Origin: Candidatus Latescibacterota bacterium | GTDB lineage: Bacteria > Latescibacterota > UBA2968 | DNA: 64,000 bases | Direction of reading: 5' to 3' | Assembly (NCBI GenBank): GCA_965204375.1 | Contig: OZ241986.1 | Span: forward strand, 4,928,001-4,992,000 | The notes under the pieces: model-generated | What the model saw: the letters and a program-made list of their open reading frames with translations, nothing else | What the model was told of the DNA's origin: nothing | Databases searched by the model: none | Made by a program: the position numbers and the translations under genes | Shown: piece after piece, positions 1 to 64,000 of the stretch | Layout of the letters: each line of letters starts with the position of its first letter | How positions within the stretch are numbered: position 1 is the stretch's first letter

Positions 1-2
1 AG

Positions 3-2987
3 GCAAAGAAACTCGTCGTCAAACTCTTCCTCAAACACCCGCTACACGCAAAGCTCTACCTTTTGTTTCGACCAGACCCGATTAACCCCATAGTTGGCTA
101 CCTCGGAAGCAGCAACCTCACGCTATCGGGCCTTTCCTATCAAGGCGAACTCAACGTCGATGTATTGGATCACGATGCCTGTCAAAAGCTGGCGAAGTGG
201 TTCGAAGATAGGTGGAATGACCGCTGGTGCGTCGATATCTCGAAAGAACTCAGCGAGATTATTGAGGAAAGTTGGGCGCGCGAAGAACTGATCCCGCCCC
301 ACCAGATCTATATCAAAATGGCGTACCATTTGTCGCAGGAAGCGCGGGCTGGCCTGACGGAATTTCGCATACCAAAAGACTTCGACAACAAATTGCTCGA
401 CTTTCAGACGGCTGCTGTGAAGATCGCTGCACACCACCTCAACCGACGGGGCGGTGTCATCATCGGCGATGTGGTCGGGCTGGGCAAGACGCTCATGGCA
501 ACCGCCCTGGCGCGTGTATTTGAGGACGACCACGGCCTGGAAACGCTGATCTTATGCCCGAAGAATCTCGTTCCGATGTGGGAGGATTACCGCGATCAGT
601 ACCGGATGCGCGCCCGCGTATTGTCAATCACCCGCGTGATCAACACATTGCCCGATATGCGCCGTTTTCGCCTGATTGTGATTGACGAGAGCCACAATCT
701 GAGAAATCGCGAAGGCAAGCGATACCGCGCCATCCAGGAATACATCCAGGAAAATGACAGCAAGTGCATCCTGCTGTCCGCGACACCCTACAACAAGACG
801 TATCTGGACCTGTCCAGCCAACTTCGCCTGTTTGTACCCGAGGATGAAGACCTGGGGATTCGCCCGGAACGCCTCTTGAGGAAGATGGGTGAGACAGAAT
901 TCATTCGCCAACACCAGGCAGGGTTGCGGACACTGGCCGCGTTCGAGCGGTCTGAGCACGCGGCAGACTGGCAGGAACTCATGCGTCTGTATCTCGTGCG
1001 CCGAACCCGCAGCTTTATCCGGGAAAACTATGCCGCCACCGACGAGACTACGAAAAATAAATATCTGACGTTCGAAGATGGTAGCCGGTCTTATTTCCCC
1101 GCCCGGGTTCCCAAAACGATCCAATTCGACATTGGCGACCAGTACGCCCGCCTGTTTACAGGCAAAGTGGTTGGCGACATAAACGGCCTGGAACTTCCGC
1201 GGTATGGACTCGGCAACTACGTCACACCCGCGCCACACACCCCACCGACATCCACCGAGGCAAAAATCCTCGACGACTTATCGCGCGCGGGCAGGCGACT
1301 CATGGGCTTCTGCCGAACCAACCTGTTCAAACGGCTCGAGAGTAGCGGTCACGCCTTCCTGCTGTCGGTTGAACGGCATATTTTGCGGAATTTCATTTTT
1401 CTACACGCTATTGAAAATGACCTCCCGATCCCTATCGGAACAACGGACGCGGGGTTACTCGACTCGCATTCCTATGATGAAGATGTGGAAGGCACAACGG
1501 GAAATATCTTCGAAGAAGATGACGATGCAAACGAAAACGTCAACGAAGCAAAAGCACTGAGAACCGAAAAGGATTTCCGACAACGAGCCGCTGAAGTCTA
1601 TACCCTCTATGATTCTGCATACAGAAGGCGATTTCGCTGGCTGGCCTCGCACCATTTTATTAAAAATCTTCACAAAGACCTGAAGAACGACGCCGAAACG
1701 CTACGCAACCTCCTCGTCCAATTCGGGACATGGCAAGCGGATGAAGATACAAAACTCCGTGCCTTGGAAGATCTGCTCATGACCACACACCCGGACCGCA
1801 AGATTCTGGTCTTTACGCAATTCGCCGACACAGTGCGCTATCTGGGGCACGAGCTGAAAGCACGCGGCATATCGCAGATGGCAGCCGTAACCGGAGACAC
1901 AGACAACCCGACAAGACTGGCATGGCGTTTCAGTCCAAAGAGCAACGAGAAAGAGGATCGCATTACGAGCAACAATGAACTTCGGATCATGATCTCCACG
2001 GATGTCCTGAGCGAAGGACAAAATCTTCAGGACTGCGCCATTGTCGTAAATTACGATCTCCCGTGGGCGATCATCCGCCTGATTCAACGCGCCGGGCGTG
2101 TGGATCGCATCGGACAGCAAGCGGAAAACATTCTGTGCTATTCCTTTCTCCCCGCGGATGGAGTTGAACGTCTCATCAGGCTTCGGACGCGCGTTAGAAC
2201 ACGCCTCGATCAAAATGCCGAGGTCGTCGGAACTGACGAAGCCTTTTTTGAGGACGAAGACGAGCGTGCTGTTCGCAATCTGTACCACGAGCAGGCGGGC
2301 ATCCTCGACGGAGAAGAAGAAACCGACGTCGATCTCTCCTCTTATGCGTATCAGATCTGGAAAAACGCGACAACGGCCGATCCGTCGCTCAAAAAGAAAA
2401 TCGAAGATATGCCATCCGTCGTCCATTCTTCACGGGCCTACGCACAAACGCCGCAACATCCCGAAGGTGCTCTGGTCTATATGCGCACAGCACAGGGACA
2501 CGATGCCTTAGCGTGGATGGACCGCGAAGGCAATAGCGTAACCGAGAGCCAATTCGACATCCTGCGCACCGCGGCCTGCTCACCCGACGAACCGGCCCTA
2601 CCGCGCCACGACACCCACCACGAATTGGTGTACAAAGCTGCAGAACACATCGCCCGCGAAGAAGCACAGGTCGGCGGTCAACTCGGTCGCCCATCGGGTG
2701 CCCGGTTCAAAACTTACGAACGGCTCAAAAATTATGCAGAAAACGTCAAAGACACGCTATTCGACACAGAGCCTCTACGTCGAACAATAGATGATATCTA
2801 CCGCTATCCCCTGCGTCAGGCCGCGATAGATACGCTAAACCGTCAGTTGCGTAGCGGCGTCTCTGATGAGACCCTCGCACAACTGGTCATCGCGCTCAGG
2901 GATGAGGATAGACTTTGCATCGTACACCAGGAAGACGAACACCAGGACCCCCAGATCATCTGCTCAATGGGCTTGATTGGACAATAA
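3..2987 (+). CDS. PLD (HKD) nuclease domain fused to SNF2-like SF2 helicase, restriction-system associated; 5' truncated by window edge
   Basis: Frame open from position 3 (…HPLHAKLYL…GSSNLT, PLD motif); DVVGLGKT Walker A, DESH, SATP, SEGQNLQ, QRAGRVDRIGQ helicase motifs. Confidence 0.9.
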   Translation, partial: AKKLVVKLFLKHPLHAKLYLLFRPDPINPIVGYLGSSNLTLSGLSYQGELNVDVLDHDACQKLAKWFEDRWNDRWCVDISKELSEIIEESWAREELIPPHQIYIKMAYHLSQEARAGLTEFRIPKDFDNKLLDFQTAAVKIAAHHLNRRGGVIIGDVVGLGKTLMATALARVFEDDHGLETLILCPKNLVPMWEDYRDQYRMRARVLSITRVINTLPDMRRFRLIVIDESHNLRNREGKRYRAIQEYIQENDSKCILLSATPYNKTYLDLSSQLRLFVPEDEDLGIRPERLLRKMGETEFIRQHQAGLRTLAAFERSEHAADWQELMRLYLVRRTRSFIRENYAATDETTKNKYLTFEDGSRSYFPARVPKTIQFDIGDQYARLFTGKVVGDINGLELPRYGLGNYVTPAPHTPPTSTEAKILDDLSRAGRRLMGFCRTNLFKRLESSGHAFLLSVERHILRNFIFLHAIENDLPIPIGTTDAGLLDSHSYDEDVEGTTGNIFEEDDDANENVNEAKALRTEKDFRQRAAEVYTLYDSAYRRRFRWLASHHFIKNLHKDLKNDAETLRNLLVQFGTWQADEDTKLRALEDLLMTTHPDRKILVFTQFADTVRYLGHELKARGISQMAAVTGDTDNPTRLAWRFSPKSNEKEDRITSNNELRIMISTDVLSEGQNLQDCAIVVNYDLPWAIIRLIQRAGRVDRIGQQAENILCYSFLPADGVERLIRLRTRVRTRLDQNAEVVGTDEAFFEDEDERAVRNLYHEQAGILDGEEETDVDLSSYAYQIWKNATTADPSLKKKIEDMPSVVHSSRAYAQTPQHPEGALVYMRTAQGHDALAWMDREGNSVTESQFDILRTAACSPDEPALPRHDTHHELVYKAAEHIAREEAQVGGQLGRPSGARFKTYERLKNYAENVKDTLFDTEPLRRTIDDIYRYPLRQAAIDTLNRQLRSGVSDETLAQLVIALRDEDRLCIVHQEDEHQDPQIICSMGLIGQ

Positions 2988-2996
2988 GGATACGAA

Positions 2997-5900
2997 ATGC
3001 CGATAAATCTCGACAGAAAAAGAGTCAACCAACACCTGCAGAACCTCGATCTCCAGACACTCTTCATTGAAGAACTCGGCTGGGACCACGGCGGAACGAA
3101 TATCGAAGCCACGGTTGCAGACAATACTTACGTCCTCGAAGCCATTGCCCACAAGCGCGGCATGGTCGCCTATCAGTACACACCGGCCTCGGCTGATGTC
3201 TTCCCCGACCATCCTATCCGCCAGAAGATAGAAAGAGCCGTCACCAAAACCGTCCGCGAACACATCATCATCTATGCCTCCCACGACGACAACGCGCTGT
3301 ACTGGCAATGGGTGAAACGCGAGCCGGGACAAACGGACCGGTCCCGCCAGCATATCTATCACCAGGATCAATCGGGCGAAGCCCTAATACAAAAACTGGA
3401 ACAAATAGCCTTCGCACTGGACGAAGAAGAAGACCTTACCATTGCCGATGTTACGAGTCGGGTGCGTGCGGCCTTCGATGTCGATAAAGTCACCAAAAAA
3501 TTCTACGACCATTTCAAGAAAGAGCACACTGCTTTTCTGGACTTCATCACGGGAATCCAGAACCTCGCAGACCGAGAATGGTACGCCTCCTTGATGTTGA
3601 ACCGGATGATGTTCATTTACTTCATCCAAAAACGCGGCTTTCTCGACAGCAATCTCAATTACTTACGTGACCGTTTGGAAAGAGTACGCCAGCAACAAGG
3701 CGACGGCAACTTCCACAACTTCTACCGACTATTCCTGCTAAGGCTATTTCACGAGGGATTGGGCCAGCCCGAAGCTGCCCGCACCCCCGAATTGGCGGCC
3801 TTACTCGGCCAAGTCCCGTACCTCAACGGCGGCTTATTCGACGTACACGATCTGGAGCGAGACAATCCGGACATACAGATACCCGACGAGGCATTCCAGA
3901 AAATTTTCGATTTCTTCGACGCCTACCAGTGGCACCTCGACGACCGCCCACTTCGCAACGACAACGAAATCAACCCCGATGTGCTTGGCTATATCTTCGA
4001 AAAGTACATCAACCAGAAACAAATGGGAGCCTATTACACAAAAGAGGACATCACCGGGTACATCAGCCGCAACACCATTATCCCATTCTTATTCGACCAG
4101 GCAAAAAAGGAATGCGCCATTGCGTTCAAACCCGATGGCGCAATATGGCGATTGTTAAAGGACGACCCAGACCGGTACTTTTACGAAGCTGTGCGCCACG
4201 GCATCACTTATGACATTCACCAAAAAGAAAACCTTGTAGAAAAACGCGAATTACCGCCTGAAATAGCCTCCGGTCTAAACGACATATCAAAACGCGGCGA
4301 ATGGAACAAACCCGCACCATCCGACTACGCCCTGCCAACCGAGACCTGGCGCGAACACATTGCCCGACGCCAACGCTACAATGAAATCCACGCCAAACTC
4401 GCCGCTGGCGAAGTCACAACCATCAACGACCTCATCACCTACAACTTGGACATCGAAAAATTTGCCCTGAACGCAATCGAAGGCAGCGAAGGCCCAGAAC
4501 TCATTCGCGCGTTCTATAAGGCAATCGCCAAAGTCTCCATACTCGATCCAACCTGTGGTTCAGGCGCATTCCTGTTCGCCGCACTCAACATCCTGGAACC
4601 AATATACACGGCCTGTCTGGAAGCCATGGGAGGATTCCTCGACGATCTGAAACGTTCAACACGCCAGCACAGTCCAAATAAACTGAGCGACTTTCGAGAT
4701 GTGCTGGATCAGGTCTCTAAACACGCCAGCGAACGCTACTTCATCCTCAAATCCATCATCATCGACAACCTCTACGGCGTTGACATCATGGACGAAGCCG
4801 TAGAAATCTGCAAACTGCGCCTATTCCTGAAACTCGTCGCACAACTGGAAAGCTACGACCAGATTGAGCCGCTGCCCGACATCGACTTCAACATCCGCGC
4901 TGGCAACACCCTCGTCGGCTTCACCTCGCTTGAAGAAGTGCAAGAGGTACTGAGCACAGACTTAATAAAACAATTATCCCTTCCCCAAATAGAAGAACGC
5001 GCAGAAATCGCCGACCGCGCCTTCCGCAAATTCCGGGAAATGCAAACCTCCCACGGCATGGAAGCCAACAAATACGCCAACGCGAAGTTGGTACTAAAGG
5101 AACGACTCGACGACTTGCGCGAGGAATTAGACGAATACCTGGCCAAGGATTACGGCATCAAGGTAGATAACGAAAAAGCGTACACCCAATGGCGCGACAG
5201 TCACCAACCTTTCCACTGGTTCGTCGAATTTTATGGGATTATGAACAAGGGCGGATTCGATGTGATCATCGGAAATCCGCCGTATGTCAACTGTAAATCG
5301 CTTGGATATGCTGTACAGTCTCCCGAATCTCTGAAATTTCCAGATATTTATGGTTACGTAGTCTTACGATCACATCACATCATAAATCAAAGCGGACGAT
5401 GTGGGTTCATTGTTCCTCTTTCAATGACTTTTAGCTTTGAATTCTCTGATCTACGGGAGCAATTAGCCAGCGGCGGGACCCATTGGTTTTCTTCATTCGA
5501 TAACATTCCGGCAGCACTCTTTTCCGGAGTGAGCCAGCGATGCACAATCTGGATCAGTTCCTCAACGGATAGTGATTCGTTTGCTACTCGTCTTTTCAGA
5601 TGGCGCTCTGCTTATCGAGCTTTTCTGTTGGATAATGTAACCTACAACAAGGCGTCTAATGGCATCTCCACCAAAATTTTCGGCATTCCCCGCCTGTCAA
5701 ATCGTTTCGGTGCAAAACTGCTATCACTGCACATTAAATCATCTTCTTCAAAGTTAATCTCGTCCCACGGGACGAATGGTGAATCAGTCAAATTAGGATT
5801 CTCAACAACAGCACGAAATTTCATCTCCACATATATTGAGCCTCCGCCGGTCTTGCATGCCGATAATAGAAGTGCCCTTGCCCCCTCGACATGCGGCTGG

Positions 5901-6443
5901 GTGACTCTGCCTTCTAATGAAAAAGCATTTGCGGCTCTCGCAATCACATCAGGAGACGCATGTTTTTGGTATTGGCTAACACGCGGAGATGGATTCCACG
6001 TTACAAACTGGTTACTCAAGGACCTCCTCGCTCCCATTACTTACTTTCCAGCGGATCATTTACACAGGCTGGCCACAATCGGAGAATTACTGCACCAGCA
6101 CAGATATTCTGCACTTGTTTTTAAGAAAAACGCGGGCAAATATGTTGGAAATTTCAACTATCAAAAACTACTTTCGCTAACGAGAAGAGCCGACTTCGTG
6201 TTTCTATCGGGACTGGGTGCCGGTTGGGCTGATTTGAGGGAATTATTCTCCTTTATTTCCATGGTGCGCGGTATCAATCAGGACGCAGGTGAGAAGAATA
6301 TACCCACGTCTATAAAAGAACTTTTCGTGCCACCAGATCCCATTGACTCCTACACCGACTGCCGTCTGCACGAAATTGACGAGTGGATATCAACGACGTA
6401 CTCCATTGAACCTGGACTGGTTGATGGGATTTCATCAGCATGA
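2997..6443 (+). CDS. Eco57I/type IIG-like N6-adenine DNA methyltransferase with C-terminal target recognition region
   Basis: GAYYT, LDPTCGSGAFL (motif I), FDVIIGNPPY (motif IV), YLNGGLF; 9 bp after helicase stop. Confidence 0.9.
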   Translation: MPINLDRKRVNQHLQNLDLQTLFIEELGWDHGGTNIEATVADNTYVLEAIAHKRGMVAYQYTPASADVFPDHPIRQKIERAVTKTVREHIIIYASHDDNALYWQWVKREPGQTDRSRQHIYHQDQSGEALIQKLEQIAFALDEEEDLTIADVTSRVRAAFDVDKVTKKFYDHFKKEHTAFLDFITGIQNLADREWYASLMLNRMMFIYFIQKRGFLDSNLNYLRDRLERVRQQQGDGNFHNFYRLFLLRLFHEGLGQPEAARTPELAALLGQVPYLNGGLFDVHDLERDNPDIQIPDEAFQKIFDFFDAYQWHLDDRPLRNDNEINPDVLGYIFEKYINQKQMGAYYTKEDITGYISRNTIIPFLFDQAKKECAIAFKPDGAIWRLLKDDPDRYFYEAVRHGITYDIHQKENLVEKRELPPEIASGLNDISKRGEWNKPAPSDYALPTETWREHIARRQRYNEIHAKLAAGEVTTINDLITYNLDIEKFALNAIEGSEGPELIRAFYKAIAKVSILDPTCGSGAFLFAALNILEPIYTACLEAMGGFLDDLKRSTRQHSPNKLSDFRDVLDQVSKHASERYFILKSIIIDNLYGVDIMDEAVEICKLRLFLKLVAQLESYDQIEPLPDIDFNIRAGNTLVGFTSLEEVQEVLSTDLIKQLSLPQIEERAEIADRAFRKFREMQTSHGMEANKYANAKLVLKERLDDLREELDEYLAKDYGIKVDNEKAYTQWRDSHQPFHWFVEFYGIMNKGGFDVIIGNPPYVNCKSLGYAVQSPESLKFPDIYGYVVLRSHHIINQSGRCGFIVPLSMTFSFEFSDLREQLASGGTHWFSSFDNIPAALFSGVSQRCTIWISSSTDSDSFATRLFRWRSAYRAFLLDNVTYNKASNGISTKIFGIPRLSNRFGAKLLSLHIKSSSSKLISSHGTNGESVKLGFSTTARNFISTYIEPPPVLHADNRSALAPSTCGWVTLPSNEKAFAALAITSGDACFWYWLTRGDGFHVTNWLLKDLLAPITYFPADHLHRLATIGELLHQHRYSALVFKKNAGKYVGNFNYQKLLSLTRRADFVFLSGLGAGWADLRELFSFISMVRGINQDAGEKNIPTSIKELFVPPDPIDSYTDCRLHEIDEWISTTYSIEPGLVDGISSA

Positions 6444-6462
6444 CAATTGAGGATGATTTGAA

Positions 6463-7464
6463 ATGGCTAGACTAAACAAAACAGACTTATTCCATGTGCT
6501 GTTCGACGCTTTTCTCCAGAACACAGACGCTGTCTATTTTTTAGGTGGAGAGAACCCTTACCGATTCTCCTTCAAGGACAAATTTGTTAATGCATTCATT
6601 GTAAACGTTCACTTTGCTGGTGCTGGACGCAGTACTTCTGATGAATACCGGATCCAATGTCCAGGACATTTGCCAGCGACACTACGCAATCTAAGAAGAC
6701 AGGGAGACGGGGTATTCGTCTTGGGTTTTTCCGCAGACTTACAGGCCTTCAGTGCTTGGGACCCAGATAGATTTTTGGATCGGAATCCGGAAGTCCAGCG
6801 GTTTTCTGTCTATACTCGATTATCGGGCATGGAGGATGCTGCTGTAGAAGGATTCTCAACTTATACTGATACCAATGGGCAAAATGTGATCATGTTTCGT
6901 CCCGATCTTCTCGGTTTGTATATGGAGAACTCGACAGCACTCCACCAAGCTGCTCCTCGGACATTGCGAAGGATAGCCGAAGTCTATAGTAACATCCAGT
7001 CGGAACAACAACCCCCTGTGCGATCAATCATGGTTGAACGACAGAGAATCCAGGTAACTCGCACTCAGTATTCTCGAAGCCCACGGTTCAGGCAAGAGGT
7101 CTTGAGAGCTTACTCCCACAGGTGTGCAATGTGCGGGATTCAATTAGACCTTATAGATGCAGCTCACATTGTTCCACATGCCCATCCAGAAGGAACTGAT
7201 ACGGTCAACAATGCCCTGGCCCTTTGCGCTCTGCATCATCGTTCGTTCGACACGGGACTACTCTATGTGCGGAGGGATTATTCAATCCATCTGAACTCAA
7301 CCAAAGTCAGGCACTTGAGAAAAGTAGGCAGGACCAATGGACTGCGATGGTACACACGGCAACTTAGACCTGAACTGCTCCTACCCGCCTATGATGATTG
7401 GCTTCCTGCACCGGATAACCTCACTCTTGGAAATGATCTTCGAGGGGTTGGATTAGAGGGATGA
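6463..7464 (+). CDS. HNH endonuclease with uncharacterised N-terminal domain (possible modification-dependent restriction enzyme)
   Basis: FRQEVLRAYSHRCAMCG…DAAHIVP…NALALCALHHRSFDTG is an HNH_2 signature; RBS GAGGA. Confidence 0.85.
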   Translation: MARLNKTDLFHVLFDAFLQNTDAVYFLGGENPYRFSFKDKFVNAFIVNVHFAGAGRSTSDEYRIQCPGHLPATLRNLRRQGDGVFVLGFSADLQAFSAWDPDRFLDRNPEVQRFSVYTRLSGMEDAAVEGFSTYTDTNGQNVIMFRPDLLGLYMENSTALHQAAPRTLRRIAEVYSNIQSEQQPPVRSIMVERQRIQVTRTQYSRSPRFRQEVLRAYSHRCAMCGIQLDLIDAAHIVPHAHPEGTDTVNNALALCALHHRSFDTGLLYVRRDYSIHLNSTKVRHLRKVGRTNGLRWYTRQLRPELLLPAYDDWLPAPDNLTLGNDLRGVGLEG

Positions 7465-7500
7465 GACAGTCCTATTTCTTAAAAACAAAGCAGTGAATAA

Positions 7501-7572
7501 CGCTATGGTTTCACCGACGAAAAAACTGATTTTATCGTGAAATATGACATTAAGTATCGTATGGGGCGATAA
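7501..7572 (+). pseudogene. Remnant 3' end of an Eco57I-like methyltransferase
   Basis: Translates RYGFTDEKTDFIVKYDIKYRMGR*, resembling the YGFTxEELDFIINYDIKYRMG C-terminus I recall for this family; in-frame TAA directly upstream, no start codon. Confidence 0.65.
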
Positions 7573-7635
7573 GCAAATACAAACGGGTTATAATTGACTG
7601 AACACAAGTATCACAGCTCACAATATTTTGACAGG

Positions 7636-7684
7636 GTGAAACAAAAATACCTCTTGACATATCTATTTGAAGTGGCTTAAATCG
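7636..7684 (+). repeat. 49-bp promoter-like repeat, copy 1
   Basis: 45/49 identical to 13246-13294; contains TTGACA-17-TTAAAT. Confidence 0.85.
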
Positions 7685-7713
7685 TTAGAGGCGATTGATT
7701 TTGGAGAAAAAAG

Positions 7714-7896
7714 ATGAGACTCACCCCCCCACAGAGTCAGAGACAAGCCGCATCAACGAGGAAACCCGGGACGCGAAACGCGGTGGAAACAGCCATTCGA
7801 ATGTCAAAGGGCAATAAGTCACGCAAATGGGAAATCGTTGCTCCTCGAGTAATCTCTCGATGGCCTTCTCCTAAGACCAGCGAAAGCAGGGCGTAA
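7714..7896 (+). CDS. Small basic hypothetical protein (60 aa)
   Basis: GGAG RBS, follows promoter repeat; stop lies inside the repeated GCGAAAGCAGGGCGTAATTT. Confidence 0.4.
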   Translation: MRLTPPQSQRQAASTRKPGTRNAVETAIRMSKGNKSRKWEIVAPRVISRWPSPKTSESRA

Positions 7897-7933
7897 TTTA
7901 TTTTTTTAACACAAGCACTGGAGTATTTGAATT

Positions 7934-8143
7934 ATGCAAATGCCAAGCCTTGAAAGCCGCGTGGCTTCTCTTGAAGCTGTCCAAGCGCAAATCAACGAGC
8001 GTTTGGGGAGCATTGAGAACCACTTGACGGCATTGGAAAACCAACAATCCAGCAATTTCAGGTGGCTTGTCGGAATCGTGATAAGCACACAGCTAACAAC
8101 GCAAATCACGCTTGGAACCCTGATTCTGGTCAAACTCGGATAA
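7934..8143 (+). CDS. Small coiled-coil plus C-terminal transmembrane protein (XhlA/DUF1640-like architecture)
   Basis: Heptad pattern LESRVASLEAVQAQINERLGSIENHL then NFRWLVGIVI hydrophobic tail; GGAG RBS. Confidence 0.7.
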   Translation: MQMPSLESRVASLEAVQAQINERLGSIENHLTALENQQSSNFRWLVGIVISTQLTTQITLGTLILVKLG

Positions 8144-8213
8144 ACAATGGCAGGTGTTTGCGAGTGGCGAAAGCAGGGCGTAATTTTTTTTAGTACAAGC
8201 AAGCATTGAAGTT

Positions 8214-8262
8214 CATTACAAAAATCCCGTCTGGTCATTCCAGCGCGGGATTTTTATTACAT
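8214..8262 (+). terminator. 49-bp terminator-like repeat, copy 1
   Basis: AAAAATCCCG…CGGGATTTTT hairpin; identical to 13362-13410. Confidence 0.8.
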
Positions 8263-8332
8263 TTGGAAGATGATCACTGAAGGCTGACAGAGGAAAGAGA
8301 GAAATAGGTCAGCTTGACTTTGGGAGCACTGC

Positions 8333-9293
8333 ATGAGAGTCACAGCCGTGCGCATAGAGAACTTCCGGGGCATCAAGCAACTCGAACTGAAACTTGACGA
8401 AATTACAGTACTAATAGGCGAGAACAACTCGGGCAAGACCGCTGTGCTTGACGCTTTGCGACTCTGTCTCCGGGACCTCGGTCCGAGGCGTGTGGTCTTT
8501 GATGCGCTCGATTTCCACTTATCCGATGCAGACGCGGAGCCTTCCTCCGCAGAGCCAATCCAGATCGAGATCTCATTCTCTGAGCAAAAGATAGGCGAGT
8601 GGAACGCCCAACTGACCGGTCGCCTCAATCGAGAAGGGGTCCTTCAGGTCGGAGATGACGAACGCAACCATGTGCTCTTGCGAGTGACCTGCAAATACGA
8701 TTCGACCAGCCAGGATTTCGCACAGGAGTGGTCATTTCTAAACCCGAATCGAGAGTCTCTGACCAACGTGGGACCTCAAGCACTCGCGGGAATCCAGCAA
8801 GAAGTTTCCTACTTCTATCTGACCGCGCTTCGCGATGCAGCGCGCCACTTTGATGCAAATGGTCCGTTCTGGCGGCCATTTCTGCAAAATACCCAACTTG
8901 AGGTCGGAAAGAAAACGGAAATTGAGCAGAAACTACGCGAGGTCAATGAACTTGTCGTTGATTCGCATGCCAGCTTCGGACAAGTCCGAACAGCTCTCAG
9001 CCAGGTGCAAAATGTGATTCCCTTGACATCGGGCGATGTCGTCTCAATTGAAGCCGTACCTGTACGATACGATCTATGCGCCTTTCATGCCCAATCAAAA
9101 TCTATCAAAAATTGAAAAACAGCCAAGTGATCCAGACTACTGGACCGAGTATGCTAAAAACCTCCCGAGAAGGGCTAAGACCCATGCGGCAGCAGATGTA
9201 GCAGTCGAAATGGAACAGCGTGGCGTACAGGGCGTGACAAAAGAGATTCGCGATGTATTGAATAAGGTTATCTCACTGGCAGGAGGTACATGA
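8333..9293 (+). pseudogene. gajA: OLD-family ATP-dependent nuclease (GajA-like), internally deleted and frameshifted
   Basis: IENFRGI and GENNSGKT N-terminus; no Walker B or TOPRIM region; C-terminal piece in another frame (to 9293) overlaps the helicase start as ATGA; junction near 9060. Confidence 0.75.
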
Positions 9294-11173
9294 TGTCGAT
9301 TGATCTCAATGGCCTCAATGAGAATCAGCGCACTGCCGTATCGTGGAACAGCGGACCGCTTCTGGTCCTGGCGGGACCGGGTTCTGGCAAGACGCGCGTC
9401 TTGACATTCCGCGTCGCACGATTGCTTGAAGAACGCGAGGACGTGACAGCACTCGCGCTCACCTTTACGAACAAGGCTGCCGCCGAGATGCGCGAGCGCG
9501 TGGAGGCACTTCTCGGCGAACGCACAAGTCGCGCTCGTTTGCATACATTTCATTCCTTTGCAGCCACCATACTGCGTCAGCACGGAAGTCATTTGGGACT
9601 GCGGCCCGACTTTAGTTTGATCACGCAAGACCAGGACCAAATCTCCATCCTCGACGAGATTATAGCTAAATTGCCCGATTATGAAACACCATTGCCAACA
9701 GATCGAAAAAATCTCCTCAGCCTCATTGAACGCCTTTTTGCTGAATCCTATGACGGGTACGGAGACGCGCCATCACTTATTCGTACGCCCGAGTGGCTCC
9801 CACATCTCTTTGTAAGCTACTGCGATACTCTTTTAGCCAGTAACCGGCTCGACTTCGGAAGTTTGCTTCACTTCGCTCGGCGACTTCTGGAGGAGAAGCC
9901 TGGCGTCGCGCGAGTGGTGCGAATTGGTTGGTCCCACGTTTGCGTCGATGAGTTCCAAGACACCAACAAGGCACAGTACGATTTGCTCCGGCTAATTGCA
10001 CCCGATAAGCAACACAACCTCTTCGTAGTCGGTGACGACGATCAGATTATATATCAATGGAATGGCGCAAGCCCAGAACGGCTCGCGCATCTACAGCGGG
10101 ACTACAAGATGGTTGTGGTCCAACTCCCAGAATGCTATCGCTGTCCCGCGCCTATCATCGAGCTTGCCAATCACCTTATAGCTCATAATCGTCTGCGCAC
10201 TCCAGGCAAGACACCCATCACACCTCGATCCACGGCGAATCTGAATGGCAACCCTGTTCGCTATGGCATCTTCGCATCACCAGAAAAAGAAGCGGCATTC
10301 ATTCCAAAGGATATTCGCACTCGTGGTCTCCGAGGTGAGGAGTGCGTGGTTCTGGGGCGGTCCGTGAAGTTAATTGAGTGTGCAGCAGATGCTCTGCGCG
10401 ATGCTGGTTATGAAGCATATCTGGCGCGACAAAAGAACGACTTCGAGTCGGCTTCCGTGTGTGTGATGGTTGAGGCCCTTCGTTTAGCCAATGGGCGCCA
10501 CGACCGCGATATCCTGCGACGGCTCTGTCTCGCGTGGAAGAAACTGTCCGGGCAGACGCTTGAGGTTGACGATGTGGTCGCAAATGCCGCGCTTGTGGGC
10601 GGAGATTTCCTGCGTGCGTGGACTGATGCAGCATCCACAGACACAACAGGATGCGCTACCTTAACGCGCATTCGTTCAGATCTCGTAGATTCACTCGCCT
10701 TTCTGGAAATTATCAATTGGTTCCTCAATCAAGGCTGGCAGTTTTGGAGCGAAAAAGATGACCAGGATGCCGCCGATGAGGTGAAAACTTGGGAAAATCT
10801 GCATGACGAGATCATCCGCGAGTATAATCAGGGCAGCTTGACCTTGAACGCCTATCTTCAACAGATGGATCTCACTTCGAAAACACCTCGTCCAGGGCCG
10901 AACGCTGTGCGCTGTATGACTATGCATGGCGCAAAGGGTTTAGAGTTCAAGCATGTCTATCTAATTGGCCTGGCGCAAGAGGTACTCCCATCATATTACG
11001 CACTACAAAATGGGGAGAGAAGCAAGGAAGTGGAAGAGGAGCGGAGAAACTGCTTCGTAGCCATCACGCGGGCTGAGGAAACGCTGACACTTACGAGATC
11101 TGCACAGTACTACGGATACTTGAAGGCACCCTCTCAGTTCTTGGCAGAAATGGGAATCAGAGATAACAAATGA
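9290..11173 (+). CDS. gajB: UvrD/REP-like SF1 helicase (GajB-like)
   Basis: LAGPGSGKT, TFTNKAA, VDEFQD, VGDDDQIIY, TMHGAKGLEF, EERRNCFVAITRA; coupled to OLD nuclease. Confidence 0.85.
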   Translation: MMSIDLNGLNENQRTAVSWNSGPLLVLAGPGSGKTRVLTFRVARLLEEREDVTALALTFTNKAAAEMRERVEALLGERTSRARLHTFHSFAATILRQHGSHLGLRPDFSLITQDQDQISILDEIIAKLPDYETPLPTDRKNLLSLIERLFAESYDGYGDAPSLIRTPEWLPHLFVSYCDTLLASNRLDFGSLLHFARRLLEEKPGVARVVRIGWSHVCVDEFQDTNKAQYDLLRLIAPDKQHNLFVVGDDDQIIYQWNGASPERLAHLQRDYKMVVVQLPECYRCPAPIIELANHLIAHNRLRTPGKTPITPRSTANLNGNPVRYGIFASPEKEAAFIPKDIRTRGLRGEECVVLGRSVKLIECAADALRDAGYEAYLARQKNDFESASVCVMVEALRLANGRHDRDILRRLCLAWKKLSGQTLEVDDVVANAALVGGDFLRAWTDAASTDTTGCATLTRIRSDLVDSLAFLEIINWFLNQGWQFWSEKDDQDAADEVKTWENLHDEIIREYNQGSLTLNAYLQQMDLTSKTPRPGPNAVRCMTMHGAKGLEFKHVYLIGLAQEVLPSYYALQNGERSKEVEEERRNCFVAITRAEETLTLTRSAQYYGYLKAPSQFLAEMGIRDNK

Positions 11174-11188
11174 TTTGAAGACTATAAA

Positions 11189-11497
11189 GTGATGGCTGAC
11201 AACGGCATTAAAATAACCATGACGCCTTCGCACCCCGGAGATTTCATCCGCACGGAAATTGTTGAGGAACTGGGATTGAGTGTTACAGAGGCAGCCGAGA
11301 TTCTGGGCGTTCATCGAGCCACCCTTTTCGACCTGTTGAACAGCAATACAACCCTATCAGCGGAGATGGCTCTGCGTATTGAAAAAGCCTTTGGCATCAG
11401 CATGGACACACTATTGCGAATGCAGGCGTGGTACGACGCCGCACAAATGCGGGCGCGTGCAGATGAGATTGAGGTCAAACGCTATCAACCTGCTTGA
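11189..11497 (+). CDS. higA: HigA-family antitoxin (HTH), no cognate toxin adjacent
   Basis: PSHPGDFIR…LSVTEAAEILGV…LSAEMALRIEKAFG…LLRMQAWYD. Confidence 0.85.
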   Translation: MMADNGIKITMTPSHPGDFIRTEIVEELGLSVTEAAEILGVHRATLFDLLNSNTTLSAEMALRIEKAFGISMDTLLRMQAWYDAAQMRARADEIEVKRYQPA

Positions 11498-11539
11498 CAA
11501 CAGCTACTTGCGACCTTCAAGTTTTTTGAGAAAATAACG

Positions 11540-11761
11540 ATGAGAATATCTTATGATCGGGAAGTGGATGCGCTGTACATTTGCTTCAAGGAAACAACGG
11601 TGACAACGAAACATCTCAAAGATGGGATTGCGCTGGATTACGATGAGGCAGACCGTCTCGCGGGCATCGAAATTCTCGACGCTATGAAGCGGCTGGATGA
11701 TCCAGAGATATTCAAACAGGTCATCATAGAAGACATCGCGCTCGGTGAAAATAGAGCCTGA
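11540..11761 (+). CDS. DUF2283 family protein (antitoxin-like)
   Basis: MRISYDREVDALYI…GIEILDA signature. Confidence 0.85.
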   Translation: MRISYDREVDALYICFKETTVTTKHLKDGIALDYDEADRLAGIEILDAMKRLDDPEIFKQVIIEDIALGENRA

Positions 11762-11790
11762 GTGAACGCTGATCGGGCGAACTGAATCAC

Positions 11791-11862
11791 ATGATCAAGA
11801 ACGAGCGACAGTATAAAATAACGAGAGCGCAGGCAGGCATTCAAGCAAGTAACACGCGCTGA
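11791..11862 (+). pseudogene. N-terminal fragment of an XRE/HTH antitoxin-like gene
   Basis: MIKNERQYKITRAQA start, similarity lost where the convergent rpn gene ends. Confidence 0.5.
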
Positions 11863-12770
11863 AATGCTTCAAGATTGGGCACCTGTATCGCCGCACGGAG
11901 CAACTGCTTGAGGTGTTGCAAATCATCAATCGCAGCAATGCGAGCAGATATAGGGTGTGTCTCGGGCATATCAAATCGAATCTTCAAGACATCAAGGATA
12001 TCTTCAATGGCGCGTTGCCTGCCTCCTTGCTCAATACCTTGCTCAATACCTTGCTCAATACCTTCCTCTCTACCTTGCTCAATGCCCAATTGCTTAATGT
12101 ATTGTGCAAACGATGACTCGCGCATAATGGCATCCATAAGACCCTCCTGTAATAGAATACGATTGATCAGGCTCGGATCATACTCTAACCCACTCAATAT
12201 CATCAACCTGCCCAAAAAGTCAACCTTTATTGATTCATCCACCGGCAAGGCATTCGTCGTGTCAACACAGTGACGCAACCACGCCTCTGAATCTATTCCA
12301 ACAGGACGTTTCATCAACGATGCGAATGGAAACAAGCCCGAAGGTCCGCCATCGAGAATGTCCTGTCCTTCTATCTCACTCAGCCGAACCACTGTGTATT
12401 TGATCACAACAAGATGACCGGATATTTCATGAATAAAGTACCCTGGATCGCGCCGACCCGCACTGCGCCGCAAGTAGATCACACTGGAATAAATCGGCAG
12501 ACCATGATGCTCAATCGCACGTATAATATAGCCCGCCATGCGGATCGGCATAGATGGATCGTCAGTGGTTTGAAACTCGTGATGTATCAATGCCTCCTTG
12601 CCCGCAATGTGGACGCGGATGAGGCTATCGGTATGTCGTGTTTCAACTGTCTTTTGCTCTGTGTCGAGTATGTCGAGGACTTCTATATCGTCCTGTCCAA
12701 ATGTGAGTCGGATGAAGTCTTTGGGATAGGTTTGGATGAGATGTTTGGAGATGGTGTCATATTCGGCCAT
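11841..12770 (-). CDS. Rpn/YhgA-like PD-(D/E)XK recombination-promoting nuclease (putative transposase)
   Basis: YDTISKHL…TDSLI…HHEFQT…MPIRMAGY; C-terminal EQGREEGIEQGIEQGIEQG 12-bp repeats at about 12025-12085. Confidence 0.8.
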   Translation of the reverse strand: MAEYDTISKHLIQTYPKDFIRLTFGQDDIEVLDILDTEQKTVETRHTDSLIRVHIAGKEALIHHEFQTTDDPSMPIRMAGYIIRAIEHHGLPIYSSVIYLRRSAGRRDPGYFIHEISGHLVVIKYTVVRLSEIEGQDILDGGPSGLFPFASLMKRPVGIDSEAWLRHCVDTTNALPVDESIKVDFLGRLMILSGLEYDPSLINRILLQEGLMDAIMRESSFAQYIKQLGIEQGREEGIEQGIEQGIEQGGRQRAIEDILDVLKIRFDMPETHPISARIAAIDDLQHLKQLLRAAIQVPNLEAFQRVLLA

Positions 12771-13245
12771 GTGGAATGCCTCGCGTCTAATGGGGTGAGG
12801 GACAGTCAGACACAAAGCAAATAGCAGGCCAAAAAATAGTAATCCTCCAGAAATTGAGCGATATTTTGTATTCGGAGACGCCTGAACACCGTATTATATT
12901 TTATATACGTTGTATTCACACTTGTTCACAACCTGAATTTAAATCCGCAGATAGACTCAGATAGGCACAGGCAGGCGGCGCAGCAAGCAGGTGAAAGACG
13001 GAAGGGTACATTTTGAGCTATGAATAGGCGGTCAGGTGAAAAATATGTACCATTTGCCCTGTGGTCGCCGTGGTGAAAAACGCTCAAATGAACTGCTACA
13101 TAGTTGTACTCGCGTTTTTTTTGATTGCGCGTAACGTCAGGGAATAAGATATTGCAAAAACCAAACGAGTTCTACAGGGACGATTACGGCCCATTGACTG
13201 GGATGTTGCCGTCCACTAAATACACTGATCATAGTACGCGAATCA

Positions 13246-13294
13246 GTGAAACAAAAATACCTCTTGACACATCTATTTAAGATGGCTTAAATCG
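13246..13294 (+). repeat. 49-bp promoter-like repeat, copy 2
   Basis: 45/49 identical to 7636-7684. Confidence 0.85.
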
Positions 13295-13361
13295 ATGGCT
13301 GAAGAGTATGCTATCCGTTTGCTATCTTCAAAATACACATTTGTGTACAAGCACTGGAGTA

Positions 13362-13410
13362 CATTACAAAAATCCCGTCTGGTCATTCCAGCGCGGGATT
13401 TTTATTACAT
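13362..13410 (+). terminator. 49-bp terminator-like repeat, copy 2
   Basis: Identical to 8214-8262. Confidence 0.8.
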
Positions 13411-13448
13411 ATCGCGCTCAGTGAAATCAGTTGGGTCATAAATTTGCT

Positions 13449-14084
13449 ATGAATCCTGAGAACAAAATACTTTTAACGCCTGATACTCCTGAATATCCAG
13501 CGGCATTACAGCGTTGTTCCGATAATGGGCGTCTGCTAACGGTCACAGCGCAGGGTAACCTCGATGTACTCGACAGTACATTGCTCGGCTTCTTCTGCTC
13601 GGTGCGCTCTCCCGGCGACACAATCCTCAAGACCTACGACCTTGCACGGGCACTACGAGACACAGACGCGACAATTATCGGCGGTTTCCAGTCACCGATG
13701 GAAAAGGAATGCCTGGATCTGTTGTTGCGGGGTACAGCACCCGTTGTCGCCTGCCCGGCGCGGGGACTCAATCGCATGCGAACTCCGAAAAGCTGGAAAA
13801 AGCCGCTCGCCGAAGGACGCCTGCTAATCCTTTCCTTTTTCGACAGCAACATCCATCGCCCAACTGCAACCATAGCAGCCCGGCGCAACGCGTATATCGC
13901 CGCACTCGCCGACCGCATCCTCATCGCCCATGCTGAACCGGGCGGCAAAACAGAGACGCTATGCAAGGACGCACTCGCTCAAAACAAGCCGGTATTTGTC
14001 CTTGACTCACCCGACAATGCTCACCTTATAGAACTCGGCACTATTCCTATCTCTGCTAACGATCCTGAAAAACTTATTCCTTGA
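13449..14084 (+). CDS. Short DprA/Smf-like (SLOG fold) protein
   Basis: LGFFCSVRSPG…IGGFQSPMEKECL…ARRNAYIAALADRILIAHAEPGGKT; start chosen at ATG 13449. Confidence 0.75.
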   Translation: MNPENKILLTPDTPEYPAALQRCSDNGRLLTVTAQGNLDVLDSTLLGFFCSVRSPGDTILKTYDLARALRDTDATIIGGFQSPMEKECLDLLLRGTAPVVACPARGLNRMRTPKSWKKPLAEGRLLILSFFDSNIHRPTATIAARRNAYIAALADRILIAHAEPGGKTETLCKDALAQNKPVFVLDSPDNAHLIELGTIPISANDPEKLIP

Positions 14085-14204
14085 TAACACGGTGATTTTT
14101 AAATACTGTTCTGAATATAGCAATCAATCTCAATAATTATGCATGCTGGATCGCGGCTAAAACCCTGCCGCGATGACGGCACTATTGATGGGGCTGATTG
14201 ATGA

Positions 14205-15524
14205 TTAAGAACTCTCCATCTCAACTTCTATCATTTCACCAAGCCGGTCAATCAGATAAACCGGTATATGGATCACGTTTAGACCTGTAGAAGTCGTGAG
14301 TTTCCCTGGCATATCGAGATTGACGAGAACGCCCAAATTGCTCCCATGCCGCGCAGCGTATTCTGACAGACCGCCTGTATCCCGCGGCCTTGTAACAAGC
14401 GACGCTTTGCACTCGATGGGGATGGTATCGTCCAATGCCGTGCGAAAGATAAAATCGACTTCAGAACTATTGGCCCCTTTTTTCCAACCCGTCAAATCCT
14501 GTCCCAATGCCACGAGTTCAGTCGCCAGCATATTCTCAATAATACCCCCAAGGGGCGCACGATGAGCGGCATCGAGACTTGAGAGAATATCAATACGCGG
14601 CAGTGCCGTCAGCCGCAGATCATTGGCCAATCCCGGATCGTAGAGATAGCGTTTGGGCGAAAAGCCCTGCTGCTCTGGGCGTGTACCCTGAATATTGGAC
14701 TTGTAAATCAGTTTCCACGACTCGAGTAAATCCAGAAAATCCGGTACCCTTCTATAAAGAGCTGACGTAGGCCGAACCATCTGCGCGTACTTGCTCGGGC
14801 TGCCGAGATTTGATGCCACACCGCGCAAACACTGATCGAATAAAGATGCTTCTGTTGCCGAAAAAATTCTGGCAAAATCACTGCGATAGTCAAAATATAA
14901 ATCCCGACGCAACTGCCGCCAATCCATCTGGTCAAAAAACGATGAGGCAACCGCCGGTAGCCCTCCCACATCGAGATACGACTGCACGTATTTGAGAAGG
15001 CGTTCATGTAAAAACGGTGGAGGGTCCTTGAAATTGAGCAATTCTTCCTCGTTACCACAGCGGAGAAACTCTCTAAAACTGAAGGTTTGCAACAAAAATC
15101 GCGTAACCCTTCCAACGGGAAAGCGCGTTTCTGGCCCGAAGATGCGCGACATAGAACTACCCGTGAGAATAACCGGTGTGTGCTGCCATTTTTCTTTCAT
15201 AAATCGCACAAAACTGCCCAGCACAGAACTCTCCTGCGCCTCATCAATACACAAAATGCGTTGCCCATCGCCTTTGAACTGGTACACAGTCGCAAGATAC
15301 GTCTCAAAATCTGCAAAATCCCTGCAAGAATTGAGATCGTGAACCGCGCGGTTGTCCTCCTCCAGATTCAAATAGAGAATCTCGCGGTCCAGTTTCGGTC
15401 TGATAGATTCTACAAGCGTGGTCTTGCCAACCTGCCGCGCGCCCTCTAACAGGGCGACATTCGGATGTTCAACGCGATGAGATAGATGTGCAATCAGACG
15501 TTTTTCCAGATCTCTTTGTACCAT
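14205..15524 (-). CDS. AAA_14 ATPase with DUF4143 domain
   Basis: GARQVGKT, IDEAQ, LTGSS, KRYLYDPG, ENMLATEL, EVDFI, PIECK; RBS GAGGA before ATG 15524. Confidence 0.88.
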   Translation of the reverse strand: MVQRDLEKRLIAHLSHRVEHPNVALLEGARQVGKTTLVESIRPKLDREILYLNLEEDNRAVHDLNSCRDFADFETYLATVYQFKGDGQRILCIDEAQESSVLGSFVRFMKEKWQHTPVILTGSSMSRIFGPETRFPVGRVTRFLLQTFSFREFLRCGNEEELLNFKDPPPFLHERLLKYVQSYLDVGGLPAVASSFFDQMDWRQLRRDLYFDYRSDFARIFSATEASLFDQCLRGVASNLGSPSKYAQMVRPTSALYRRVPDFLDLLESWKLIYKSNIQGTRPEQQGFSPKRYLYDPGLANDLRLTALPRIDILSSLDAAHRAPLGGIIENMLATELVALGQDLTGWKKGANSSEVDFIFRTALDDTIPIECKASLVTRPRDTGGLSEYAARHGSNLGVLVNLDMPGKLTTSTGLNVIHIPVYLIDRLGEMIEVEMESS

Positions 15525-15545
15525 GCTTTTATCCTCTTTCGACAA

Positions 15546-15595
15546 AATTTAGCTAAAAATTGTCATGATTTCAACAGAATTTAGCTAAAAATTGT
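15546..15595. promoter_or_regulatory. Two 18-bp operator-like direct repeats with palindromic core TTTAGCTAAA
   Basis: AATTTAGCTAAAAATTGT at 15546-15563 and 15578-15595. Confidence 0.6.
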
Positions 15596-15632
15596 ACGAA
15601 TTCAGAAGAAAAGCACCTGGAGACAGGTCGTC

Positions 15633-16058
15633 ATGAAACGGATCGCAATTATATTTTTGGGATTGTTCTTGAGCACTTGTGGCGCAGAATCGCCTACATC
15701 GCCACAGGCCCTGGCGGGAATCTACACATTGCAGGCGGTTAAAATTGACTCGGGAATCGGACGCGCCCAGGTCTATCGAAATCATGAGGCGGAAGAAAAT
15801 CCACCCACTGGATTTATCGAATTAAACCCGGACAGAACCTATCGCTTATTTGCGAGCTTTGGCGGTCCGGATCAAAATATTTGGGAAACGAATGGAAACT
15901 ACGCTATAAATTCGAAATTGGAAATCACATTTTCCACATCGGGAAGAAATTTCTCGGGATTTTTCTACAACAAACAAAGTCGGATTGCCGTGACAGAATC
16001 ACTCTCTGATTCTATCGTACTCATGATATTTGAAAGAGATCAACAGACGCCATCCTAA
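15633..16058 (+). CDS. Hypothetical lipoprotein (possibly lipocalin-like)
   Basis: Signal peptide with LSTC lipobox; LAGIYTL motif. Confidence 0.7.
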   Translation: MKRIAIIFLGLFLSTCGAESPTSPQALAGIYTLQAVKIDSGIGRAQVYRNHEAEENPPTGFIELNPDRTYRLFASFGGPDQNIWETNGNYAINSKLEITFSTSGRNFSGFFYNKQSRIAVTESLSDSIVLMIFERDQQTPS

Positions 16059-16067
16059 CCCCCTCAC

Positions 16068-16994
16068 TCACACCCCCAACACCATCTGCAACAGCGCCAT
16101 ACGAATAAAAACACCGTTATGTGCCTGGCGAAAATACGCAGCGCGGGGATCTGTATCAACAGCCGGATCAATCTCATCCACCCTGGGCAAGGGATGCATC
16201 ACAATCGCATTCTCCGAAAGCGCCGACATCGTCTCCACATCGATAATATATTTTCCCCGCGCCCTTTCATAATCTTGTATCCGATCACCAAACCGCTCGC
16301 GCTGAATCCGCGTCTGATACACCACATCTACCTTCGACATCACGCTCATCAAATCTTCTTCTTCCTCAAACACCACCCCGTGTTCTGTCAGATATCCCTT
16401 GATATCATCTCTCATACGCACGACATTTGGCGCGACAAAATACAACTTCACACCTTCGTACTTCGTCAACAAATAAGCCAGCGATCGCGCCGTGCGACCA
16501 TTTGCCAAATCGCCGACCAATGCCACGTGAATACCATCTAACCTGCCGATCTCTTTCTGAATCGTGTACACATCCAAAAGCGCCTGCGTGGGATGCTGCC
16601 CAGGCCCGTCGCCCGCATTGATAATGGGAACCTTTGCCACATCTGCTGCTCGTCGCGCAGAGCCGCCCTCGTAGTGCCGCAACACAATCACATCGGAATA
16701 CCCCTCTACAATACGGATCGTATCCTCCAGCGTCTCACCCTTTGCCGCCGAAGAAAACTCCCGCGCACTCTCCGTCGTAATCACTTCGCCGCCCAGGCGA
16801 TACATCGCCGCTTCAAAAGACAACCGCGTGCGCGTACTCGGTTCATAAAACAAAGTCGCCATAATCCGCCGATTCAAAATATTCGAACCATAACGGCTGA
16901 CCACATGCTCCATCTCGCGCGTCACGTCAAAAATCTCATTCATAACATCTCGACTAAATTGCTGCGCCTCAAGTACGTGAAACAGACTGTCCAT
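16068..16994 (-). CDS. pyrB: Aspartate carbamoyltransferase catalytic subunit
   Basis: [27 protein letters not shown] motifs. Confidence 0.97.
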
Positions 16995-17010
16995 ATCTTA
17001 CCCTCCGCGT

Positions 17011-17111
17011 AAAAAAAAACGCCCCCTTGTGAGGGAGCGTTTGTATTCAATATTTGTTTTGCCCAGTCGTCATTTGTCCCAAAATATAGGCGAGAAAAAC
17101 GGCTTTTGCAA
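17011..17111 (-). promoter_or_regulatory. pyrB promoter and attenuator-like leader
   Basis: TTGCAA-17-TATATT, 8-aa uORF 17073-17047, 9-bp hairpin plus T9 immediately before the pyrB RBS. Confidence 0.65.
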
Positions 17112-17217
17112 GAGGAAAAAACGCGTGAAAACCGACCACAAGTTGACACAAACCCAAAATCAGAGTATCATTTGGCCTCTAACCGCTGACCACGATACAC
17201 CAATTGAGGAACCACCT

Positions 17218-20193
17218 GTGAGCAACCACCTGAATTTTCAAGACCTGATCATGCGCCTCGAGTGCTTCTGGGCCGACAACGGCTGTATAATATGGCAACC
17301 CTACAGCGAAAAAGTGGGCGCAGGCACCATGAACGCCGCCACGGTTCTGCGCGTCCTCGGGCCCGAACCGTGGAACGTCGCCTATGTTGAACCCTCCTAT
17401 CGTCCCGATGACGGGCGCTTTGGCGAAAACCCCAACCGCATGCAAATGCACACCCAGTATCAGGTCATCCTCAAACCCGACCCCGGCAATCCGCAGGAAC
17501 TCTATCTCAAAAGCCTCGGAGCACTGGGCCTCGATTGCAAAGCGCACGACATCCGCTTTGTCGAAGACAACTGGGAATCGCCCGCCCTGGGTGCATGGGG
17601 CCTGGGATGGGAAGTGTGGTTAGACGGCATGGAAATCACGCAATTTACCTATTTCCAGCAAGCGGGCGGCATGCAACTCGATCCCGTAGCCGTTGAAATC
17701 ACCTACGGCCTCGAACGCATTGCCATGTACCTTCAAGGCGTGGATGAAGTCTGGCAACTGCAGTGGAACAACACCGTGACCTATGGCGACATCCTCAAAA
17801 AACAAGAAATAGAATATTGCAACTACGAGTTCTATTGGGCCGACGTCAACCGCCTCAAATCCATGTACGACATCTTTTTAGCCGAAGCCCAGGCAGCCCT
17901 CGACCGCGACCTCGTCATCCCCGCACACGACTACGTCATTCGCTGCTCGCACACCTTTAATCTACTCGACACGCGCGGCGCAATTGGCGTAACCGAACGC
18001 GCCCGTTTTTTTGCCCAAATGCGCGACCTCTCGCGCCAAATAGCCGAAGCCTATGTCGAACAGCGCGCAGACCAGGGACATCCCCTTGTAGAATCATCAA
18101 AGGACGAACCTCCACTGGTATCCAAAGCCGACGACCTGCCCGAAGTAGATACCGCCGATCTCCTGCTCGAAATCGGCTCTGAAGAACTGCCTCCCGCCGA
18201 TGTGGTCAGCGCCATAGCACAACTCGAAAAATTGCTACCCGAACACCTCGGCGAGGCAAATCTCACGTACGACAGCATCGAAGTCAGCGGCACGCCGCGC
18301 AGGCAATACGCCATCGTCAAAAATCTGCAGGGACGGCAACCCGATGAAATCAGACAAGCGCGCGGACCGGCCATCCGCATCGCCTATGACAATGACGGCA
18401 ACCCCACCCGGGCACTTCAGGGATTTGCCCGCGGACAGGGCATTGATCCATCAGACGTTGAACAGCGCGACGACTACGTCTGGGCGGGCATCACCATTTA
18501 CGGGCGCAAAACCCAGGAAATCCTCTCTGAACTGCTGCCCGAACTCATCGCCAAACTCAGCTTTGGCAAAACCATGCGCTGGAATTCCGAAGGCATCGCA
18601 TATCCGCGCCCCCTCCGCTGGATTGTCGCCCTCTTTGGCGATCAAATCATCCCATTCACTTATGCGCGTGCAACAGCAGGACGCACGAGCCGCGGGCTGC
18701 GCCCCAATGCAGAAATCGAAATTGCTTCTGCCTCTGACTATCGCGCGCAAATGCAAAAACACGGCATCGCAGTCAACCGCGACAAAAGGCGGGAAGCCAT
18801 CAAACAGCAAGTCGAAACAGTAGCCCAACAAATCGACGGCAGCGTACCAGACGATCCCGACCTGCTCGACGAAGTCACCGACCTCGTCGAAGCCCCACAC
18901 GCGCTTTGCGGCACCTTTGAAAGCGCGCGCCTTTCCCTACCCCGCGAAATGCTCATCGCCGTCATGAAAAAACACCAGCGGTATTTCCCGGTACTCGACG
19001 AAAAAGGCGACCTCAAACCCAACTTCATCACCGTGTGCAATGGGCTACCCGACGACCCCGACCTCGTCGTCAAAGGCAATGAAAACGTCATACGCGCCCG
19101 ATATGCCGACGCCAGATTCTTTTACGAAGACGACACAACCAAAAAACTCGGCGACTTTCTCACGCGCCTCGACACCCTCACCTTTCAAGAAAAACTCGGC
19201 TCTATGCGCGACAAAACCCGCCGCGTTGAAAAACTCGTCGGCGACTTATCTGGCGCGCTTGAACTTCAGGGAGAAAATAAAAAAGCGGCTCTGCGCGCAG
19301 CCGTATTGTGCAAAGCCGACCTGGCGACCAGCATGGTCGTCGAAATGACCTCCCTGCAGGGCACCATGGGCCGCTATTACGCCCTGTCTTCAGGTGAAAC
19401 GAAAGCCGTTGCGCGCGCCATTGAAGACCATTATCATCCGCGCTTCCCGGGCGACTCACTGCCCCAAACACAACCCGGTCTCGCCGTCTCAATAGCCGAT
19501 CGTCTCGACAGCCTCGCCGGTCTTTTTGGCGTGGGCATCAAACCCCGCTCAAATGCCGACCCTTATGGTCTCAGGCGCGACACCCTGGGCCTGCTTTCAA
19601 ATCTCCTCGGTTACAAAATGCATTTTTCACTGCGCCAGGGCCTCAACACAGCCGCCAAGCACTTGCCCGTTGTGGTCAAACGAGAAGCCCTCGACGAAGC
19701 CTTTGACTACATCATCCGCCGCCTCGAAGTCGTCTTGCGCGACGAGGGCCTGCGCCACGACGCGATTTCCGCTGCGATTGCGGAAAATCTGGATGACCCC
19801 TATCAAATCCAGCGGATCGCCCGGGCATTTACCGCACAAATCCATTCTGATCAATGGCTCGATATTCTCCACGCCCATGCGCGGTGCAAACGCATTGTGC
19901 GCGACCTCTCGGAACACTACGACCTCAATCCCGACTGCGATCCCGAAGAAGCATCTATAGCACTGCACAAAGCCTATCTCGCCGCGCGCAAAACAATGGA
20001 CACATCCGACGACAAACTCACTGCCCTGATCCAGGTCATGGTCGAATTGCGCGACCCCATCAACCGCTTCTTCGAAGACGTGCTCATCATGGTCGATGAT
20101 CCCGACCTCAAGCAATCGCGCCTCGCCCTTGCCCAGCACATCGCCGCCCTGCCCGACGGCATTGCAGACCTGAGCCAGTTTGAGGGATTCTGA
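17218..20193 (+). CDS. glyQS: Glycine-tRNA ligase, fused alpha/beta subunits
   Basis: GAGTMN…[21 protein letters not shown] (alpha) in frame with [11 protein letters not shown]…GTPRR…ADPYGLRR (beta); GTG start with GAGGA. Confidence 0.95.
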
Positions 20194-20197
20194 TTTA

Positions 20198-20298
20198 GAA
20201 GTGTGAAGTAGGAAGTGTGAAGTGTGAAGATAAGACACCTGCCTTTGGGCGGTTGGGCGGGGCCTTCTCACTTCTCACTTTTTCCTTCTAACTTCTTA
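20198..20298. repeat. Inverted heptamer tandem arrays between convergent genes
   Basis: (GAAGTGT)-like x4 facing (CTTCTCA)-like x5. Confidence 0.7.
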
Positions 20299-21615
20299 AA
20301 GCTGTATCTTTGTCTGAATATTCAAAATCCGTTCGCGCCGAAATCCGCCGGAGCCATCTGGCAAATAAGTAAATTCGGCCTCCATTATCACCACCGTATT
20401 CTTTACGGGTTCCAGCGCGACCACATATCCAAACCGCGTATTGGGCGTACCATCGAACAAGCTTCTCAGGCTGACGTTCCGAAAGCGTTTCTCAAAATAC
20501 CCCTCTGCCCGTGTCACTTTTTTTATTTTGGGTATCTGTTCCAAAAATTCTGGTATCATACCCGCGCGACCTTCCACAATTTGGGCATCGCCGACATCTC
20601 CGCGCAAGTGTTGATAGGAACCACTCGCTACAAAAATGCCGTAAAATCTCACAAGAGCACTGCCAAACACCCCTTGCATCGACCCAGACTGCAACGTGGC
20701 TTCGCGCGTTGTAATAGCCCCCGTACCCGGATCGACAATTGCGCGATTGACATCGTAGAGCGCGTCAAAATGCCCGGCCTGAAACCGACCGTTTACCCAT
20801 CGATACTCAACCTGCAATCGCGCCGGTCCTGCATCAACCATCACACCGGGCAAAGCGAGACCCGTACCACTCTCCTCATCCAGAATTCGCCCAGCGCCCG
20901 CATACAGCCTCGCCCTTAGATGTCGCCTATTGATAAACGGATAGCCCACATCAACACTCGCGGCTGCAAACGCATCGCGCGGCAGGTCTGCGCGAATTGA
21001 ATCGGGCAGAGCGCTGAGTTGATCCGCATCCACAACCGCCGTGACGCCCATATCCAATAGCGGAACCGGTTGAAATTCGACGCGCCCCCCAAAAACAGGT
21101 CCACCGCCTTCTAAATCCAGCAAATTGCCGATCAGGGCGCGCACGGTCAAATGCCTGAAAACATGGCGAATTCTCATGTCCAAACCCGCGCGTTTTATCC
21201 CCGGTGAACCGTGCGTATTGCGATAGTTGCGCATCACCAGCCCCGTGCCCAATGTCACCCATTCTAAAGCGCCGACATGTACAGACAGCCGCCGATTGCG
21301 GTCATCGATATCTCCATAGCGCACGTAGTGAATTTTTCGCAACAGACTCTCCACACCTCGTCGCCTGCTCGAAAAATCCCAGCCACTGTCCCGAATACGA
21401 CCCTCATGATCCAAAAAAATTTCCAGATCAAAAGCCGCAGACAAGTCCCCAATGCGTATGCGAGGCTGTATATTATAGCGTTGCCTCTGCTCTTGCTCAA
21501 CCGTTACAGAACCCAGTATCGCAGACAAGTCCAATGGAATTCCTATTGCATCTGCGGAAACACCTTCAAAAATCAGCCCCCAAAATGCGACAATCCAACA
21601 AAAGCGATACCGCAT
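20296..21615 (-). CDS. Exported hypothetical protein, probable outer-membrane beta-barrel
   Basis: Signal peptide MRYRFCWIVAFWGLIF…ADA; alternating beta-strand pattern. Confidence 0.7.
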   Translation of the reverse strand: MRYRFCWIVAFWGLIFEGVSADAIGIPLDLSAILGSVTVEQEQRQRYNIQPRIRIGDLSAAFDLEIFLDHEGRIRDSGWDFSSRRRGVESLLRKIHYVRYGDIDDRNRRLSVHVGALEWVTLGTGLVMRNYRNTHGSPGIKRAGLDMRIRHVFRHLTVRALIGNLLDLEGGGPVFGGRVEFQPVPLLDMGVTAVVDADQLSALPDSIRADLPRDAFAAASVDVGYPFINRRHLRARLYAGAGRILDEESGTGLALPGVMVDAGPARLQVEYRWVNGRFQAGHFDALYDVNRAIVDPGTGAITTREATLQSGSMQGVFGSALVRFYGIFVASGSYQHLRGDVGDAQIVEGRAGMIPEFLEQIPKIKKVTRAEGYFEKRFRNVSLRSLFDGTPNTRFGYVVALEPVKNTVVIMEAEFTYLPDGSGGFRRERILNIQTKIQL

Positions 21616-21859
21616 AAAATCGCCTCCAAAATGATTTAGCTCCAATTCTCGCCCTTTGACTCAACATAAGACTCTTTTTTTAAAGGGAAAAGTACCGAAT
21701 CGCAAAAAGCGGAACCGACCCATCAGTCAAGCGTTATCAACATAGTCTCATTTATAAGGTTTAACTGATTGGAATCTATTGACAAAGACATTGCCTTACA
21801 ATATAATAACAAATGTTAAAACACATCTGGTCCTCCGACTTTTCCATCGGGAGAATACC

Positions 21860-24340
21860 ATGAAAATTGGATTGCGGTTCTGGATGGTTGTCTGCTGTGT
21901 CTCTTGCATTGCACTGCCTCTTTTTGCAGAAGAAGATGAAACGCCTCCACAAGACACAACCTACCGAAATACGATGTTTGCCCTGGGTCAGCGTCAGATT
22001 CAAGCGGGTGAAATCAACGAGGCCATGGCGACTCTCCAACGCATTTTAGAACTTTTCCCCGAAGACGCCCATGTGTATTCTCAACTGGGTTATATCTATC
22101 TCAAACGGAAAGAATACAAAGAAGCTGAAGGCGCCTTCAAAACAGCCAAAAAATTCGACAAAAGCCTCGTCGAGGCCTATGTCGGACTCGGTCTTACGTA
22201 TGCCGAAGCACCCACGCGGGGAATGCAATCTTATTACAATTTCCGCAGAGCCATTCGCGAAGCCAAGCGCGCCACCAAACTCGATCCCAACTACGGCCCG
22301 GCCTATCGTCTGCTCGGCGAAGTCTATGAGCGATTTCAAGAAGACCACAATAGGGCTATGCAGTACTATCAGAAATACGTCGAACTCGAACCCGACAATC
22401 CCGAGGGCCTTTATTATTACGGCTTAGCCTGTGTACAGGCCAAAGCATTTGACAAAATTCTCGAACATATTGCCCCTTATCTCTCGGCACACCCCGATGT
22501 GGTTCAGCTCTTGCCCATTGTTGCACAGAGTCATTTTTACAACGACGAGGCGCAAAAAGCCCTTGAACTCTTCGAACGTTATCTCGCCAACATCGAAGGC
22601 AGTGAACGCGCACATTACACCGATATTTCCTACATTGCCTCAGCCACAGAACTCCAGGAATACCACGCCGCCACGCCAGGACCCGAACAACAGGCATATC
22701 GCGAGCAATTCTGGGCACGGCGCGACCCCGACATCCTCACCAAACTCAACGAGCGCGTCATCGAACACTACCGCCGCACATGGTATGCGCGCACCTATTT
22801 TTCGTCCAATGTCTATCCCTGGGATGAACGGGGTGCTGTTTATATCCGATATGGCGAACCCGACTACCGGTCGCGCTCCAATGATCGCAACTTTGTCCAA
22901 ACCACCGAAGTAGAGCGTGTGCGCACGCAGATGGCCGTTGACATCTACGGTCCTGAAGCGGCCTTCTTCACCTTCACAGGTCCCGTCTTTCCCATTCGCA
23001 CCAGCCGCGAAACAGGCTCTCTCTTTGAACAAGGCGATCCTATGGACATCGCCGACGCGAGTTTTACGGGCGAAGAAACTGGCGAAGCTGCCGACGAAAG
23101 TATGGACGAACTCCCCGAGGCCGAAGGCGGTGAGGCTGAGGACTTCAGGCTCGGTTTTGAGCGCAATCCATTTGATCGCGATGGCACCATCGAAAGCGTT
23201 CTCGATGAGCAAACGGGACAACTCAACACCCGCTTGCAATTTGGCCGCTATTCACCTGTTACCATTGGCAGTGAAATTGATACCGTGCCCTGGGAAACCT
23301 GGACCTATATTCAGATCAATGGGGGCATAGAGATTACCTTTACCGACGAATGGGGCAGTGGACGCTATGACTTTGCCCCATTACCCGAAGCCACAACCGA
23401 AGATCCCGACGCCATTGCTTATATCGCCCGCATGACCGAACACACCCCCGAAGTCATCTATCAGCAAGCCGTATCGACTTCACCCGATTTTTATCGCCCT
23501 GGTCTTCCCGGCGATATACTCAATTTCTACTATGATCTGGCGCACTTCCGCGGACCCGACGGGCAAACCAATCTCGAGATTTATTACGGCATCCCGCCCG
23601 AGCAGGTCGAAATTGAGCAAGAAGCCGATTCGAGTTTCATACATGTGCAATTGGCCGTTGCGCTGGCAAATGAAGGTCATACATCTATCTATCGCACAAC
23701 TGATGAGTTCGCGTATCGCGGCGCGCAAGTACCCAGCACAATCGAACAGGGTGCTTTTGTTCCTGAAATCATCAAAACACAGGTACCGCCCGGCAAATAC
23801 GAACTTCAAGTGCAAATGAAAGACCTCATCTCTGGACGCACCGGACTCTACCGGCAAGAACTCGAAGTCAGAGACTATCAGATCCCAGAGCTTCAAGTCA
23901 GTGAAATTCAACTGGCCTCGAGTATCGCGGAAGAAGGCGCGACAAAATACCAAAAAGAAGACGTGTGGATCATTCCCATTCCCACGCGCAGTTATGCCCT
24001 AAAGCAAAATGTCTATGCCTACTTTGAAATCTACAACCTGGCCAAAGACACCTTTGGACAAACCCGTTACAAAACCGAATACCGCATTCGCTCCAGTGCC
24101 ATGCCCGCCGTTGGCGTATTTGGTGCAGTGGCTACGGGGTTGCGCACCATCTTTAGAGCCAGCAAACCCCAGGTGGCCATCACCAACGAGCTCACGGGAC
24201 GCGACGCCGACGAACGGGAATACGTTGAAATCGTACTCAACAAAGTCAGACCCGGGGTCAACGCACTCGAGGTCATCGTAACCGATCTGGTCAGTGGCAA
24301 GAGCGTCGAACGCGAAGTGCGCTTCCGGTATGGGAATTAA
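21860..24340 (+). CDS. Secreted TPR plus GWxTD-like domain protein
   Basis: Signal peptide, TPR repeats, FWARRDP…PWDERGAVYIRYGEPD…WETWTY. Confidence 0.8.
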   Translation: MKIGLRFWMVVCCVSCIALPLFAEEDETPPQDTTYRNTMFALGQRQIQAGEINEAMATLQRILELFPEDAHVYSQLGYIYLKRKEYKEAEGAFKTAKKFDKSLVEAYVGLGLTYAEAPTRGMQSYYNFRRAIREAKRATKLDPNYGPAYRLLGEVYERFQEDHNRAMQYYQKYVELEPDNPEGLYYYGLACVQAKAFDKILEHIAPYLSAHPDVVQLLPIVAQSHFYNDEAQKALELFERYLANIEGSERAHYTDISYIASATELQEYHAATPGPEQQAYREQFWARRDPDILTKLNERVIEHYRRTWYARTYFSSNVYPWDERGAVYIRYGEPDYRSRSNDRNFVQTTEVERVRTQMAVDIYGPEAAFFTFTGPVFPIRTSRETGSLFEQGDPMDIADASFTGEETGEAADESMDELPEAEGGEAEDFRLGFERNPFDRDGTIESVLDEQTGQLNTRLQFGRYSPVTIGSEIDTVPWETWTYIQINGGIEITFTDEWGSGRYDFAPLPEATTEDPDAIAYIARMTEHTPEVIYQQAVSTSPDFYRPGLPGDILNFYYDLAHFRGPDGQTNLEIYYGIPPEQVEIEQEADSSFIHVQLAVALANEGHTSIYRTTDEFAYRGAQVPSTIEQGAFVPEIIKTQVPPGKYELQVQMKDLISGRTGLYRQELEVRDYQIPELQVSEIQLASSIAEEGATKYQKEDVWIIPIPTRSYALKQNVYAYFEIYNLAKDTFGQTRYKTEYRIRSSAMPAVGVFGAVATGLRTIFRASKPQVAITNELTGRDADEREYVEIVLNKVRPGVNALEVIVTDLVSGKSVEREVRFRYGN

Positions 24341-24351
24341 AACGCTCTCTT

Positions 24352-24924
24352 ATGCGCATCATCGCTGGGGAATTTAAGGGCCGCCGCATCCCCTTTAACA
24401 ACAAAAAGCACGGCAATGCCCGCGTCACATCCGACTTTGTCAAAAAAGCCGTATTCTCTTCCCTTGGCGAAATCCTCCACGGCAAATATTTCCTCGACCT
24501 CTTCTCCTGCTCTGGTCAAATCGGCCTCGAAGCCTGTAGCCGCGGTGCGCATGTGGTTATCAATGAACCCGACCGCCGCTGCAACCGCTTCATCGCACAG
24601 CTCATAGACAATTGGCATCTCAACGACCGCATCCAACTCTATGCGCGTCCCGCACAAAGACTCTTGCCCCAACTCGCGCGGTCCCGTTCCATATTTGACA
24701 TCATCTACCTCGACCCTCCCTATCACCAACAATTAGACGGACAACCCATGTCCTGCGCGATACTCACCCGCCTCGCAACAATGCCTATCCTTGCGCCCAA
24801 TGCCCGCATTCTCGTCCAACACGCCTCTCGTACAACACTACCAAAATCCTTTCCCAACCTCATCCTCTCCCGAGAAAAAAAATACGGCGACACAATGCTG
24901 AGCACATATACCCTTACTTTCTAA
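24352..24924 (+). CDS. rsmD: RsmD-family rRNA methyltransferase
   Basis: MRIIAGEFKGRR, LDLFSCSG, DIIYLDPPY, KKYGDT. Confidence 0.85.
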   Translation: MRIIAGEFKGRRIPFNNKKHGNARVTSDFVKKAVFSSLGEILHGKYFLDLFSCSGQIGLEACSRGAHVVINEPDRRCNRFIAQLIDNWHLNDRIQLYARPAQRLLPQLARSRSIFDIIYLDPPYHQQLDGQPMSCAILTRLATMPILAPNARILVQHASRTTLPKSFPNLILSREKKYGDTMLSTYTLTF

Positions 24925-24994
24925 CTTGCTATTCACTGCCAAAATCACTATGTTCTAAAAATTGCAAAAGCCATTATACCTGAAGGAGGAATCA

Positions 24995-25270
24995 ATGGAC
25001 AAACTCAGTTCCGCCGTCGATTTTAGACCGCGCAGCCGTCAGCTTTACATGGGCGACATGCCCTGGCTCCCGCGCATTACGGATAAAGCCCGCGCCAAAT
25101 TGCGAGGCTGCATCGGTGACTATGTCTATCCGTGACCCGCTGACAGAAAGTTCCTGGAGGAACTTGGGGTTGAAGCTGAAGAATTTACGAACATCGTCGC
25201 GTCCAGCCCGACCGATGCCGAAGTCATCGAAAAAGTAAAACCCATCTGGGACAAGTCGCATTCTGAGTAA
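24995..25270 (+). CDS. DUF5069-like small protein with in-frame TGA (candidate selenocysteine at codon 47), 91 aa
   Basis: AAGGAGGA RBS; PRSR…WLPRITDKARAKLRGCIGDYVYP-TGA-PADRKFLEELGV…; hairpin AAGTTCC-TGGA-GGAACTT 12 nt after TGA; terminator follows TAA. Confidence 0.8.
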
Positions 25271-25274
25271 CAAC

Positions 25275-25308
25275 AAAAAAGCCGCCACATAATGTGGCGG
25301 CTTTTTTT
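25275..25308. terminator. Bidirectional intrinsic terminator
   Basis: AAAAAAGCCGCCACAT-A-ATGTGGCGGCTTTTTTT. Confidence 0.85.
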
Positions 25309-25327
25309 ATTGGAAAGTCAGCACTTA

Positions 25328-27013
25328 TCAGGCGCGGAACAACTCGCCCATGCGCCTGCCTAAAAATCGCCCGGCCAAAAACAAACTCACAATCAACAAC
25401 ACCATACCAAAAACACCCATTGCACTGGCCAAATACGCGCCATCTGCAATGCGCCCCATAAGCGCGTAAATCGCTTTTGTGATGGGATAGTATTCGTCTT
25501 TGAGCGCCAAAATCAAACTATCGCTCACCTCGAGCATTGCAAACGCAAAACACAAAATACCGCCAGCCACCAGATTGGCTAAAATCAGCGGAAATGTAAT
25601 TTGAAAAAGCGTGCGCAACCGGGAAGCCCCTAAATTTTGAGCCGCCTCTTCCAGCGTCACACTCGTCTGCTGAAATCCCGCATACGCCGCGCGCACCATA
25701 TAGGGCAACCGCCGCACCGCATAGGCTATGACCAGCAGTGGCACGGGATAGTGCCGCGCATCCAAAAAAGTACCCGAATACCCCGCCAGATACCCAAAAG
25801 CCAGCACCAGACCGGGCAGAGCTAAGGGCAACATCGCCATCGCATCTAAAACGCCCTTATACGGGATGCGGGTGCGCGTCAACAAATAGGCAATGGCAAT
25901 ACCCAGAACAATATCCAGCGTCGTACTCAACACACTCAATATCAGACTCATCTCAATGCTGGACAGAGACATCGGATGCTCAAAAACCATCGTATAAAAT
26001 CGCCCGGTCGTCTCCTGGGGCAGCACAGCCATAAACCAGCGCTCGGCAATAGACGTCAAAAACACACTCAGATGCGGAATCAGAGCAATGCCCGTAAGCG
26101 ACAACATCGCGGCGTAAATCAACACAGTCATCCCGCGAGAAGCGGGGCGCGATCCCGAACTGATATACCCTCGCGCAATCATCTCATAGCGGCGATTGCC
26201 CAGCGTCGCCTTTGACAGATAAAAGAAAAAGACCGTCAACAGCAACACGAAAACAACGAGCGCGTAAGCCATCGGATTTTCGTTAATATCCTCAATAGAA
26301 TTGAAAATCTCGACCGCTACGACCTGGCGATAATTGAAAATAAGCGGCGTTCCCAAATCGGTAAACGCCCAGATAAAAACAATAATCGCCCCGGCAAAAT
26401 AGCCCGGCAACATCAGTGGAAATGTCACCGTGCGAAAAAGGCGAAACCCGCTACTGCCCATATTGCGCGCCGCCTCTTCCAGGCTCGGATCGACATTGGC
26501 AAGAGCAGCGGCCACATTGAGATACATAATGGGATAGAGATGCAGCACCTCTAAAATCACCACGCCCACAAAACCACCACCGCCAAACCAATCTACCGGC
26601 TGATCGATAAGTCCCAAATCCAGAAGCAGCAAATTGATAGAACCAAAACGCGCAAACATCTGCTTCATGCCAATCGCCCCTACAAACGGGGGCAAAACCA
26701 TCGGCACCAGAATCAAACCATTGAGAAATCCTTTGCCCGCAAAATTGTATCGCACCAGCAAAAACGCCAGAGGCAAGCTGAGCAACGTAGTCGCAATGGT
26801 CGTAATCATCCCCAGCCGAAAACTATTGAGAATGGCTTCCTGATAGACCGGACTCGTCACCATTAACTCGTAAAACGCAAACGTAAACCTGCCATCGACC
26901 ACCAGCGACTGCACAAAGGCATACCAAAGGGGATAAAACAAAAACAAGGCAAAAAAGCCGATCAACCCCACCAAAAAAATGAGCGTGGGCAAATTGAGAT
27001 CAAACCGCCTCAT
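25328..27013 (-). CDS. ABC transporter permease (FbpB/iron-thiamine type, two EAA loops)
   Basis: LEEAARNMG and LEEAAQNLG motifs, multiple TM helices. Confidence 0.9.
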   Translation of the reverse strand: MRRFDLNLPTLIFLVGLIGFFALFLFYPLWYAFVQSLVVDGRFTFAFYELMVTSPVYQEAILNSFRLGMITTIATTLLSLPLAFLLVRYNFAGKGFLNGLILVPMVLPPFVGAIGMKQMFARFGSINLLLLDLGLIDQPVDWFGGGGFVGVVILEVLHLYPIMYLNVAAALANVDPSLEEAARNMGSSGFRLFRTVTFPLMLPGYFAGAIIVFIWAFTDLGTPLIFNYRQVVAVEIFNSIEDINENPMAYALVVFVLLLTVFFFYLSKATLGNRRYEMIARGYISSGSRPASRGMTVLIYAAMLSLTGIALIPHLSVFLTSIAERWFMAVLPQETTGRFYTMVFEHPMSLSSIEMSLILSVLSTTLDIVLGIAIAYLLTRTRIPYKGVLDAMAMLPLALPGLVLAFGYLAGYSGTFLDARHYPVPLLVIAYAVRRLPYMVRAAYAGFQQTSVTLEEAAQNLGASRLRTLFQITFPLILANLVAGGILCFAFAMLEVSDSLILALKDEYYPITKAIYALMGRIADGAYLASAMGVFGMVLLIVSLFLAGRFLGRRMGELFRA

Positions 27014-28097
27014 CGCGGTCCTCCGATTCATCGCGCAACACAACCACCTGCTGCTTCGAAAACCCCAGTCGCACCTCATCACCGGGTTGTGCGTGCTGCA
27101 TAGTCGCGCCGTACTTAATCAGTTTGATCTGATCGCCGCTCGCCAATTCAACAAAAAATTGCTCAACTTCACCCAGATAAATCGCACGCCGCACGCGCCC
27201 AAAAATGACATTATCCGCCGTCATAGCTTCATCCGAAAGAAAGTCCATTGCCTCGGGCCGAATCGCGCACAACACCTGATCCCCCACCTGAACACCCTCA
27301 TATCCCGCGTGTCCGTGAATATCTCCCACATCTGTTGCAACGATCACCTCGGATCCCACAGATTTTATCTCCCCAGAAATCAAATTGATCTCGCCAATAA
27401 AATCCGCGACAAAGCGGGTGATCGGTTGCCTGTAAACATCCCGAGGCGTACCGATTTGCGCCACCTTGCCCATCTGCATAACCGCAATGCGCGCGCCCAT
27501 TGCCAGCGCTTCTTTTTGATCGTGTGTCACATAAATCATTGTAACACCCAAAGTGCGCTGCAAATCCTGTAACTGCTCGCGCATCTCCAACCGCAACCGC
27601 GCATCCAGATTGGAAAGTGGCTCATCCAGCAGCACAACACCCGGTTCTATGACCAGTGCCCGCGCCAGTGCCACGCGCTGTTGCTGCCCCCCCGAAAGCT
27701 GATTGGGCGACCGCTCGGCATAACCGCTCATCTGAACCATTTCCAGAGCGCGCCTCACTTTTTGGTCGCGTTCGTGCTGCGACATATTGCGCATGGTGAG
27801 GCCGTATTCCACATTTTTCCAGACCGTCATGTGAGGCCACAACGCATAATTCTGAAACACCATACCCGTATTGCGCTCGTGCGGAGGCACAGGCGTCACA
27901 TCGCGTTCATCAAAAATCACCCGACCACTCTCGGGCTGCTCAAAACCTGCCAAAATGCGCAACAACGTGGTTTTGCCACAACCAGAGGGACCCAGCAAAA
28001 AAAAGAACTCCCCTGCGTCAATTTCCAGATTGATGCGATCCAATGCCAGAACATTGTCAAAACGCTTGGTCACATTTTCCAGCCTGATTCCGAACAT
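27000..28097 (-). CDS. ABC transporter ATP-binding protein (PotA/FbpC-like)
   Basis: GPSGCGKT, LSGGQQQR, LLDEP, TOBE-like tail. Confidence 0.92.
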   Translation of the reverse strand: MFGIRLENVTKRFDNVLALDRINLEIDAGEFFFLLGPSGCGKTTLLRILAGFEQPESGRVIFDERDVTPVPPHERNTGMVFQNYALWPHMTVWKNVEYGLTMRNMSQHERDQKVRRALEMVQMSGYAERSPNQLSGGQQQRVALARALVIEPGVVLLDEPLSNLDARLRLEMREQLQDLQRTLGVTMIYVTHDQKEALAMGARIAVMQMGKVAQIGTPRDVYRQPITRFVADFIGEINLISGEIKSVGSEVIVATDVGDIHGHAGYEGVQVGDQVLCAIRPEAMDFLSDEAMTADNVIFGRVRRAIYLGEVEQFFVELASGDQIKLIKYGATMQHAQPGDEVRLGFSKQQVVVLRDESEDRDEAV

Positions 28098-28109
28098 ATC
28101 TCACTCTTT

Positions 28110-29513
28110 TTAATTTCTGCGTAAACGCCACAAATAAGCCACCACACAGCCAGCAATACCCAGGGGGAAAAACAGAGTAATCGCATTGGTAATACGCACA
28201 GACAAAGGCAAATCGCGAGCACCGTATTTGCCGCGCGCAAAATCCGTCCAATCAGCCATCGTGCGATTGCGTACCTCGGCATCTCCCCACAACTGCTCCA
28301 ACTTCAGTGCTTCAGCCTCAGAAATAGGTACAGATGACAGCTTCTTGCGTTCTTCTTCTGACACGCCATCTGTCATCGCGTCCTTATAGGCAGCTTGCAA
28401 TGCCCGCTGTGAGTCAATGACCATCACGCCGATCAAATCGTTCAACACGCGCCAGCGCCCGCTACCCAGTTCAGCATCATATATCAAATCGGAACGCCAT
28501 TCAAAGGGATTTAACGTCACCGCAGCATCACTTTGATAGCGCGTGTACAGATCTGGCAATACGGTAAATCGGTTCAACTGCTTAACGACAGGACCGCCCG
28601 GCACGCCCTTTTTCAAAAACCAGAGCTTCTGCCCCGCATCGGACATCACAAACTCCAAAAATACCTGTGCCACCTCTATGTTTGGCGCACCCTTTAATAT
28701 GGCGATGCCATCGGGATTGACAATGGTCAAATTATCGGGCATCACAAAGCCCACGTATTCATCACCCACTTCTGCGACTTGTGCCCAGGCATAAAAGTCG
28801 ATAGACAAACCATAAGCCACTTCGCCCACAGCGACTTCCCTGGGGGCATAAGAGCCACCTTGTCCAAAATTTCGCACATTGGCCCCCATTGTGGTAATCA
28901 CTTCCCATCCTCTTTCCCAGCCATAAGCCTGCAAAATCAATTCATAAGCCATGTGAACGCTGCCACTCTTGCGCGGATCGCCCGAACCAACCCACGAAAA
29001 CAATTCCGGCGCGCCCAAATCTGCCCAGGTTTGGGGGAGGGGTAAATTCAAAATTTCAATCACGCGCCGATTATACACAATGCCAAAACCCGACAGCGTT
29101 GCACCATACCATTGATAGGCCGAATCATAAAGCGGAACCCCTCCAATTTGCGCGGGCAATCGATTGAGCGCGGCATCGGACAACCGATAGGGTAGGCACA
29201 GCCCGCGCTCAGACAAATCCACATAAGGCGCGGTGCCTCCGCCAAAAAAAATATCGATGCCAATGCCCTCTGGTGACCGCCCAAATTCCGATTTGATATA
29301 ACGCAAAATCGAACTCGTGCCTCCACCGATATCGAGCCACTCTACCCGCACATCTCGCCCTGTGGTCTCTTTATAAAAAGCCACAAAAGCCGACTCAAAC
29401 TCGTTTTGGATCTCATCTGAATGTGGCGACATCAACACCAACTGATCGGCATCACATGGCAAAACTATCAATCCGATAAGAGCAAAACAAAAAATGGCAT
29501 TGCAAGATTTCAT
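28110..29513 (-). CDS. ABC substrate-binding protein with extra C-terminal TM helix
   Basis: DIFFGGG, GIVYN, DPRKSGS motifs; signal peptide; hydrophobic tail ending WRLRRN. Confidence 0.85.
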   Translation of the reverse strand: MKSCNAIFCFALIGLIVLPCDADQLVLMSPHSDEIQNEFESAFVAFYKETTGRDVRVEWLDIGGGTSSILRYIKSEFGRSPEGIGIDIFFGGGTAPYVDLSERGLCLPYRLSDAALNRLPAQIGGVPLYDSAYQWYGATLSGFGIVYNRRVIEILNLPLPQTWADLGAPELFSWVGSGDPRKSGSVHMAYELILQAYGWERGWEVITTMGANVRNFGQGGSYAPREVAVGEVAYGLSIDFYAWAQVAEVGDEYVGFVMPDNLTIVNPDGIAILKGAPNIEVAQVFLEFVMSDAGQKLWFLKKGVPGGPVVKQLNRFTVLPDLYTRYQSDAAVTLNPFEWRSDLIYDAELGSGRWRVLNDLIGVMVIDSQRALQAAYKDAMTDGVSEEERKKLSSVPISEAEALKLEQLWGDAEVRNRTMADWTDFARGKYGARDLPLSVRITNAITLFFPLGIAGCVVAYLWRLRRN

Positions 29514-29593
29514 AACTGTTCACCCTGTATAACTTTAGCGCATAAACCGTATATAGTATGCCCTATCCGGTGTGTCAACGCCTTTTTGGTCCA

Positions 29594-29624
29594 CAAAAAA
29601 AGCACCCTGAATACAGGGTGCTTT
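29594..29624 (-). terminator. Intrinsic terminator after the Vgb-like gene
   Basis: AAAGCACCCTG-AATA-CAGGGTGCTTT with T-tract on minus strand. Confidence 0.7.
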
Positions 29625-29689
29625 AACCTGAGTTATGACCTATCTCTGCTTGTCCTTAAAATCTGTTCTCCTGGCGATGGGATAAACAG

Positions 29690-30889
29690 CTAATTAGGCG
29701 TTTCAATCCGTACAATTCGATTCCCGGCTGAATCGACGACCCAGACAACAAAACCTGTGCGATCAACGCGTAAGTTTTTGACCTCAACATCATCATCGGA
29801 AATCTCATAGAGCGTAAACGTCGTATCTTGCAAACTAAAACTGGTCAGCCATCCCGACGATTGCCCACCGATCCAAACGCGATCATTCGAATCGACATGC
29901 AAAGCATGAGGCGATTGTATTTTTTCGGGAAACCGAAAATAGCGCGTTTGTTTGGAGACAAAATCAAACATGCCCAGCCTCGTCGAATCCGTATCCGTAA
30001 ACCACACCTTCCCCATTGAATCCAATCCCATTTGCCCAATTGCAAGACTATCACTTGGAAGCGCAAAGGTCGTAATCTCTTCGGTTTCGGGATCGAGTGC
30101 ACCCACCAGGCTTTGCTCGTGATCGACGAACCAGACCTGCCCACTGTTATCTATCTGAAGCGAACCAAGCGCGACATCGACATCTTGCTCACCAATTGAA
30201 AATTCTTCTATCGTCTCGGTGACGGGATCCAACCGGGCAATGCGATCAGCTGCACTCTCGATAAACCAGAGCTTCCATTGATCGTCAAATTTCAAACTCC
30301 TGGGCCGACTGCCCGGAGTCGGAATTGTAAACTCCTGAATATCATCGGAGAAGGGATCCAGGACGCCAATGCGGTTGGCGGCGATTTCTGAAAACCAGAC
30401 GTGTCCCTGGCTGTCGAGGGCAATACTGTGTGGTTGTGCACCCGGCGTGGTCAAAGAAAATCGGAGAATCATATCTGTGCGCGGCTCTAATCGGCCAATT
30501 GCATTGGCCCCCATCTCTGTGAACCATATATACCCTCGCGGGTCAATTGCCAGATCATTTGGCCGGCTATTCGCCGTCAAAAGCTCAAAAAATTCGACCC
30601 GAGGAAAAACTTCTTGCTCTTCGACTTCCTCGGTAATCGGCACGACGACTTCAGAGGTATCTCCCTGGTTATAAGCACCGGCAAAAATGATAAGATCTTT
30701 AAAATTAATCACGCCATCCGGGTGCAAATCATACTTCGCATCATATGAACCAAAGGCTTCGGTCAGAGCCAAAAGATCTTGCAGATCAACGACGCCGTTA
30801 TCGTCAAAATCAACATCGATATCTGATTGCGCGTATCCCGAAAGGGGAAAAAGCACGACCAGCATCATATAGACAACTTTTCGATACAT
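29690..30889 (-). CDS. Secreted dockerin/EF-hand-like plus virginiamycin B lyase-like beta-propeller protein
   Basis: DFDDNGVVDLQD…DLHPDGVINFKD; repeated DxxGxIWFTE…N.IGRLxP blades. Confidence 0.8.
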   Translation of the reverse strand: MYRKVVYMMLVVLFPLSGYAQSDIDVDFDDNGVVDLQDLLALTEAFGSYDAKYDLHPDGVINFKDLIIFAGAYNQGDTSEVVVPITEEVEEQEVFPRVEFFELLTANSRPNDLAIDPRGYIWFTEMGANAIGRLEPRTDMILRFSLTTPGAQPHSIALDSQGHVWFSEIAANRIGVLDPFSDDIQEFTIPTPGSRPRSLKFDDQWKLWFIESAADRIARLDPVTETIEEFSIGEQDVDVALGSLQIDNSGQVWFVDHEQSLVGALDPETEEITTFALPSDSLAIGQMGLDSMGKVWFTDTDSTRLGMFDFVSKQTRYFRFPEKIQSPHALHVDSNDRVWIGGQSSGWLTSFSLQDTTFTLYEISDDDVEVKNLRVDRTGFVVWVVDSAGNRIVRIETPN

Positions 30890-31064
30890 TACGGCTCCAG
30901 AACAGCGGTGAATCTTCACAGATACATAATTTGCGCTTATAGAGGACCACTAATATCTAATATTTCCTAAAGAAATATATTTATGAAAATACACGCCCTC
31001 TGTCAAGCGTTTTCTACAATTTCAGGTGGTATAAATGCATTATTATACAATATATAGACACCTT

Positions 31065-32360
31065 TTACATCTCTCTCAGCATATCAATCGTCGTCGTTTT
31101 AATCATATCTTCACACGCCGCACTTATCATTAATGTTCCATAATACTTAAAAGCTTGTTCGACTTCGTATCCACCAACGGGATAGGCATCGGCAGTCGGA
31201 ACGTACCCAATACACCCATTGGTATATCCCAGTGCAATAGTTCTATCAAAAGGAGAATCATCATCTAAAAACAACTGGTAATCGACAAACATCTCCCCCG
31301 GATACCCCACCACTGCCATATCGCCAATGTGTATGGTCTGAATCTCAAACGACTCTGTTGGACTTCCGCCTCTTCTCGCAGCCTGCACATAATCCTTTGC
31401 CCACCCGACCATCCCTTCGTATTGTTGGCGGCGGCGGTAGGGCGTTATATTTTTATCTTCTCGCACGCGTTGCAAATTCGCTGTGGCATCTGCAAGTGCA
31501 CGCTCCGCTTCATCGACATTGGGTACCATAAGAGGTAATTCGACAACTCGATTATTCACCCCCAGAACATCGCCTTCTAACGTCTCGGCCTGCAATGCAG
31601 CCGTCACGGTTGCCGCGCCCAGGCGCGTGCCCAACAACTCGCACCCCTCAAACTTCCCGTCCTTTGGCGCACAGTTAATATCCCCACAACAACCCTGCAA
31701 AAACAGAGGCATTGCCAAATTATCCCGCACAAACTGCGCGGCATATCCCGGAAACTCTGCACTGATCGATAGCGCATTCAAATTCACGGGATGCGCCGCA
31801 GTCGCGAATACAACAGCCACAGGTACACCGCCTGCTGTATCTACGCGCACCACATCGACCCAGGGGGCTTCGGGACCTTTGGGATGATGCCCCAGCACGA
31901 TGCGTCCGTCGCGCATCTCTCTGCGGTTATGTGCAATGCGCACGGGTGCTCGCCCCTGCGAAAGCGATGCGGGTATCGCCCCTTCTGCCGCCATTTTAAT
32001 TGCCCCAACGATCTTGCGGCACAACACATCCTCATAAGCTGCATCGCGGTCGCCCATACACCGGAAAGCCATCACAGAGGGTCCCGAATGGGAATGTGAC
32101 CCATTGAGCAAAATATGTCCCCTTGGAATCCCGACTGAATGCTCGACCATCTCCCGGATCCGATTGACCAGATCCGGTGCAAAACTGATCACATCAGCTC
32201 CCACAATTGCGACCTGCGTCTTGCCGTCATCCAGTACCAGTGCCCTGGCGTACAACTCGTCGTGTATCGCCTCAGAGGGTCCTCCGCGCGCGGCAAATCC
32301 ACACATTGAAATCCCCACTGGCGGCGTGATATTCACCTCTGAAATCCCTGCTTTTATCAT
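31065..32360 (-). CDS. Neutral/alkaline ceramidase-like hydrolase
   Basis: NITPPVG, HDELYARALV, SHSHSGP, QGCCGDIN, PGEMF, GYVPT…GGYE. Confidence 0.8.
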   Translation of the reverse strand: MIKAGISEVNITPPVGISMCGFAARGGPSEAIHDELYARALVLDDGKTQVAIVGADVISFAPDLVNRIREMVEHSVGIPRGHILLNGSHSHSGPSVMAFRCMGDRDAAYEDVLCRKIVGAIKMAAEGAIPASLSQGRAPVRIAHNRREMRDGRIVLGHHPKGPEAPWVDVVRVDTAGGVPVAVVFATAAHPVNLNALSISAEFPGYAAQFVRDNLAMPLFLQGCCGDINCAPKDGKFEGCELLGTRLGAATVTAALQAETLEGDVLGVNNRVVELPLMVPNVDEAERALADATANLQRVREDKNITPYRRRQQYEGMVGWAKDYVQAARRGGSPTESFEIQTIHIGDMAVVGYPGEMFVDYQLFLDDDSPFDRTIALGYTNGCIGYVPTADAYPVGGYEVEQAFKYYGTLMISAACEDMIKTTTIDMLREM

Positions 32361-32380
32361 GTCATACTCCTTTCACACTT

Positions 32381-33388
32381 CTAAAACGCCCCTGTCCTCG
32401 ACTCGTATTTTGTCGGTTTGCCCAATGTGCGCCCATCGCTCATAACCCAGTGTGCAACCCACGAGACGATTTTTTCAACGGGAACCCGCGGTGCGCCCAT
32501 CTCCTCAAACAGCACCCCTGCATCACCCAATAGCGCTGTCTCGCGCTCTTCGCCTTCAAACACGGGATCAATATCAAAATGCTCGCCCAATTGCAAAGCC
32601 AAATTGCGCACCGACAACACATCTCTACCCGTCATATTCACCACGCGTGCGGGACATGCACAAAACGGAAACATCCGCGCCAAATACGCATTCGCATCGC
32701 CCTGCCAGATCTGATTGACATAGCCCATAGACAGATCAATAGGCGTCTCGGATTTAATCTTCTCGGCAATATCCAAAATGATGCCATAGCGCAACTCAGT
32801 CGCGTAAAACAAACGCACAATTGCCAGAGGCGTTTGATTCTCTTTGCAATAAAACTCGGCAAGCCGTTCACCGCCCAGCCGGGACATGGCGTATTCGCCA
32901 ATCGGATTGACAGCAGCATCCTCCTGAGCACCCGACCCTGTCACCGAAGCAAATTCGTAAACATTCCCAGAAGATACATAAACAATGCGAGAATCTGGAA
33001 ATTGTTGCATGACTTTTGCGGGTAATACCGCATTCATCGCCCAGATCAATGGCTCATTGCCTGTTGCCCCAAACTTATGTCCGGCCATTAAATAGAGATA
33101 CGGCACGCGAGGCAACCGCGCCAGCCCTTCATCGTCCAGCAAATCGCACTTGATCGTCGCAATACCCCGCGACTCCAGATCATCGCGATCCAGCGGATTG
33201 GAAAACCGCGACACGCCAATCACCTCATCTGCGCCAGCGCGCAGTAGCAACTCTGCCAAAGTCGGTCCCATCTTTCCCGCGATACCCAAAATCATCACGG
33301 GACCATCTAACTTTGACACAGCCTCGACCACTTCGGGCGATGGGGTCGTCATCTGATCGATCAATTCTTCTTCTGTTTTAATCACCAT
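32381..33388 (-). CDS. NAD-dependent epimerase/dehydratase
   Basis: ILGIAGKMG, SSGNVY, GEYAMSRLG, NQIWQGDAN. Confidence 0.85.
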   Translation of the reverse strand: MVIKTEEELIDQMTTPSPEVVEAVSKLDGPVMILGIAGKMGPTLAELLLRAGADEVIGVSRFSNPLDRDDLESRGIATIKCDLLDDEGLARLPRVPYLYLMAGHKFGATGNEPLIWAMNAVLPAKVMQQFPDSRIVYVSSGNVYEFASVTGSGAQEDAAVNPIGEYAMSRLGGERLAEFYCKENQTPLAIVRLFYATELRYGIILDIAEKIKSETPIDLSMGYVNQIWQGDANAYLARMFPFCACPARVVNMTGRDVLSVRNLALQLGEHFDIDPVFEGEERETALLGDAGVLFEEMGAPRVPVEKIVSWVAHWVMSDGRTLGKPTKYESRTGAF

Positions 33389-33415
33389 AGTCGTTCTCTC
33401 CCATGGATACACAGC

Positions 33416-33546
33416 CGAATCTACGAATCTACGAATCTACGAACCCCGCCCATCCTCCCAAAATCTGTGTGTATCTCCATTCGTCTATTCGTCTATTCGT
33501 CTATTCGTCTATTCGTCTATTCGTCTATTCGTCTATTCGTCTATTC
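33416..33546. repeat. Octamer tandem repeats in a divergent promoter region
   Basis: (CGAATCTA)x3.5 at 33416-33443 and (ATTCGTCT)x8.5 at 33479-33546. Confidence 0.9.
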
Positions 33547-33617
33547 TCTTGACTTCTATCCCATCAAATAATAGGTTTGAGTCACAACCATAACGAACCT
33601 CAAACCACAACAGATTT

Positions 33618-35393
33618 ATGGCCTTTATCAAACAAATCTACGACCTGCTCGAAGGTCGCCGTCTCTTTATGGCATGCTGCATCGCCTGTGGACTTATTTT
33701 TGCATCGGCCAATCTCATCCCACCATTGCTCATCCGCAAACTCATCCAGTGGCTCACCGAAGCAAAACCCGCAGGGGACCTCATAGAAGTCAGCCTCTTA
33801 CTCCTTGGGATTTACCTGCTTCGCGGTGTCTCCCGTTATGGTTATGGCTTTTTTTCCCACGTCACTGCCTATCGCGTGATGCACGCACTTATGACGCGCG
33901 TGTACAAGCACCTGCAAAACCTATCCCATAGCTTTTTCAATCGGCAGCGCACCGGCAATCTCATGGCCCGATCCATCAACGATATCGAAGCCATCGAAGA
34001 CTTTATCGCACACGGCATACCCGAAACCGCGCTCGCCACGGTTATCCCCATATCCATGGTCGCCGTACTCTTTTACCTCAATCCGGAACTCGCCCTCATC
34101 GCCATATTGCCCATCCCGCTCACGGCATTTCTCGTATATCGCTATGTATCCAAAGTGCGTGCCATGTGGCATGCAGTACGCGAGCGGCTCTCTGAACTCG
34201 CCGCCCTCGTACAGGATAACATGTCGGGCATTGCCGTCATCAAATCATTTGCTCGCGAGCGGGAATGCGCCCGTCAGGTAACCCACCGCAGCGCCACCTT
34301 TCACGACCGCTTGATCAAAGCCAACACAGTCTCGCTCCTGCCCGCTGGCATCATCGAAGCCACAGGTGGACTGGGCATTGTACTCGTCATCTGGAGCGGT
34401 GGCAATATGGCCCTCAGCGACAGCATCTCGGTAGCTGATCTATTTGTCTTTATTGTCTATATGGGCCACATCTACCAGCCTTTTTTGCAACTGGCGTCTT
34501 TTAACGATGTATTGCAAAAAGCCGCCGCCAGCACAGACCGCGTTTTTCAACTCCTCGCTATCCGTCCGGAAATTACCGACGCGCCCGGTGTCACCGTGCC
34601 CAAAACCATCACATGGGATATCCATATCGACGCACTCACCTTTGGATATGATCCCAACACACCCGTCTTGCAAGACATCGACCTGCACATTGACGAAGGA
34701 GATATCCTCGCACTCGTCGGGCCCACGGGAGCGGGCAAATCAACCCTTGCCAACCTCTTGCCCCGATTTTATGACCCCCAACAGGGCGCGGTTCGCATTG
34801 GCGGATATGACCTGCGCGATCTACCCCTCTCTTTTGTGCGCCAAAATATCGCCTCAGTCCTTCAAGACGTCTTTTTATTTCACGGCACAGTATATGAAAA
34901 TCTGATCTTTGGTCGTCCAGATGCGACCGAACGCACAGTTCGAGAAGCCGCACAAGCAGCCAATGCCCATGCCTTTATTCGCGACCTGCCCAAAGGATAT
35001 GACACCGTGATTGGAGAACGAGGCGTGCGATTATCCGGCGGTGAAAAACAACGCCTCTCCATAGCCCGAGCACTGCTTAAAGACGCCCCCATACTCATCC
35101 TTGATGAAGCCACATCTTCTGTTGACGTTGAAACCGAAGCACTTATTCAAGAAGCCCTTTATCGCCTCACGCAAAATCGCACCACCCTCGTCATTGCCCA
35201 TCGCCTCTCCACTGTGCGCCGGTCGCCCACCATTGCTGTAATCGACGAAGGGCGCGTGGTCGAAACGGGCAACCACGGTTCCCTCATTGACCGAGATGGA
35301 CTCTATGCGCGCATGGTTCGGGCGCAAGACCTCACGCGCAATGGAGAAATACTATCGCGCATTGCAACCCGCGAGTCGCAGGTCGCGGATTAA
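33618..35393 (+). CDS. ABC exporter, fused permease/ATPase (MsbA-like)
   Basis: GPTGAGKS, LSGGEKQR, ILDEATS, N-terminal TM domain. Confidence 0.92.
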   Translation: MAFIKQIYDLLEGRRLFMACCIACGLIFASANLIPPLLIRKLIQWLTEAKPAGDLIEVSLLLLGIYLLRGVSRYGYGFFSHVTAYRVMHALMTRVYKHLQNLSHSFFNRQRTGNLMARSINDIEAIEDFIAHGIPETALATVIPISMVAVLFYLNPELALIAILPIPLTAFLVYRYVSKVRAMWHAVRERLSELAALVQDNMSGIAVIKSFARERECARQVTHRSATFHDRLIKANTVSLLPAGIIEATGGLGIVLVIWSGGNMALSDSISVADLFVFIVYMGHIYQPFLQLASFNDVLQKAAASTDRVFQLLAIRPEITDAPGVTVPKTITWDIHIDALTFGYDPNTPVLQDIDLHIDEGDILALVGPTGAGKSTLANLLPRFYDPQQGAVRIGGYDLRDLPLSFVRQNIASVLQDVFLFHGTVYENLIFGRPDATERTVREAAQAANAHAFIRDLPKGYDTVIGERGVRLSGGEKQRLSIARALLKDAPILILDEATSSVDVETEALIQEALYRLTQNRTTLVIAHRLSTVRRSPTIAVIDEGRVVETGNHGSLIDRDGLYARMVRAQDLTRNGEILSRIATRESQVAD

Positions 35394-35429
35394 AGCGGTG
35401 AGACGTAAGACACCCCGCCTCTTGCCTTT

Positions 35430-35458
35430 CTTCGTGTCCCTTCGTGTCCTTCGTGGAT
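35430..35458. repeat. Short CTTCGTG(TCC) tandem repeat between convergent genes
   Basis: CTTCGTGTCC-CTTCGTGTC-CTTCGTGG. Confidence 0.55.
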
Positions 35459-35468
35459 TACCTCCCGC

Positions 35469-36977
35469 CTATTGAATTTTCGCCCAATCGGGCATCACCC
35501 CGAGTTCAATACCCAGCACAACGCGACCAACAACAGCAATCGCAGCAGTAATCATCACCGCTCCTATCAAATTCAACCCTACGCCCACGCGCGCCATATC
35601 GCGCATCGCAATTCTATCCGTGCCAAACACAATTGCATTGGGCGGCGTAGCTACCGGCAACATAAACGCACAAGAACACGACAACGTGGCTGGAATCATC
35701 AGCAACAATGGATTGAGACCTACAGCCACAGATAACGCCGCCAAAACCGGAAGAAACATCTCTGCCGTTGCCGTATTGGAAGTCAACTCTGTCAAAAAAG
35801 TCATCATTACACACAAACCACCGACCAAAAATAGAGGATGCAAGCGCCCCATACCCTCTAACTGCTGCGCGCACCAGAGCGACAACCCCGACTCCTTAAA
35901 CCCACTTGCCAGAGCAAATCCACCGCCAATCAGCAACACAATATGCCAGGGCACGTTGCCAGCCGTTTGCCAATCCATCACTCTGGATTTCGCACCATCT
36001 CGCGCGGGTACGACAAATAAAATCAAAGCCATTGCCATAGCAACTGACCCATCGGTTATCAATCCGCCAGATTCGAAAAACTGAGACCAGCCCGGCAGCG
36101 TCCAATCGCCAATTTGAATGGGGCGTCTCGACAACCACAACAGCGCCAACAGCACAAAATCGGCCAGCACGATCTTCTCGGCAAATGACATTGGCCCCAA
36201 CTCGGCATATTGCGTTCGCACCACACTCAGATCAATATCATCGCCGCGACCGCGAATACCAAAAACGAGACAAAGCGCGCCCCACGCACAAACGAGCATC
36301 ACGCATGCCAGAGGCAGAGCAAACGCAAACCACGTCGCAAACGAAATCTCGGGAACCTCTGAAAAATGAATCGACAAAATCCTCACAAAAGACAAATTGG
36401 TCGGCGTACCCACAAGCGTTGCACTCCCACCAATTGAAGCCGCATAAGCCACCCCCAGAAACACCGCCGTGCCAAAAGAACCAGATGCCACACCCTGCTC
36501 TTCCATTCTAACCACAATAGCAAGTGCAATAGGCACCATCATCATCGTTGTTGCCGTATTGGAAATCCACATGGACAAAAACGCCGTTACCAGCATAAAA
36601 CCCGTCAGGATACACCGGGGACACCCTCCAAAAAGGAGCAGCAAGCGCAGGGCAATTCGCCGGTGTAAATTCCAGCGCTGCATGGCCAGTGCCACCATAA
36701 AACCACCGACAAACAAAAAGATAATGTGATTCAAATAAAGTGGCGCAACCTCTTGCCCGCTCATAATACCCAGCAGGGGAAACAGCACAACGGGCAACAG
36801 TGCCGTCGCAGCCAAAGGCACGGCCTCTGTCATCCACCAAACCGCCATCCAGCAGGCCACACCTGCCGTATGTGTTACCTCGGGATGTCCCGGCTTGAGG
36901 TCTCCAAAAACCGTGACACTCAGCCCAATTATCGGACCGAGCCACAGCCCCCAGCGTTCTATTTTTTTATTCAGCAT
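35469..36977 (-). CDS. SLC13/DASS sodium:dicarboxylate/sulfate symporter
   Basis: SMWISNTAT, GTPTN, TSNTATA, FMLPVATPPNAI. Confidence 0.92.
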   Translation of the reverse strand: MLNKKIERWGLWLGPIIGLSVTVFGDLKPGHPEVTHTAGVACWMAVWWMTEAVPLAATALLPVVLFPLLGIMSGQEVAPLYLNHIIFLFVGGFMVALAMQRWNLHRRIALRLLLLFGGCPRCILTGFMLVTAFLSMWISNTATTMMMVPIALAIVVRMEEQGVASGSFGTAVFLGVAYAASIGGSATLVGTPTNLSFVRILSIHFSEVPEISFATWFAFALPLACVMLVCAWGALCLVFGIRGRGDDIDLSVVRTQYAELGPMSFAEKIVLADFVLLALLWLSRRPIQIGDWTLPGWSQFFESGGLITDGSVAMAMALILFVVPARDGAKSRVMDWQTAGNVPWHIVLLIGGGFALASGFKESGLSLWCAQQLEGMGRLHPLFLVGGLCVMMTFLTELTSNTATAEMFLPVLAALSVAVGLNPLLLMIPATLSCSCAFMLPVATPPNAIVFGTDRIAMRDMARVGVGLNLIGAVMITAAIAVVGRVVLGIELGVMPDWAKIQ

Positions 36978-37104
36978 AGCTTCTCCATGGTCACATCTTT
37001 TAGAGATTCAACAATATATACCATAAAACAAAAAGTTAAAACTTGTTTGAGCCAACAAAAAATTGCACCTTTTGGGAACCTTTCCAACCCTTAAAAGTAA
37101 AAGA

Positions 37105-37182
37105 ATATGCGACAAAGCGTGTCGCAAAAATATCGGCGTTGACTCCTATACCCCGGCTGAGTCAACGCCGTTACTCTTTCTT
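37105..37182 (+). ncRNA. Candidate small RNA A
   Basis: GGAAC-N17-GTAA upstream; hairpins GCGACA/TGTCGC and perfect 12-bp CGGCGTTGACTC/GAGTCAACGCCG with C-rich loop and T-rich tail. Confidence 0.45.
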
Positions 37183-37212
37183 GGAACTCTTTTCTGTACA
37201 AATGCGTCTAAT

Positions 37213-37278
37213 CCGGTACCATGCAACATCCCTTGAGGCGTTGGTTATTCCCTCCCGACCGACGCCTCTTATTTTTAT
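37213..37278 (+). ncRNA. Candidate small RNA B with UCCCUCCCG loop
   Basis: ECF-like promoter GGAAC-N17-CGTC (37183-37208); 11-bp stem with G-U pair; TTATTTTT tail. Confidence 0.55.
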
Positions 37279-37282
37279 AACT

Positions 37283-37305
37283 AAAAAAACTCCCCTCGGG
37301 GAGTT
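37283..37305 (-). terminator. Terminator after sigma and small-protein genes
   Basis: AACTCCCC-GA-GGGGAGTTTTTTT on minus strand. Confidence 0.75.
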
Positions 37306-37334
37306 GATATGCAGCGCCATTTCTGCTTATATCC

Positions 37335-37511
37335 TCACTTATTGGACTGCCAGCCAAGCGGAAACCGCCGCTCCTGCAAAATACGCCTGGCTTTATCTTT
37401 TTGTCCTTTCTCAATAAACCTGAGCAAAGACCGCACATCATCCGCGGTATAAACCCAATGCGTTTCATCGGGATTCAATCCATAACGCGGATCAACATAT
37501 TCTGTACGCAT
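37335..37511 (-). CDS. Unannotated 58-aa hypothetical protein downstream of the sigma factor
   Basis: AAGGAGGT RBS; MRTEYVDPRYGLNPDETHWVYTADDVRSLLRFIEKGQKDKARRILQERRFPLGWQSNK; followed by terminator. Confidence 0.7.
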   Translation of the reverse strand: MRTEYVDPRYGLNPDETHWVYTADDVRSLLRFIEKGQKDKARRILQERRFPLGWQSNK

Positions 37512-37525
37512 ACAAACCTCCTTTC

Positions 37526-38365
37526 CTAATTATTATGCACATTCCGCACCAACAACCTCATATCGGGATGATGCCGCAGTTTTCGCAAAGCGTGAGCCTT
37601 AATTTGTCGCACGCGCTCGCGACTTAACTGAAACCGCATCCCAATCTCCAAAAGCGTCATTTGAGGCGCGCCATCCAGGCCAAAATACAGACAAATCACC
37701 TCTTTTTCGCGTGCATCGAGTAGATTCAGAGCCGATGCAATACCATCTTGAAGCGCGTTTTGAAACAAAGAGGCATCTGCTCCTGCTTGTGGATCTGACA
37801 ATTTTTCTTTCAGACAGAAGCTATCATCGGGGTGAAAGGGCATATCCAAAGACATAATAGGCTGCATATCGCTGAGCAAATCAGCCACATTTTCGCGCGT
37901 CAAATTAAAAGCCATTGCAATATCCCCCTGGGGGTCATCGCGGGGTTCTTGCTCTGAAAATCGGACAATTTTACGCAAAAGCTCAACGCGGCTGGCCGGC
38001 AGACGAATAGTGCGGGCGTGTTGCGCGATAGCCTGCTGGATCGACTGGCGTATCCACCAAACAGCATACGTGATAAACCGAAATCCCTTTTCTTCATCAA
38101 ACCGCTCCGCGGCCTTAATCAAACCCAAATTGCCAGCACCGATCAAATCGCTCATGGGCAGGCCCAAATTTTGATACCCTTTGGCCACGCGCATCACAAA
38201 GCGCAAATTGGCAACCACCAACCGGTTCCGCGCCTCTAAATCACCCTGTTTGATCTGCACAGCCAATTCGCGTTCTTTTTCGGGGGAGAGGGGTGTGCAA
38301 GCGGCCAGATCCGCCGTATAAGCATGCAACAAATCCATCGTGCGATCTGCCGAAACGGAAACCAT
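37526..38365 (-). CDS. RNA polymerase sigma-70 factor (RpoD/RpoS/RpoH-like, lacks region 1.1)
   Basis: LVVANLRFV, DLIGAGNLGLIKAAERFD, TYAVWWIRQ, LSRERVRQIK; RBS AGGAGG. Confidence 0.92.
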   Translation of the reverse strand: MVSVSADRTMDLLHAYTADLAACTPLSPEKERELAVQIKQGDLEARNRLVVANLRFVMRVAKGYQNLGLPMSDLIGAGNLGLIKAAERFDEEKGFRFITYAVWWIRQSIQQAIAQHARTIRLPASRVELLRKIVRFSEQEPRDDPQGDIAMAFNLTRENVADLLSDMQPIMSLDMPFHPDDSFCLKEKLSDPQAGADASLFQNALQDGIASALNLLDAREKEVICLYFGLDGAPQMTLLEIGMRFQLSRERVRQIKAHALRKLRHHPDMRLLVRNVHNN

Positions 38366-38480
38366 CTTCTCCTCCTGTGAGTGAATAACGCAATATCTGG
38401 CACGAAAATACGCACAGGATGTTACAACCGCGTTTCTGTCAAGTGACAATCGCGTGGAGCATGTTCTATTTTATTTATAA

Positions 38481-38540
38481 ACAAAAAAGCCTTTGAGGGT
38501 TCCCTCCCGACACCCTCAAAGGTTTGTAAGTCTGCTATAA
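38481..38540. ncRNA. Candidate small RNA or leader terminator C
   Basis: 11-bp perfect stem with loop TCCCTCCCGAC (+) / GTCGGGAGGGA (-); minus-strand TTGACA-17-TATTTT promoter and T-tract. Confidence 0.55.
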
Positions 38541-38573
38541 AAGCAAAATAAATTCCAAAAATAACCCTGTCAA

Positions 38574-38652
38574 CAAAAAAAGCGGGCTGCCAACAGCACT
38601 CTATTTATCGGGAGGGAGGAAATAAACAGACATGCTGAGGCAACCCGCTGTA
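38574..38652 (-). ncRNA. Candidate small RNA D with UUCCUCCCUCCCG loop
   Basis: TTGACG-17-TATGTT promoter; long stem with three G-U pairs valid only on the minus strand; T-tract. Confidence 0.6.
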
Positions 38653-38703
38653 TATAAAACATACCCAACTACAAAAACAACGTCAAGAGTATAAAAAAAA
38701 TTA

Positions 38704-41424
38704 TTACTCAAGCAGAGTCTGAATATCAAAAATCGTTGTCCTCGCCTTGATATCTTCGTGCCTCAATGCGTCCTTAATGCGGTCGGCATTCCCGTAAATA
38801 AGCATCAGCAATGGCAATTTGTTCTGACTGTTTAACATCCTTTTGAAAACGCGGCGAATATCCTCCTCCGTCACCCCATCAACAGCCGATTCGTATTCCT
38901 CCAGCGAAAGAGCGGGCACCCCATCGCGGTCATAGCGCACCTGCTGGCTGAGTCTGCTCTGCGGACCGAGTTGCAAATGATACGCTCGCTTGAGCCTTTC
39001 GCGACCTTTCTCCACCTGCGCCCAAAAATCTGGCTCAGACAAACAATGGTGAATCAACCGAAACATCTCGGGAACAAGCTCAGAAGTATAAACACCTCGA
39101 GGATCAGCCGAAAAACTCAGTACTGGCGGTGACGTCCTTTCGTCAATACTCACGCCCGTCGAATAACACCAGCCCTTTTGTTCGCGAAGCCGAATAAACA
39201 ACAGGCGGTCCAGCGCATTGACCAAAACCGTTTGTGCAAACCAATCCTCATTTGTGCGTGGCAAACCATTGGTTATCCAATAACAAAAATCAGCTTGATG
39301 GGTATATGGATAAATTAAAGCGTGCAAACCCGTAATCTCTTTGCGTTTGGGCCGGGGACGTGGCAAAAAACCATCTCGAACCCGGTTGTGCGTCATCACG
39401 CGCAAACTGCGTTCAATTTCCGATTTACTCAAATCGGAAGTCACCGTAAAAAAGAGGACTTTTGCGCGCAAGGTTCGATTCCAAAATTGTTGCAAGTCTT
39501 TCATTGTCAAATTTTCAAGTGCCGTGCGCGTACCTATCCTCCGGTCCTTGTCGTATTTGTACAGATGATACCTGAAAATTTCCGTTCCTTTATGGTCGTT
39601 AACATATTCCTCAAAATCGTCTATGATCCGCGCCCGTTCCTTATCTAACAGTTCTTTAGAGAATGTGAGATCTCTCATCATCACCTTCAGGCGTCTCAAA
39701 GCCGCATCCAAATTTTCGCTAAACACGGTCAGGTTAACGGTAACATATCGGTCAGAAATATTGAACCAGAACTCTGCGCCAAGCCGGTCCATCTCTTTTT
39801 TATCTTCCCCGTGTAATGCCAGATCATTCAGGCGAAAAAACGCAAAGGACAAACCGCGCGTATCCATTGTCTCCTGCAGATCCCCCCCTGTATAATACCT
39901 CATTGAAAGCCGCGTTTGCGGCACGCGCGTATCTTGCACGTAATATATCTTGTGATTGGAAATTTCTGCATCTGCTACCGAAATATTGCAAAGGACTACA
40001 AATAACCCCACTGCAAGTACTCGCCGTCGCCAGTACCAGCATCCTCCCACACCTGCGAGAACCCACACAATACCCACATAAAGCCACACATGCCGCGATG
40101 GTGGTCGCTCTGGAGACGAGACCAGAGCAAAAGTGCGGGGTGGCTGGTCCAAAAGATATTGCTTCACCACCCGCTTGACATCCGCCACAGTAATCTCATC
40201 GAGATTCTGCATCCACTTGAGACGATGGGCGGGATCGCTGGTGCGAATAAATCCAGAAGAGATCGCATTTGCCAGACGGGACTGACTGGTTATCGTGCGA
40301 TATAAAGTCTTACGCGCTTCGTTCCGCGCCAGCAGAAGATCCTCCTTAGATAAAGAATCGATAGCTGTTTGAATAATTTGTGGCATTTCCTTAACGTCAT
40401 AATATGCACCCGAGGGTAAGTCGGCTATAAAATAAAACAGTCCTTTATCGCGCAGAGCATACTGAGAGTAGCTTAGCTGAAGGGCTTTTCCAGAACTAAC
40501 CAGTTTTTGATGAGCAAGAGAATATTCACCTTCAAAAAGAGCTTTGGCAAATAAATACAAAGCGTAATAGTCCGGATGCGTATCTGTCGGAATATGCCAG
40601 ACACCCCAGACAGAAGAATGCAGACCACTTGTAGATTGCAGGGAATCCTGGGGGACAGATACATCCTCCAACGTATCAACATCATCGTGAATAAACCCCT
40701 CGTCCTTCGGTATCCCTCCAAAATGTTGAACCACAACGGGCAAAATATCAGTCCCTTTCACATCACCGACAATTACAAGACAGGCATTATTCGGCACGTA
40801 ATAACACTTGTGAAATGCGGTCGCTTGCTCCAGAGTAAAAGTTTTAATCGTATCGCGATGACCCAGAATATCGTACCGATAGGGATGTCCTGCAAACATG
40901 CGGGCATACAGCTTTTTGTAAAGCAACCGACGGGCGCCTTCGACATTACGCGCCCATTCAGCCAGAACCACCTCTTTTTCGAGATCAAATGCTTCCTGCG
41001 AAACATCAAACCGTGTCATACCCCGTGCAAAACTGGCGATCAGCGCGTCCAATTGCGCTTTGGGAACAGTCGCGTAGTATTTCGTGCCATCTCTCGACGT
41101 ACTGGCATTGGCGTGTGGTGCTTCCGAAAGGTGGAACGATTCTAAGAATGAGCGATCCACTGCGAGGTGCTCGACCAGATGCGCCATGCCCTGCCGGTCG
41201 GGTGCTTCGTGAGAAGATCCCACGCGATAGGCGATTTGGCACGTCACAACGGGACGGGTATCGTCTTCCACAATCGCAACCTGAAGGCCATTGGCGAGGC
41301 GATAGTGCTGGAGAGAAAGCGAGCCAGCAAGCGAAACATCGGCGACCTTTTGATAGGGCGGCGAACTTGCCAGTACCTGAAGCGGCAAAAGACAGAGAAG
41401 AAGAGGAAAATATCTGGAACGCAT
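38704..41424 (-). CDS. M16 (pitrilysin-family) zinc peptidase, two halves joined by a hydrophobic linker
   Basis: Signal peptide, YRVGSSHE…GMAHLVEHL (HxxEH), NASTSRD; second half LREQKGWCYS. Confidence 0.85.
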   Translation of the reverse strand: MRSRYFPLLLCLLPLQVLASSPPYQKVADVSLAGSLSLQHYRLANGLQVAIVEDDTRPVVTCQIAYRVGSSHEAPDRQGMAHLVEHLAVDRSFLESFHLSEAPHANASTSRDGTKYYATVPKAQLDALIASFARGMTRFDVSQEAFDLEKEVVLAEWARNVEGARRLLYKKLYARMFAGHPYRYDILGHRDTIKTFTLEQATAFHKCYYVPNNACLVIVGDVKGTDILPVVVQHFGGIPKDEGFIHDDVDTLEDVSVPQDSLQSTSGLHSSVWGVWHIPTDTHPDYYALYLFAKALFEGEYSLAHQKLVSSGKALQLSYSQYALRDKGLFYFIADLPSGAYYDVKEMPQIIQTAIDSLSKEDLLLARNEARKTLYRTITSQSRLANAISSGFIRTSDPAHRLKWMQNLDEITVADVKRVVKQYLLDQPPRTFALVSSPERPPSRHVWLYVGIVWVLAGVGGCWYWRRRVLAVGLFVVLCNISVADAEISNHKIYYVQDTRVPQTRLSMRYYTGGDLQETMDTRGLSFAFFRLNDLALHGEDKKEMDRLGAEFWFNISDRYVTVNLTVFSENLDAALRRLKVMMRDLTFSKELLDKERARIIDDFEEYVNDHKGTEIFRYHLYKYDKDRRIGTRTALENLTMKDLQQFWNRTLRAKVLFFTVTSDLSKSEIERSLRVMTHNRVRDGFLPRPRPKRKEITGLHALIYPYTHQADFCYWITNGLPRTNEDWFAQTVLVNALDRLLFIRLREQKGWCYSTGVSIDERTSPPVLSFSADPRGVYTSELVPEMFRLIHHCLSEPDFWAQVEKGRERLKRAYHLQLGPQSRLSQQVRYDRDGVPALSLEEYESAVDGVTEEDIRRVFKRMLNSQNKLPLLMLIYGNADRIKDALRHEDIKARTTIFDIQTLLE

Positions 41425-41613
41425 CACGAAATCCTCATGGTTGGCTAAATGCTTATTCCAGAATACCAAAATTTTCCAACGTGTGCAACGCCCAAAAAAC
41501 CTCTGGCTCCTGAAAAACACGCGCCGATTAGCCCTGGCTTTTCCGTTGCTTTTCTCGCGCAAACTGATAATTTACCACATCTCATCTGAAACCCCGTTGC
41601 GAAAGGTCCTCTT

Positions 41614-41838
41614 ATGTTCTTAGTCACCCTGCTCAAAATTTACGGCTACATCATCATTGCGCGAGCACTCATCTCATGGATAAATCCCAATCCATACAAT
41701 CCACTCATCAGAATAATATGCGCCATCACAGATCCGGTACTCGTACCCATTCGCCGCGTGTTGCCCGATCTCGGTGGCCTGGACATATCGCCCTTTGTCG
41801 CCATCGTCATTATCTGGTTCATCATATCCCTGATTTAG
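41614..41838 (+). CDS. yggT: YggT family membrane protein
   Basis: ISWINPNPYNP…TDPVLVPIRRVLP…GLDISP. Confidence 0.9.
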   Translation: MFLVTLLKIYGYIIIARALISWINPNPYNPLIRIICAITDPVLVPIRRVLPDLGGLDISPFVAIVIIWFIISLI

Positions 41839-41864
41839 TCCCCTCTCTCACAAAAGGGCATAAT

Positions 41865-43070
41865 TTGAGCGCAGAACCACGTCCATCCACCTCCCGCATC
41901 CTCATTCCCATCTTGCTAACTGGCCTGTCTGGTCTGCCCCCCCTATCCATTGACATGTTTTTGCCCTCCATGCCGGCAATGGTGCAGGAATTTCAAACCC
42001 AACCCACCCACATCCAGCCCGCCGTCACCCTATTCCTGATGGCACTGGGCGCAGCACAACTCGTCTTTGGTCCCCTCTCTGACAGATATGGCCGTCGCCC
42101 CATCTTGCTCATCGGTCTGGCCTGTTACGCGCTCGCGGGCCTGGGTTGCCTATTTGCGCCCACAGTGGGCGCACTCATCTTAGCGCGTGTATTGCAGGGA
42201 TTTGCTGGGGGCAGTGGTCCTTCTGTAAGCCGCGCTGTCGTACGCGATATATACGGCGAAATCCACGCCGCCAGAATAATGTCCTACATGGCCACAGCCA
42301 TTGCCCTTGCCCCCATTCTCGCACCCGTGATAGGTGGATTTTTACAAGCCTATTTTGGATGGCATGCCGTCTTTGTCGTACTCAGCGCGCTGGGCGCTCT
42401 GTTCTTTTTGGGCTACCTGTGGGCAGTGCCCGAAACCAATAACATGATAGACCCCACAGCCCTGAATCCAACGCGCATGATAGCCAATTACCGCGACCTC
42501 CTGAGCAGCCGCCAGTACCTCGGATATACCTTTATGGTCGCCATTCTATTCTGGGGCATGTTTGCCTTTATCACAAACTCATCTTTCGTACTCATCACCG
42601 AGTTGGGCGTCTCTCCCCAACTCTACGGCTTCTGTTTTGGATCGGTCGCGGTGGGACTCATGATCGGCGCATTTTTATCTGGCCGTCTCAACAATCGCCT
42701 CGGCAGCGCACGCATCATTCAAATTGGCAGCCTGATCGCAGCAGGCGCGGGCCTGCTTTTATTGGGACTCAAACTCGCGGGCGTATTTTCGGTCATCACC
42801 ATCATCGCCCCCATGTGTTTATTCACAATAGGCGGCGGTATGGTGCGCCCCCAGTCAATGGCCGGCGCAATCGTACCCTACCCGGAAAAAGCCGGACTTG
42901 CCTCCGCCCTCATGGGATTTATACAAATGAGCACAGCGGGATTATTTGTCACCCTCTTCAGTCAATTTTACAGCGCCTCATCCATCTCCATGGTCACAGC
43001 CATTGCCATTTCAGGCATCATTGCCCTGATCGTGCGCCGCACACTATTGCCTTATGGAGCCACATCATGA
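41865..43070 (+). CDS. Bcr/CflA-family MFS efflux transporter
   Basis: LSIDMFLPSMP, GPLSDRYGRRP; likely TTG start at 41865. Confidence 0.9.
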   Translation: MSAEPRPSTSRILIPILLTGLSGLPPLSIDMFLPSMPAMVQEFQTQPTHIQPAVTLFLMALGAAQLVFGPLSDRYGRRPILLIGLACYALAGLGCLFAPTVGALILARVLQGFAGGSGPSVSRAVVRDIYGEIHAARIMSYMATAIALAPILAPVIGGFLQAYFGWHAVFVVLSALGALFFLGYLWAVPETNNMIDPTALNPTRMIANYRDLLSSRQYLGYTFMVAILFWGMFAFITNSSFVLITELGVSPQLYGFCFGSVAVGLMIGAFLSGRLNNRLGSARIIQIGSLIAAGAGLLLLGLKLAGVFSVITIIAPMCLFTIGGGMVRPQSMAGAIVPYPEKAGLASALMGFIQMSTAGLFVTLFSQFYSASSISMVTAIAISGIIALIVRRTLLPYGATS

Positions 43071-44104
43071 TCCTCGCCATTGACATCGGCGGCACCCAAT
43101 TTGGCCTGGCCCTCGCCACGCCCGACGGTCGCGTCATCAAACACATCCAGCACCAAACAGATCGCGCAGACCACGCAGACAAAAGAACTGACCGCATACT
43201 CGCCGCAAGCAAAACGCTCATCGCACAATCATCTGTATTGGCCTGTGGCATAGGATTTGGTGGCCCCGTCAACTTCGATACACAGCGCATCGTCAACTCC
43301 ACCCACGTCGTCGGATGGGACGATTGCCCACTGCCGAAAATTGTCGAACAACACCTCGGCTTACCCGCAATAATCGACAACGATGCCAACGCGGGCGCAC
43401 TGGGAGAATTTACTTTTGGCGCGGGCAAAAACAGTCGCCACATCATCTACTACACGGTTAGCACCGGCATTGGTGGGGGTATCATCATCAACGGCGAACT
43501 TTACCGCGGTGGCAACGGATATGCCGGCGAACTCGGCCATGTGCCCATCTTGCGCGACGGACCCCAATGCGACTGCGGCAATCGCGGCTGCCTCGAAGCT
43601 CTGTGCTCTGGCACTGCCATCGGCAAGCGCGCAACAGAAGCGGTGCAAAAACATCCGCGCAAAGGCATCGCAATCACACGGGCCGCAAACAACAATCCCA
43701 TCACAGCCAAAACCCTATTTGATACCGCGCGTTCTGAAGCGGTGCAAAAACATCCGCGCAAAGGCATCGCAATCACACGGGCCGCAAACAACAATCCCAT
43801 CACAGCCAAAACCCTATTTGATACCGCGCGTTCTGGAGACCCTTATGCCAGAGTACTCGTCGATGAAATCTGCACCGACCTCGGGCAGGGTTTGGCAATG
43901 GCTGTAAACGCATTCGCCCCCGATGTCATCGTCATCGGAGGCGGCGTCTCAAACGCGGGACGCGTTCTATTTGAACCGCTGCGAAGAGAAACCCGTCGAT
44001 TCCTCATGCCGGTTCACCGTCCAAATCTCAGAATCGCCCCTGCCAAACTCAAAAATCGCTCCGTACTTCTCGGCGCAGTCGCGCTTGCAAGACAACTGAT
44101 TTGA
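43067..44104 (+). CDS. ROK family sugar kinase
   Basis: AIDIGGT, DNDANAGALGE, GELGH…CDCGNRGCLE; ATGA overlap with upstream stop. Confidence 0.9.
   Translation: MILAIDIGGTQFGLALATPDGRVIKHIQHQTDRADHADKRTDRILAASKTLIAQSSVLACGIGFGGPVNFDTQRIVNSTHVVGWDDCPLPKIVEQHLGLPAIIDNDANAGALGEFTFGAGKNSRHIIYYTVSTGIGGGIIINGELYRGGNGYAGELGHVPILRDGPQCDCGNRGCLEALCSGTAIGKRATEAVQKHPRKGIAITRAANNNPITAKTLFDTARSEAVQKHPRKGIAITRAANNNPITAKTLFDTARSGDPYARVLVDEICTDLGQGLAMAVNAFAPDVIVIGGGVSNAGRVLFEPLRRETRRFLMPVHRPNLRIAPAKLKNRSVLLGAVALARQLI
43637..43834 (+). repeat. Exact 99-bp in-frame tandem duplication
   Basis: 43637-43735 equals 43736-43834 (33 aa duplicated). Confidence 0.95.
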
Positions 44105-44213
44105 AATCAGGATGAAATGACGATTTTTTTATCTTGAAATTCAGACATTTTTGAAGTTCATTACCTGACGATAACCTGTTATCCCAGTCGTACAACACCC
44201 AAAGGAGAACACC

Positions 44214-45887
44214 ATGCCTCAAATGACCGGCGGCCGATTCATCGCTGAAACCTTCAAAGGATATGGTATTACCCATGTCTTTTTTATGCCCGTAATTGCA
44301 CCTAGAGCGCTGTATGAAATGGAAAAATTAGGCATCAAACGCATCATGACACACGGCGAAAAAGCCGCTGCTTACATGGCCGATGCGTACGCCCGCGTCA
44401 ACCGGGGTCCCGGTATCTGCATGGCCCAATCTGTCGGCGCGGCCAATCTCGCCGCTGGCCTGCAAGACGCTTATCTCGCCTGCGCCCCAGTTATCGCCAT
44501 CACCGGACGCCAGACCCAGATCAACCAGCAGCGCCACGCCTATCAAGAAGTCGATCACAAAGCTCCTTTTAGCGCGGTCACAAAATACAGTATTAACGTC
44601 GGCGAACTCGATCAACTGCCCTACTTCATGCGTCAGGCATTTCGAGAATCCGTCTCTGGCACACCCGGTCCCGTTCACCTGGACTTTGAGGGCTTTGTCG
44701 GACAAAACATCGCAGAAGCCGAAGCGGACCTGGACGTCATCATCGAAGAACAATTCACACGCATGCCCCCCTTCCGTCCAGAGCCAGAAGAGTCAAGCGT
44801 TCGGGAAGCCATAACATTGCTCACCCGTGCCAAACGTCCCGTCATCATCGCCGGCGGAGGCGTCACCTATTCCGAAGCAGGTACCGAACTCGTCAAACTC
44901 GCCGAAAAATTATCCATACCCGTCGCCACCTCTCTCAACGCCAAAGAAACCTTCCCCTACGACCATCCACTCGCCGTTGGCGTATGCGGCCAATACTCCC
45001 GTGCCTGCGCCAACAAAACCGTCTGCGAAGCCGATCTCGTCTTCTTTATCGGCAGTCACGCGGGTGGGCAGGTCACCAACGAATGGAAAATTCCGCCCAA
45101 AGGCACACCCGTCATCCAGCTCGACATCAACCCCTCTGAACTGGGGCGTTCTTTCCCAATATCGCTCGGTCTGCAAGGCGATGTTCAGGCATCGCTGCGC
45201 AAAATGATCGACAATGCCGACCCCGTTGCAGAGCGCACCGAATGGATTACCCGGGTCCGGGATCTGGTCCGCGAATGGCGCGACGAAGTCGCCCCACTCG
45301 TCAACTCCGACGACAACCCCATGCGTCCCGAACGCCTGTGCAAAGAACTCACCGACCTTCTCCCCTCAGACGCCATCCTCGTCTCTGACACGGGTCACTC
45401 CGGGATATGGACCGGCACCATGATGGACCTCAAACACCCCGATCAACTGTTCATCCGCTGCGCCGGATCCCTCGGATGGGGTCTCCCTGCAGCTATTGGT
45501 GCCAAATGCGCCAAACCCGACCGCCCTGTTATCTGCTTCACCGGCGACGGCGGGATATGGTATCACATGACCGAACTCGATACCGCATTGCGATACGACA
45601 TCCCCACTGTCACCATCGTAAACAACAACCGCTCGCTCAACCAGGAAAAATCCGTCAACGAGCGAACTTATGGCGGACAGACTCCTGGATCCGATGAACT
45701 GTGGATACTCACTGATGCCGACTTTGCAAAAATTGCACAATCCATGGACTGCTTTGGTGCCACGGTAAATCATCCCGGCGAACTATCGGGTGCCTTAGAC
45801 CAGGCACTTGCCTCTAACAAACCCGCCATCATTGATGTCAAAACACACATCGAAGGCATTGCACCACGCGCCTGGGCGCCAGAGTAA
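44214..45887 (+). CDS. Thiamine-pyrophosphate-dependent enzyme (acetolactate synthase-like)
   Basis: HGEKAAAYMADAYAR, PGPVHL, GDGG…NN TPP motif. Confidence 0.9.
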   Translation: MPQMTGGRFIAETFKGYGITHVFFMPVIAPRALYEMEKLGIKRIMTHGEKAAAYMADAYARVNRGPGICMAQSVGAANLAAGLQDAYLACAPVIAITGRQTQINQQRHAYQEVDHKAPFSAVTKYSINVGELDQLPYFMRQAFRESVSGTPGPVHLDFEGFVGQNIAEAEADLDVIIEEQFTRMPPFRPEPEESSVREAITLLTRAKRPVIIAGGGVTYSEAGTELVKLAEKLSIPVATSLNAKETFPYDHPLAVGVCGQYSRACANKTVCEADLVFFIGSHAGGQVTNEWKIPPKGTPVIQLDINPSELGRSFPISLGLQGDVQASLRKMIDNADPVAERTEWITRVRDLVREWRDEVAPLVNSDDNPMRPERLCKELTDLLPSDAILVSDTGHSGIWTGTMMDLKHPDQLFIRCAGSLGWGLPAAIGAKCAKPDRPVICFTGDGGIWYHMTELDTALRYDIPTVTIVNNNRSLNQEKSVNERTYGGQTPGSDELWILTDADFAKIAQSMDCFGATVNHPGELSGALDQALASNKPAIIDVKTHIEGIAPRAWAPE

Positions 45888-45906
45888 AAACGCGAGGAAC
45901 TCCTCA

Positions 45907-46821
45907 ATGGACGCAAAAGAAAGATACTTCTGGGACCTGACCGGGCATCTCGTTGTGCCCCAGGTACTCAGTCCCGATGAAATCGCAGAAGCAAATGAAG
46001 CCATCGATTATTACACCCGGGAAATTTTAAAAATCCAGGACTCTGACGACCTGCCCGGCAGACCAGATGTGCAGGCAAACACAGTCGTCAGAACCAGCAA
46101 TAAGCATCCCTATTTCCTAAAAATGCCTTCGCCGTATTCCGATCCCTTCAGGAAAATGCTCGTCCATCCCCAGATCGTATCTCGCCTCAACAAAATATGT
46201 GGTCGGGGCTTTCGCTTGGATCACGGACCCGAGTTAATCGGTCACGTCAAAGGCGTAGATGGCCTTCGGCTGCACGGATCGGGTGACCGCCACAAACCCT
46301 ATGTGGCCTATCGCAATCAAAACGGCGAAATGCACTGCGGCGGAGTCACGGTCTCCTATCAACTATCAGACGTCGGCAAAGGCGATGGCGGATTTGTCGC
46401 CGTACCGGGATCGCACAAATCCAAATACATCATACCCGAAGACCTCAAATACTTCAAAAGCGACATGGACGTACTCGTTCAACCCACTATGAAAGCGGGA
46501 GATGTCCTCTTTTTCATGGACGGCGCGCAAACGCACGGCACTTTGCCCTGGCAAGCAGAACACCAGCGCCGATCCATCCTCTACAAATACACGAGTAGAA
46601 CGTCTGCCCGGCAGGGAACCGCAGAAGACGTTGCACCGCCCAAAAATTACTGGGAACAATCGATCACCGACGGCATGACACCTGAGCAACTCGCCGTCAT
46701 GTGGGGACCCTATTCCAACTACCACGAAGAACTGCCTGTCCTGGGCATTAACGATCAGGGTGTTGTCCACACAGAAGAACCCATTGACCCCGATAATATC
46801 TGGAGCGACCGGAGAGGATAA
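45907..46821 (+). CDS. Phytanoyl-CoA dioxygenase (PhyH) family protein
   Basis: RYFWDLTGHLVV, GGFVAVPGSHK, AGDVLFF…HGTLPW…RRSILY. Confidence 0.85.
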   Translation: MDAKERYFWDLTGHLVVPQVLSPDEIAEANEAIDYYTREILKIQDSDDLPGRPDVQANTVVRTSNKHPYFLKMPSPYSDPFRKMLVHPQIVSRLNKICGRGFRLDHGPELIGHVKGVDGLRLHGSGDRHKPYVAYRNQNGEMHCGGVTVSYQLSDVGKGDGGFVAVPGSHKSKYIIPEDLKYFKSDMDVLVQPTMKAGDVLFFMDGAQTHGTLPWQAEHQRRSILYKYTSRTSARQGTAEDVAPPKNYWEQSITDGMTPEQLAVMWGPYSNYHEELPVLGINDQGVVHTEEPIDPDNIWSDRRG

Positions 46822-46843
46822 ACACAACAAAAGGAGACTCTCA

Positions 46844-48085
46844 ATGCCCTACGACCTCCTCTTAAAAAACGCCACCGTTATTGATCCCTCTCAAAATCTC
46901 AACGCCATCCGCGATGTCGCCATCCAAAACGCCACCATTGTCGCCCTCTCTGAATCCATCACCGATTCCGCCAAAGAAACCCTGGACCTTACTGGCAAAA
47001 TCCTCACCCCCGGCTGGATCGATATCCATGCCCACGTCTTTGCCGGTGCGACCACCTGGGGCATTCAAGCGGATGCCCTCTGTCTCGCCACCGGCGTCAC
47101 CACCATCGTTGATGCCGGCAGCCCCGGCTGGGCCAATTTCCTCGCCTTCCGCGACTTCATCGCCACCCCCGCCCGCACCCAGATTCTCACCTTTGTCCAT
47201 ATCAGCGGCATCGGTCTTACCTACGGTCCCATCGGAGAAATGACCGACATTAAATATGCCGATCCCGAACGCACCGCCTACGTCGTCCACACCTATCCCG
47301 AAACCTGCGTAGGCATCAAAGTACGCATCAGCAAAACCATCACTGGAGAAAACGGTGTCGTCCCCTTACAGTTGGCCGTTCGGGCCGCTGACATGGCCCA
47401 CACACCCGTCATGGTCCACATGGGTGCTGGCGTCGCCCTCTCCGACATCTTGGCCGAACTGCGCCCAGGCGACATCGTTACCCACTGTTATCGCGGAGAT
47501 GGAGACGCCACCATTGGCGACACCATTTTAAACCGCCAGCACATCATCCGCCCCGAAGTCCACCATGCCCGCCAGCAGGGAATTCTCTTCGACGTCGGTC
47601 ACGGCGGCGGCAGTTTCCTTTTTGAAACCGCCAAAAAAGCCCTCGCCCAGGACTTTCTCCCCGACGTCATCAGCACCGACATCCACTCCGGTTCAATCAA
47701 CGATCCCGTCTATAGCCTCCCAGAAACCGCCTCCAAACTGCTCAATCTGGGTATCGAACTCCCCGACATCGTCCGTCAAACTACCACCGCAGCTGCAGCC
47801 GCCATTGGCAGAAGCGACCATCTGGGGACCCTCAAAACCGGCACCGTCGCAGACCTATCGGCCTTTGAAATTCGCGAAGGCGAATTCCGATTTCACGACG
47901 TCAGAGACAATTTGGAAATCGGCCGCAAAAACATCCATCCCGTACTCACCATCCGGGCTGGCAAAGTCTATCGCCCCGAAACCCTTCGGGAAGAACGCGA
48001 CGAAACCCTCGCCCGTGCCCGTGAAATTCGCGCGCTTACCTCCCGACGGTTCGGCGATCTGGGATGGACACCACCCGGCGCATAA
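46844..48085 (+). CDS. Amidohydrolase/dihydroorotase-like metallohydrolase
   Basis: PGWIDIHAH, VGIKVR, VMVH, DIVTH, DVGHGGGSF, ISTDIH. Confidence 0.85.
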   Translation: MPYDLLLKNATVIDPSQNLNAIRDVAIQNATIVALSESITDSAKETLDLTGKILTPGWIDIHAHVFAGATTWGIQADALCLATGVTTIVDAGSPGWANFLAFRDFIATPARTQILTFVHISGIGLTYGPIGEMTDIKYADPERTAYVVHTYPETCVGIKVRISKTITGENGVVPLQLAVRAADMAHTPVMVHMGAGVALSDILAELRPGDIVTHCYRGDGDATIGDTILNRQHIIRPEVHHARQQGILFDVGHGGGSFLFETAKKALAQDFLPDVISTDIHSGSINDPVYSLPETASKLLNLGIELPDIVRQTTTAAAAAIGRSDHLGTLKTGTVADLSAFEIREGEFRFHDVRDNLEIGRKNIHPVLTIRAGKVYRPETLREERDETLARAREIRALTSRRFGDLGWTPPGA

Positions 48086-48141
48086 AAAAAGGCGATCACA
48101 CAACTGTGACCGCCTCTTCCTTTTTTTTCCCGATACACCAA

Positions 48142-50487
48142 TTAGCGCTCCCTTCTCTCACCCTGCCTCCCGCGCCTACCCTGCCGCACATCATCACCCT
48201 GATTCCCCCGTTGTCTCTCAGCTACCTGCGGCGGTTCCAACCTGAAAATCGCCTCGCGTTTCACGGATTGACCACTCGCCAAATCCGTCACTTCAACCTC
48301 GACCTGATTGAGGCCCAGGATCATCTTTTTTGAATCCAACTCCAGATGGATCGGCTCCCACACATCTCGCCCCACATGCTCATAACTCACCGCCACCTGT
48401 GGTTTTCTACCCCTCGCCATCAATCTTTTGAATCCCCCACTCAACAGTCCAAAAATCGAAGCCCCCGACCGCACATCCTGCTGAATCGTATAGGACACCT
48501 TGTATCGCGTCTGCCCAAATTCATCGCGTTGCAAATTATAGACCTCGTAATAGACAAACACACTGCGATCATTCACAAAACTGCGCGACGGCATCGGCAT
48601 CACCCACACATCGCCCTTGAGGTACTTGTCGTGAAACCTCTCCTCATCACCAATGGACCACGCCAGCTCCAGATCGCTCATCGCCAGCGAATCGGAAAAT
48701 ACCGGCGCTTCCAGATCCTGCACATAAACCCCCCACTTACCCGAATGCACATCGGTCAAATGCACCGCCATGCGATAGGTACCAGGTGGCACTTCCAGAT
48801 AAGCCACATCGGGCACAAATGTCCCTCTCTTCAACCGCCTGGAATCAATACCCCCAAAATACAAATCATCCCGCGTCCGAAACACCTCCTCACCCTCATC
48901 GTCTGAAATCACCACCGAACGGCGCACATGCCCATTCTCATTTTCAATACCCACCTCCAGCGTCGGCACCCCGTAATACACCTCGACCCCGGTCTTGCCC
49001 TCTTCTCCTCTAAAACGCGCCACATCGTAATAAAACTCCAGCGGTTCAATCCCCGGCGGCAAATCAAAATACTCCGGCGTTGAAGCCACCACATCGTTCA
49101 ACACAACGCCCGGATGGGATCGCAAAAGCGCGGACAGCCGTTCGACCGACATGCGCGTACCATCTGGCAGCGGGGGAAACTGCCACTTGCCATTGAGCAA
49201 CTCATCCACAAAAACAAACTCCACACCGCCGCCAACCTGCGTGTAAATCCACGACTCCCACGGCATCGAACGCTCGTTAAACGCGACGGGATAAACAGGT
49301 TCAATTAGATTAATATCCTCGTAATCCTCAACCGGCAGTTCATCATCCACACCGCCAAAAAACGACTCCGCAGTCATTTCACCCGACTCTACAAAACCAC
49401 CCTCAATATCCAGAGCCAATCGCTCCTTCACCGCCTCAGCCTCGGCACTCGGCACCGCATTAGGGGCGTGCGAACGCGACCGATAATCCGGCTCGCCATA
49501 CCGAATATACACCTCGCCACGCCTGTCCCACGGCTGCACAGCTTTTGCAAAATGCGTCCGCGCGAACCACACCCGGCGATAGTGTTCTGCCTCACGCGCA
49601 AGACCACCCGATATCAGCGTCAAATCGCGCTTGCGCCAAAACGTCGTCAAAAACGCTGCGCGTTCATCTTCTGATAGCGATTCATATTCTTGCAACTCCT
49701 CCGGCCTTGCCACCAACTGCAAATCTTTGTAGAGCGCCCGTTCTTCTGCCGGAATCGCATCGAAATACTGCGCGAACAACGCCAACGCCCGATCCGGATC
49801 GCCCAGACCCGCATAAGCTTGTGCAACCAGCGCCAACAGCCGCGCTTCTCCTGGATTCTTCGCCAACGCTGTCTCGCCAATCTCAACGACAGACCGATAC
49901 TTGTGCTCCTCCGTATAAGACACCGCCAATCCATAAAGCGCCTCGAGATCATCCGGCCTCAGCCTCAAATACTTTTCGTACAACAGGCGGTGTTCACCGT
50001 AATACATCTCGTAATTGTTATTCACATACCAATCCGCCAACTCCAGATACACCGGCGCGTAATCCGGTGCCATTTCAATCACGCGGCGAAACGCATCCTC
50101 AGCATCCAGGTCGCGCAGCATTACCTTTGCCCGCGCCAGATACAACTCGGCATCTATCGACTTCGGGTCCTTTGCCCGCGCCATCCGAAAATACGGCAAC
50201 CCCTGACGCGCCCGCGTTGGTCCCCGCGCCATATACACCCGTCCCAACCCCACATAAGCCTCCGCCGACTCGGCATACCGAATGCCCTTGCGAAACGCAT
50301 TATCTGCCTTATCAATCTCCCCCGCATTGAGATACAAATTGCCCAACCTGACCCATGCATCGCCATCTTTGGGCGAAGCTTTCACAGCTTCCTCCAAAAC
50401 AGACAGCGAATCCACCACCTCTGAAGTCGCCCGCCCGGGTAATATCAGAAGCAAAATAATCCACAAATTCAGTATCAAATATCTCAC
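48142..50487 (-). CDS. Secreted TPR plus GWxTD-like domain protein (paralog of 21860-24340)
   Basis: Signal peptide, TPRs, PWDRRGEVYIRYGEPDYRSRS, YYEVYNLQRDEFGQTRYK. Confidence 0.8.
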   Translation of the reverse strand: MRYLILNLWIILLLILPGRATSEVVDSLSVLEEAVKASPKDGDAWVRLGNLYLNAGEIDKADNAFRKGIRYAESAEAYVGLGRVYMARGPTRARQGLPYFRMARAKDPKSIDAELYLARAKVMLRDLDAEDAFRRVIEMAPDYAPVYLELADWYVNNNYEMYYGEHRLLYEKYLRLRPDDLEALYGLAVSYTEEHKYRSVVEIGETALAKNPGEARLLALVAQAYAGLGDPDRALALFAQYFDAIPAEERALYKDLQLVARPEELQEYESLSEDERAAFLTTFWRKRDLTLISGGLAREAEHYRRVWFARTHFAKAVQPWDRRGEVYIRYGEPDYRSRSHAPNAVPSAEAEAVKERLALDIEGGFVESGEMTAESFFGGVDDELPVEDYEDINLIEPVYPVAFNERSMPWESWIYTQVGGGVEFVFVDELLNGKWQFPPLPDGTRMSVERLSALLRSHPGVVLNDVVASTPEYFDLPPGIEPLEFYYDVARFRGEEGKTGVEVYYGVPTLEVGIENENGHVRRSVVISDDEGEEVFRTRDDLYFGGIDSRRLKRGTFVPDVAYLEVPPGTYRMAVHLTDVHSGKWGVYVQDLEAPVFSDSLAMSDLELAWSIGDEERFHDKYLKGDVWVMPMPSRSFVNDRSVFVYYEVYNLQRDEFGQTRYKVSYTIQQDVRSGASIFGLLSGGFKRLMARGRKPQVAVSYEHVGRDVWEPIHLELDSKKMILGLNQVEVEVTDLASGQSVKREAIFRLEPPQVAERQRGNQGDDVRQGRRGRQGERRER

Positions 50488-50780
50488 GTCAACTCCGTTG
50501 TAAAAATTTTCGAGAATCTTCCCACCGCTCTCATAAATACCCTATTCTCCCCATTTGCACAAGTGCAAATCTTTTATTGAACTTTATGACGGATTGGGAG
50601 ACATACGGGTTCCCGCCTGCACAATAAAATCCTCATACGATTTATTTTTTATAACACAACGCCTTTTGCTTGACAATTAAAAACGCTTATAATAAATTTA
50701 TTTGCAAACAAGAAAACTATTGCATTTTTGAACAACACATCTGTTCTTTTTTGGATTACGATGGATTTGTTTCCAATGCC

Positions 50781-50875
50781 TGCAGATGCTTATAGCACCT
50801 GCAAAATAGCAACTGCACTGTCTGTCCTCCCCCTTGTTTATTAAGGCCATTTGACAGTTGTGGTTGCTTTTTTTA
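50781..50875 (+). promoter_or_regulatory. Structured nqr leader ending in a T-tract
   Basis: About 15-bp stem AGCAACTGCACTGTC/GACAGTTGTGGTTGCT plus T-tract; loop GTCCTC is complementary to the nqrA RBS GAGGAC. Confidence 0.45.
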
Positions 50876-50896
50876 TTGCAAAATCACGAGGACCTC

Positions 50897-52249
50897 ATGG
50901 CATTGACAAAAATTAAACAAGGGCTCGACCTTCCCATTAGCGGCGTACCCGATCAATCCACAGTACAAAATGGCAAGCCCGTCCAGACCGTGGCACTCTC
51001 AGGTGAAGATTACGTGGGCATGCGTCCCACAATAGTGGCTCAAGTGGGAGACCGCGTCAAACTCGGCGATGTATTGTTCACCGACAAAAAAATGGAAGGT
51101 GTTCTCTACACCTCACCCGGTGCAGGCGAGGTAATCTCCATAAATCGGGGAATAAAACGCGCCTTCTTATCGACGGTCATCCGCCTGGAAGGCGACGATG
51201 AAATCACCTTTGAATCCCATCGAGAAGATGAAATCGACAACCTGAGCCGGGAAACCGTCAAAGAACAACTCATCTCATCGGGACAGTGGACCGCCCTGAG
51301 AGCGCGGCCATTTGGCAAAGTAGCCGACCCCGCGACCGAGGCGAATTCCATCTTTGTCAACGCTATGGACACCAATCCTCTCTCCCCGGACATGGCGCGT
51401 GTATTAGCCGGACAGGAAAACAATTTCGCATTGGGCCTCAAAATCGTCTCAAAACTCCTGGATGGGACAATTTTTCTCTGCAGAGACCCGGAATTGGACC
51501 TGCCTGAAATCGACGATGACCGCATCCAGGTCGAAGAATTTACCGGTCCCCACCCCGCTGGATTGGTCGGTACACACATCCACTTCTTAGACCCTGTTCA
51601 CCGCAACAAAACAGTCTGGCACATCGGCCTTCAGGATGTCATAGCCTGGGGGCATCTGTTTACAACCGGGCGGATTATGACCGAACGCATCGTCGCTCTG
51701 AGCGGCCCCACCGTGAAACACCCCAAACTGATCCGCACGCGGATGGGTGCTTCAATAATGGACCTGGTAGAAGGCGAACTCGAAGACGTCGAAAACCGAA
51801 TCATCAGCGGCTCTGTTCTCTCCGGGCGCAAAGCAGACGATGTCCGCGCCTTTTTGGGGCGGTATCACCAGCAAATTACCGCACTTGAAGAAGGCAACAA
51901 ACGCGCCTTTTTGGGCTGGATCACGCCGGGATTCGAATTTTTCACCATCAAGAATCTGGCACTGTCCAAAATGTTCTTCGGCCAACGCCTCAAATTAAAC
52001 ACCTCCACCAATGGCAGCCATCGCGCACTCGTGCCGCATGGCAATTACGACGACGTCATGCCGCTGGACATCTTGCCCAACTTTTTGATTCGGGCACTCG
52101 TGACCCGCGACCTCGACGACGCCGAAAAACTCGGCATTCTGGAATTGGAGGAAGAAGACCTATCACTATGCACATTTTCGTGTTCGTCAAAAATGGATTT
52201 TGGGCCTATTTTGCGCGAAAACCTCACCGAAATTGAAAAGGAAGGATAG
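50897..52249 (+). CDS. nqrA: Na+-translocating NADH:quinone reductase subunit A
   Basis: [30 protein letters not shown]. Confidence 0.95.
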
Positions 52250-52258
52250 TACAGGAAA

Positions 52259-53458
52259 GTGAAGCCCCTACGCGATTTATTGGACAAACAGGCAGAGCAC
52301 TTTGAAGAAGGCGGCAAGCTCGAAAAACTGTATCCATTTTACGAAGCCGGAGATACATTTTTATATACCCCCGGCGAGGTTACCCAGGCCGATGCCCATG
52401 TGCGCGACGGCATGGATTTGAAGCGCATGATGATCACGGTCGTCCTTTCGCTACAACCCTGTATTTTATTTGCCCTGTACAATACGGGCCTGCAAGCGAG
52501 CCTGGCCTATCAAAATATCGGCGCAATCGGCACTGGCGATTGGCACATCTGGCTCGCCCAGGCAATGGGCTTGTCTTTTCTGCCCTCCGATATACTCAGT
52601 TGTTTTGCGATTGGCGCCATTTATTTTGTACCCGTACAACTCGTAACCGTAGCCGCGGGTGGCTTATGCGAAGCCATCTTTGCAGTCATTCGCAAACACG
52701 AGATCAACGAGGGATTTCTCGTCACCAGCACGCTATTTCCCCTGACAATGCCGCCCTTGATTCCCCTGTGGCAGGTCGCTATAGGCATCATCTTTGGCGT
52801 TGTAATAGGCAAAGAAATATTCGGCGGCGTGGGAATGAACTTCTTAAACCCCGCGCTCACGGGCCGCGCATTTCTCTATTTTGCTTATCCCGCGCAAATC
52901 TCGGGCGATGCAGTCTGGATCGCCGTTGATGGATACAGCCAGGCAACACCACTGGCGGCCTATGCCGATACCCATATCCAGTTGGATTACACATGGTGGG
53001 AGTCCTTTATCGGTCTGATCCCGGGGTCCATGGGAGAAACCTCAACCCTTTGCTGTTTATTGGGTGCAGGCATCTTGATATTAACCCGCGTTGGCTCGTG
53101 GCAAATCATGGCCGGTGTAACCATCGGCATGATTGTATCCGCACTATTTTTCAACTGGATCGGCAGCACCACCAATCCGCTACTCAACGTATCTCCAGCC
53201 TGGCATTTTGTCATCGGCGGCTTTGCATTTGGTACCGTATTTATGGCAACCGATCCCGTCAGCGCAACCATGACGCGCCAGGGCAAATGGGTCTATGGCA
53301 TTTTAATAGGCGTGATGACCGTATTGATCCGCGTGACCAACCCGGCCTATCCCGAAGGCATCATGCTGGCCATATTATTCGCCAACGTATTCGCGCCCAT
53401 TATTGACCGCGTCTTTATCAACCGCAATATCCAAAGGAGACTGGCCCGTGCAGAATGA
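52259..53458 (+). CDS. nqrB: NQR subunit B
   Basis: [21 protein letters not shown] flavinylation site, FMATDPVS. Confidence 0.95.
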
Positions 53459-54245
53459 CAGCATCCAAAAAACGATCTTTGTTGCGGTGGCCCTTTGTCT
53501 GGTCTGTTCTCTTTTTGTTTCTCTGACTGCTGTGTCCTTGCACGATATCCAGAAAGAAAACAAACGCCTCGACAAGGTAAAAAATATTTTGATTGCGGGT
53601 GGTTTATACGATCCCTCGGTCGATGTGCAGTCCGTTTACGAAAAAAAGGTCGTACCACTGCTTATTGAACTGGACACGGGGCAGATCTTGAACAACGAAG
53701 AATATCCCGATGGCATCGACGCAGATACGTATGACTTAAAGAAAATGGCCGCCGATCCCACTTTTGGGCGTTCTGTTGATGCGGGCAAAGACATTGCAAA
53801 TATTCGCAACCGTCCGAGATACATCTTCGTCTATAAAGTGATGGAAAACGACAAATTGCAGCGCATTATCTTGCCCATCTACGGCTATGGCCTCTGGTCC
53901 ACGCTCTACGGTTTTGTATCTCTGGGCAATGACTTGCAAAGCATTCAGGGCATCACATTTTACGAACATGGCGAAACCCCGGGATTGGGTGGCGAGGTGG
54001 ATAACGCCAGATGGAAGGGATTATGGCCCGGCAAACAGGCTTTTGACGATGTGGGCAATGTGGCGATTTCTGTAATCAAAGGCCAGGTAAATCCCAAAAG
54101 TGCAAAAGCAAAATACCAGGTCGATGGCCTCTCGGGTGCGACCATCACCACGCGGGGATTAGACAGTATGCTAAAATATTGGTTGGGCAACGAAGGATAC
54201 GGTCGATTTTTAAATACGCTAAAACAAGGGGGTGTTCGTGGCTGA
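53448..54245 (+). CDS. nqrC: NQR subunit C
   Basis: [27 protein letters not shown]. Confidence 0.95.
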
Positions 54246-54921
54246 AGTGATCGAAAGGGAAGAACAAGCGCCAGAAGTGCCACCATCTCCGTCTCTGACG
54301 GCGAAAGAAGCCAAAAGCCTGTTATGGACGCCCGTCTTTGATGACAATCCAATCGGGCGTCAGGTATTGGGAGTTTGTTCGGCACTCGCGGTAACCACAA
54401 AGCTGGAAACCTCAATCGTCATGTCTATGGCGGTCATTTTTGTTATGGCGCTTTCCAATATATCGGTAAGCCTGATCAGAAATCACATTCCGTCCAGCGT
54501 GCGCATCATCGTTCAAATGACCATTATTGCCGCGCTTGTGATTATCGCCGACGAAGCGATCCAGGCATTTGCTTACAATATATCCAAGCAATTGTCGATC
54601 TTTGTCGGACTGATCATTACCAACTGCATCATCATGGGACGCGCCGAAGGGTTTGCAATGAAAAATCCCCCCACGCACAGCTTATTAGATGGCCTGGGAA
54701 ATGGATTTGGTTACAGCACCATCTTGATTGTGGTGGGCTTTTTCCGCGAACTTTTGGGATCGGGTAAACTTCTGGGCGTTGACGTTTTGCCACTCGTCAC
54801 CGAGGGCGGCTGGTACATGCCCAACGGCTTGATGTTGCTATCGCCGAGTGCGTTTTTCTTAATCGGGTTCTTCATCTGGGTTGTGCGAGCGTGGAAACCC
54901 GAGCAAGTGGAAGAGGATTAA
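54238..54921 (+). CDS. nqrD: NQR subunit D
   Basis: [26 protein letters not shown]. Confidence 0.95.
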
Positions 54922-54922
54922 A

Positions 54923-55534
54923 ATGGCCGAACACTATATCAGCTTATTTGTCAAAGCTGTTTTTGTCGAAAATATGGCCCTCGCTTTCTTCCTGGGCATG
55001 TGTACATATCTCGCTGTCTCCAAACAGGTGACAACCGCTGTCGGCCTGGGCATTGCGGTGATTGTGGTGCAGACGATTACCGTGCCGATCAACAATTTAA
55101 TTTTTACCCATGTCCTGACCGAAGGTGCGCTCGCCTGGGCGGGTTTGCCAAATGTGGATCTCACATTTTTGGGCCTGGTCACATATATCGGCGTCATCGC
55201 CGCGATGATTCAAATACTGGAAATGGTACTGGACAAATACGTACCCACCCTGTACAACGCCCTGGGCATATTCTTACCCCTGATCACAGTGAACTGCGCC
55301 ATCTTGGGCGGTTCACTCCTGATGGTTGAGCGCGACTTTAACTTTCCCGAAAGTGTCGTCTTTGGACTGGGCAGTGGCACGGGTTGGGCACTCGCCATTG
55401 TCGGGTTGGCGGGCATACGCGAAAAAATGAAATACAGCAATGTACCCCCTGCATTGCGTGGGCTGGGCATTACATTTATGACCGTGGGATTGATGGCAAT
55501 GGCATTTATGCTCTTTTCGGGGATTCAACTTTAG
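54923..55534 (+). CDS. nqrE: NQR subunit E
   Basis: [22 protein letters not shown]. Confidence 0.95.
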
Positions 55535-55557
55535 ATCCAGGCAAGCGTGGAGATAAT

Positions 55558-56808
55558 ATGGAAGACGTAAGGCTGATTTTACTCGGTGTAGGAATGTTCA
55601 CGACCATTGTACTGATGCTGGTAGCGGTTATACTCATTGCCAGGTCGCGACTGGTTGCCTCAGGACAGGCACACATCACCATCAATGACGACCCAGACCA
55701 CAGCATTTCGGTTCCCATGGGCGGCAAATTGCTCAACACATTGGCCGATAATAGAATTTTTGTATCTTCCGCCTGTGGCGGCGGCGGCACCTGTGGACAG
55801 TGCAAAGTGACGGTCAACGATGGCGGCGGCGATATCTTATCTACCGAACTATCGCACATCAACCGCAAAGAAGCGCGGGAAGGGTGTCGGCTTTCGTGCC
55901 AGGTCACAGTGAAGGGCGATATGGATATCGAAGTGCCTGCCGAAGTATTTAGCATCAAAAAGTGGGACTGCAAAGTAATTTCAAATTACAATGTCGCCAC
56001 ATTCATCAAAGAACTCGTTCTCGAACTGCCGCCAGGGGAAGACGTCGGGTTCCGAGCCGGTGGTTTTATTCAAATCGAATGCCCGCCCCACACCGTTGAT
56101 TACCGCAACTTCGATATCAAAGCCGCCGACGGCGAAGACCTCTTTAGAAGCACCTGGGATCATTTCAATGTATGGGACAATGTCTCGGTAGTTGATGAAC
56201 CCGTCTTCCGCGCGTACTCAATGGCGAATTATCCCGAAGAAAAAGGGATTATTATGCTCAACATCCGCGTGGCATCTCCGCCGCCGGGAACAACGGGCAT
56301 TCCGCCGGGCAAAATGTCGTCGTGGACTTTTGATCTAAAACCCGGCGATGACGTGACCATTTCGGGACCCTACGGCGAGTTCTTTGCCAAAGAAACCGAT
56401 GCCGAAATGATCTTCATCGGTGGCGGCGCGGGCATGGCGCCCATGCGGTCGCACATCTTCGATCAATTCAAACGCATTGAGACAGACCGCAAAGTAACCT
56501 TCTGGTACGGCGCGCGCAGCCTGAATGAAATGTTTTACGTCGAAGACTTCGACGGATTGCAGCGCGATTATGATAATTTTACGTGGCATGTCGCACTATC
56601 CGACCCCATGCCGGAAGATAATTGGACGGGCTTGACCGGATTTATTCACCAGGTACTCTACGATGAATACTTAAAAGATCATCCGGCACCCGAAGACTGT
56701 GAATATTATATCTGCGGTCCCCCGCTGATGTTGGTGGCATGCCTGGATATGCTGGACGATATGGGTGTGGAACCCGAGAATATCTTATTCGACGACTTTG
56801 GCGGGTAA
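55558..56808 (+). CDS. nqrF: NQR subunit F
   Basis: [39 protein letters not shown]. Confidence 0.96.
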
Positions 56809-56828
56809 TTTAAAAATTAAAAGTAATC

Positions 56829-56870
56829 AAAAAAAGTCTTCGGTTCATTCAGCAACCGAAGACTTTTTTG
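56829..56870. terminator. Bidirectional terminator
   Basis: AAAAAAGTCTTCGGTT…AACCGAAGACTTTTTT. Confidence 0.85.
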
Positions 56871-56904
56871 TCGGGTAGTTCTTCAGACACATAAACCTCC
56901 TGTG

Positions 56905-57351
56905 TTACGATGCCCGCCAATCCAGCGTGACAAAATCCTTGTATATCATCACTTCTTCCTCAGCATATTCCAACTTGGCCTTAACAATATCGCCAATCGA
57001 CACAATGCCAGCGAGCCCCGCCTCGTCAACAATCGGCATGTGACGGAATCGCCCCTCTGTCATCGCTGCCATCACATATTCGATATCGGAATCCGGATGG
57101 CTTGTAACAAGATCGCGCGTCATCACATCTTCAACGTGCATAGCCTGCAAATCCGCGCCATTATACACCTCGCGCATCAGATCGCGCTCAGTAATAATAC
57201 CGAGCAAATCCCCTGTTCGATTCTGCACGATAAGCGCACCCACGCTATTTTGAATCAGCGTAGCCAGTACCACATCCAATGTGTGATTAGGGGCAATCGT
57301 AATCACGCGGCGACCTTTTTGGTCGAGAATATCTTGAATGGTCATGATCAT
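56905..57351 (-). CDS. CBS-domain protein
   Basis: GIITERD, VMT, RHMPIVD, GIVSIGDIVK. Confidence 0.9.
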   Translation of the reverse strand: MIMTIQDILDQKGRRVITIAPNHTLDVVLATLIQNSVGALIVQNRTGDLLGIITERDLMREVYNGADLQAMHVEDVMTRDLVTSHPDSDIEYVMAAMTEGRFRHMPIVDEAGLAGIVSIGDIVKAKLEYAEEEVMIYKDFVTLDWRAS

Positions 57352-57862
57352 ACCTCCATGAGTTCAGGTAAAAATTCCACGGGTTCAGGGACAAAAAAGC
57401 GGCCTCGATCAAAAGTGGTTCACAGTATGACTTCCCATCGGAGCCGCATAAATGCGTTGGTGGCATGGCCCTCCTCCTTGTGTGCGCGTTAGTTGTCAAA
57501 ACCAGCCCATCGAACAAATGCACAGGCTGTATGCCGAAAAATCTCCACCAAATATTTTATTGCACCCCAGCTACGAATCGGGTTTGGGCAACACAGTCAA
57601 CCTCCTCATTGAAATGTCGGATTATCCGCCATTTTGGAGAATATAAAGAGATTAAAACGCCGTGTCAAATGAGTTTAATAATACTTGTGTAAATTATTGA
57701 AATTATTTATACTTACAGTGTGATCGGATTTTAAATTGTATTTTGGAGTAAAGCGATGGGAATAGTGTGCGTAATATAATTCCCAATTCCCATTCAGAAT
57801 CGCTAATACCTGAGACAGAGAGACACAGCTTTTAACACGACATTCGGGGCGTATGAAGGAAA

Positions 57863-58867
57863 ATGAACAGAATTTGGCGATGGGTTTTTCCAATCCTGTT
57901 AATCGGATGTCAGGATCAGATGGGAACGATTTCAGGTCCTACGATGGGAACGACATTTCAGGTAAAAATCGTCCAAAATAATATAACGCTCGACATAGAT
58001 GTATTGGAGCGAGAAATCAATACGCGATTGGAAGAAGTCAATCGCCAGATGTCCACTTATCAGGACAACTCCGAAATCACCCAATTCAATCGCTCGCGTT
58101 CAACAGACTGGTTTGCAGTCTCATCGGACTTTGCTTATGTTTTACATGTCGCTCGAGAAATCAGCACCTGGTCCGACGGCGCGTTTGACGTCACCATTGG
58201 GCCGCTGGTCAACCTGTGGGGCTTTGGACCTAACGCCATCCCCGAACGCGTACCTCCGCCCGACTCAATACAAGCTGCAAAAACACTGATCGGCTACAAA
58301 AAAATTCGCGTTGACCTATCTGCCCCCGCAATAAAAAAAGAATCGCCCGAAATCTATTGCGACTTATCCGCAATAGCCAAGGGATTTGGCGTAGATCGCA
58401 TAGCGAGTTATCTGGACAGTTTGGGCATCAATCACTATTTTATCGAGATCGGCGGAGAACTGCGGACAAAGGGACACAATCACTTGGGACAACTCTGGCG
58501 GATAGGCATTGCAAGTCCCGCGGGACAGGGTGAACTACAAAAAGCACTCGCTCTAAATAACCTGTCAATGGCCACCTCGGGCGATTACCACAACTATTTT
58601 GAACGCGACGGTGTGCGGTATTCCCACACGATTGACCCGCGCACAGGACGGTCAATAACGCACACTCTGGCCTCCGTATCAGTACTACACAAAAGTTGCG
58701 CCTATGCCGATGGATTGGCCACGGCGATCAATGTAATGGGACCAGAAACGGGATTTGCATTTGCAGAAAAACACAATCTCGCCGTATTTATGATTGTACG
58801 ACAGGGGGATGGGTTCGTGGAAAAAATGACGTTCGGCTTTGAGAAGATGTTACGAGAGGGGAAGTAA
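57863..58867 (+). CDS. apbE: FAD:protein FMN transferase
   Basis: Lipobox LIGC, MGTT, DLSAIAKG, ATSGDY, HTIDPRTG. Confidence 0.95.
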   Translation: MNRIWRWVFPILLIGCQDQMGTISGPTMGTTFQVKIVQNNITLDIDVLEREINTRLEEVNRQMSTYQDNSEITQFNRSRSTDWFAVSSDFAYVLHVAREISTWSDGAFDVTIGPLVNLWGFGPNAIPERVPPPDSIQAAKTLIGYKKIRVDLSAPAIKKESPEIYCDLSAIAKGFGVDRIASYLDSLGINHYFIEIGGELRTKGHNHLGQLWRIGIASPAGQGELQKALALNNLSMATSGDYHNYFERDGVRYSHTIDPRTGRSITHTLASVSVLHKSCAYADGLATAINVMGPETGFAFAEKHNLAVFMIVRQGDGFVEKMTFGFEKMLREGK

Positions 58868-58881
58868 GAAAGGACCCTACC

Positions 58882-59106
58882 ATGGAAACAATATTAACAG
58901 CGACAATCTTTCTCATCATAGCATTTGCGTTCATGGCGGGCGCGTTGACATTTGCGCAGTACAAGAAAAAGCAGCAAAGTTGTTGTGGCGACGTCTTGGA
59001 AACCCATGAACAGGATTTGGACGAGGACTCGGCGTGCTTTACATGCCCACGTCGCAAAAAAGCGGAAAAAGATCAGAACACCGTCTCCATCGCGGAAAAG
59101 GTGTGA
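58882..59106 (+). CDS. nqrM: NqrM-like maturation protein
   Basis: Single TM followed by SCCG…CFTC, directly after apbE. Confidence 0.6.
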   Translation: METILTATIFLIIAFAFMAGALTFAQYKKKQQSCCGDVLETHEQDLDEDSACFTCPRRKKAEKDQNTVSIAEKV

Positions 59107-59109
59107 TAA

Positions 59110-59418
59110 TCAGCGCAGTGGCGGATGCCAGTCGAGTTGTCCATCTCTAACACGGCAGCGGGTCTCGCAGAGATTGTCATTGCGGTCTTTGTAAATAACT
59201 CTCCATTCGATGCTTGTTAATGCCAACAGATCCGGACGCTGATCCGCCCGGATTTTTTTTGTTTCCCTCACAATGCGTTCAATGCTCACAGCACGCCCTT
59301 CAATCTTGTGAATAGATAGGCGAATCTGTGTCACGTAGCGATTTCGCCAAACAAAATAATAGAGAAAAAATCCAAAAATAAGTGCAGTAAACAAATATGC
59401 GATCAGAATAGTTGACAC
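59110..59418 (-). CDS. Small membrane-anchored hypothetical protein
   Basis: N-terminal TM helix; likely GTG start. Confidence 0.5.
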   Translation of the reverse strand: MSTILIAYLFTALIFGFFLYYFVWRNRYVTQIRLSIHKIEGRAVSIERIVRETKKIRADQRPDLLALTSIEWRVIYKDRNDNLCETRCRVRDGQLDWHPPLR

Positions 59419-59520
59419 CGACTGTACCTTTCTATTAATTAATTCGTCTCTTATCCTTAAGATAGAACACAACGCGATATTTCGCTTGATTTTTTGCGTT
59501 AAAAAATATTAAATAAAACA

Positions 59521-59563
59521 GTTCGTACATTCACCCCATTTGGGCGAACGAATGGGTTTTTTG
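59521..59563 (+). promoter_or_regulatory. Terminator/antiterminator in the mrp leader
   Basis: CCCATTTG/CGAATGGG plus T6; competing GTTCG/CGAAC pairing. Confidence 0.45.
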
Positions 59564-59634
59564 TGCCTTTCCTATAGAATGGGTGCTAACTGCTCAGGAC
59601 AGGACAGTCCCCTACGATTTCATCCGAGGTCTAT

Positions 59635-60114
59635 ATGCGTTACATCTTCATGAGCATTGTGGCATTTGGCACATGGCTGCTCTGGTCTGGACATTATACG
59701 CTTGAACACACGCTCGTCCTTGCCATGGGTATATTGTCATGTGCTTTTGTCGTTTATCTGTCCGGTCGTCTATCTATTGTAGATGAAGAAGGGTATTCAA
59801 TTCATCTGATCTGGAGCCTCGCTTTGTATATTCCCTGGTTAATCTGGGCCATTATCAAAGCGAATATCGACGTGGCAAAACGCATTTTGAATCCCAGATT
59901 GCCCATTGCCCCGCGCATAGTACGCGTAACGGGAACGCAAAAAACCGATCTCTGTCGCGTCATATTTGCCAATTCAATAACTCTGACCCCCGGCACCGTA
60001 TCACTTGAACTGGACGAAGAAGATATTGTGGTACATGCCCTGACAAAAGAAGCCGCTGACGATGTACAGAGCGGCAATATGGACCGCCGCGTGACGATGG
60101 CACTGGAGCAATGA
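59635..60114 (+). CDS. mrpE: Mrp Na+/H+ antiporter subunit E
   Basis: FANSITLTPGT. Confidence 0.92.
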   Translation: MRYIFMSIVAFGTWLLWSGHYTLEHTLVLAMGILSCAFVVYLSGRLSIVDEEGYSIHLIWSLALYIPWLIWAIIKANIDVAKRILNPRLPIAPRIVRVTGTQKTDLCRVIFANSITLTPGTVSLELDEEDIVVHALTKEAADDVQSGNMDRRVTMALEQ

Positions 60115-60115
60115 G

Positions 60116-60385
60116 ATGTTTATTGCGGCAATGATCGGCATATTGGTCACCATGGCACTGGCACTTTGCCGCGCCCTATTGGGGCCAACTGTGTATGATC
60201 GCATCCTATCGGTAAATATGTTTGGCACCAAAACCGTATTATTTATTGCCGTACTCGGATTTTTAACTGACCGACCCGATTTTCTGGACCTCGCCCTTAT
60301 TTATGTATTGATCAACTTTATCGGCACATTGGCCGTTCTAAAATTTGTGACCTATGGCGACTTAGGTGCGGAGCCAGAAGAATAA
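60116..60385 (+). CDS. mrpF: Mrp subunit F
   Basis: GPTVYDRIL. Confidence 0.9.
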   Translation: MFIAAMIGILVTMALALCRALLGPTVYDRILSVNMFGTKTVLFIAVLGFLTDRPDFLDLALIYVLINFIGTLAVLKFVTYGDLGAEPEE

Positions 60386-60402
60386 AAAAGGACCCAAACA
60401 CC

Positions 60403-60735
60403 ATGATCATTGTCGATATATTGAGCTGGATTTGTCTTATCCTGGGAAGTATTCTGTGCATAATTGGCGGCCTGGGGCTGTTGCGCTTGCCCGATTTTTA
60501 CAGCCGCATGCACGGCGGTGGTATTACCGACACACTGGGGGCGAGCCTCGTCTTGCTGGGACTGATGTTTCAGGGCGGTTTGACGACAATCACAGTAAAA
60601 CTGGTGATGATCCTGGTGATATTGCTCCTCACCAGCCCCACATCGACCCACGCGGTAGGCAAAGCGGCATTGTCGTCGGGTCTCAAGCCTTTTTTAAGCG
60701 ATCCCGAAAACGAAGGAAAAAATGAGCATGACTGA
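60403..60735 (+). CDS. mrpG: Mrp subunit G
   Basis: GLLRLPDFYSRMH…DTLG. Confidence 0.92.
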   Translation: MIIVDILSWICLILGSILCIIGGLGLLRLPDFYSRMHGGGITDTLGASLVLLGLMFQGGLTTITVKLVMILVILLLTSPTSTHAVGKAALSSGLKPFLSDPENEGKNEHD

Positions 60736-61267
60736 AATTCTGGACATCGCCCTGCTGTCTTTTATGATAGTACTCGCGATTGCGGTCTCCCGAATGCACA
60801 ATTTGTTTATGGCCGCAATGATGATGGGTATTTTCAGCTTCCTATCGGCTGTCGTATTTACATTGCTCGACGCCGTCGATGTCGCATTTACCGAAGCGGC
60901 TGTCGGAGCCGGCGTATCAACCGTGCTCCTTCTGGGCACCCTATCATTGACGACGCGCGAAGAAAAAACTGCCAAAAAAAACAATGCATTGGCACTGCTC
61001 GTCGTGCTCGTTACAGGTAGCGCGCTTATTTACGGCACACTGGATATGCCGAATTACGGCGACCCCAATGCACCCGTTCACCAGCACGTTGCCGATCGCT
61101 ATATTGAAAAATCGGGAGAAGAAATGGGCATACCCAATATTGTAACATCGGTATTGGCGAGCTATCGCGGATACGATACCCTGGGTGAAGTAACGGTGAT
61201 TTTTACGGCTGGTATCGGTGTAATATTGCTCATGGGACATATCTGGCGCAAGGAGGACAAACCGTGA
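60722..61267 (+). CDS. Mrp DUF4040/MnhB-like subunit
   Basis: AVDVAFTEAAVGAG, NIVTSVLASYRGYDTLGE. Confidence 0.88.
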   Translation: MSMTEILDIALLSFMIVLAIAVSRMHNLFMAAMMMGIFSFLSAVVFTLLDAVDVAFTEAAVGAGVSTVLLLGTLSLTTREEKTAKKNNALALLVVLVTGSALIYGTLDMPNYGDPNAPVHQHVADRYIEKSGEEMGIPNIVTSVLASYRGYDTLGEVTVIFTAGIGVILLMGHIWRKEDKP

Positions 61268-61689
61268 AACATGAGAGTATTCCCCGCGTAGTGGGCAAAT
61301 GGTTAATTCCTCCGATACTGTTATTCGCGCTCTACGTGCAATTTCACGGCGATTTCGGGCCTGGAGGCGGGTTTCAAGCCGGTGTGATTTTTGCCGCAGC
61401 AGTGGTGCTGTACACGCTAATTTTTGGCCTGCAAGCCGCAAAACAAATTGTGAAACCCCGGGTCATTGAAATACTCGTCGCGCTCGGCGTCTTGCTTTAT
61501 GCGGGCACGGGATTGGTCTCCCTATTTCTCGGTTACAATTTCCTGGATTATAGTGCTCTGGATCCGCAAAATACACCACACGGACAACATCTGGGCATCT
61601 TTCTGGTCGAACTCGGCGTGGGTATTACCGTGGCGGCGGTTATGATAGCCATCTTTTTTGCTTTTGCAGGTCGGAGGCGATTGCGATGA
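61264..61689 (+). CDS. mrpB: Mrp subunit B
   Basis: HGDFGPGGGFQAG. Confidence 0.9.
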   Translation: MKHESIPRVVGKWLIPPILLFALYVQFHGDFGPGGGFQAGVIFAAAVVLYTLIFGLQAAKQIVKPRVIEILVALGVLLYAGTGLVSLFLGYNFLDYSALDPQNTPHGQHLGIFLVELGVGITVAAVMIAIFFAFAGRRRLR

Positions 61690-62042
61690 TCTCCGTCGGA
61701 TTATTCAACTACTGGGCCTGTATGGTCTTGATGATGATTGGATTGTACACCGCAATTGCGCGCCCCAATCTCGTCAAAAAATTGATTGGCCTGAGCATCT
61801 TTCAGGTCTCGGTCTTCTTGCTCTATATCACCGTGGGAAAGGTCAGCGGTGGTACTGCGCCAATATTGGGTGAAGGGATTGAAGCATATTCCAACCCATT
61901 GCCCCATGTGCTCATCCTGACGGCAATTGTCGTGGGCATCGCAACGCTCTCCCTGGGGTTGGCACTCGTCGTGCGAATTGGAGAAGCTTATGATACAATT
62001 GAGGAAGATGAAATTATAGAACGGGACCTCGTGAATGATTGA
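61686..62042 (+). CDS. mrpC: Mrp subunit C
   Basis: NPLPHVLILTAIVVG. Confidence 0.92.
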   Translation: MISVGLFNYWACMVLMMIGLYTAIARPNLVKKLIGLSIFQVSVFLLYITVGKVSGGTAPILGEGIEAYSNPLPHVLILTAIVVGIATLSLGLALVVRIGEAYDTIEEDEIIERDLVND

Positions 62043-63513
62043 TATGCATCTGCCCATATTGTTGATCGTTGTACCCCTCGTGTCAGCCCCCTTATGTGTG
62101 TTATTGCGGCAAAAAACGCTGGTGTGGGCTTTTGCATCTCTCGTGTGTGTCGCCTCTTTGGGCATGGCATCTATGCTGCTCATGCGCGTGCTCGAAGAAG
62201 GCGTGATCTCCTATGCAATAGGCGGATGGATTGCCCCCTGGGGCATTGAATACCGCGTCGATACAATCAATGCTTATGTGCTGCTGCTGGTTTCGATCAT
62301 CGCCGCCGTGCTGACGTTTTTTGCACTGCCGAGCGTGGTAGATGAAGTCGCCGGTAAGCAGCATTATTTATTTTACACAGCTTATTTGCTGTGCCTCACC
62401 GGATTGATGGGCATCGCGATCACAGGCGATGCGTTTAACGTCTTTGTATTTTTGGAAATATCATCGCTATCGTCCTATACTCTCATCGCCATGGGACGCG
62501 ATCGGCGCGCACTGACCGCGTCTTATCAATACCTCCTCATGGGCACACTGGGAGCCACGTTTATTGTCATTGGCATCGGACTGATGTACATGATGACCGG
62601 CACCCTGAATATGTTTGATCTATCCCAGCGCTTGCCCGCGATGTTTGAAACGCGCACCGCAATGGTCGCATTCGCCTTCTTGACCGTGGGCATGTTGATC
62701 AAGCTGGCGATGTTCCCGATGCACATGTGGTTGCCCAATGCCTATTGTTACGCGCCTTCTTTAGTCACGGCTTTTTTGGCTGCAACAGCGACAAAAGTAT
62801 CCATCTACGTATTTCTGAGATTCACATTTACCGTATGGGGTGCCGAATTTGTATTTGAAAAACTCAACCTCGACATCTTTTTGATCCCCCTATCTCTCAT
62901 CGGAATCTATATCGCGTCCCTATCCGCCATTTACCAGACCAATATAAAGCGGTTATTGGCCTATTCCAGCGTGGCACAAATCGGGTATATGATGCTGGGC
63001 ATCGGCTTTGTTTCCGTAACTGGATTGACCGGCGGGATTGTTCACCTGTTTAACCACGCCCTGATGAAAGCCGCCCTATTTTTGGCCGTGGGCTGCGCGG
63101 TGTTGCGCCTCGGATCATCTGACCTCGCCGACTGGAAAGGACTTGGGCGACGCATGCCCGTAACAATGGCGGCTTTTGTACTGGCGGGTTTGAGCTTGAT
63201 TGGCGTGCCGTTAACCGTGGGCTTTATCAGCAAGTGGTATTTAATTCTGGCCGCGCTGGAAGCGGGATGGTGGCCCGTAGCGCTGCTGGCCCTGCTCAGT
63301 TCCCTGCTCGCCGTAGTATATGTGTGGCGCGTCGTTGAAGTGGCCTACTTTCAGAAAGCCGATGATGACGCCAATGTAAAAGAAGCGCCGTTAATGATGC
63401 AGATCTCCATGTGGATTTTGACAGGAGCGACAGTGTATTTTGGTATTCAAACGGACTTGACCGTCAACGTAGCACAACGCGCCGCCGAATTATTGATAGG
63501 GGTAATGCCGTGA
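62035..63513 (+). CDS. mrpD: Mrp subunit D
   Basis: DAFNVFVFLEI, PMHMWLPNAY, KRLLAYSS, GFISKW. Confidence 0.92.
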   Translation: MIDMHLPILLIVVPLVSAPLCVLLRQKTLVWAFASLVCVASLGMASMLLMRVLEEGVISYAIGGWIAPWGIEYRVDTINAYVLLLVSIIAAVLTFFALPSVVDEVAGKQHYLFYTAYLLCLTGLMGIAITGDAFNVFVFLEISSLSSYTLIAMGRDRRALTASYQYLLMGTLGATFIVIGIGLMYMMTGTLNMFDLSQRLPAMFETRTAMVAFAFLTVGMLIKLAMFPMHMWLPNAYCYAPSLVTAFLAATATKVSIYVFLRFTFTVWGAEFVFEKLNLDIFLIPLSLIGIYIASLSAIYQTNIKRLLAYSSVAQIGYMMLGIGFVSVTGLTGGIVHLFNHALMKAALFLAVGCAVLRLGSSDLADWKGLGRRMPVTMAAFVLAGLSLIGVPLTVGFISKWYLILAALEAGWWPVALLALLSSLLAVVYVWRVVEVAYFQKADDDANVKEAPLMMQISMWILTGATVYFGIQTDLTVNVAQRAAELLIGVMP

Positions 63514-64000
63514 GTGGATCAACCGCCATACTCGTATCCATCGCGTTACCGCTTCTGGGCATGCCGTTTATTGCACTGACCTCGCGCAGCCCCAATGTGC
63601 GTGAAGCCATCGGATTGATTGCGGCTGTATTGACCTTTGGCACTGTTATTTCACTTTTGCCTTCGGTGATGGACGGCGCACTGCCTGCCGCGCATATAAT
63701 AGACGTAATGCCGGGCCTATCACTGGCATTTCAGGTAGAGCCATTGGGCATGATATTTGCCCTCATCGCGTCGGGTTTGTGGATTGTCACTACAGTCTAT
63801 GCCATCGGGTACATGCGCGGGCATCACGAAGAAAATCAGACGCGGTTTTTTGTGTTCTTCGCATTTGCGATCTCGGCTGCTCTGGGCGTGGCTTTTGCCC
63901 GCAACATGTTTACCCTGTTCATTTTTTACGAGATATTGACCCTATCGACATATCCGCTTGTAACGCACCACCGCAGCGAAGATGCCATGCGCGCCGGGCG
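63510..64000 (+). CDS. Second MrpD/MrpA-like subunit, truncated by window end (not in ORF track)
   Basis: GTG overlapping mrpD stop; …SPNVREA…YAIGYMRGHHEENQTRFF…NMFTLFIFYEILTLSTYPLVTH. Confidence 0.9.
   Translation, partial: MSGSTAILVSIALPLLGMPFIALTSRSPNVREAIGLIAAVLTFGTVISLLPSVMDGALPAAHIIDVMPGLSLAFQVEPLGMIFALIASGLWIVTTVYAIGYMRGHHEENQTRFFVFFAFAISAALGVAFARNMFTLFIFYEILTLSTYPLVTHHRSEDAMRAG

What the first reader, a model, noticed from the sequence alone, without database searches (positions are those of the whole stretch)
24983..25308. Hidden candidate selenoprotein: DUF5069-like gene with UGA at the conserved Cys and a SECIS-like hairpin
Seen in sequence: strong RBS (AAGGAGGA), ATG 24995, 46 codons, TGA at 25133-25135, 44 more sense codons to TAA 25270, then a bidirectional terminator. 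The protein reads …WLPRITDKARAKLRGCIGDYVYP-U-PADRKFLEELGV…. From recall, DUF5069 proteins read roughly WLPRMIDKARA…GEYIYPCPLD, which puts the TGA on the Cys. A 7-bp stem AAGTTCC/GGAACTT with a G-containing loop (TGGA) starts 12 nt after the TGA, and GACCC can pair with GGGTT as a lower stem, matching bacterial SECIS geometry. Inference: a 91-aa monocistronic selenoprotein with a probable redox or metal-binding Sec, missed by ORF callers. I do not know of DUF5069 as an established selenoprotein family but cannot verify novelty.
Basis: partly seen in the sequence, partly recalled or inferred. Interest (0 to 1): 0.9.

Follow-up and report, generated by a model that had tools for sequence, protein, structure and literature searches.

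The report
Uncatalogued DUF5069 selenoprotein gene with SECIS
This small gene in an uncultured Latescibacterota bacterium almost certainly encodes a 91-residue selenocysteine-containing protein that standard gene callers cut in half, and it appears to add a family of unknown function (DUF5069) to the list of bacterial selenoproteins.

Summary
In detail: RBS, ATG 24995, in-frame TGA 25133-25135, TAA 25270-25272, and a terminator. The read-through product is a DUF5069 protein (Pfam E=2e-16, and the match spans the TGA).

Comparative evidence is strong. In 84 distinct orthologous regions, 67 have TGA and 17 have TGC/TGT at this column. All 67 TGA forms keep an identical 12-nt core, TTCCTGGAGGAA, which forms a 5-7-bp stem with a UGGA loop starting 12 nt after the TGA. 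Its codons are frozen at synonymous sites, and one stem pair switches G-C to C-G in a whole clade. Only 1 of 17 Cys forms keeps the core.

The hairpin meets all four published bacterial SECIS constraints. It also has the same geometry as the hairpins after the TGA of selD and of an FdhA-like gene in this genome. The genome has selA, selB, selD and tRNA-Sec, and TGA is otherwise its commonest stop.

Cys dominates this column across DUF5069, including the one solved structure, PDB 3omd. In the model, Sec sits at the N-cap of helix 2 with no conserved partner Cys. The biochemical function is unknown, and a lone redox-active selenol is inferred.

DUF5069 is absent from a 2026 table of 119 prokaryotic selenoprotein families. 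The verdict is a real selenoprotein gene and a new member of a known kind.

The parts
24983..24990 (+). Shine-Dalgarno-like AAGGAGGA, 4 nt before the start codon
   Evidence: Read directly.
24995..25272 (+). Complete coding sequence of the 91-residue DUF5069-family selenoprotein (ATG ... TGA=Sec47 ... TAA)
   Evidence: Translation with TGA=U. Pfam PF16798 E=2e-16, 60.8 bits against a cut-off of 27, residues 12-83. Orthologues in 60 of 61 related genomes.
25133..25135 (+). In-frame TGA read as selenocysteine (residue 47), aligned with the family's Cys
   Evidence: TGA in 67 of 84 distinct orthologous regions and TGC/TGT in the other 17. PDB 3omd has Cys here.
25148..25165 (+). SECIS apical hairpin: stem AAGUUCC (25148-25154), loop UGGA (25155-25158), stem GGAACUU (25159-25165). 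The invariant core TTCCTGGAGGAA is 25151-25162.
   Evidence: Core present in 67 of 67 TGA forms and 1 of 17 Cys forms. Codons +5..+9 use one codon each in 50 of 50. Inner six pairs are paired in 345 of 348 cells, with G-C to C-G in 9 sequences. RNAalifold consensus.
25137..25178 (+). Possible lower helix of the SECIS (25137-25141 with 25174-25178) enclosing the apical hairpin. Weakly supported.
   Evidence: 73% of cells paired, some covariation at two pairs, but 35 of 58 unpaired at one pair. In this window, pair 25138-25177 is C-T (unpaired).
25275..25307 (.). Bidirectional intrinsic-terminator-like hairpin shared with the convergent ABC-transporter operon

Best explanation
window:24995-25272 (+) is a genuine bacterial selenoprotein gene.

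Proposed mechanism: during translation, the UGA at 25133-25135 is decoded as selenocysteine by SelB carrying Sec-tRNA(Sec). SelB is recruited by a coding-region SECIS hairpin whose apical stem-loop (25148-25165, loop UGGA) begins 12 nt after the UGA.

The product is a 91-residue, four-helix, short-form DUF5069 protein with no N-terminal hydrophobic segment, so probably cytoplasmic. Sec47 replaces the family's characteristic Cys in the motif Y-x-Y-P-[C/U]-P/G-x-D and sits at the N-terminal cap of helix 2.

Shown here: the gene structure, Sec/Cys pairing, protein-level conservation on both sides of the UGA, RNA-level constraint on the hairpin tied to the presence of TGA, and the presence of the Sec machinery.

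Inferred: actual Se incorporation, SelB binding, and the biochemical role. My best guess for the role (about 40%) is a lone nucleophilic or redox-active selenol that works with an external thiol or substrate rather than an intramolecular partner Cys.
For: (1) Family and alignment.
- Pfam DUF5069 E=2e-16 across the TGA.
- Of 32 database homologues, 23 have Cys at the column. Three end exactly at ...YP. Five read W there, and P0005 matches the gene in L037, which has TGA at that column, over the part compared. One is a frameshifted call.

(2) Recurrence.
- 50 of 53 orthologues fetched from relatives have TGA at the column, with identity down to about 50%.
- 63 of 80 named loci have TGA, including Poribacteria-labelled MAGs.
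- De-duplicated, this is 67 TGA and 17 Cys among 84 regions.

(3) Coding constraint downstream of the TGA. Invariant residues carry free synonymous variation, e.g. F+17 TTT 25/TTC 25 and D+27 GAT 29/GAC 21.

(4) RNA constraint.
- Codons +5..+9 (AAG TTC CTG GAG GAA) each use one codon: 43 of 43 for K+5 and 50 of 50 for the other four. The equally invariant Leu-22 uses 6 of 6 codons.
- The core is in 67 of 67 TGA forms but 1 of 17 Cys forms.
- The two in-genus Cys forms each carry a synonymous change in or next to the stem.
- One stem pair switches G-C to C-G (49 versus 9, 0 broken), and the outer pair switches A-U to C-G.

(5) bSECIS constraints, quoted from the PMC13188914 Fig. 2 legend, are all met.
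- Loop 4 nt.
- Stem 6-7 bp.
- G at loop position 2, followed by G.
- 19 nt between UGA and the loop.
- MFE -12.9 to -13.8 kcal/mol.

(6) Same geometry as selD (stem starts 13 nt after TGA, loop GGU) and the FdhA-like gene (13 nt, loop GGUCU) in this genome.

(7) Machinery.
- selA 580 bits, selB 389 bits, and selD 369 bits with its own TGA; tRNA-Sec found.
- selA is over its cut-off in 49 of the 50 TGA-bearing genomes. The exception, G050, is 80% complete.

(8) TGA is an ordinary stop here: it ends 1484 of 3480 open frames of at least 300 codons. The only UCA-anticodon tRNA is tRNA-Sec.

(9) Contigs from three RNA libraries of three studies bridge the TGA and the hairpin with no change in either.
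Against: - There is no direct evidence of selenium incorporation or of SelB binding. Everything is comparative.
- The hairpin's free energy is not better than shuffled sequence (z=0.08).
- Most of the stem is invariant rather than covarying: 4 of 7 pairs never vary. Structural proof therefore rests on two pairs and on synonymous-site freezing. Relatives are not independent, so the counts overstate the number of independent events.
- The core also encodes conserved residues (F-L-E-E), so part of its conservation is at the protein level.
- Rfam found nothing at gathering thresholds. This is uninformative, because I do not know that Rfam has a model that would detect a bacterial coding-region SECIS.
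- Two same-genus genomes use Cys although they have selA and selB, so Sec is not indispensable.
- The RNA-library contigs do not prove transcription, because DNA can be present in such libraries.
- Function: 25 of 60 distinct Sec forms have no other Cys. Ser replaces Cys in 21 of 164 family domains. The gene neighbourhood is not conserved between clades. The redox role is therefore only a guess.
Confidence: 0.9

Rival explanations
1. The TGA is a real stop. The gene is a decaying pseudogene, or it encodes only a 46-residue peptide, and the downstream frame is meaningless.
For: Standard gene callers stop there. Three database entries end at ...YP, and ten 50%-identity representatives end at column 46.
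Against: The 44 downstream codons are conserved as protein with synonymous variation across 50 genomes. They match the DUF5069 profile through residue 83 and fold with the N-terminal half into one four-helix unit (pLDDT 81) that resembles PDB 3omd. The stop is always TGA, 67 of 67, never TAA or TAG.
Confidence: 0.02
2. UGA is read through without selenocysteine, either by near-cognate insertion of Trp, Cys or Arg or by a reassigned code. The hairpin merely stimulates read-through or has another role.
For: Some public gene calls show W at this position. No experiment shows Se incorporation.
Against: The W forms are TGA at the DNA level: P0005 versus L037. TGA is the commonest stop of long frames. 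The only tRNA with anticodon UCA is tRNA-Sec. The aligned residue in homologues is Cys, the signature of Sec/Cys pairs. TGA forms co-occur with selA in 49 of 50 genomes. The hairpin has the same spacing and GG loop as those of selD and the FdhA-like gene in the same genome.
Confidence: 0.04
3. The hairpin is a by-product of conserved amino acids (K-F-L-E-E-L) plus codon bias, not a functional RNA element. Sec insertion, if any, would rely on something else.
For: The core encodes conserved residues. Four of seven stem pairs never vary, so they say nothing for or against pairing. The fold energy is unremarkable.
Against: Protein constraint cannot fix synonymous sites. Leu+7 is CTG in 50 of 50, while Leu-22 uses all 6 codons. 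The two adjacent Glu are fixed as GAG then GAA, while Glu+15 uses both codons, 29 and 12. Cys forms that keep F-L-E/Q drift at these sites, and only 1 of 17 keeps the core. Compensatory G-C to C-G and A-U to C-G changes occur in the stem.
Confidence: 0.03
4. The real gene is the antisense 98-codon ORF at 24992-25288 on the minus strand.
For: It is open in this window and in 39 of 84 distinct orthologous regions.
Against: It is interrupted by stops in 45 of 84 orthologous regions. Variation falls on the third positions of the + frame. The + frame has the Pfam match.
Confidence: 0.01

Closest known systems
Bacterial selenoprotein genes with a coding-region SECIS, such as formate dehydrogenase FdhA/FdhF and SelD, as summarised in PMC13188914
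   Same: In-frame UGA aligned with Cys in homologues. Stem-loop immediately downstream inside the coding sequence, with a small GG-containing apical loop 16-37 nt from the UGA. Dependence on selA, selB, selC and selD, which are all present. Same hairpin spacing as this genome's own selD and FdhA-like genes.
   Different: The protein family is different. The hairpin sequence is unrelated to those of selD and the FdhA-like gene, and it is unusually invariant (a 12-nt identical core across three clades). No experimental support exists.
Pfam DUF5069 (PF16798); solved example PDB 3omd, an uncharacterized protein of Leptospirillum rubarum
   Same: Significant profile match. phmmer E=1.2e-11 to 3omd with the motif Y-x-C-P-x-D aligned. 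Foldseek TM 0.69 (query-normalised), rmsd 2.1 A over 71 columns, 37% identity.
   Different: This is a short form: it covers profile positions 4-75 of 133, and it is 91 residues against 145. It has Sec instead of Cys. The family has no known function, so membership gives no mechanism.
Other families of unknown function listed as predicted selenoproteins (DUF523, DUF1858, DUF3179, DUF166, DUF1573; Table 1 of PMC13188914)
   Same: The kind of evidence is the same: Sec/Cys pair, TGA-bearing homologues in several organisms, and a bSECIS-like hairpin.
   Different: DUF5069/PF16798 is not in that table of 119 families and subfamilies. The motif here has a single Sec without the UxxC/CxxU partner that most listed families have.
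Hypothetical protein GOS_A (PMC2398784, 2008)
   Same: An uncharacterised marine-metagenome selenoprotein family with no conserved domain at the time, and with many Cys homologues.
   Different: Its identity is unknown to me. The alignment figure and Dataset S2 are not held, so I cannot say whether GOS_A is DUF5069. It is not carried into the 2026 table.

Membership tests
Bacterial selenoprotein gene (SelB/SECIS-dependent UGA recoding) | In-frame UGA aligned with Cys in homologues (Sec/Cys pair) | tested here: met
   17 of 84 distinct orthologous regions have TGC/TGT at the column. Cys is found in 118 of 164 family domain alignments. PDB 3omd has Cys.
Bacterial selenoprotein gene (SelB/SECIS-dependent UGA recoding) | Protein-level conservation on both sides of the UGA, and TGA-bearing orthologues in other organisms | tested here: met
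   (codon table over 50 sequences); 50 of 53 orthologues have TGA; 63 of 80 named loci.
Bacterial selenoprotein gene (SelB/SECIS-dependent UGA recoding) | bSECIS model (PMC13188914 Fig. 2 legend): 3-9 nt loop; 4-16 bp upper stem; G in the first two loop positions; 16-37 nt from UGA to loop; MFE <= -7.5 kcal/mol | tested here: met
   Loop UGGA (4 nt, G at position 2 followed by G). Stem 6-7 bp. 19 nt between UGA and loop. MFE -12.9 and -13.8 kcal/mol. The bSECISearch program itself was not run.
Bacterial selenoprotein gene (SelB/SECIS-dependent UGA recoding) | Hairpin under RNA-level selection linked to the TGA | tested here: met
   synonymous sites are frozen. The core is in 67 of 67 TGA forms against 1 of 17 Cys forms. 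Compensatory changes occur at two stem pairs.
Bacterial selenoprotein gene (SelB/SECIS-dependent UGA recoding) | selA, selB, selD and tRNA-Sec in the genome | tested here: met
   all over the curated cut-offs; tRNA-SeC at C1:5303809-5303906.
Bacterial selenoprotein gene (SelB/SECIS-dependent UGA recoding) | Selenium actually incorporated at the UGA (75Se labelling or mass spectrometry) | not testable with these tools
   No proteomic data are available. RNA-library contigs bridging the site show at most transcription.
Pfam DUF5069 (PF16798) | Score above the gathering threshold | tested here: met
   60.8 bits against a cut-off of 27, E=2e-16.
Pfam DUF5069 (PF16798) | Full-length domain (133 profile positions) | tested here: not met
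   only profile positions 4-75 are matched. The protein ends about 8 residues later, so it is a short form of the domain. About 90-residue forms are common among close homologues.
Pfam DUF5069 (PF16798) | Fold like the solved member 3omd | tested here: met
   AF2 pLDDT 81. 3omd_A is the only hit with E below 1 (E=0.028), TMq 0.69, rmsd 2.1 A.
Thioredoxin-fold / UxxC-CxxU redox selenoproteins | Partner Cys two residues from Sec, and a Trx-like fold | tested here: not met
   The motif is YP-U-P/G-A-D with no adjacent Cys. 25 of 60 distinct Sec forms have no other Cys. The model is all-helical.
NCBIfam selenoprotein families (NF04xxxx models, including GOS_B and GOS_C) | Match to any NCBIfam model | tested here: not met
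   0 families at E<=1.

The most novel reading that the evidence does not exclude
DUF5069-Sec is a previously uncatalogued selenoprotein family. It is near-universal in Latescibacterota and also occurs in Poribacteria-labelled sponge and coral symbionts. Its SECIS core of 12 identical nucleotides is shared by three separate Sec clades. That implies an ancient Sec form that was repeatedly converted to Cys, rather than the reverse. The Sec marks the otherwise anonymous Y-P-C-P-x-D cysteine, at the N-cap of helix 2, as the functional nucleophile of the whole DUF5069 family. This would be the first functional handle on that family.
Probability: 0.55. Interest if true: 0.6.

Novelty: new member of a known kind. 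Interest (0 to 1): 0.55.

Why it matters
- Annotation: this gene is truncated or mistranslated (W at the Sec position) in public gene calls for dozens of Latescibacterota and Poribacteria genomes. Correcting it adds a conserved, apparently single-copy selenoprotein to phyla that are prominent sponge and coral symbionts.
- Selenoproteome catalogues: DUF5069 is not among the 119 families and subfamilies tabulated in 2026, so it would be an additional family. It lacks the usual UxxC/CxxU context.
- Protein function: a Sec at a given position is one of the few sequence-only indicators that the residue is catalytic or redox-active. It therefore nominates the conserved Cys of DUF5069 (solved structure 3omd, function unknown) as the functional residue and makes the family testable.
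- SECIS biology: the strict link between the frozen 12-nt core and the TGA, with natural decay in Cys forms, is a clean natural experiment on what SelB of this lineage requires.

Tried and rejected
- Rfam at gathering thresholds over the whole window gave 0 matches. This is uninformative for a coding-region SECIS.
- NCBIfam gave no family.
A natural Cys homologue returned only DUF5069 clusters with scores below 0.9, so it gave no functional lead.
- Gene neighbourhood gave no functional inference.
  - In this genus the neighbours are a TPR protein, an RsmD-like methyltransferase and a convergent ABC transporter.
  - Another family has a glycyl-tRNA synthetase beta fragment upstream.
  - A third clade has a 497-residue upstream ORF with no Pfam family.
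  - The first clustering attempt was muddied by overlapping spurious frames: one giant cluster of 371 ORFs.
- Domain fusions of DUF5069 are too diverse to fix a function: Cupin_2 three times, a NuoF-like FMN/4Fe-4S protein, a methyltransferase, an AI-2E transporter and dienelactone hydrolase. P0104 in that call is a low-complexity protein with meaningless hits.
- A partner (resolving) Cys was rejected: positions -8 and +24 are each clade-specific, and 25 of 60 Sec forms have none.
- Loss of the Sec machinery does not explain the in-genus Cys forms: G011 and G019 keep selA and selB. G059 has a Cys form and neither gene over its cut-off, but it is only 86% complete.
- The first script for the FdhA-like TGA printed nothing. 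This was fixed.
- No complex prediction was run, because I make no binding claim.
- Depth and gaps in the contig-based read layout cannot show transcript ends or expression levels.

Full report
**1. The observation**

- AAGGAGGA lies at 24983-24990 and ATG at 24995.
- There are 46 sense codons, then TGA at 25133-25135.
- A further 44 sense codons lead to TAA at 25270-25272.
- A bidirectional terminator-like hairpin follows at 25275-25307.
- The 7-bp stem AAGTTCC/GGAACTT with loop TGGA starts 12 nt after the TGA.

Taken alone, the fold is not unusual: -13.8 kcal/mol, z=0.08, and 97 of 200 shuffles fold as well. The case therefore has to be made by comparison with relatives.

**2. Family**

The read-through product (P0001, U written as C) matches Pfam DUF5069. 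The score is 60.8 bits against a cut-off of 27, E=2e-16, over residues 12-83, so the match runs across the TGA. It covers only profile positions 4-75 of 133, which makes this a short form. NCBIfam has no model for it.

**3. Sec machinery and code**

- The window lies in a 6.34-Mb single-contig genome.
- The genome has selA (580 bits), selB (389 bits) and selD (369 bits). All three are over their curated cut-offs, and selD has its own in-frame TGA.
- One tRNA-Sec lies about 100 nt after selD.
- TGA ends 1484 of 3480 open frames of at least 300 codons, so it is an ordinary stop here.
- Record titles of near-identical loci name the organism as a Candidatus Latescibacterota MAG.

**4. Homologues at the protein level**

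Thirty-two database homologues were found. In the alignment:
- 23 have Cys at the column (YPCPAD).
- 3 end exactly at ...YP.
- 5 read W (YPWGAD).
- 1 is a frameshifted call.

The W forms are TGA at the DNA level. P0005 matches, over the part compared, the gene in locus L037, which has TGA at that column. They are probably gene calls made under a TGA=Trp model.

**5. Orthologues at the DNA level**

- Among 61 genomes (own plus 60 relatives, spanning genus to class), 60 have a match, and 50 have an orthologue with exactly one in-frame TGA.
- I fetched 55 loci. Of these, 53 contain the orthologue: 50 with TGA at the column and 3 with TGC or TGT. The other two (L070, L071) are distant paralogue hits without the motif.
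- A scan of one genome per species gave 80 named loci: 63 with TGA (including L127) and 17 with Cys (including L148). TGA forms also occur in Poribacteria-labelled MAGs.
- The two sets overlap. De-duplicated, they give 84 distinct regions: 67 TGA and 17 Cys.

**6. Coding constraint after the TGA**

Over 50 TGA forms, downstream residues are conserved while their codons vary. Examples are F+17 (TTT 25, TTC 25), D+27 (GAT 29, GAC 21) and P+36 (four codons). The antisense ORF is broken by stops in 45 of 84 regions.

**7. The hairpin is under RNA-level selection tied to the TGA**

- Codons +5 to +9 (AAG TTC CTG GAG GAA) each use a single codon: 43 of 43 for K+5 and 50 of 50 for the other four. The equally invariant Leu-22 uses all six codons, and Glu+15 uses both.
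- The 12-nt core TTCCTGGAGGAA is present in 67 of 67 TGA forms, with stems of 5-7 contiguous pairs. Only 1 of 17 Cys forms has it.
- That one exception, and the other same-genus Cys form, each carry a synonymous change in or beside the stem: AAG to AAA, and GAG to GAA.
- The only Cys form with a 7-bp stem has its loop changed to UACA.
- RNAalifold on 48 sequences returns the 6-bp stem with a UGGA loop.
- On 58 distinct TGA forms, the six inner pairs are paired in 345 of 348 cells.
  - Pair 24-37 is G-C in 49 and C-G in 9, with none broken.
  - The outer pair is A-U in 19, C-G in 8 and unpaired in 31.
  - Covariation exceeds all 500 shuffles and all slid controls.
  - Relatives are not independent, and four pairs never vary.
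- A lower helix (25137-25141 with 25174-25178) is paired in 73% of cells and is only weakly supported.

**8. Comparison with the SECIS definition and with this genome's other SECIS elements**

The 2026 review gives four bSECIS constraints in its Fig. 2 legend, which I read as a passage. All four are met here.
- The loop is 4 nt.
- The upper stem is 6-7 bp.
- G sits at loop position 2 and is followed by G.
- The spacing from UGA to the loop is 19 nt, and the MFE is -12.9 to -13.8 kcal/mol.

In the same genome:
- The selD TGA is followed after 13 nt by ATCCAGC-GGT-GCTGGAT.
- An FdhA-like gene (…T-U-HAP…) is followed after 13 nt by TGGCC-GGTCT-GGTCG.

So the spacing and the GG-type loop are shared, while the sequences differ.

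**9. Co-occurrence with the trait**

- selA is over its cut-off in 57 of 61 genomes, and in 49 of the 50 TGA-bearing ones. The exception, G050, is 80% complete.
- The two same-genus Cys genomes (G011, G019) keep selA and selB, so their Sec-to-Cys change is not due to loss of the trait.
- G059 has a Cys form and neither gene over its cut-off, but it is 86% complete.

**10. Evolution**

- A tree of 77 distinct proteins (Sec written as X) needs about 6 changes of the Sec/Cys label, and at least 4 are forced by well-supported branches.
- There are three Sec clades: a large Latescibacterota clade, a clade with the C-G stem variant, and a Poribacteria-labelled clade.
- The tree is short (84 columns), midpoint-rooted for drawing only, and many forks are unresolved.
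- The identical core in all three Sec clades suggests one ancient Sec form with repeated conversion to Cys. This is inference.

**11. Reads**

- The stretch, or part of it, is held by 20 listed runs from 13 studies.
- After laying four runs, contigs from three RNA libraries of three studies bridge the TGA and the hairpin. They are X10 (25051-25307), X16 (24973-25257) and X17 (24918-25279).
- No change is listed at 25133-25135 or at 25148-25164. The differences nearby are of the synonymous type.
- In a sponge-metagenome DNA run (X4), 16 of 32 laid pieces are at least 99% alike.
- Contigs from RNA libraries do not prove transcription.

**12. The protein**

- AlphaFold2 with 21 aligned sequences gives pLDDT 81 and four helices: 25-36, 48-57, 61-70 and 74-89. 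This puts residue 47 at the N-terminal end of helix 2.
- The only meaningful PDB neighbour is 3omd, an uncharacterized Leptospirillum protein: Foldseek E=0.028, TMq 0.69, 37% identity, and phmmer E=1.2e-11. It has Cys at the aligned position.
- A library-wide search gave 414 hits at E<=0.001. Among 164 domain alignments in the best 149 proteins:
  - 118 have Cys at the column.
  - 21 have Ser.
  - 10 proteins end exactly at column 46.
  - 1 has W.
  - 1 alignment ends before the column.
  - The remaining 13 have other residues.
- No partner Cys is conserved. Of 60 distinct Sec forms, 25 have no other Cys, 24 have one at +24, and 11 have one at -8.
- Fusions and neighbourhoods are diverse.
- The genome also has a 295-residue tandem DUF5069 paralogue without a TGA.
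- The function is therefore unknown. A lone reactive selenol at a helix N-cap is my inference from general knowledge of redox cysteines.

**13. Novelty**

- 'DUF5069' occurs in 0 papers of the searchable library.
- I read Table 1 of the 2026 review PMC13188914 in full (section 7, parts 1-2). It lists 119 families and subfamilies with domain identifiers and contains neither DUF5069 nor PF16798.
- deep-Sep (PMC12013277) and BSepDB (PMC13326102) do not mention it in the passages I saw.
- Searches for selenoprotein with Latescibacteria, and for selenocysteine with Poribacteria, gave nothing relevant by title or abstract.
- Several sources could not be checked:
  - 'Hypothetical protein GOS_A' of PMC2398784, whose figure and dataset are not held.
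  - The BSepDB supplementary family table.
  - The groundwater-MAG candidates of Deng et al. 2026, cited.

**14. Verdict**

- This is a real selenoprotein gene (confidence about 0.9).
- It is a new member of a known kind.
- Its biochemical role is open.

Noticed in passing
G000:C1:5302781-5303906 (outside the window; locus L001): selD is itself a selenoprotein gene (…SCGG-U-ASKL…, TGA at C1:5302811), and tRNA-Sec lies about 100 nt downstream (5303809-5303906). Its SECIS-like hairpin is ATCCAGC-GGT-GCTGGAT, starting 13 nt after the TGA.
   Followed up: partly
G000:C1:3301785-3303839, minus strand (locus L152); TGA at C1:3303420-3303422: An FdhA-like molybdopterin oxidoreductase has one in-frame TGA in the motif …AAT-U-HAPT…, followed 13 nt later by a hairpin with a GGUCU loop. 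It scores below the TIGR01553 cut-off (136.6 against 814 bits for the best piece), so it may be a different member of the superfamily.
   Followed up: partly
G000:C1:718367-719254 (+): A 295-residue paralogue has two tandem DUF5069 domains. The first has Ser/Asn context (YGENSGLD) at the column and the second has Cys (YDCPID). Multi-domain DUF5069 proteins of about 295-440 residues recur in the relatives.
   Followed up: partly
Database proteins P0003-P0006 and P0012; P0023, P0030 and P0032; P0033: Public gene calls of this gene are wrong in three ways. Some have W at the Sec position (TGA read as Trp), some are truncated at ...YP, and one is a frameshifted 80-residue call on a 367-kb contig.
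   Followed up: partly
window:25328-29513 (-): A convergent ABC-transporter operon shares the bidirectional terminator with the selenoprotein gene. It comprises a permease with two BPD_transp_1 halves, an ATPase with a TOBE_2 domain, and a solute-binding protein.
   Followed up: no
window:24352-24924 (+): An RsmD-like methyltransferase (Pfam Cons_hypoth95, E=3e-40) ends 70 nt upstream on the same strand. No terminator-like site lies between it and the selenoprotein gene, so co-transcription is possible.
   Followed up: no
window:24850-25400 in public runs: The laid runs that hold this stretch are sponge and coral metagenomes or metatranscriptomes. Sponge run X4 has 16 of 32 laid pieces at least 99% alike, which hints that the lineage is a sponge or coral symbiont.
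   Followed up: partly
Loci L120, L124-L126, L131 and others (21 loci): In the clade with the C-G stem variant and its Cys relatives, a conserved ORF of about 497 residues with no Pfam family ends about 9 nt before the DUF5069 gene on the same strand (L120:2-1492). This is a possible operon partner.
   Followed up: partly

Follow-up and report, generated by a model that had tools for sequence, protein, structure and literature searches.

A gene for a group-2-like sigma-70 factor lies here between hairpins whose loops carry one and the same 10-mer, TCCCTCCCGA, which raises the question of whether these hairpins serve the sigma gene or constitute a set of RNAs in their own right. A sequence-only reading of the locus had described three of them, here called B, C and D, and had proposed either a circuit of matching and complementary loops that controls read-through or translation of the sigma factor, or a group of sibling small RNAs with loops resembling the anti-Shine-Dalgarno (anti-SD) sequence. 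The host belongs to the Latescibacterota, and the lineages considered here are sponge- and coral-associated and uncultured. The coordinates of all features are collected in the table below.

Within the window, that is, the entire 64-kb stretch of DNA that was analysed, TCCCTCCCGA occurs three times, at 37249-37258 (+), 38501-38510 (+) and 38608-38617 (-), while shuffled sequence holds a mean of 0.15 copies and reaches at least three in 0 of 100 shuffles. Upon folding, every copy is found in the loop of a hairpin, on the plus strand for B and on the minus strand for C and D, and folds, wobble pairs and T-tracts agree with the copies, loop positions and strands that had been read from the letters. 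The 6,340,849-base genome holds 10 copies on both strands, approximately the chance level, 3 of which fall inside 1.4 kb; the 10-mer is therefore not a dispersed repeat, and that reading, which the earlier one had named as a danger to itself, was rejected. A genome-wide scan for CCCTCCC in hairpin loops closed by 7 or more pairs yielded 27 matches, only 4 of which have stems of at least 10 pairs: B, C, D and a site at genome position 1,575,597. Three further G-rich sites bearing GGGAGGG (genome positions 1,936,387; 4,357,292; 5,162,131) were dropped as loop candidates, the motif being located there in the terminator stem of a repeated element.

Table. Features of the RNA cluster and its surroundings (positions in the window; numbers descend for features read on the minus strand where so given)
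Feature	Position	Strand	Description
Cluster setting			Intergenic space, from the M16 peptidase gene to the DASS transporter gene
Unit A	37074..37172	+	Fourth unit; boxes GGGAAC...GTAAAAG at 37074-37103, hairpin 37108-37126
Second hairpin of A	37135-37169	+	Loop CUAUACCCCGGCU
Possible ECF-type promoter of B	37183..37211	+	GGAAC-N17-CGTCTAA
RNA B	37217..37278	+	Predicted RNA of ~60 nt; hairpin 37235-37268, T-tract 37269-37278
Loop of B	37247-37256	+	AUUCCCUCCC
Terminator of 58-aa ORF	37305-37288	-	Followed by T-tract
58-aa ORF	37511-37335	-	Family not recognised
Group-2-like sigma-70 gene	ATG 38365, stop 37526	-	Ribosome-binding site AGGAGG; between C and B
Leader	38477-38366	-	Upstream of sigma gene, within the C-to-B interval
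RNA C	38478..38538	-	Predicted RNA of ~60 nt; variable 5' tail, hairpin 38522-38490, U-tract 38489-38478
Loop of C	38511-38501	-	11 nt, GUCGGGAGGGA
Promoter-like site of C	38545..38573	-	TTGACA-17-TATTTT, immediately after the U-tract of D
RNA D	38574..38651	-	Predicted RNA of ~80 nt; one long hairpin 38649-38581, U-tract 38581-38574
Loop of D	38620-38610	-	11 nt, UCCUCCCUCCC
Promoter-like site of D	38658..38686	-	TTGACG-17-TATGTT; start site placed from conservation
Stop codon of M16 peptidase gene	38704		Promoter-like site of D falls between this stop and the D hairpin

RNA D folds at -38.9 kcal/mol on the minus strand versus -26.5 on the plus strand (z -7.8), and its G-U pairs also place the RNA on the minus strand. 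In an alignment of 24 genomes (A1), 98.8% of the cells in its 21 pairs are paired, 6 pairs have changed on both sides, a number that 0 of 500 shuffles match, and the loop core CCCTCCC is invariant; the loop reads CCUCCCUCCC and contains both CCCUCCC and CCUCC. The boxes preceding D are conserved, with a 17-nt spacer that is fixed in length and varies in sequence, throughout the genus and in G024, G036, G085, G082, G081, G087, G088 and G027, an insertion of ~100 nt being present upstream of this site in G013. A covariance model of D (R1) recovers the RNA throughout the genus (21 of 21 genomes, scores of 81-109 bits) and in 31 of the 53 genomes of the order; among 168 genomes of the phylum, 24 each contain a single occurrence of the D pattern (reversed control, 0). 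A paralogue, D2, lies 3.4 Mb away, with one hairpin and the loop CCCCUCCC, and is preceded in 15 genomes by GGGAAC-N16-CGTTTA. A conserved mini-ORF within D (ATG 38633, MSVYFLPPDK) was considered and rejected, its ATG being absent in most species, where CATTTCTG is found.

The fold of C is nearly symmetric (-22.4 kcal/mol on the plus strand, -21.2 on the minus strand); the T-tract is present on the minus strand only, and the U-G and G-U pairs are compatible with that strand only. Alignment of 23 genomes (A2) gives 14 pairs, 98.0% paired, with 7 pairs changed on both sides (equalled by 0 of 500 shuffles) and a conserved loop, CGGGAG(G/A)GA, which contains GGGAGGGA and resembles a strong Shine-Dalgarno (SD) sequence. 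All 23 aligned genomes have TTGACA unchanged and a nearly invariant -10 box, while the spacer sequence varies; boxes with the same 17-nt spacing stand at 9 further loci in other genera, again with a spacer constant in length and not in sequence, and the terminator is kept together with the boxes in all of these. The minus-strand promoter boxes and T-tract that had been assigned to C are supported. D and C each display promoter-like TTGAC(A/G)-17-TAxxTT boxes, a covarying stem, an invariant loop and a T-tract. The covariance model of C (R2) matches 45 of the 53 genomes of the order (a single match in 44, two in G036) and 1 of 103 sampled genomes outside it, and the neighbours of C vary between genomes of the order. 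In genus g6, C is present in all 15 genomes and D in only 2 at the order-wide threshold, a laxer search of G084 and G026 also yielding no D; C is thus more widespread than D and may have a role of its own.

RNA B folds at -20.3 kcal/mol on the plus strand versus -15.2 on the minus strand (z -7.1). Its 12 pairs are 100% paired in an alignment of 20 genomes (A3), 4 of them varying on one side only (U-A/U-G, compatible with the plus strand only), and covariation of the stem is not above that of shuffled alignments (174 of 500). Twenty genomes have the core CCCTCCC without change, the G019 copy having diverged, and BLAST detects B in the genus only. The boxes upstream of B are missing from G011 and G017 and conserved, with varying spacer, in the other 18 of 20 aligned genomes, and the boxes of B and D2, GGAAC-N16/17-CGT(C/T)TA, are taken by us to resemble ECF-type promoters. 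Genome-wide, this motif is not enriched (12 sites versus 8 in the reversed control), nor is the looser GGGAAC-N15-17-CGT (102 sites versus 124), so the ECF type of these putative promoters stays a resemblance, and the idea of an ECF regulon was dropped. Unit A, which shares the plus-strand side of the locus with B, is present throughout the genus (21 of 21 genomes) and also in G023; its second hairpin is 100% paired, with wobbles compatible with the plus strand, and is followed by a T-tract in G001, G011, G012, G017 and G019, while insertions of ~150 nt separate A from B in G001 and G012. Both A and the distant D2 were missing from the initial description of the locus.

All 21 species in the genus retain D and C, and 20 retain B; DNA of D/C and of B was detected in 20 of 20 other species. 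The loops of D and C stay unchanged in other genera, where the stems diverge completely; the 21 species are close kin, with independent support coming from ~6-8 genera. Covariation over related genomes, which the sequence-only reading had put forward as a check, is seen in the stems of D and C, B having no signal above shuffles. A search of the 64-kb window against Rfam, another of its checks, found no family at gathering score, and in E-value mode the interval 36900-38800 gave 7 weak matches, none of them to Cuckoo-type families and all with E of at least 1 and far under gathering scores, which are taken as chance; this includes the MicL match (11 bits, gathering score 56). The locus adds no fewer than three new families of structured RNA (D/D2, C and B) as well as unit A, with promoter-like boxes, terminators and covariation.

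The loops of these RNAs are complementary to each other. Watson-Crick complementarity extends over 10 nt between D and C, as had been claimed, and over 12 nt between B and C, where 11 had been counted; the D-C match is conserved and its partners covary, while in most species B has only the 7-nt core in common with C. At least 10 contiguous D-C pairs can be formed in 24 of 26 genomes that carry both in tandem, the number decreasing to 8 in G001 and 6 in G024, and the D-C duplex energy of -24 kcal/mol is lower than that of any of 1000 shuffled C loops, whose mean is -12.7. Furthermore, a change in the flanks of one loop is accompanied by a matching change in those of the other: CCCGA/UCGGG in g1 and g9, CCCAA/UUGGG in g11, and CCCGGCG/CGCCGGG in g6, where the C match lies megabases from D (in G027, the two genes are 4.1 Mb apart). 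Such coordinated change of two separate RNA genes, seldom obtained by computation alone, suggests that the two RNAs are direct partners. RNAcofold predicted no loop pairing for D with C, B with C or D with B, the gains of -1.6 to -2.9 kcal/mol stemming from the tails; kissing loops lie beyond that program.

These observations are probably, although by no means securely, explained by a set of independent small RNAs in which D, B and D2 present an anti-SD-like, C-rich loop and the G-rich C pairs with them loop to loop, in the manner of RoxS and RosA; the notion of sibling anti-SD RNAs and a sponge, raised at the outset, still stands in this form. D and B are single terminator hairpins whose loops expose the C-rich core CCCUCCC, that of D also holding CCUCC, the core of the 16S anti-SD sequence. 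C would be made from its own promoter directly behind the terminator of D, expose the complement GGGAGGGA, and form loop-loop contacts with D, B and D2. These three C-rich RNAs are the likelier effectors and would mask G-rich ribosome-binding sites of target mRNAs without Hfq, with C as their common antagonist or buffer; C may be a stand-alone sponge that lowers the activity of its partner RNAs. A bolder and distinctly improbable extension would have C and its partners form a matched mimic of the translation-initiation helix, C showing a strong SD sequence (GGGAGGGA) and its C-rich partners the core of the 16S anti-SD sequence (CCUCC within CCUCCCUCCC), so as to set the cell-wide availability of strong SD sites or of free 30S anti-SD tails rather than regulate a few mRNAs, with B and D2 ECF-induced under stress and C a constitutive buffer. 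If true, an uncultured symbiont lineage would possess a ribosome-directed RNA rheostat that works without Hfq and extends across the order.

Several other explanations deserve consideration, one being that C attenuates the sigma operon from its leader and that D or B governs read-through into the sigma gene or its translation. In this genome C and the sigma gene do share a strand, C being the upstream one and having a terminator-like T-tract; in G011, G017 and G019 it precedes the leader and the 58-aa ORF, there without the sigma gene, and in g9 a reading frame begins ~65 nt downstream of C. The sigma protein, however, which contains Sigma70 regions 2, 4 and 1.2 by Pfam and matches RpoS/RpoD-type models of NCBIfam below their cut-offs, has an orthologue (96% identity) in only 4 other species, that is, in 5 of 21 of the genus (next best match at most 56%), and the remaining 16 keep D and C. 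In 11 species the terminators of C and B stand back to back with nothing between them, C having only the B terminator downstream, and across the order C occurs beside unrelated neighbours. RNA contigs from sponge that carry the sigma gene end at 38454 and 38462, before the C hairpin is reached, a weak indication in the same direction. The 58-aa ORF, without match in NCBIfam, Pfam or the Atlas (best score 0.77), is partial in G001 and G006. In the minority of species that have them between C and B, the sigma gene and this ORF are cargo, outside the RNA set, and the sigma gene is a bystander of the cluster and not its target; the proposed control of the sigma factor is thus very improbable, which corrects an attractive but wrong tie. 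Hardly credible is the suggestion that TCCCTCCCGA is a DNA site for a transcription or sigma factor, to be read on either strand: three copies do occur within 1.4 kb in both orientations, but each sits in a hairpin loop, the stems covary with strand-specific wobbles, B keeps only the 7-nt core, and in g6 C is found alone, far from D.

It could also be argued that the hairpins are no more than the usual intrinsic terminators of neighbouring genes, D serving the peptidase gene and C and B forming a two-way pair, with a functionless loop motif maintained by descent or chance. All three possess a GC-rich stem followed by a T-tract, D starts ~55 nt past the peptidase stop codon, and C and B converge in most species; small RNA 3' ends share the hairpin and U-tract, so this architecture does not separate the two readings. 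What makes the proposal quite unlikely is that terminator loops are normally not conserved, whereas here the loops are invariant and the stems turn over, that conserved promoter boxes stand between the upstream gene and D as well as between D and C, and that the sequence upstream of the D promoter differs in G016 while D-like copies of other genera lie in unrelated sequence, to which the varied contexts of C and the covarying flanks can be added. The loops could instead be protein sites, C decoying a CsrA-like or some other RNA-binding protein with its GGA loop and the C-rich loops being bound by a C-rich-binding protein, with incidental complementarity. GGA in hairpin loops is the binding signature of CsrA/RsmE, and both the invariance of the loop cores across genera, which exceeds the needs of pairing alone, and the wider distribution of C would fit such sites. 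This explanation is nonetheless unlikely: the CsrA family (PF02599) has no match in the closed 6.34-Mb genome, control genomes being positive, C is a single hairpin and not a series of GGA loops, and a protein site does not predict joint changes of the D and C flanks in three lineages.

Similar RNAs are known from other bacteria. In Bacillus subtilis (RoxS and FsrA, with the sponge RosA) and Staphylococcus aureus (RsaE, with RsaI), C-rich regions pair with ribosome-binding sites, and sponges of the RosA/RsaI type are stand-alone small RNAs with their own promoter and terminator and complementary G-rich regions, Hfq not being required (PMC8216469). As in the Bacillus system so described, several predicted C-rich RNAs here would face one G-rich partner with conserved promoter-like boxes and a terminator hairpin, in a genome with no Hfq match; unlike RosA, for which three G-rich regions are described there, C has one G-rich loop, and its gene stands directly behind that of its partner D in most genera, in a different phylum and known here from sequence alone. 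The RNAs show no sequence relation to these systems, no Rfam match to RsaE/RoxS and only one C-rich loop each. If confirmed, the arrangement of C-rich-loop RNAs plus G-rich sponge arose outside the Firmicutes, and would offer a defined RNA pair testable in vitro or in a surrogate host.

The Cuckoo/CcsR/RSs0680/NfeR1 RNAs (alpha-r14) of Alphaproteobacteria consist of 2-4 adjacent hairpins with CCUCCUCCC in their loops, occur in several copies per genome with freely varying stems, some of them driven by alternative sigma factors, and include the Hfq-bound RSs0680a (accessible part of PMC4615179). The present RNAs share the conserved anti-SD-like C-rich loop motif, the free variation of stems and the several copies per genome; they differ in their motif (CCUCCCUCCC or CCCUCCC), in the single hairpin of D, B and D2 (loops CCUCCCUCCC, AUUCCCUCCC and CCCCUCCC), in matching no family model, and in possessing a complementary partner, C, the like of which that part of the source does not describe. 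C resembles the CsrA decoys CsrB, RsmY and RsmZ in bearing GGA motifs in a hairpin loop, but has one hairpin and no Rfam match, in a genome without detectable CsrA. MicA, RybB and MicL, Sigma-E-dependent RNAs of enterobacteria, are Hfq-dependent and act via 5' seed regions; the conserved boxes of B and D2, resembling ECF-type promoters, are reminiscent of them, yet this motif is not enriched in the genome, and Hfq (PF17209) has no match there, again with positive control genomes. A full-text literature search on small RNAs in Latescibacteria found nothing related.

With regard to possible targets, the 16S 3' end carries the canonical CCUCC, and GGAG is found upstream of 1513 of 5930 crude ORFs. 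GGGAGGG occurs at 470 sites, 110 of which have a start codon 2-15 nt away and an ORF of at least 60 aa, a stricter filter retaining 40. Ten of these 40 were sent to Pfam and showed no common functional theme, so no target was identified: they include PmbA/TldD, SelA-like, MacB/FtsX permease, Nramp, epimerase, GFO/IDH/MocA and argininosuccinate lyase proteins, and 3 without match. Contigs from RNA libraries (4 runs, 3 studies) overlie D, C and the A/B spacer, weak signs of transcription in which ends, strand and level are not visible, DNA may be included, and uncovered parts are not evidence; one of these contigs extends past the promoter-like site of D.

The window contains three copies of the motif TCCCTCCCGA, all of them in loops of stable hairpins (Table); none of 100 shuffles reached that number (mean, 0.15 copies). 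The genome, a single contig of 6,340,849 bases with 50.8% G+C, has no more than 10 copies when both strands are counted, approximately the number expected by chance, with three of the 10 lying within 1.4 kb; the genome-wide count that had been proposed thus rules out an abundant dispersed repeat. A genome scan for CCCTCCC in a loop closed by 7 or more stem pairs yielded 27 matches, and stems of at least 10 pairs were present in only four: the three window hairpins and a fourth at 1,575,597 in the genome. The observation of the sequence-only reading is therefore real, and its comparative support is much better than that reading could know.

Table. Candidate RNA units, promoter-like boxes, genes and loop-motif copies (window coordinates unless marked genome)
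Feature	Position	Strand	Description
D promoter-like boxes	38686-38658	-	TTGACG-17-TATGTT
D	38574-38651	-	putative small RNA
Loop motif in D	38608-38617	-	TCCCTCCCGA
C promoter-like boxes	38573-38545	-	TTGACA-17-TATTTT, immediately following the U-tract of D
C	38478-38538	-	putative small RNA
Loop motif in C	38501-38510	+	TCCCTCCCGA
Sigma gene	38365-37526	-	group-2-like sigma-70 factor
58-aa ORF	37335-37511	-	3' of the sigma gene; family search of the protein gave no match
B	37217-37278	+	putative small RNA
Loop motif in B	37249-37258	+	TCCCTCCCGA
A	37074-37172	+	fourth candidate small hairpin RNA; hairpins 37108-37126 and 37135-37169, the latter with invariant loop CUAUACCCCGGCU; divergent from the DASS transporter gene
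D2	genome 1,575,524-1,575,660		outside the window, strand +; boxes, 5' segment, long hairpin, U-tract; loci L199-L213

Alignments predict that both D and C encode structured RNAs. Across 24 genomes the 21 pairs of D are 98.8% paired, 6 of them changed on both sides, and across 23 genomes the 14 pairs of C are 98.0% paired, 7 of them with changes in both partners; for neither RNA was any of 500 shuffles as good, and sliding the partners of D by 1-3 columns reduced pairing to 39-53%. Each loop has an invariant core (CCCTCCC for D, CGGGAG(G/A)GA for C), and the stems are wholly different in other genera. U-G and G-U pairs are frequent in both, which therefore assigns both RNAs to the minus strand, as had been claimed for D, whose fold is also stronger there (-38.9 versus -26.5 kcal/mol). 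The fold of C is nearly symmetric (-22.4 and -21.2 kcal/mol), with a T-tract on the minus strand only. In the promoter-like boxes of both units, the spacer is fixed at 17 nt while its sequence varies, in agreement with the putative minus-strand promoter that had been described for C. The idea that D is merely the terminator of the upstream M16 peptidase gene was rejected because in one species (G013, locus L005) an insertion of approximately 100 nt separates the peptidase stop codon from the promoter of D, and in another (G016) the sequence upstream of this promoter is unlike that of other species. A mini-ORF in this genome's D was likewise discarded, its start codon not being conserved. The G013 insertion starts with a G-rich repeat (GGGGCTGGGGACTGGGGGCTGG).

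The strongest argument that D and C may meet comes from their loops. In this genome Watson-Crick complementarity spans 10 nt, and the loop duplex reaches -24 kcal/mol, while 1000 shuffled C loops averaged -12.7 and none was as low. The complementarity that had been proposed holds well beyond this genome: in 24 of the 26 genomes carrying D and C in tandem, the loop regions form 10-13 contiguous pairs (Watson-Crick and G-U), with lower values in G001 (8) and G024 (6). Outside the invariant core, the loop flanks vary among lineages, D and C matching within each. Genera g1 and g9 display ...CCCGA(U) in D and (A/G)UCGGG... in C; in genus g11 (G081, G082) these become ...CCCAA and UUGGG..., a G-C replaced by A-U, and in G081 a further position is also altered on both sides. 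In genus g6, G027 pairs CUCCCUCCCGGCGG of D with UCGCCGGGAGGGAG of C (14 pairs), and the loops of G033 form 12 Watson-Crick pairs. A third partner common to both RNAs could also account for matched loops, and is a possible but less simple explanation than a direct encounter between D and C.

The placement of B on the plus strand is sustained by its stronger fold there (-20.3 versus -15.2 kcal/mol) and by its hairpin, which is 100% paired in 20 genomes and varies solely through U-A/U-G, compatible with that strand only; covariation among these genomes did not exceed that of shuffles (174/500). The complementarity between B and C that had been noted extends to 12 nt here; across the genus only the 7-nt core CCCUCCC of the B loop is kept, and since the flanks vary (AUUCCCUCCCGA, AUACCCUCCCAA, ACUCCCUCCC), the match of 10-12 nt is not general. 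In G019 the B copy has decayed. Upstream of B lies A, a separate unit present in 21/21 genomes of the genus as well as in G023 (genus g4); it is followed by a T-tract in 5 species, and insertions of approximately 150 nt part it from B in 2. Conserved GGAAC-N16/17-CGT(C/T)TA boxes with varying spacers precede B and the D paralogue D2 (GGGAAC-N16-CGTTTA in the latter). GGAAC...CGT is a form seen in ECF-type promoters; the boxes show no genome-wide enrichment (12 sites versus 8 for a control), so that such a promoter for B and D2 stays a lead only.

A strict D pattern (loop and flanks) matched once in each of 24 genomes among the 168 of the phylum (21/21 in the genus, plus G024, G036 and G085), and its reversed control matched none. 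The covariance model of D (R1, E <= 0.01) matched 31 of the order's 53 genomes (8 of 11 genera), and that of C with its promoter (R2) found 45 of the 53, once each except for two in G036, including 15/15 in genus g6; outside the order, R2 matched a single genome of the 103 sampled from the phylum. By these models, C appears more widespread than D. Searches did not find C in G085 (R2), nor D in G084 and G026, even with a laxer search. In 26 genomes C follows D (all 21 species of the genus, G024, G036, G087, G088 and G081, where the adjoining C was recognised by eye and not by R2), and in g6 the two lie far apart (G027: D at 564,222, C at 4,677,798). Besides the D-adjoining copies, second C-like loci exist in G036 (L231, 3,326,851-3,326,947; loop CUUGGGAGGGAA) and G081 (L234, contig C18; loop CUUGGGAGGGAG). 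R1 also detects D2 in 20 of the genus's 21 species (in this genome at 1,575,572-1,575,654 (+), 33.5 bits) and its orthologue in G023. The D2 loop is CCCCUCCC or UUCCCUCCCG; the 5' segment is conserved and contains ..GAGGUCUGAU.., and D2 also has a U-tract. From its translation, read by eye only, the gene downstream presumably encodes a protein whose N-terminus resembles a CoxM-type FAD-binding subunit.

The RNA units had been suggested to control the sigma factor encoded between C and B, a proposal that the comparison of species does not bear out. Each of the other 20 species of the genus has the DNA of the D-C and B stretches, and a sigma orthologue (96% identity) occurs in only four (G002, G005, G013, G014), which like this genome (G000) carry a leader, the sigma gene and the 58-aa ORF; G002 has an extra 3.2 kb between this ORF and B. 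In 11 species (G003, G004, G007, G008, G009, G010, G012, G015, G016, G018, G020) the interval is empty, the T-tracts overlapping in one AT-rich spacer; three (G011, G017, G019) retain the leader and ORF without the sigma gene, and two (G001, G006) carry partial ORF-like sequence. Since the units are kept whatever the interval contains, dedicated cis control is not supported, and the sigma gene, either inserted or a remnant that most species have lost, is a bystander. Remaining matches to the sigma protein are at most 56% identical; among its relatives, L021 and L022 show 96% identity. In one contig from a coral RNA library, 37542 is joined to 38338, with 795 nt (265 codons) missing, so that a close relative appears to be without almost the whole sigma gene, in frame. 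The leader common to sigma-bearing and sigma-less loci contains CACGCGATTGTCACTTGAC..GTAACA, and whole genomes of the genus hold many group-1/2-like paralogues (6-10 matches per genome to the sigma-70 protein at E <= 1e-40).

Runs in which the stretch occurs carry sponge, coral or marine metagenome labels. RNA evidence consists of contigs from 4 RNA-library runs of 3 studies, which give presence and not ends, strand or level: whole contigs in intergenic parts cover 37051-37224 and 38496-38703 (X19) and 38531-38705 and 38403-38522 (X8), all of which may be DNA carry-over. Sigma-gene contigs of X16 and X17, both from one study, end before reaching the C hairpin, at 38454 and 38462.

The interpretation is thus re-centred on a conserved cluster of small RNAs whose loops are partners: of the earlier idea of sibling anti-Shine-Dalgarno RNAs or a sponge acting on the sigma factor, the partner loops stand and the sigma gene falls away. 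The evidence best supports a set of independent putative small RNAs that would not need Hfq, in which the C-rich loops of D, D2 and B would carry an anti-Shine-Dalgarno-like sequence and the G-rich loop of C would pair with them. The 16S 3' end (GGATCACCTCCTTTCT) is a canonical anti-Shine-Dalgarno, GGAG occurs at -20 to -4 in 1513 of 5930 crude ATG-ORFs, and a common theme was not found among 10 genes with a GGGAGGG ribosome-binding site. Pfam searches that matched control genomes found neither Hfq nor CsrA in the genome, the absence of the latter disfavouring C as a CsrA decoy. The systems described in PMC8216469, RoxS/FsrA and their sponge RosA as well as RsaE and RsaI, associate a C-rich small RNA with a pairing partner RNA, and the set proposed here would work similarly. 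The C-rich loops also recall the cuckoo/CcsR RNAs (PMC4615179); that parallel holds for the loops and not for kinship, as membership in either group fails (no Rfam match, a different motif, one hairpin per RNA). A full-text literature search for small RNAs of Latescibacteria gave nothing related. D/D2, C, B and A would constitute new RNA families of a functional kind already known, their transcription and binding being predicted. Elsewhere in the genome, a repeated element of approximately 200 nt (three copies, at 1,936,387, 4,357,292 and 5,162,131 (-)) has GGGAGGGCGG as the 3' arm of its terminator.
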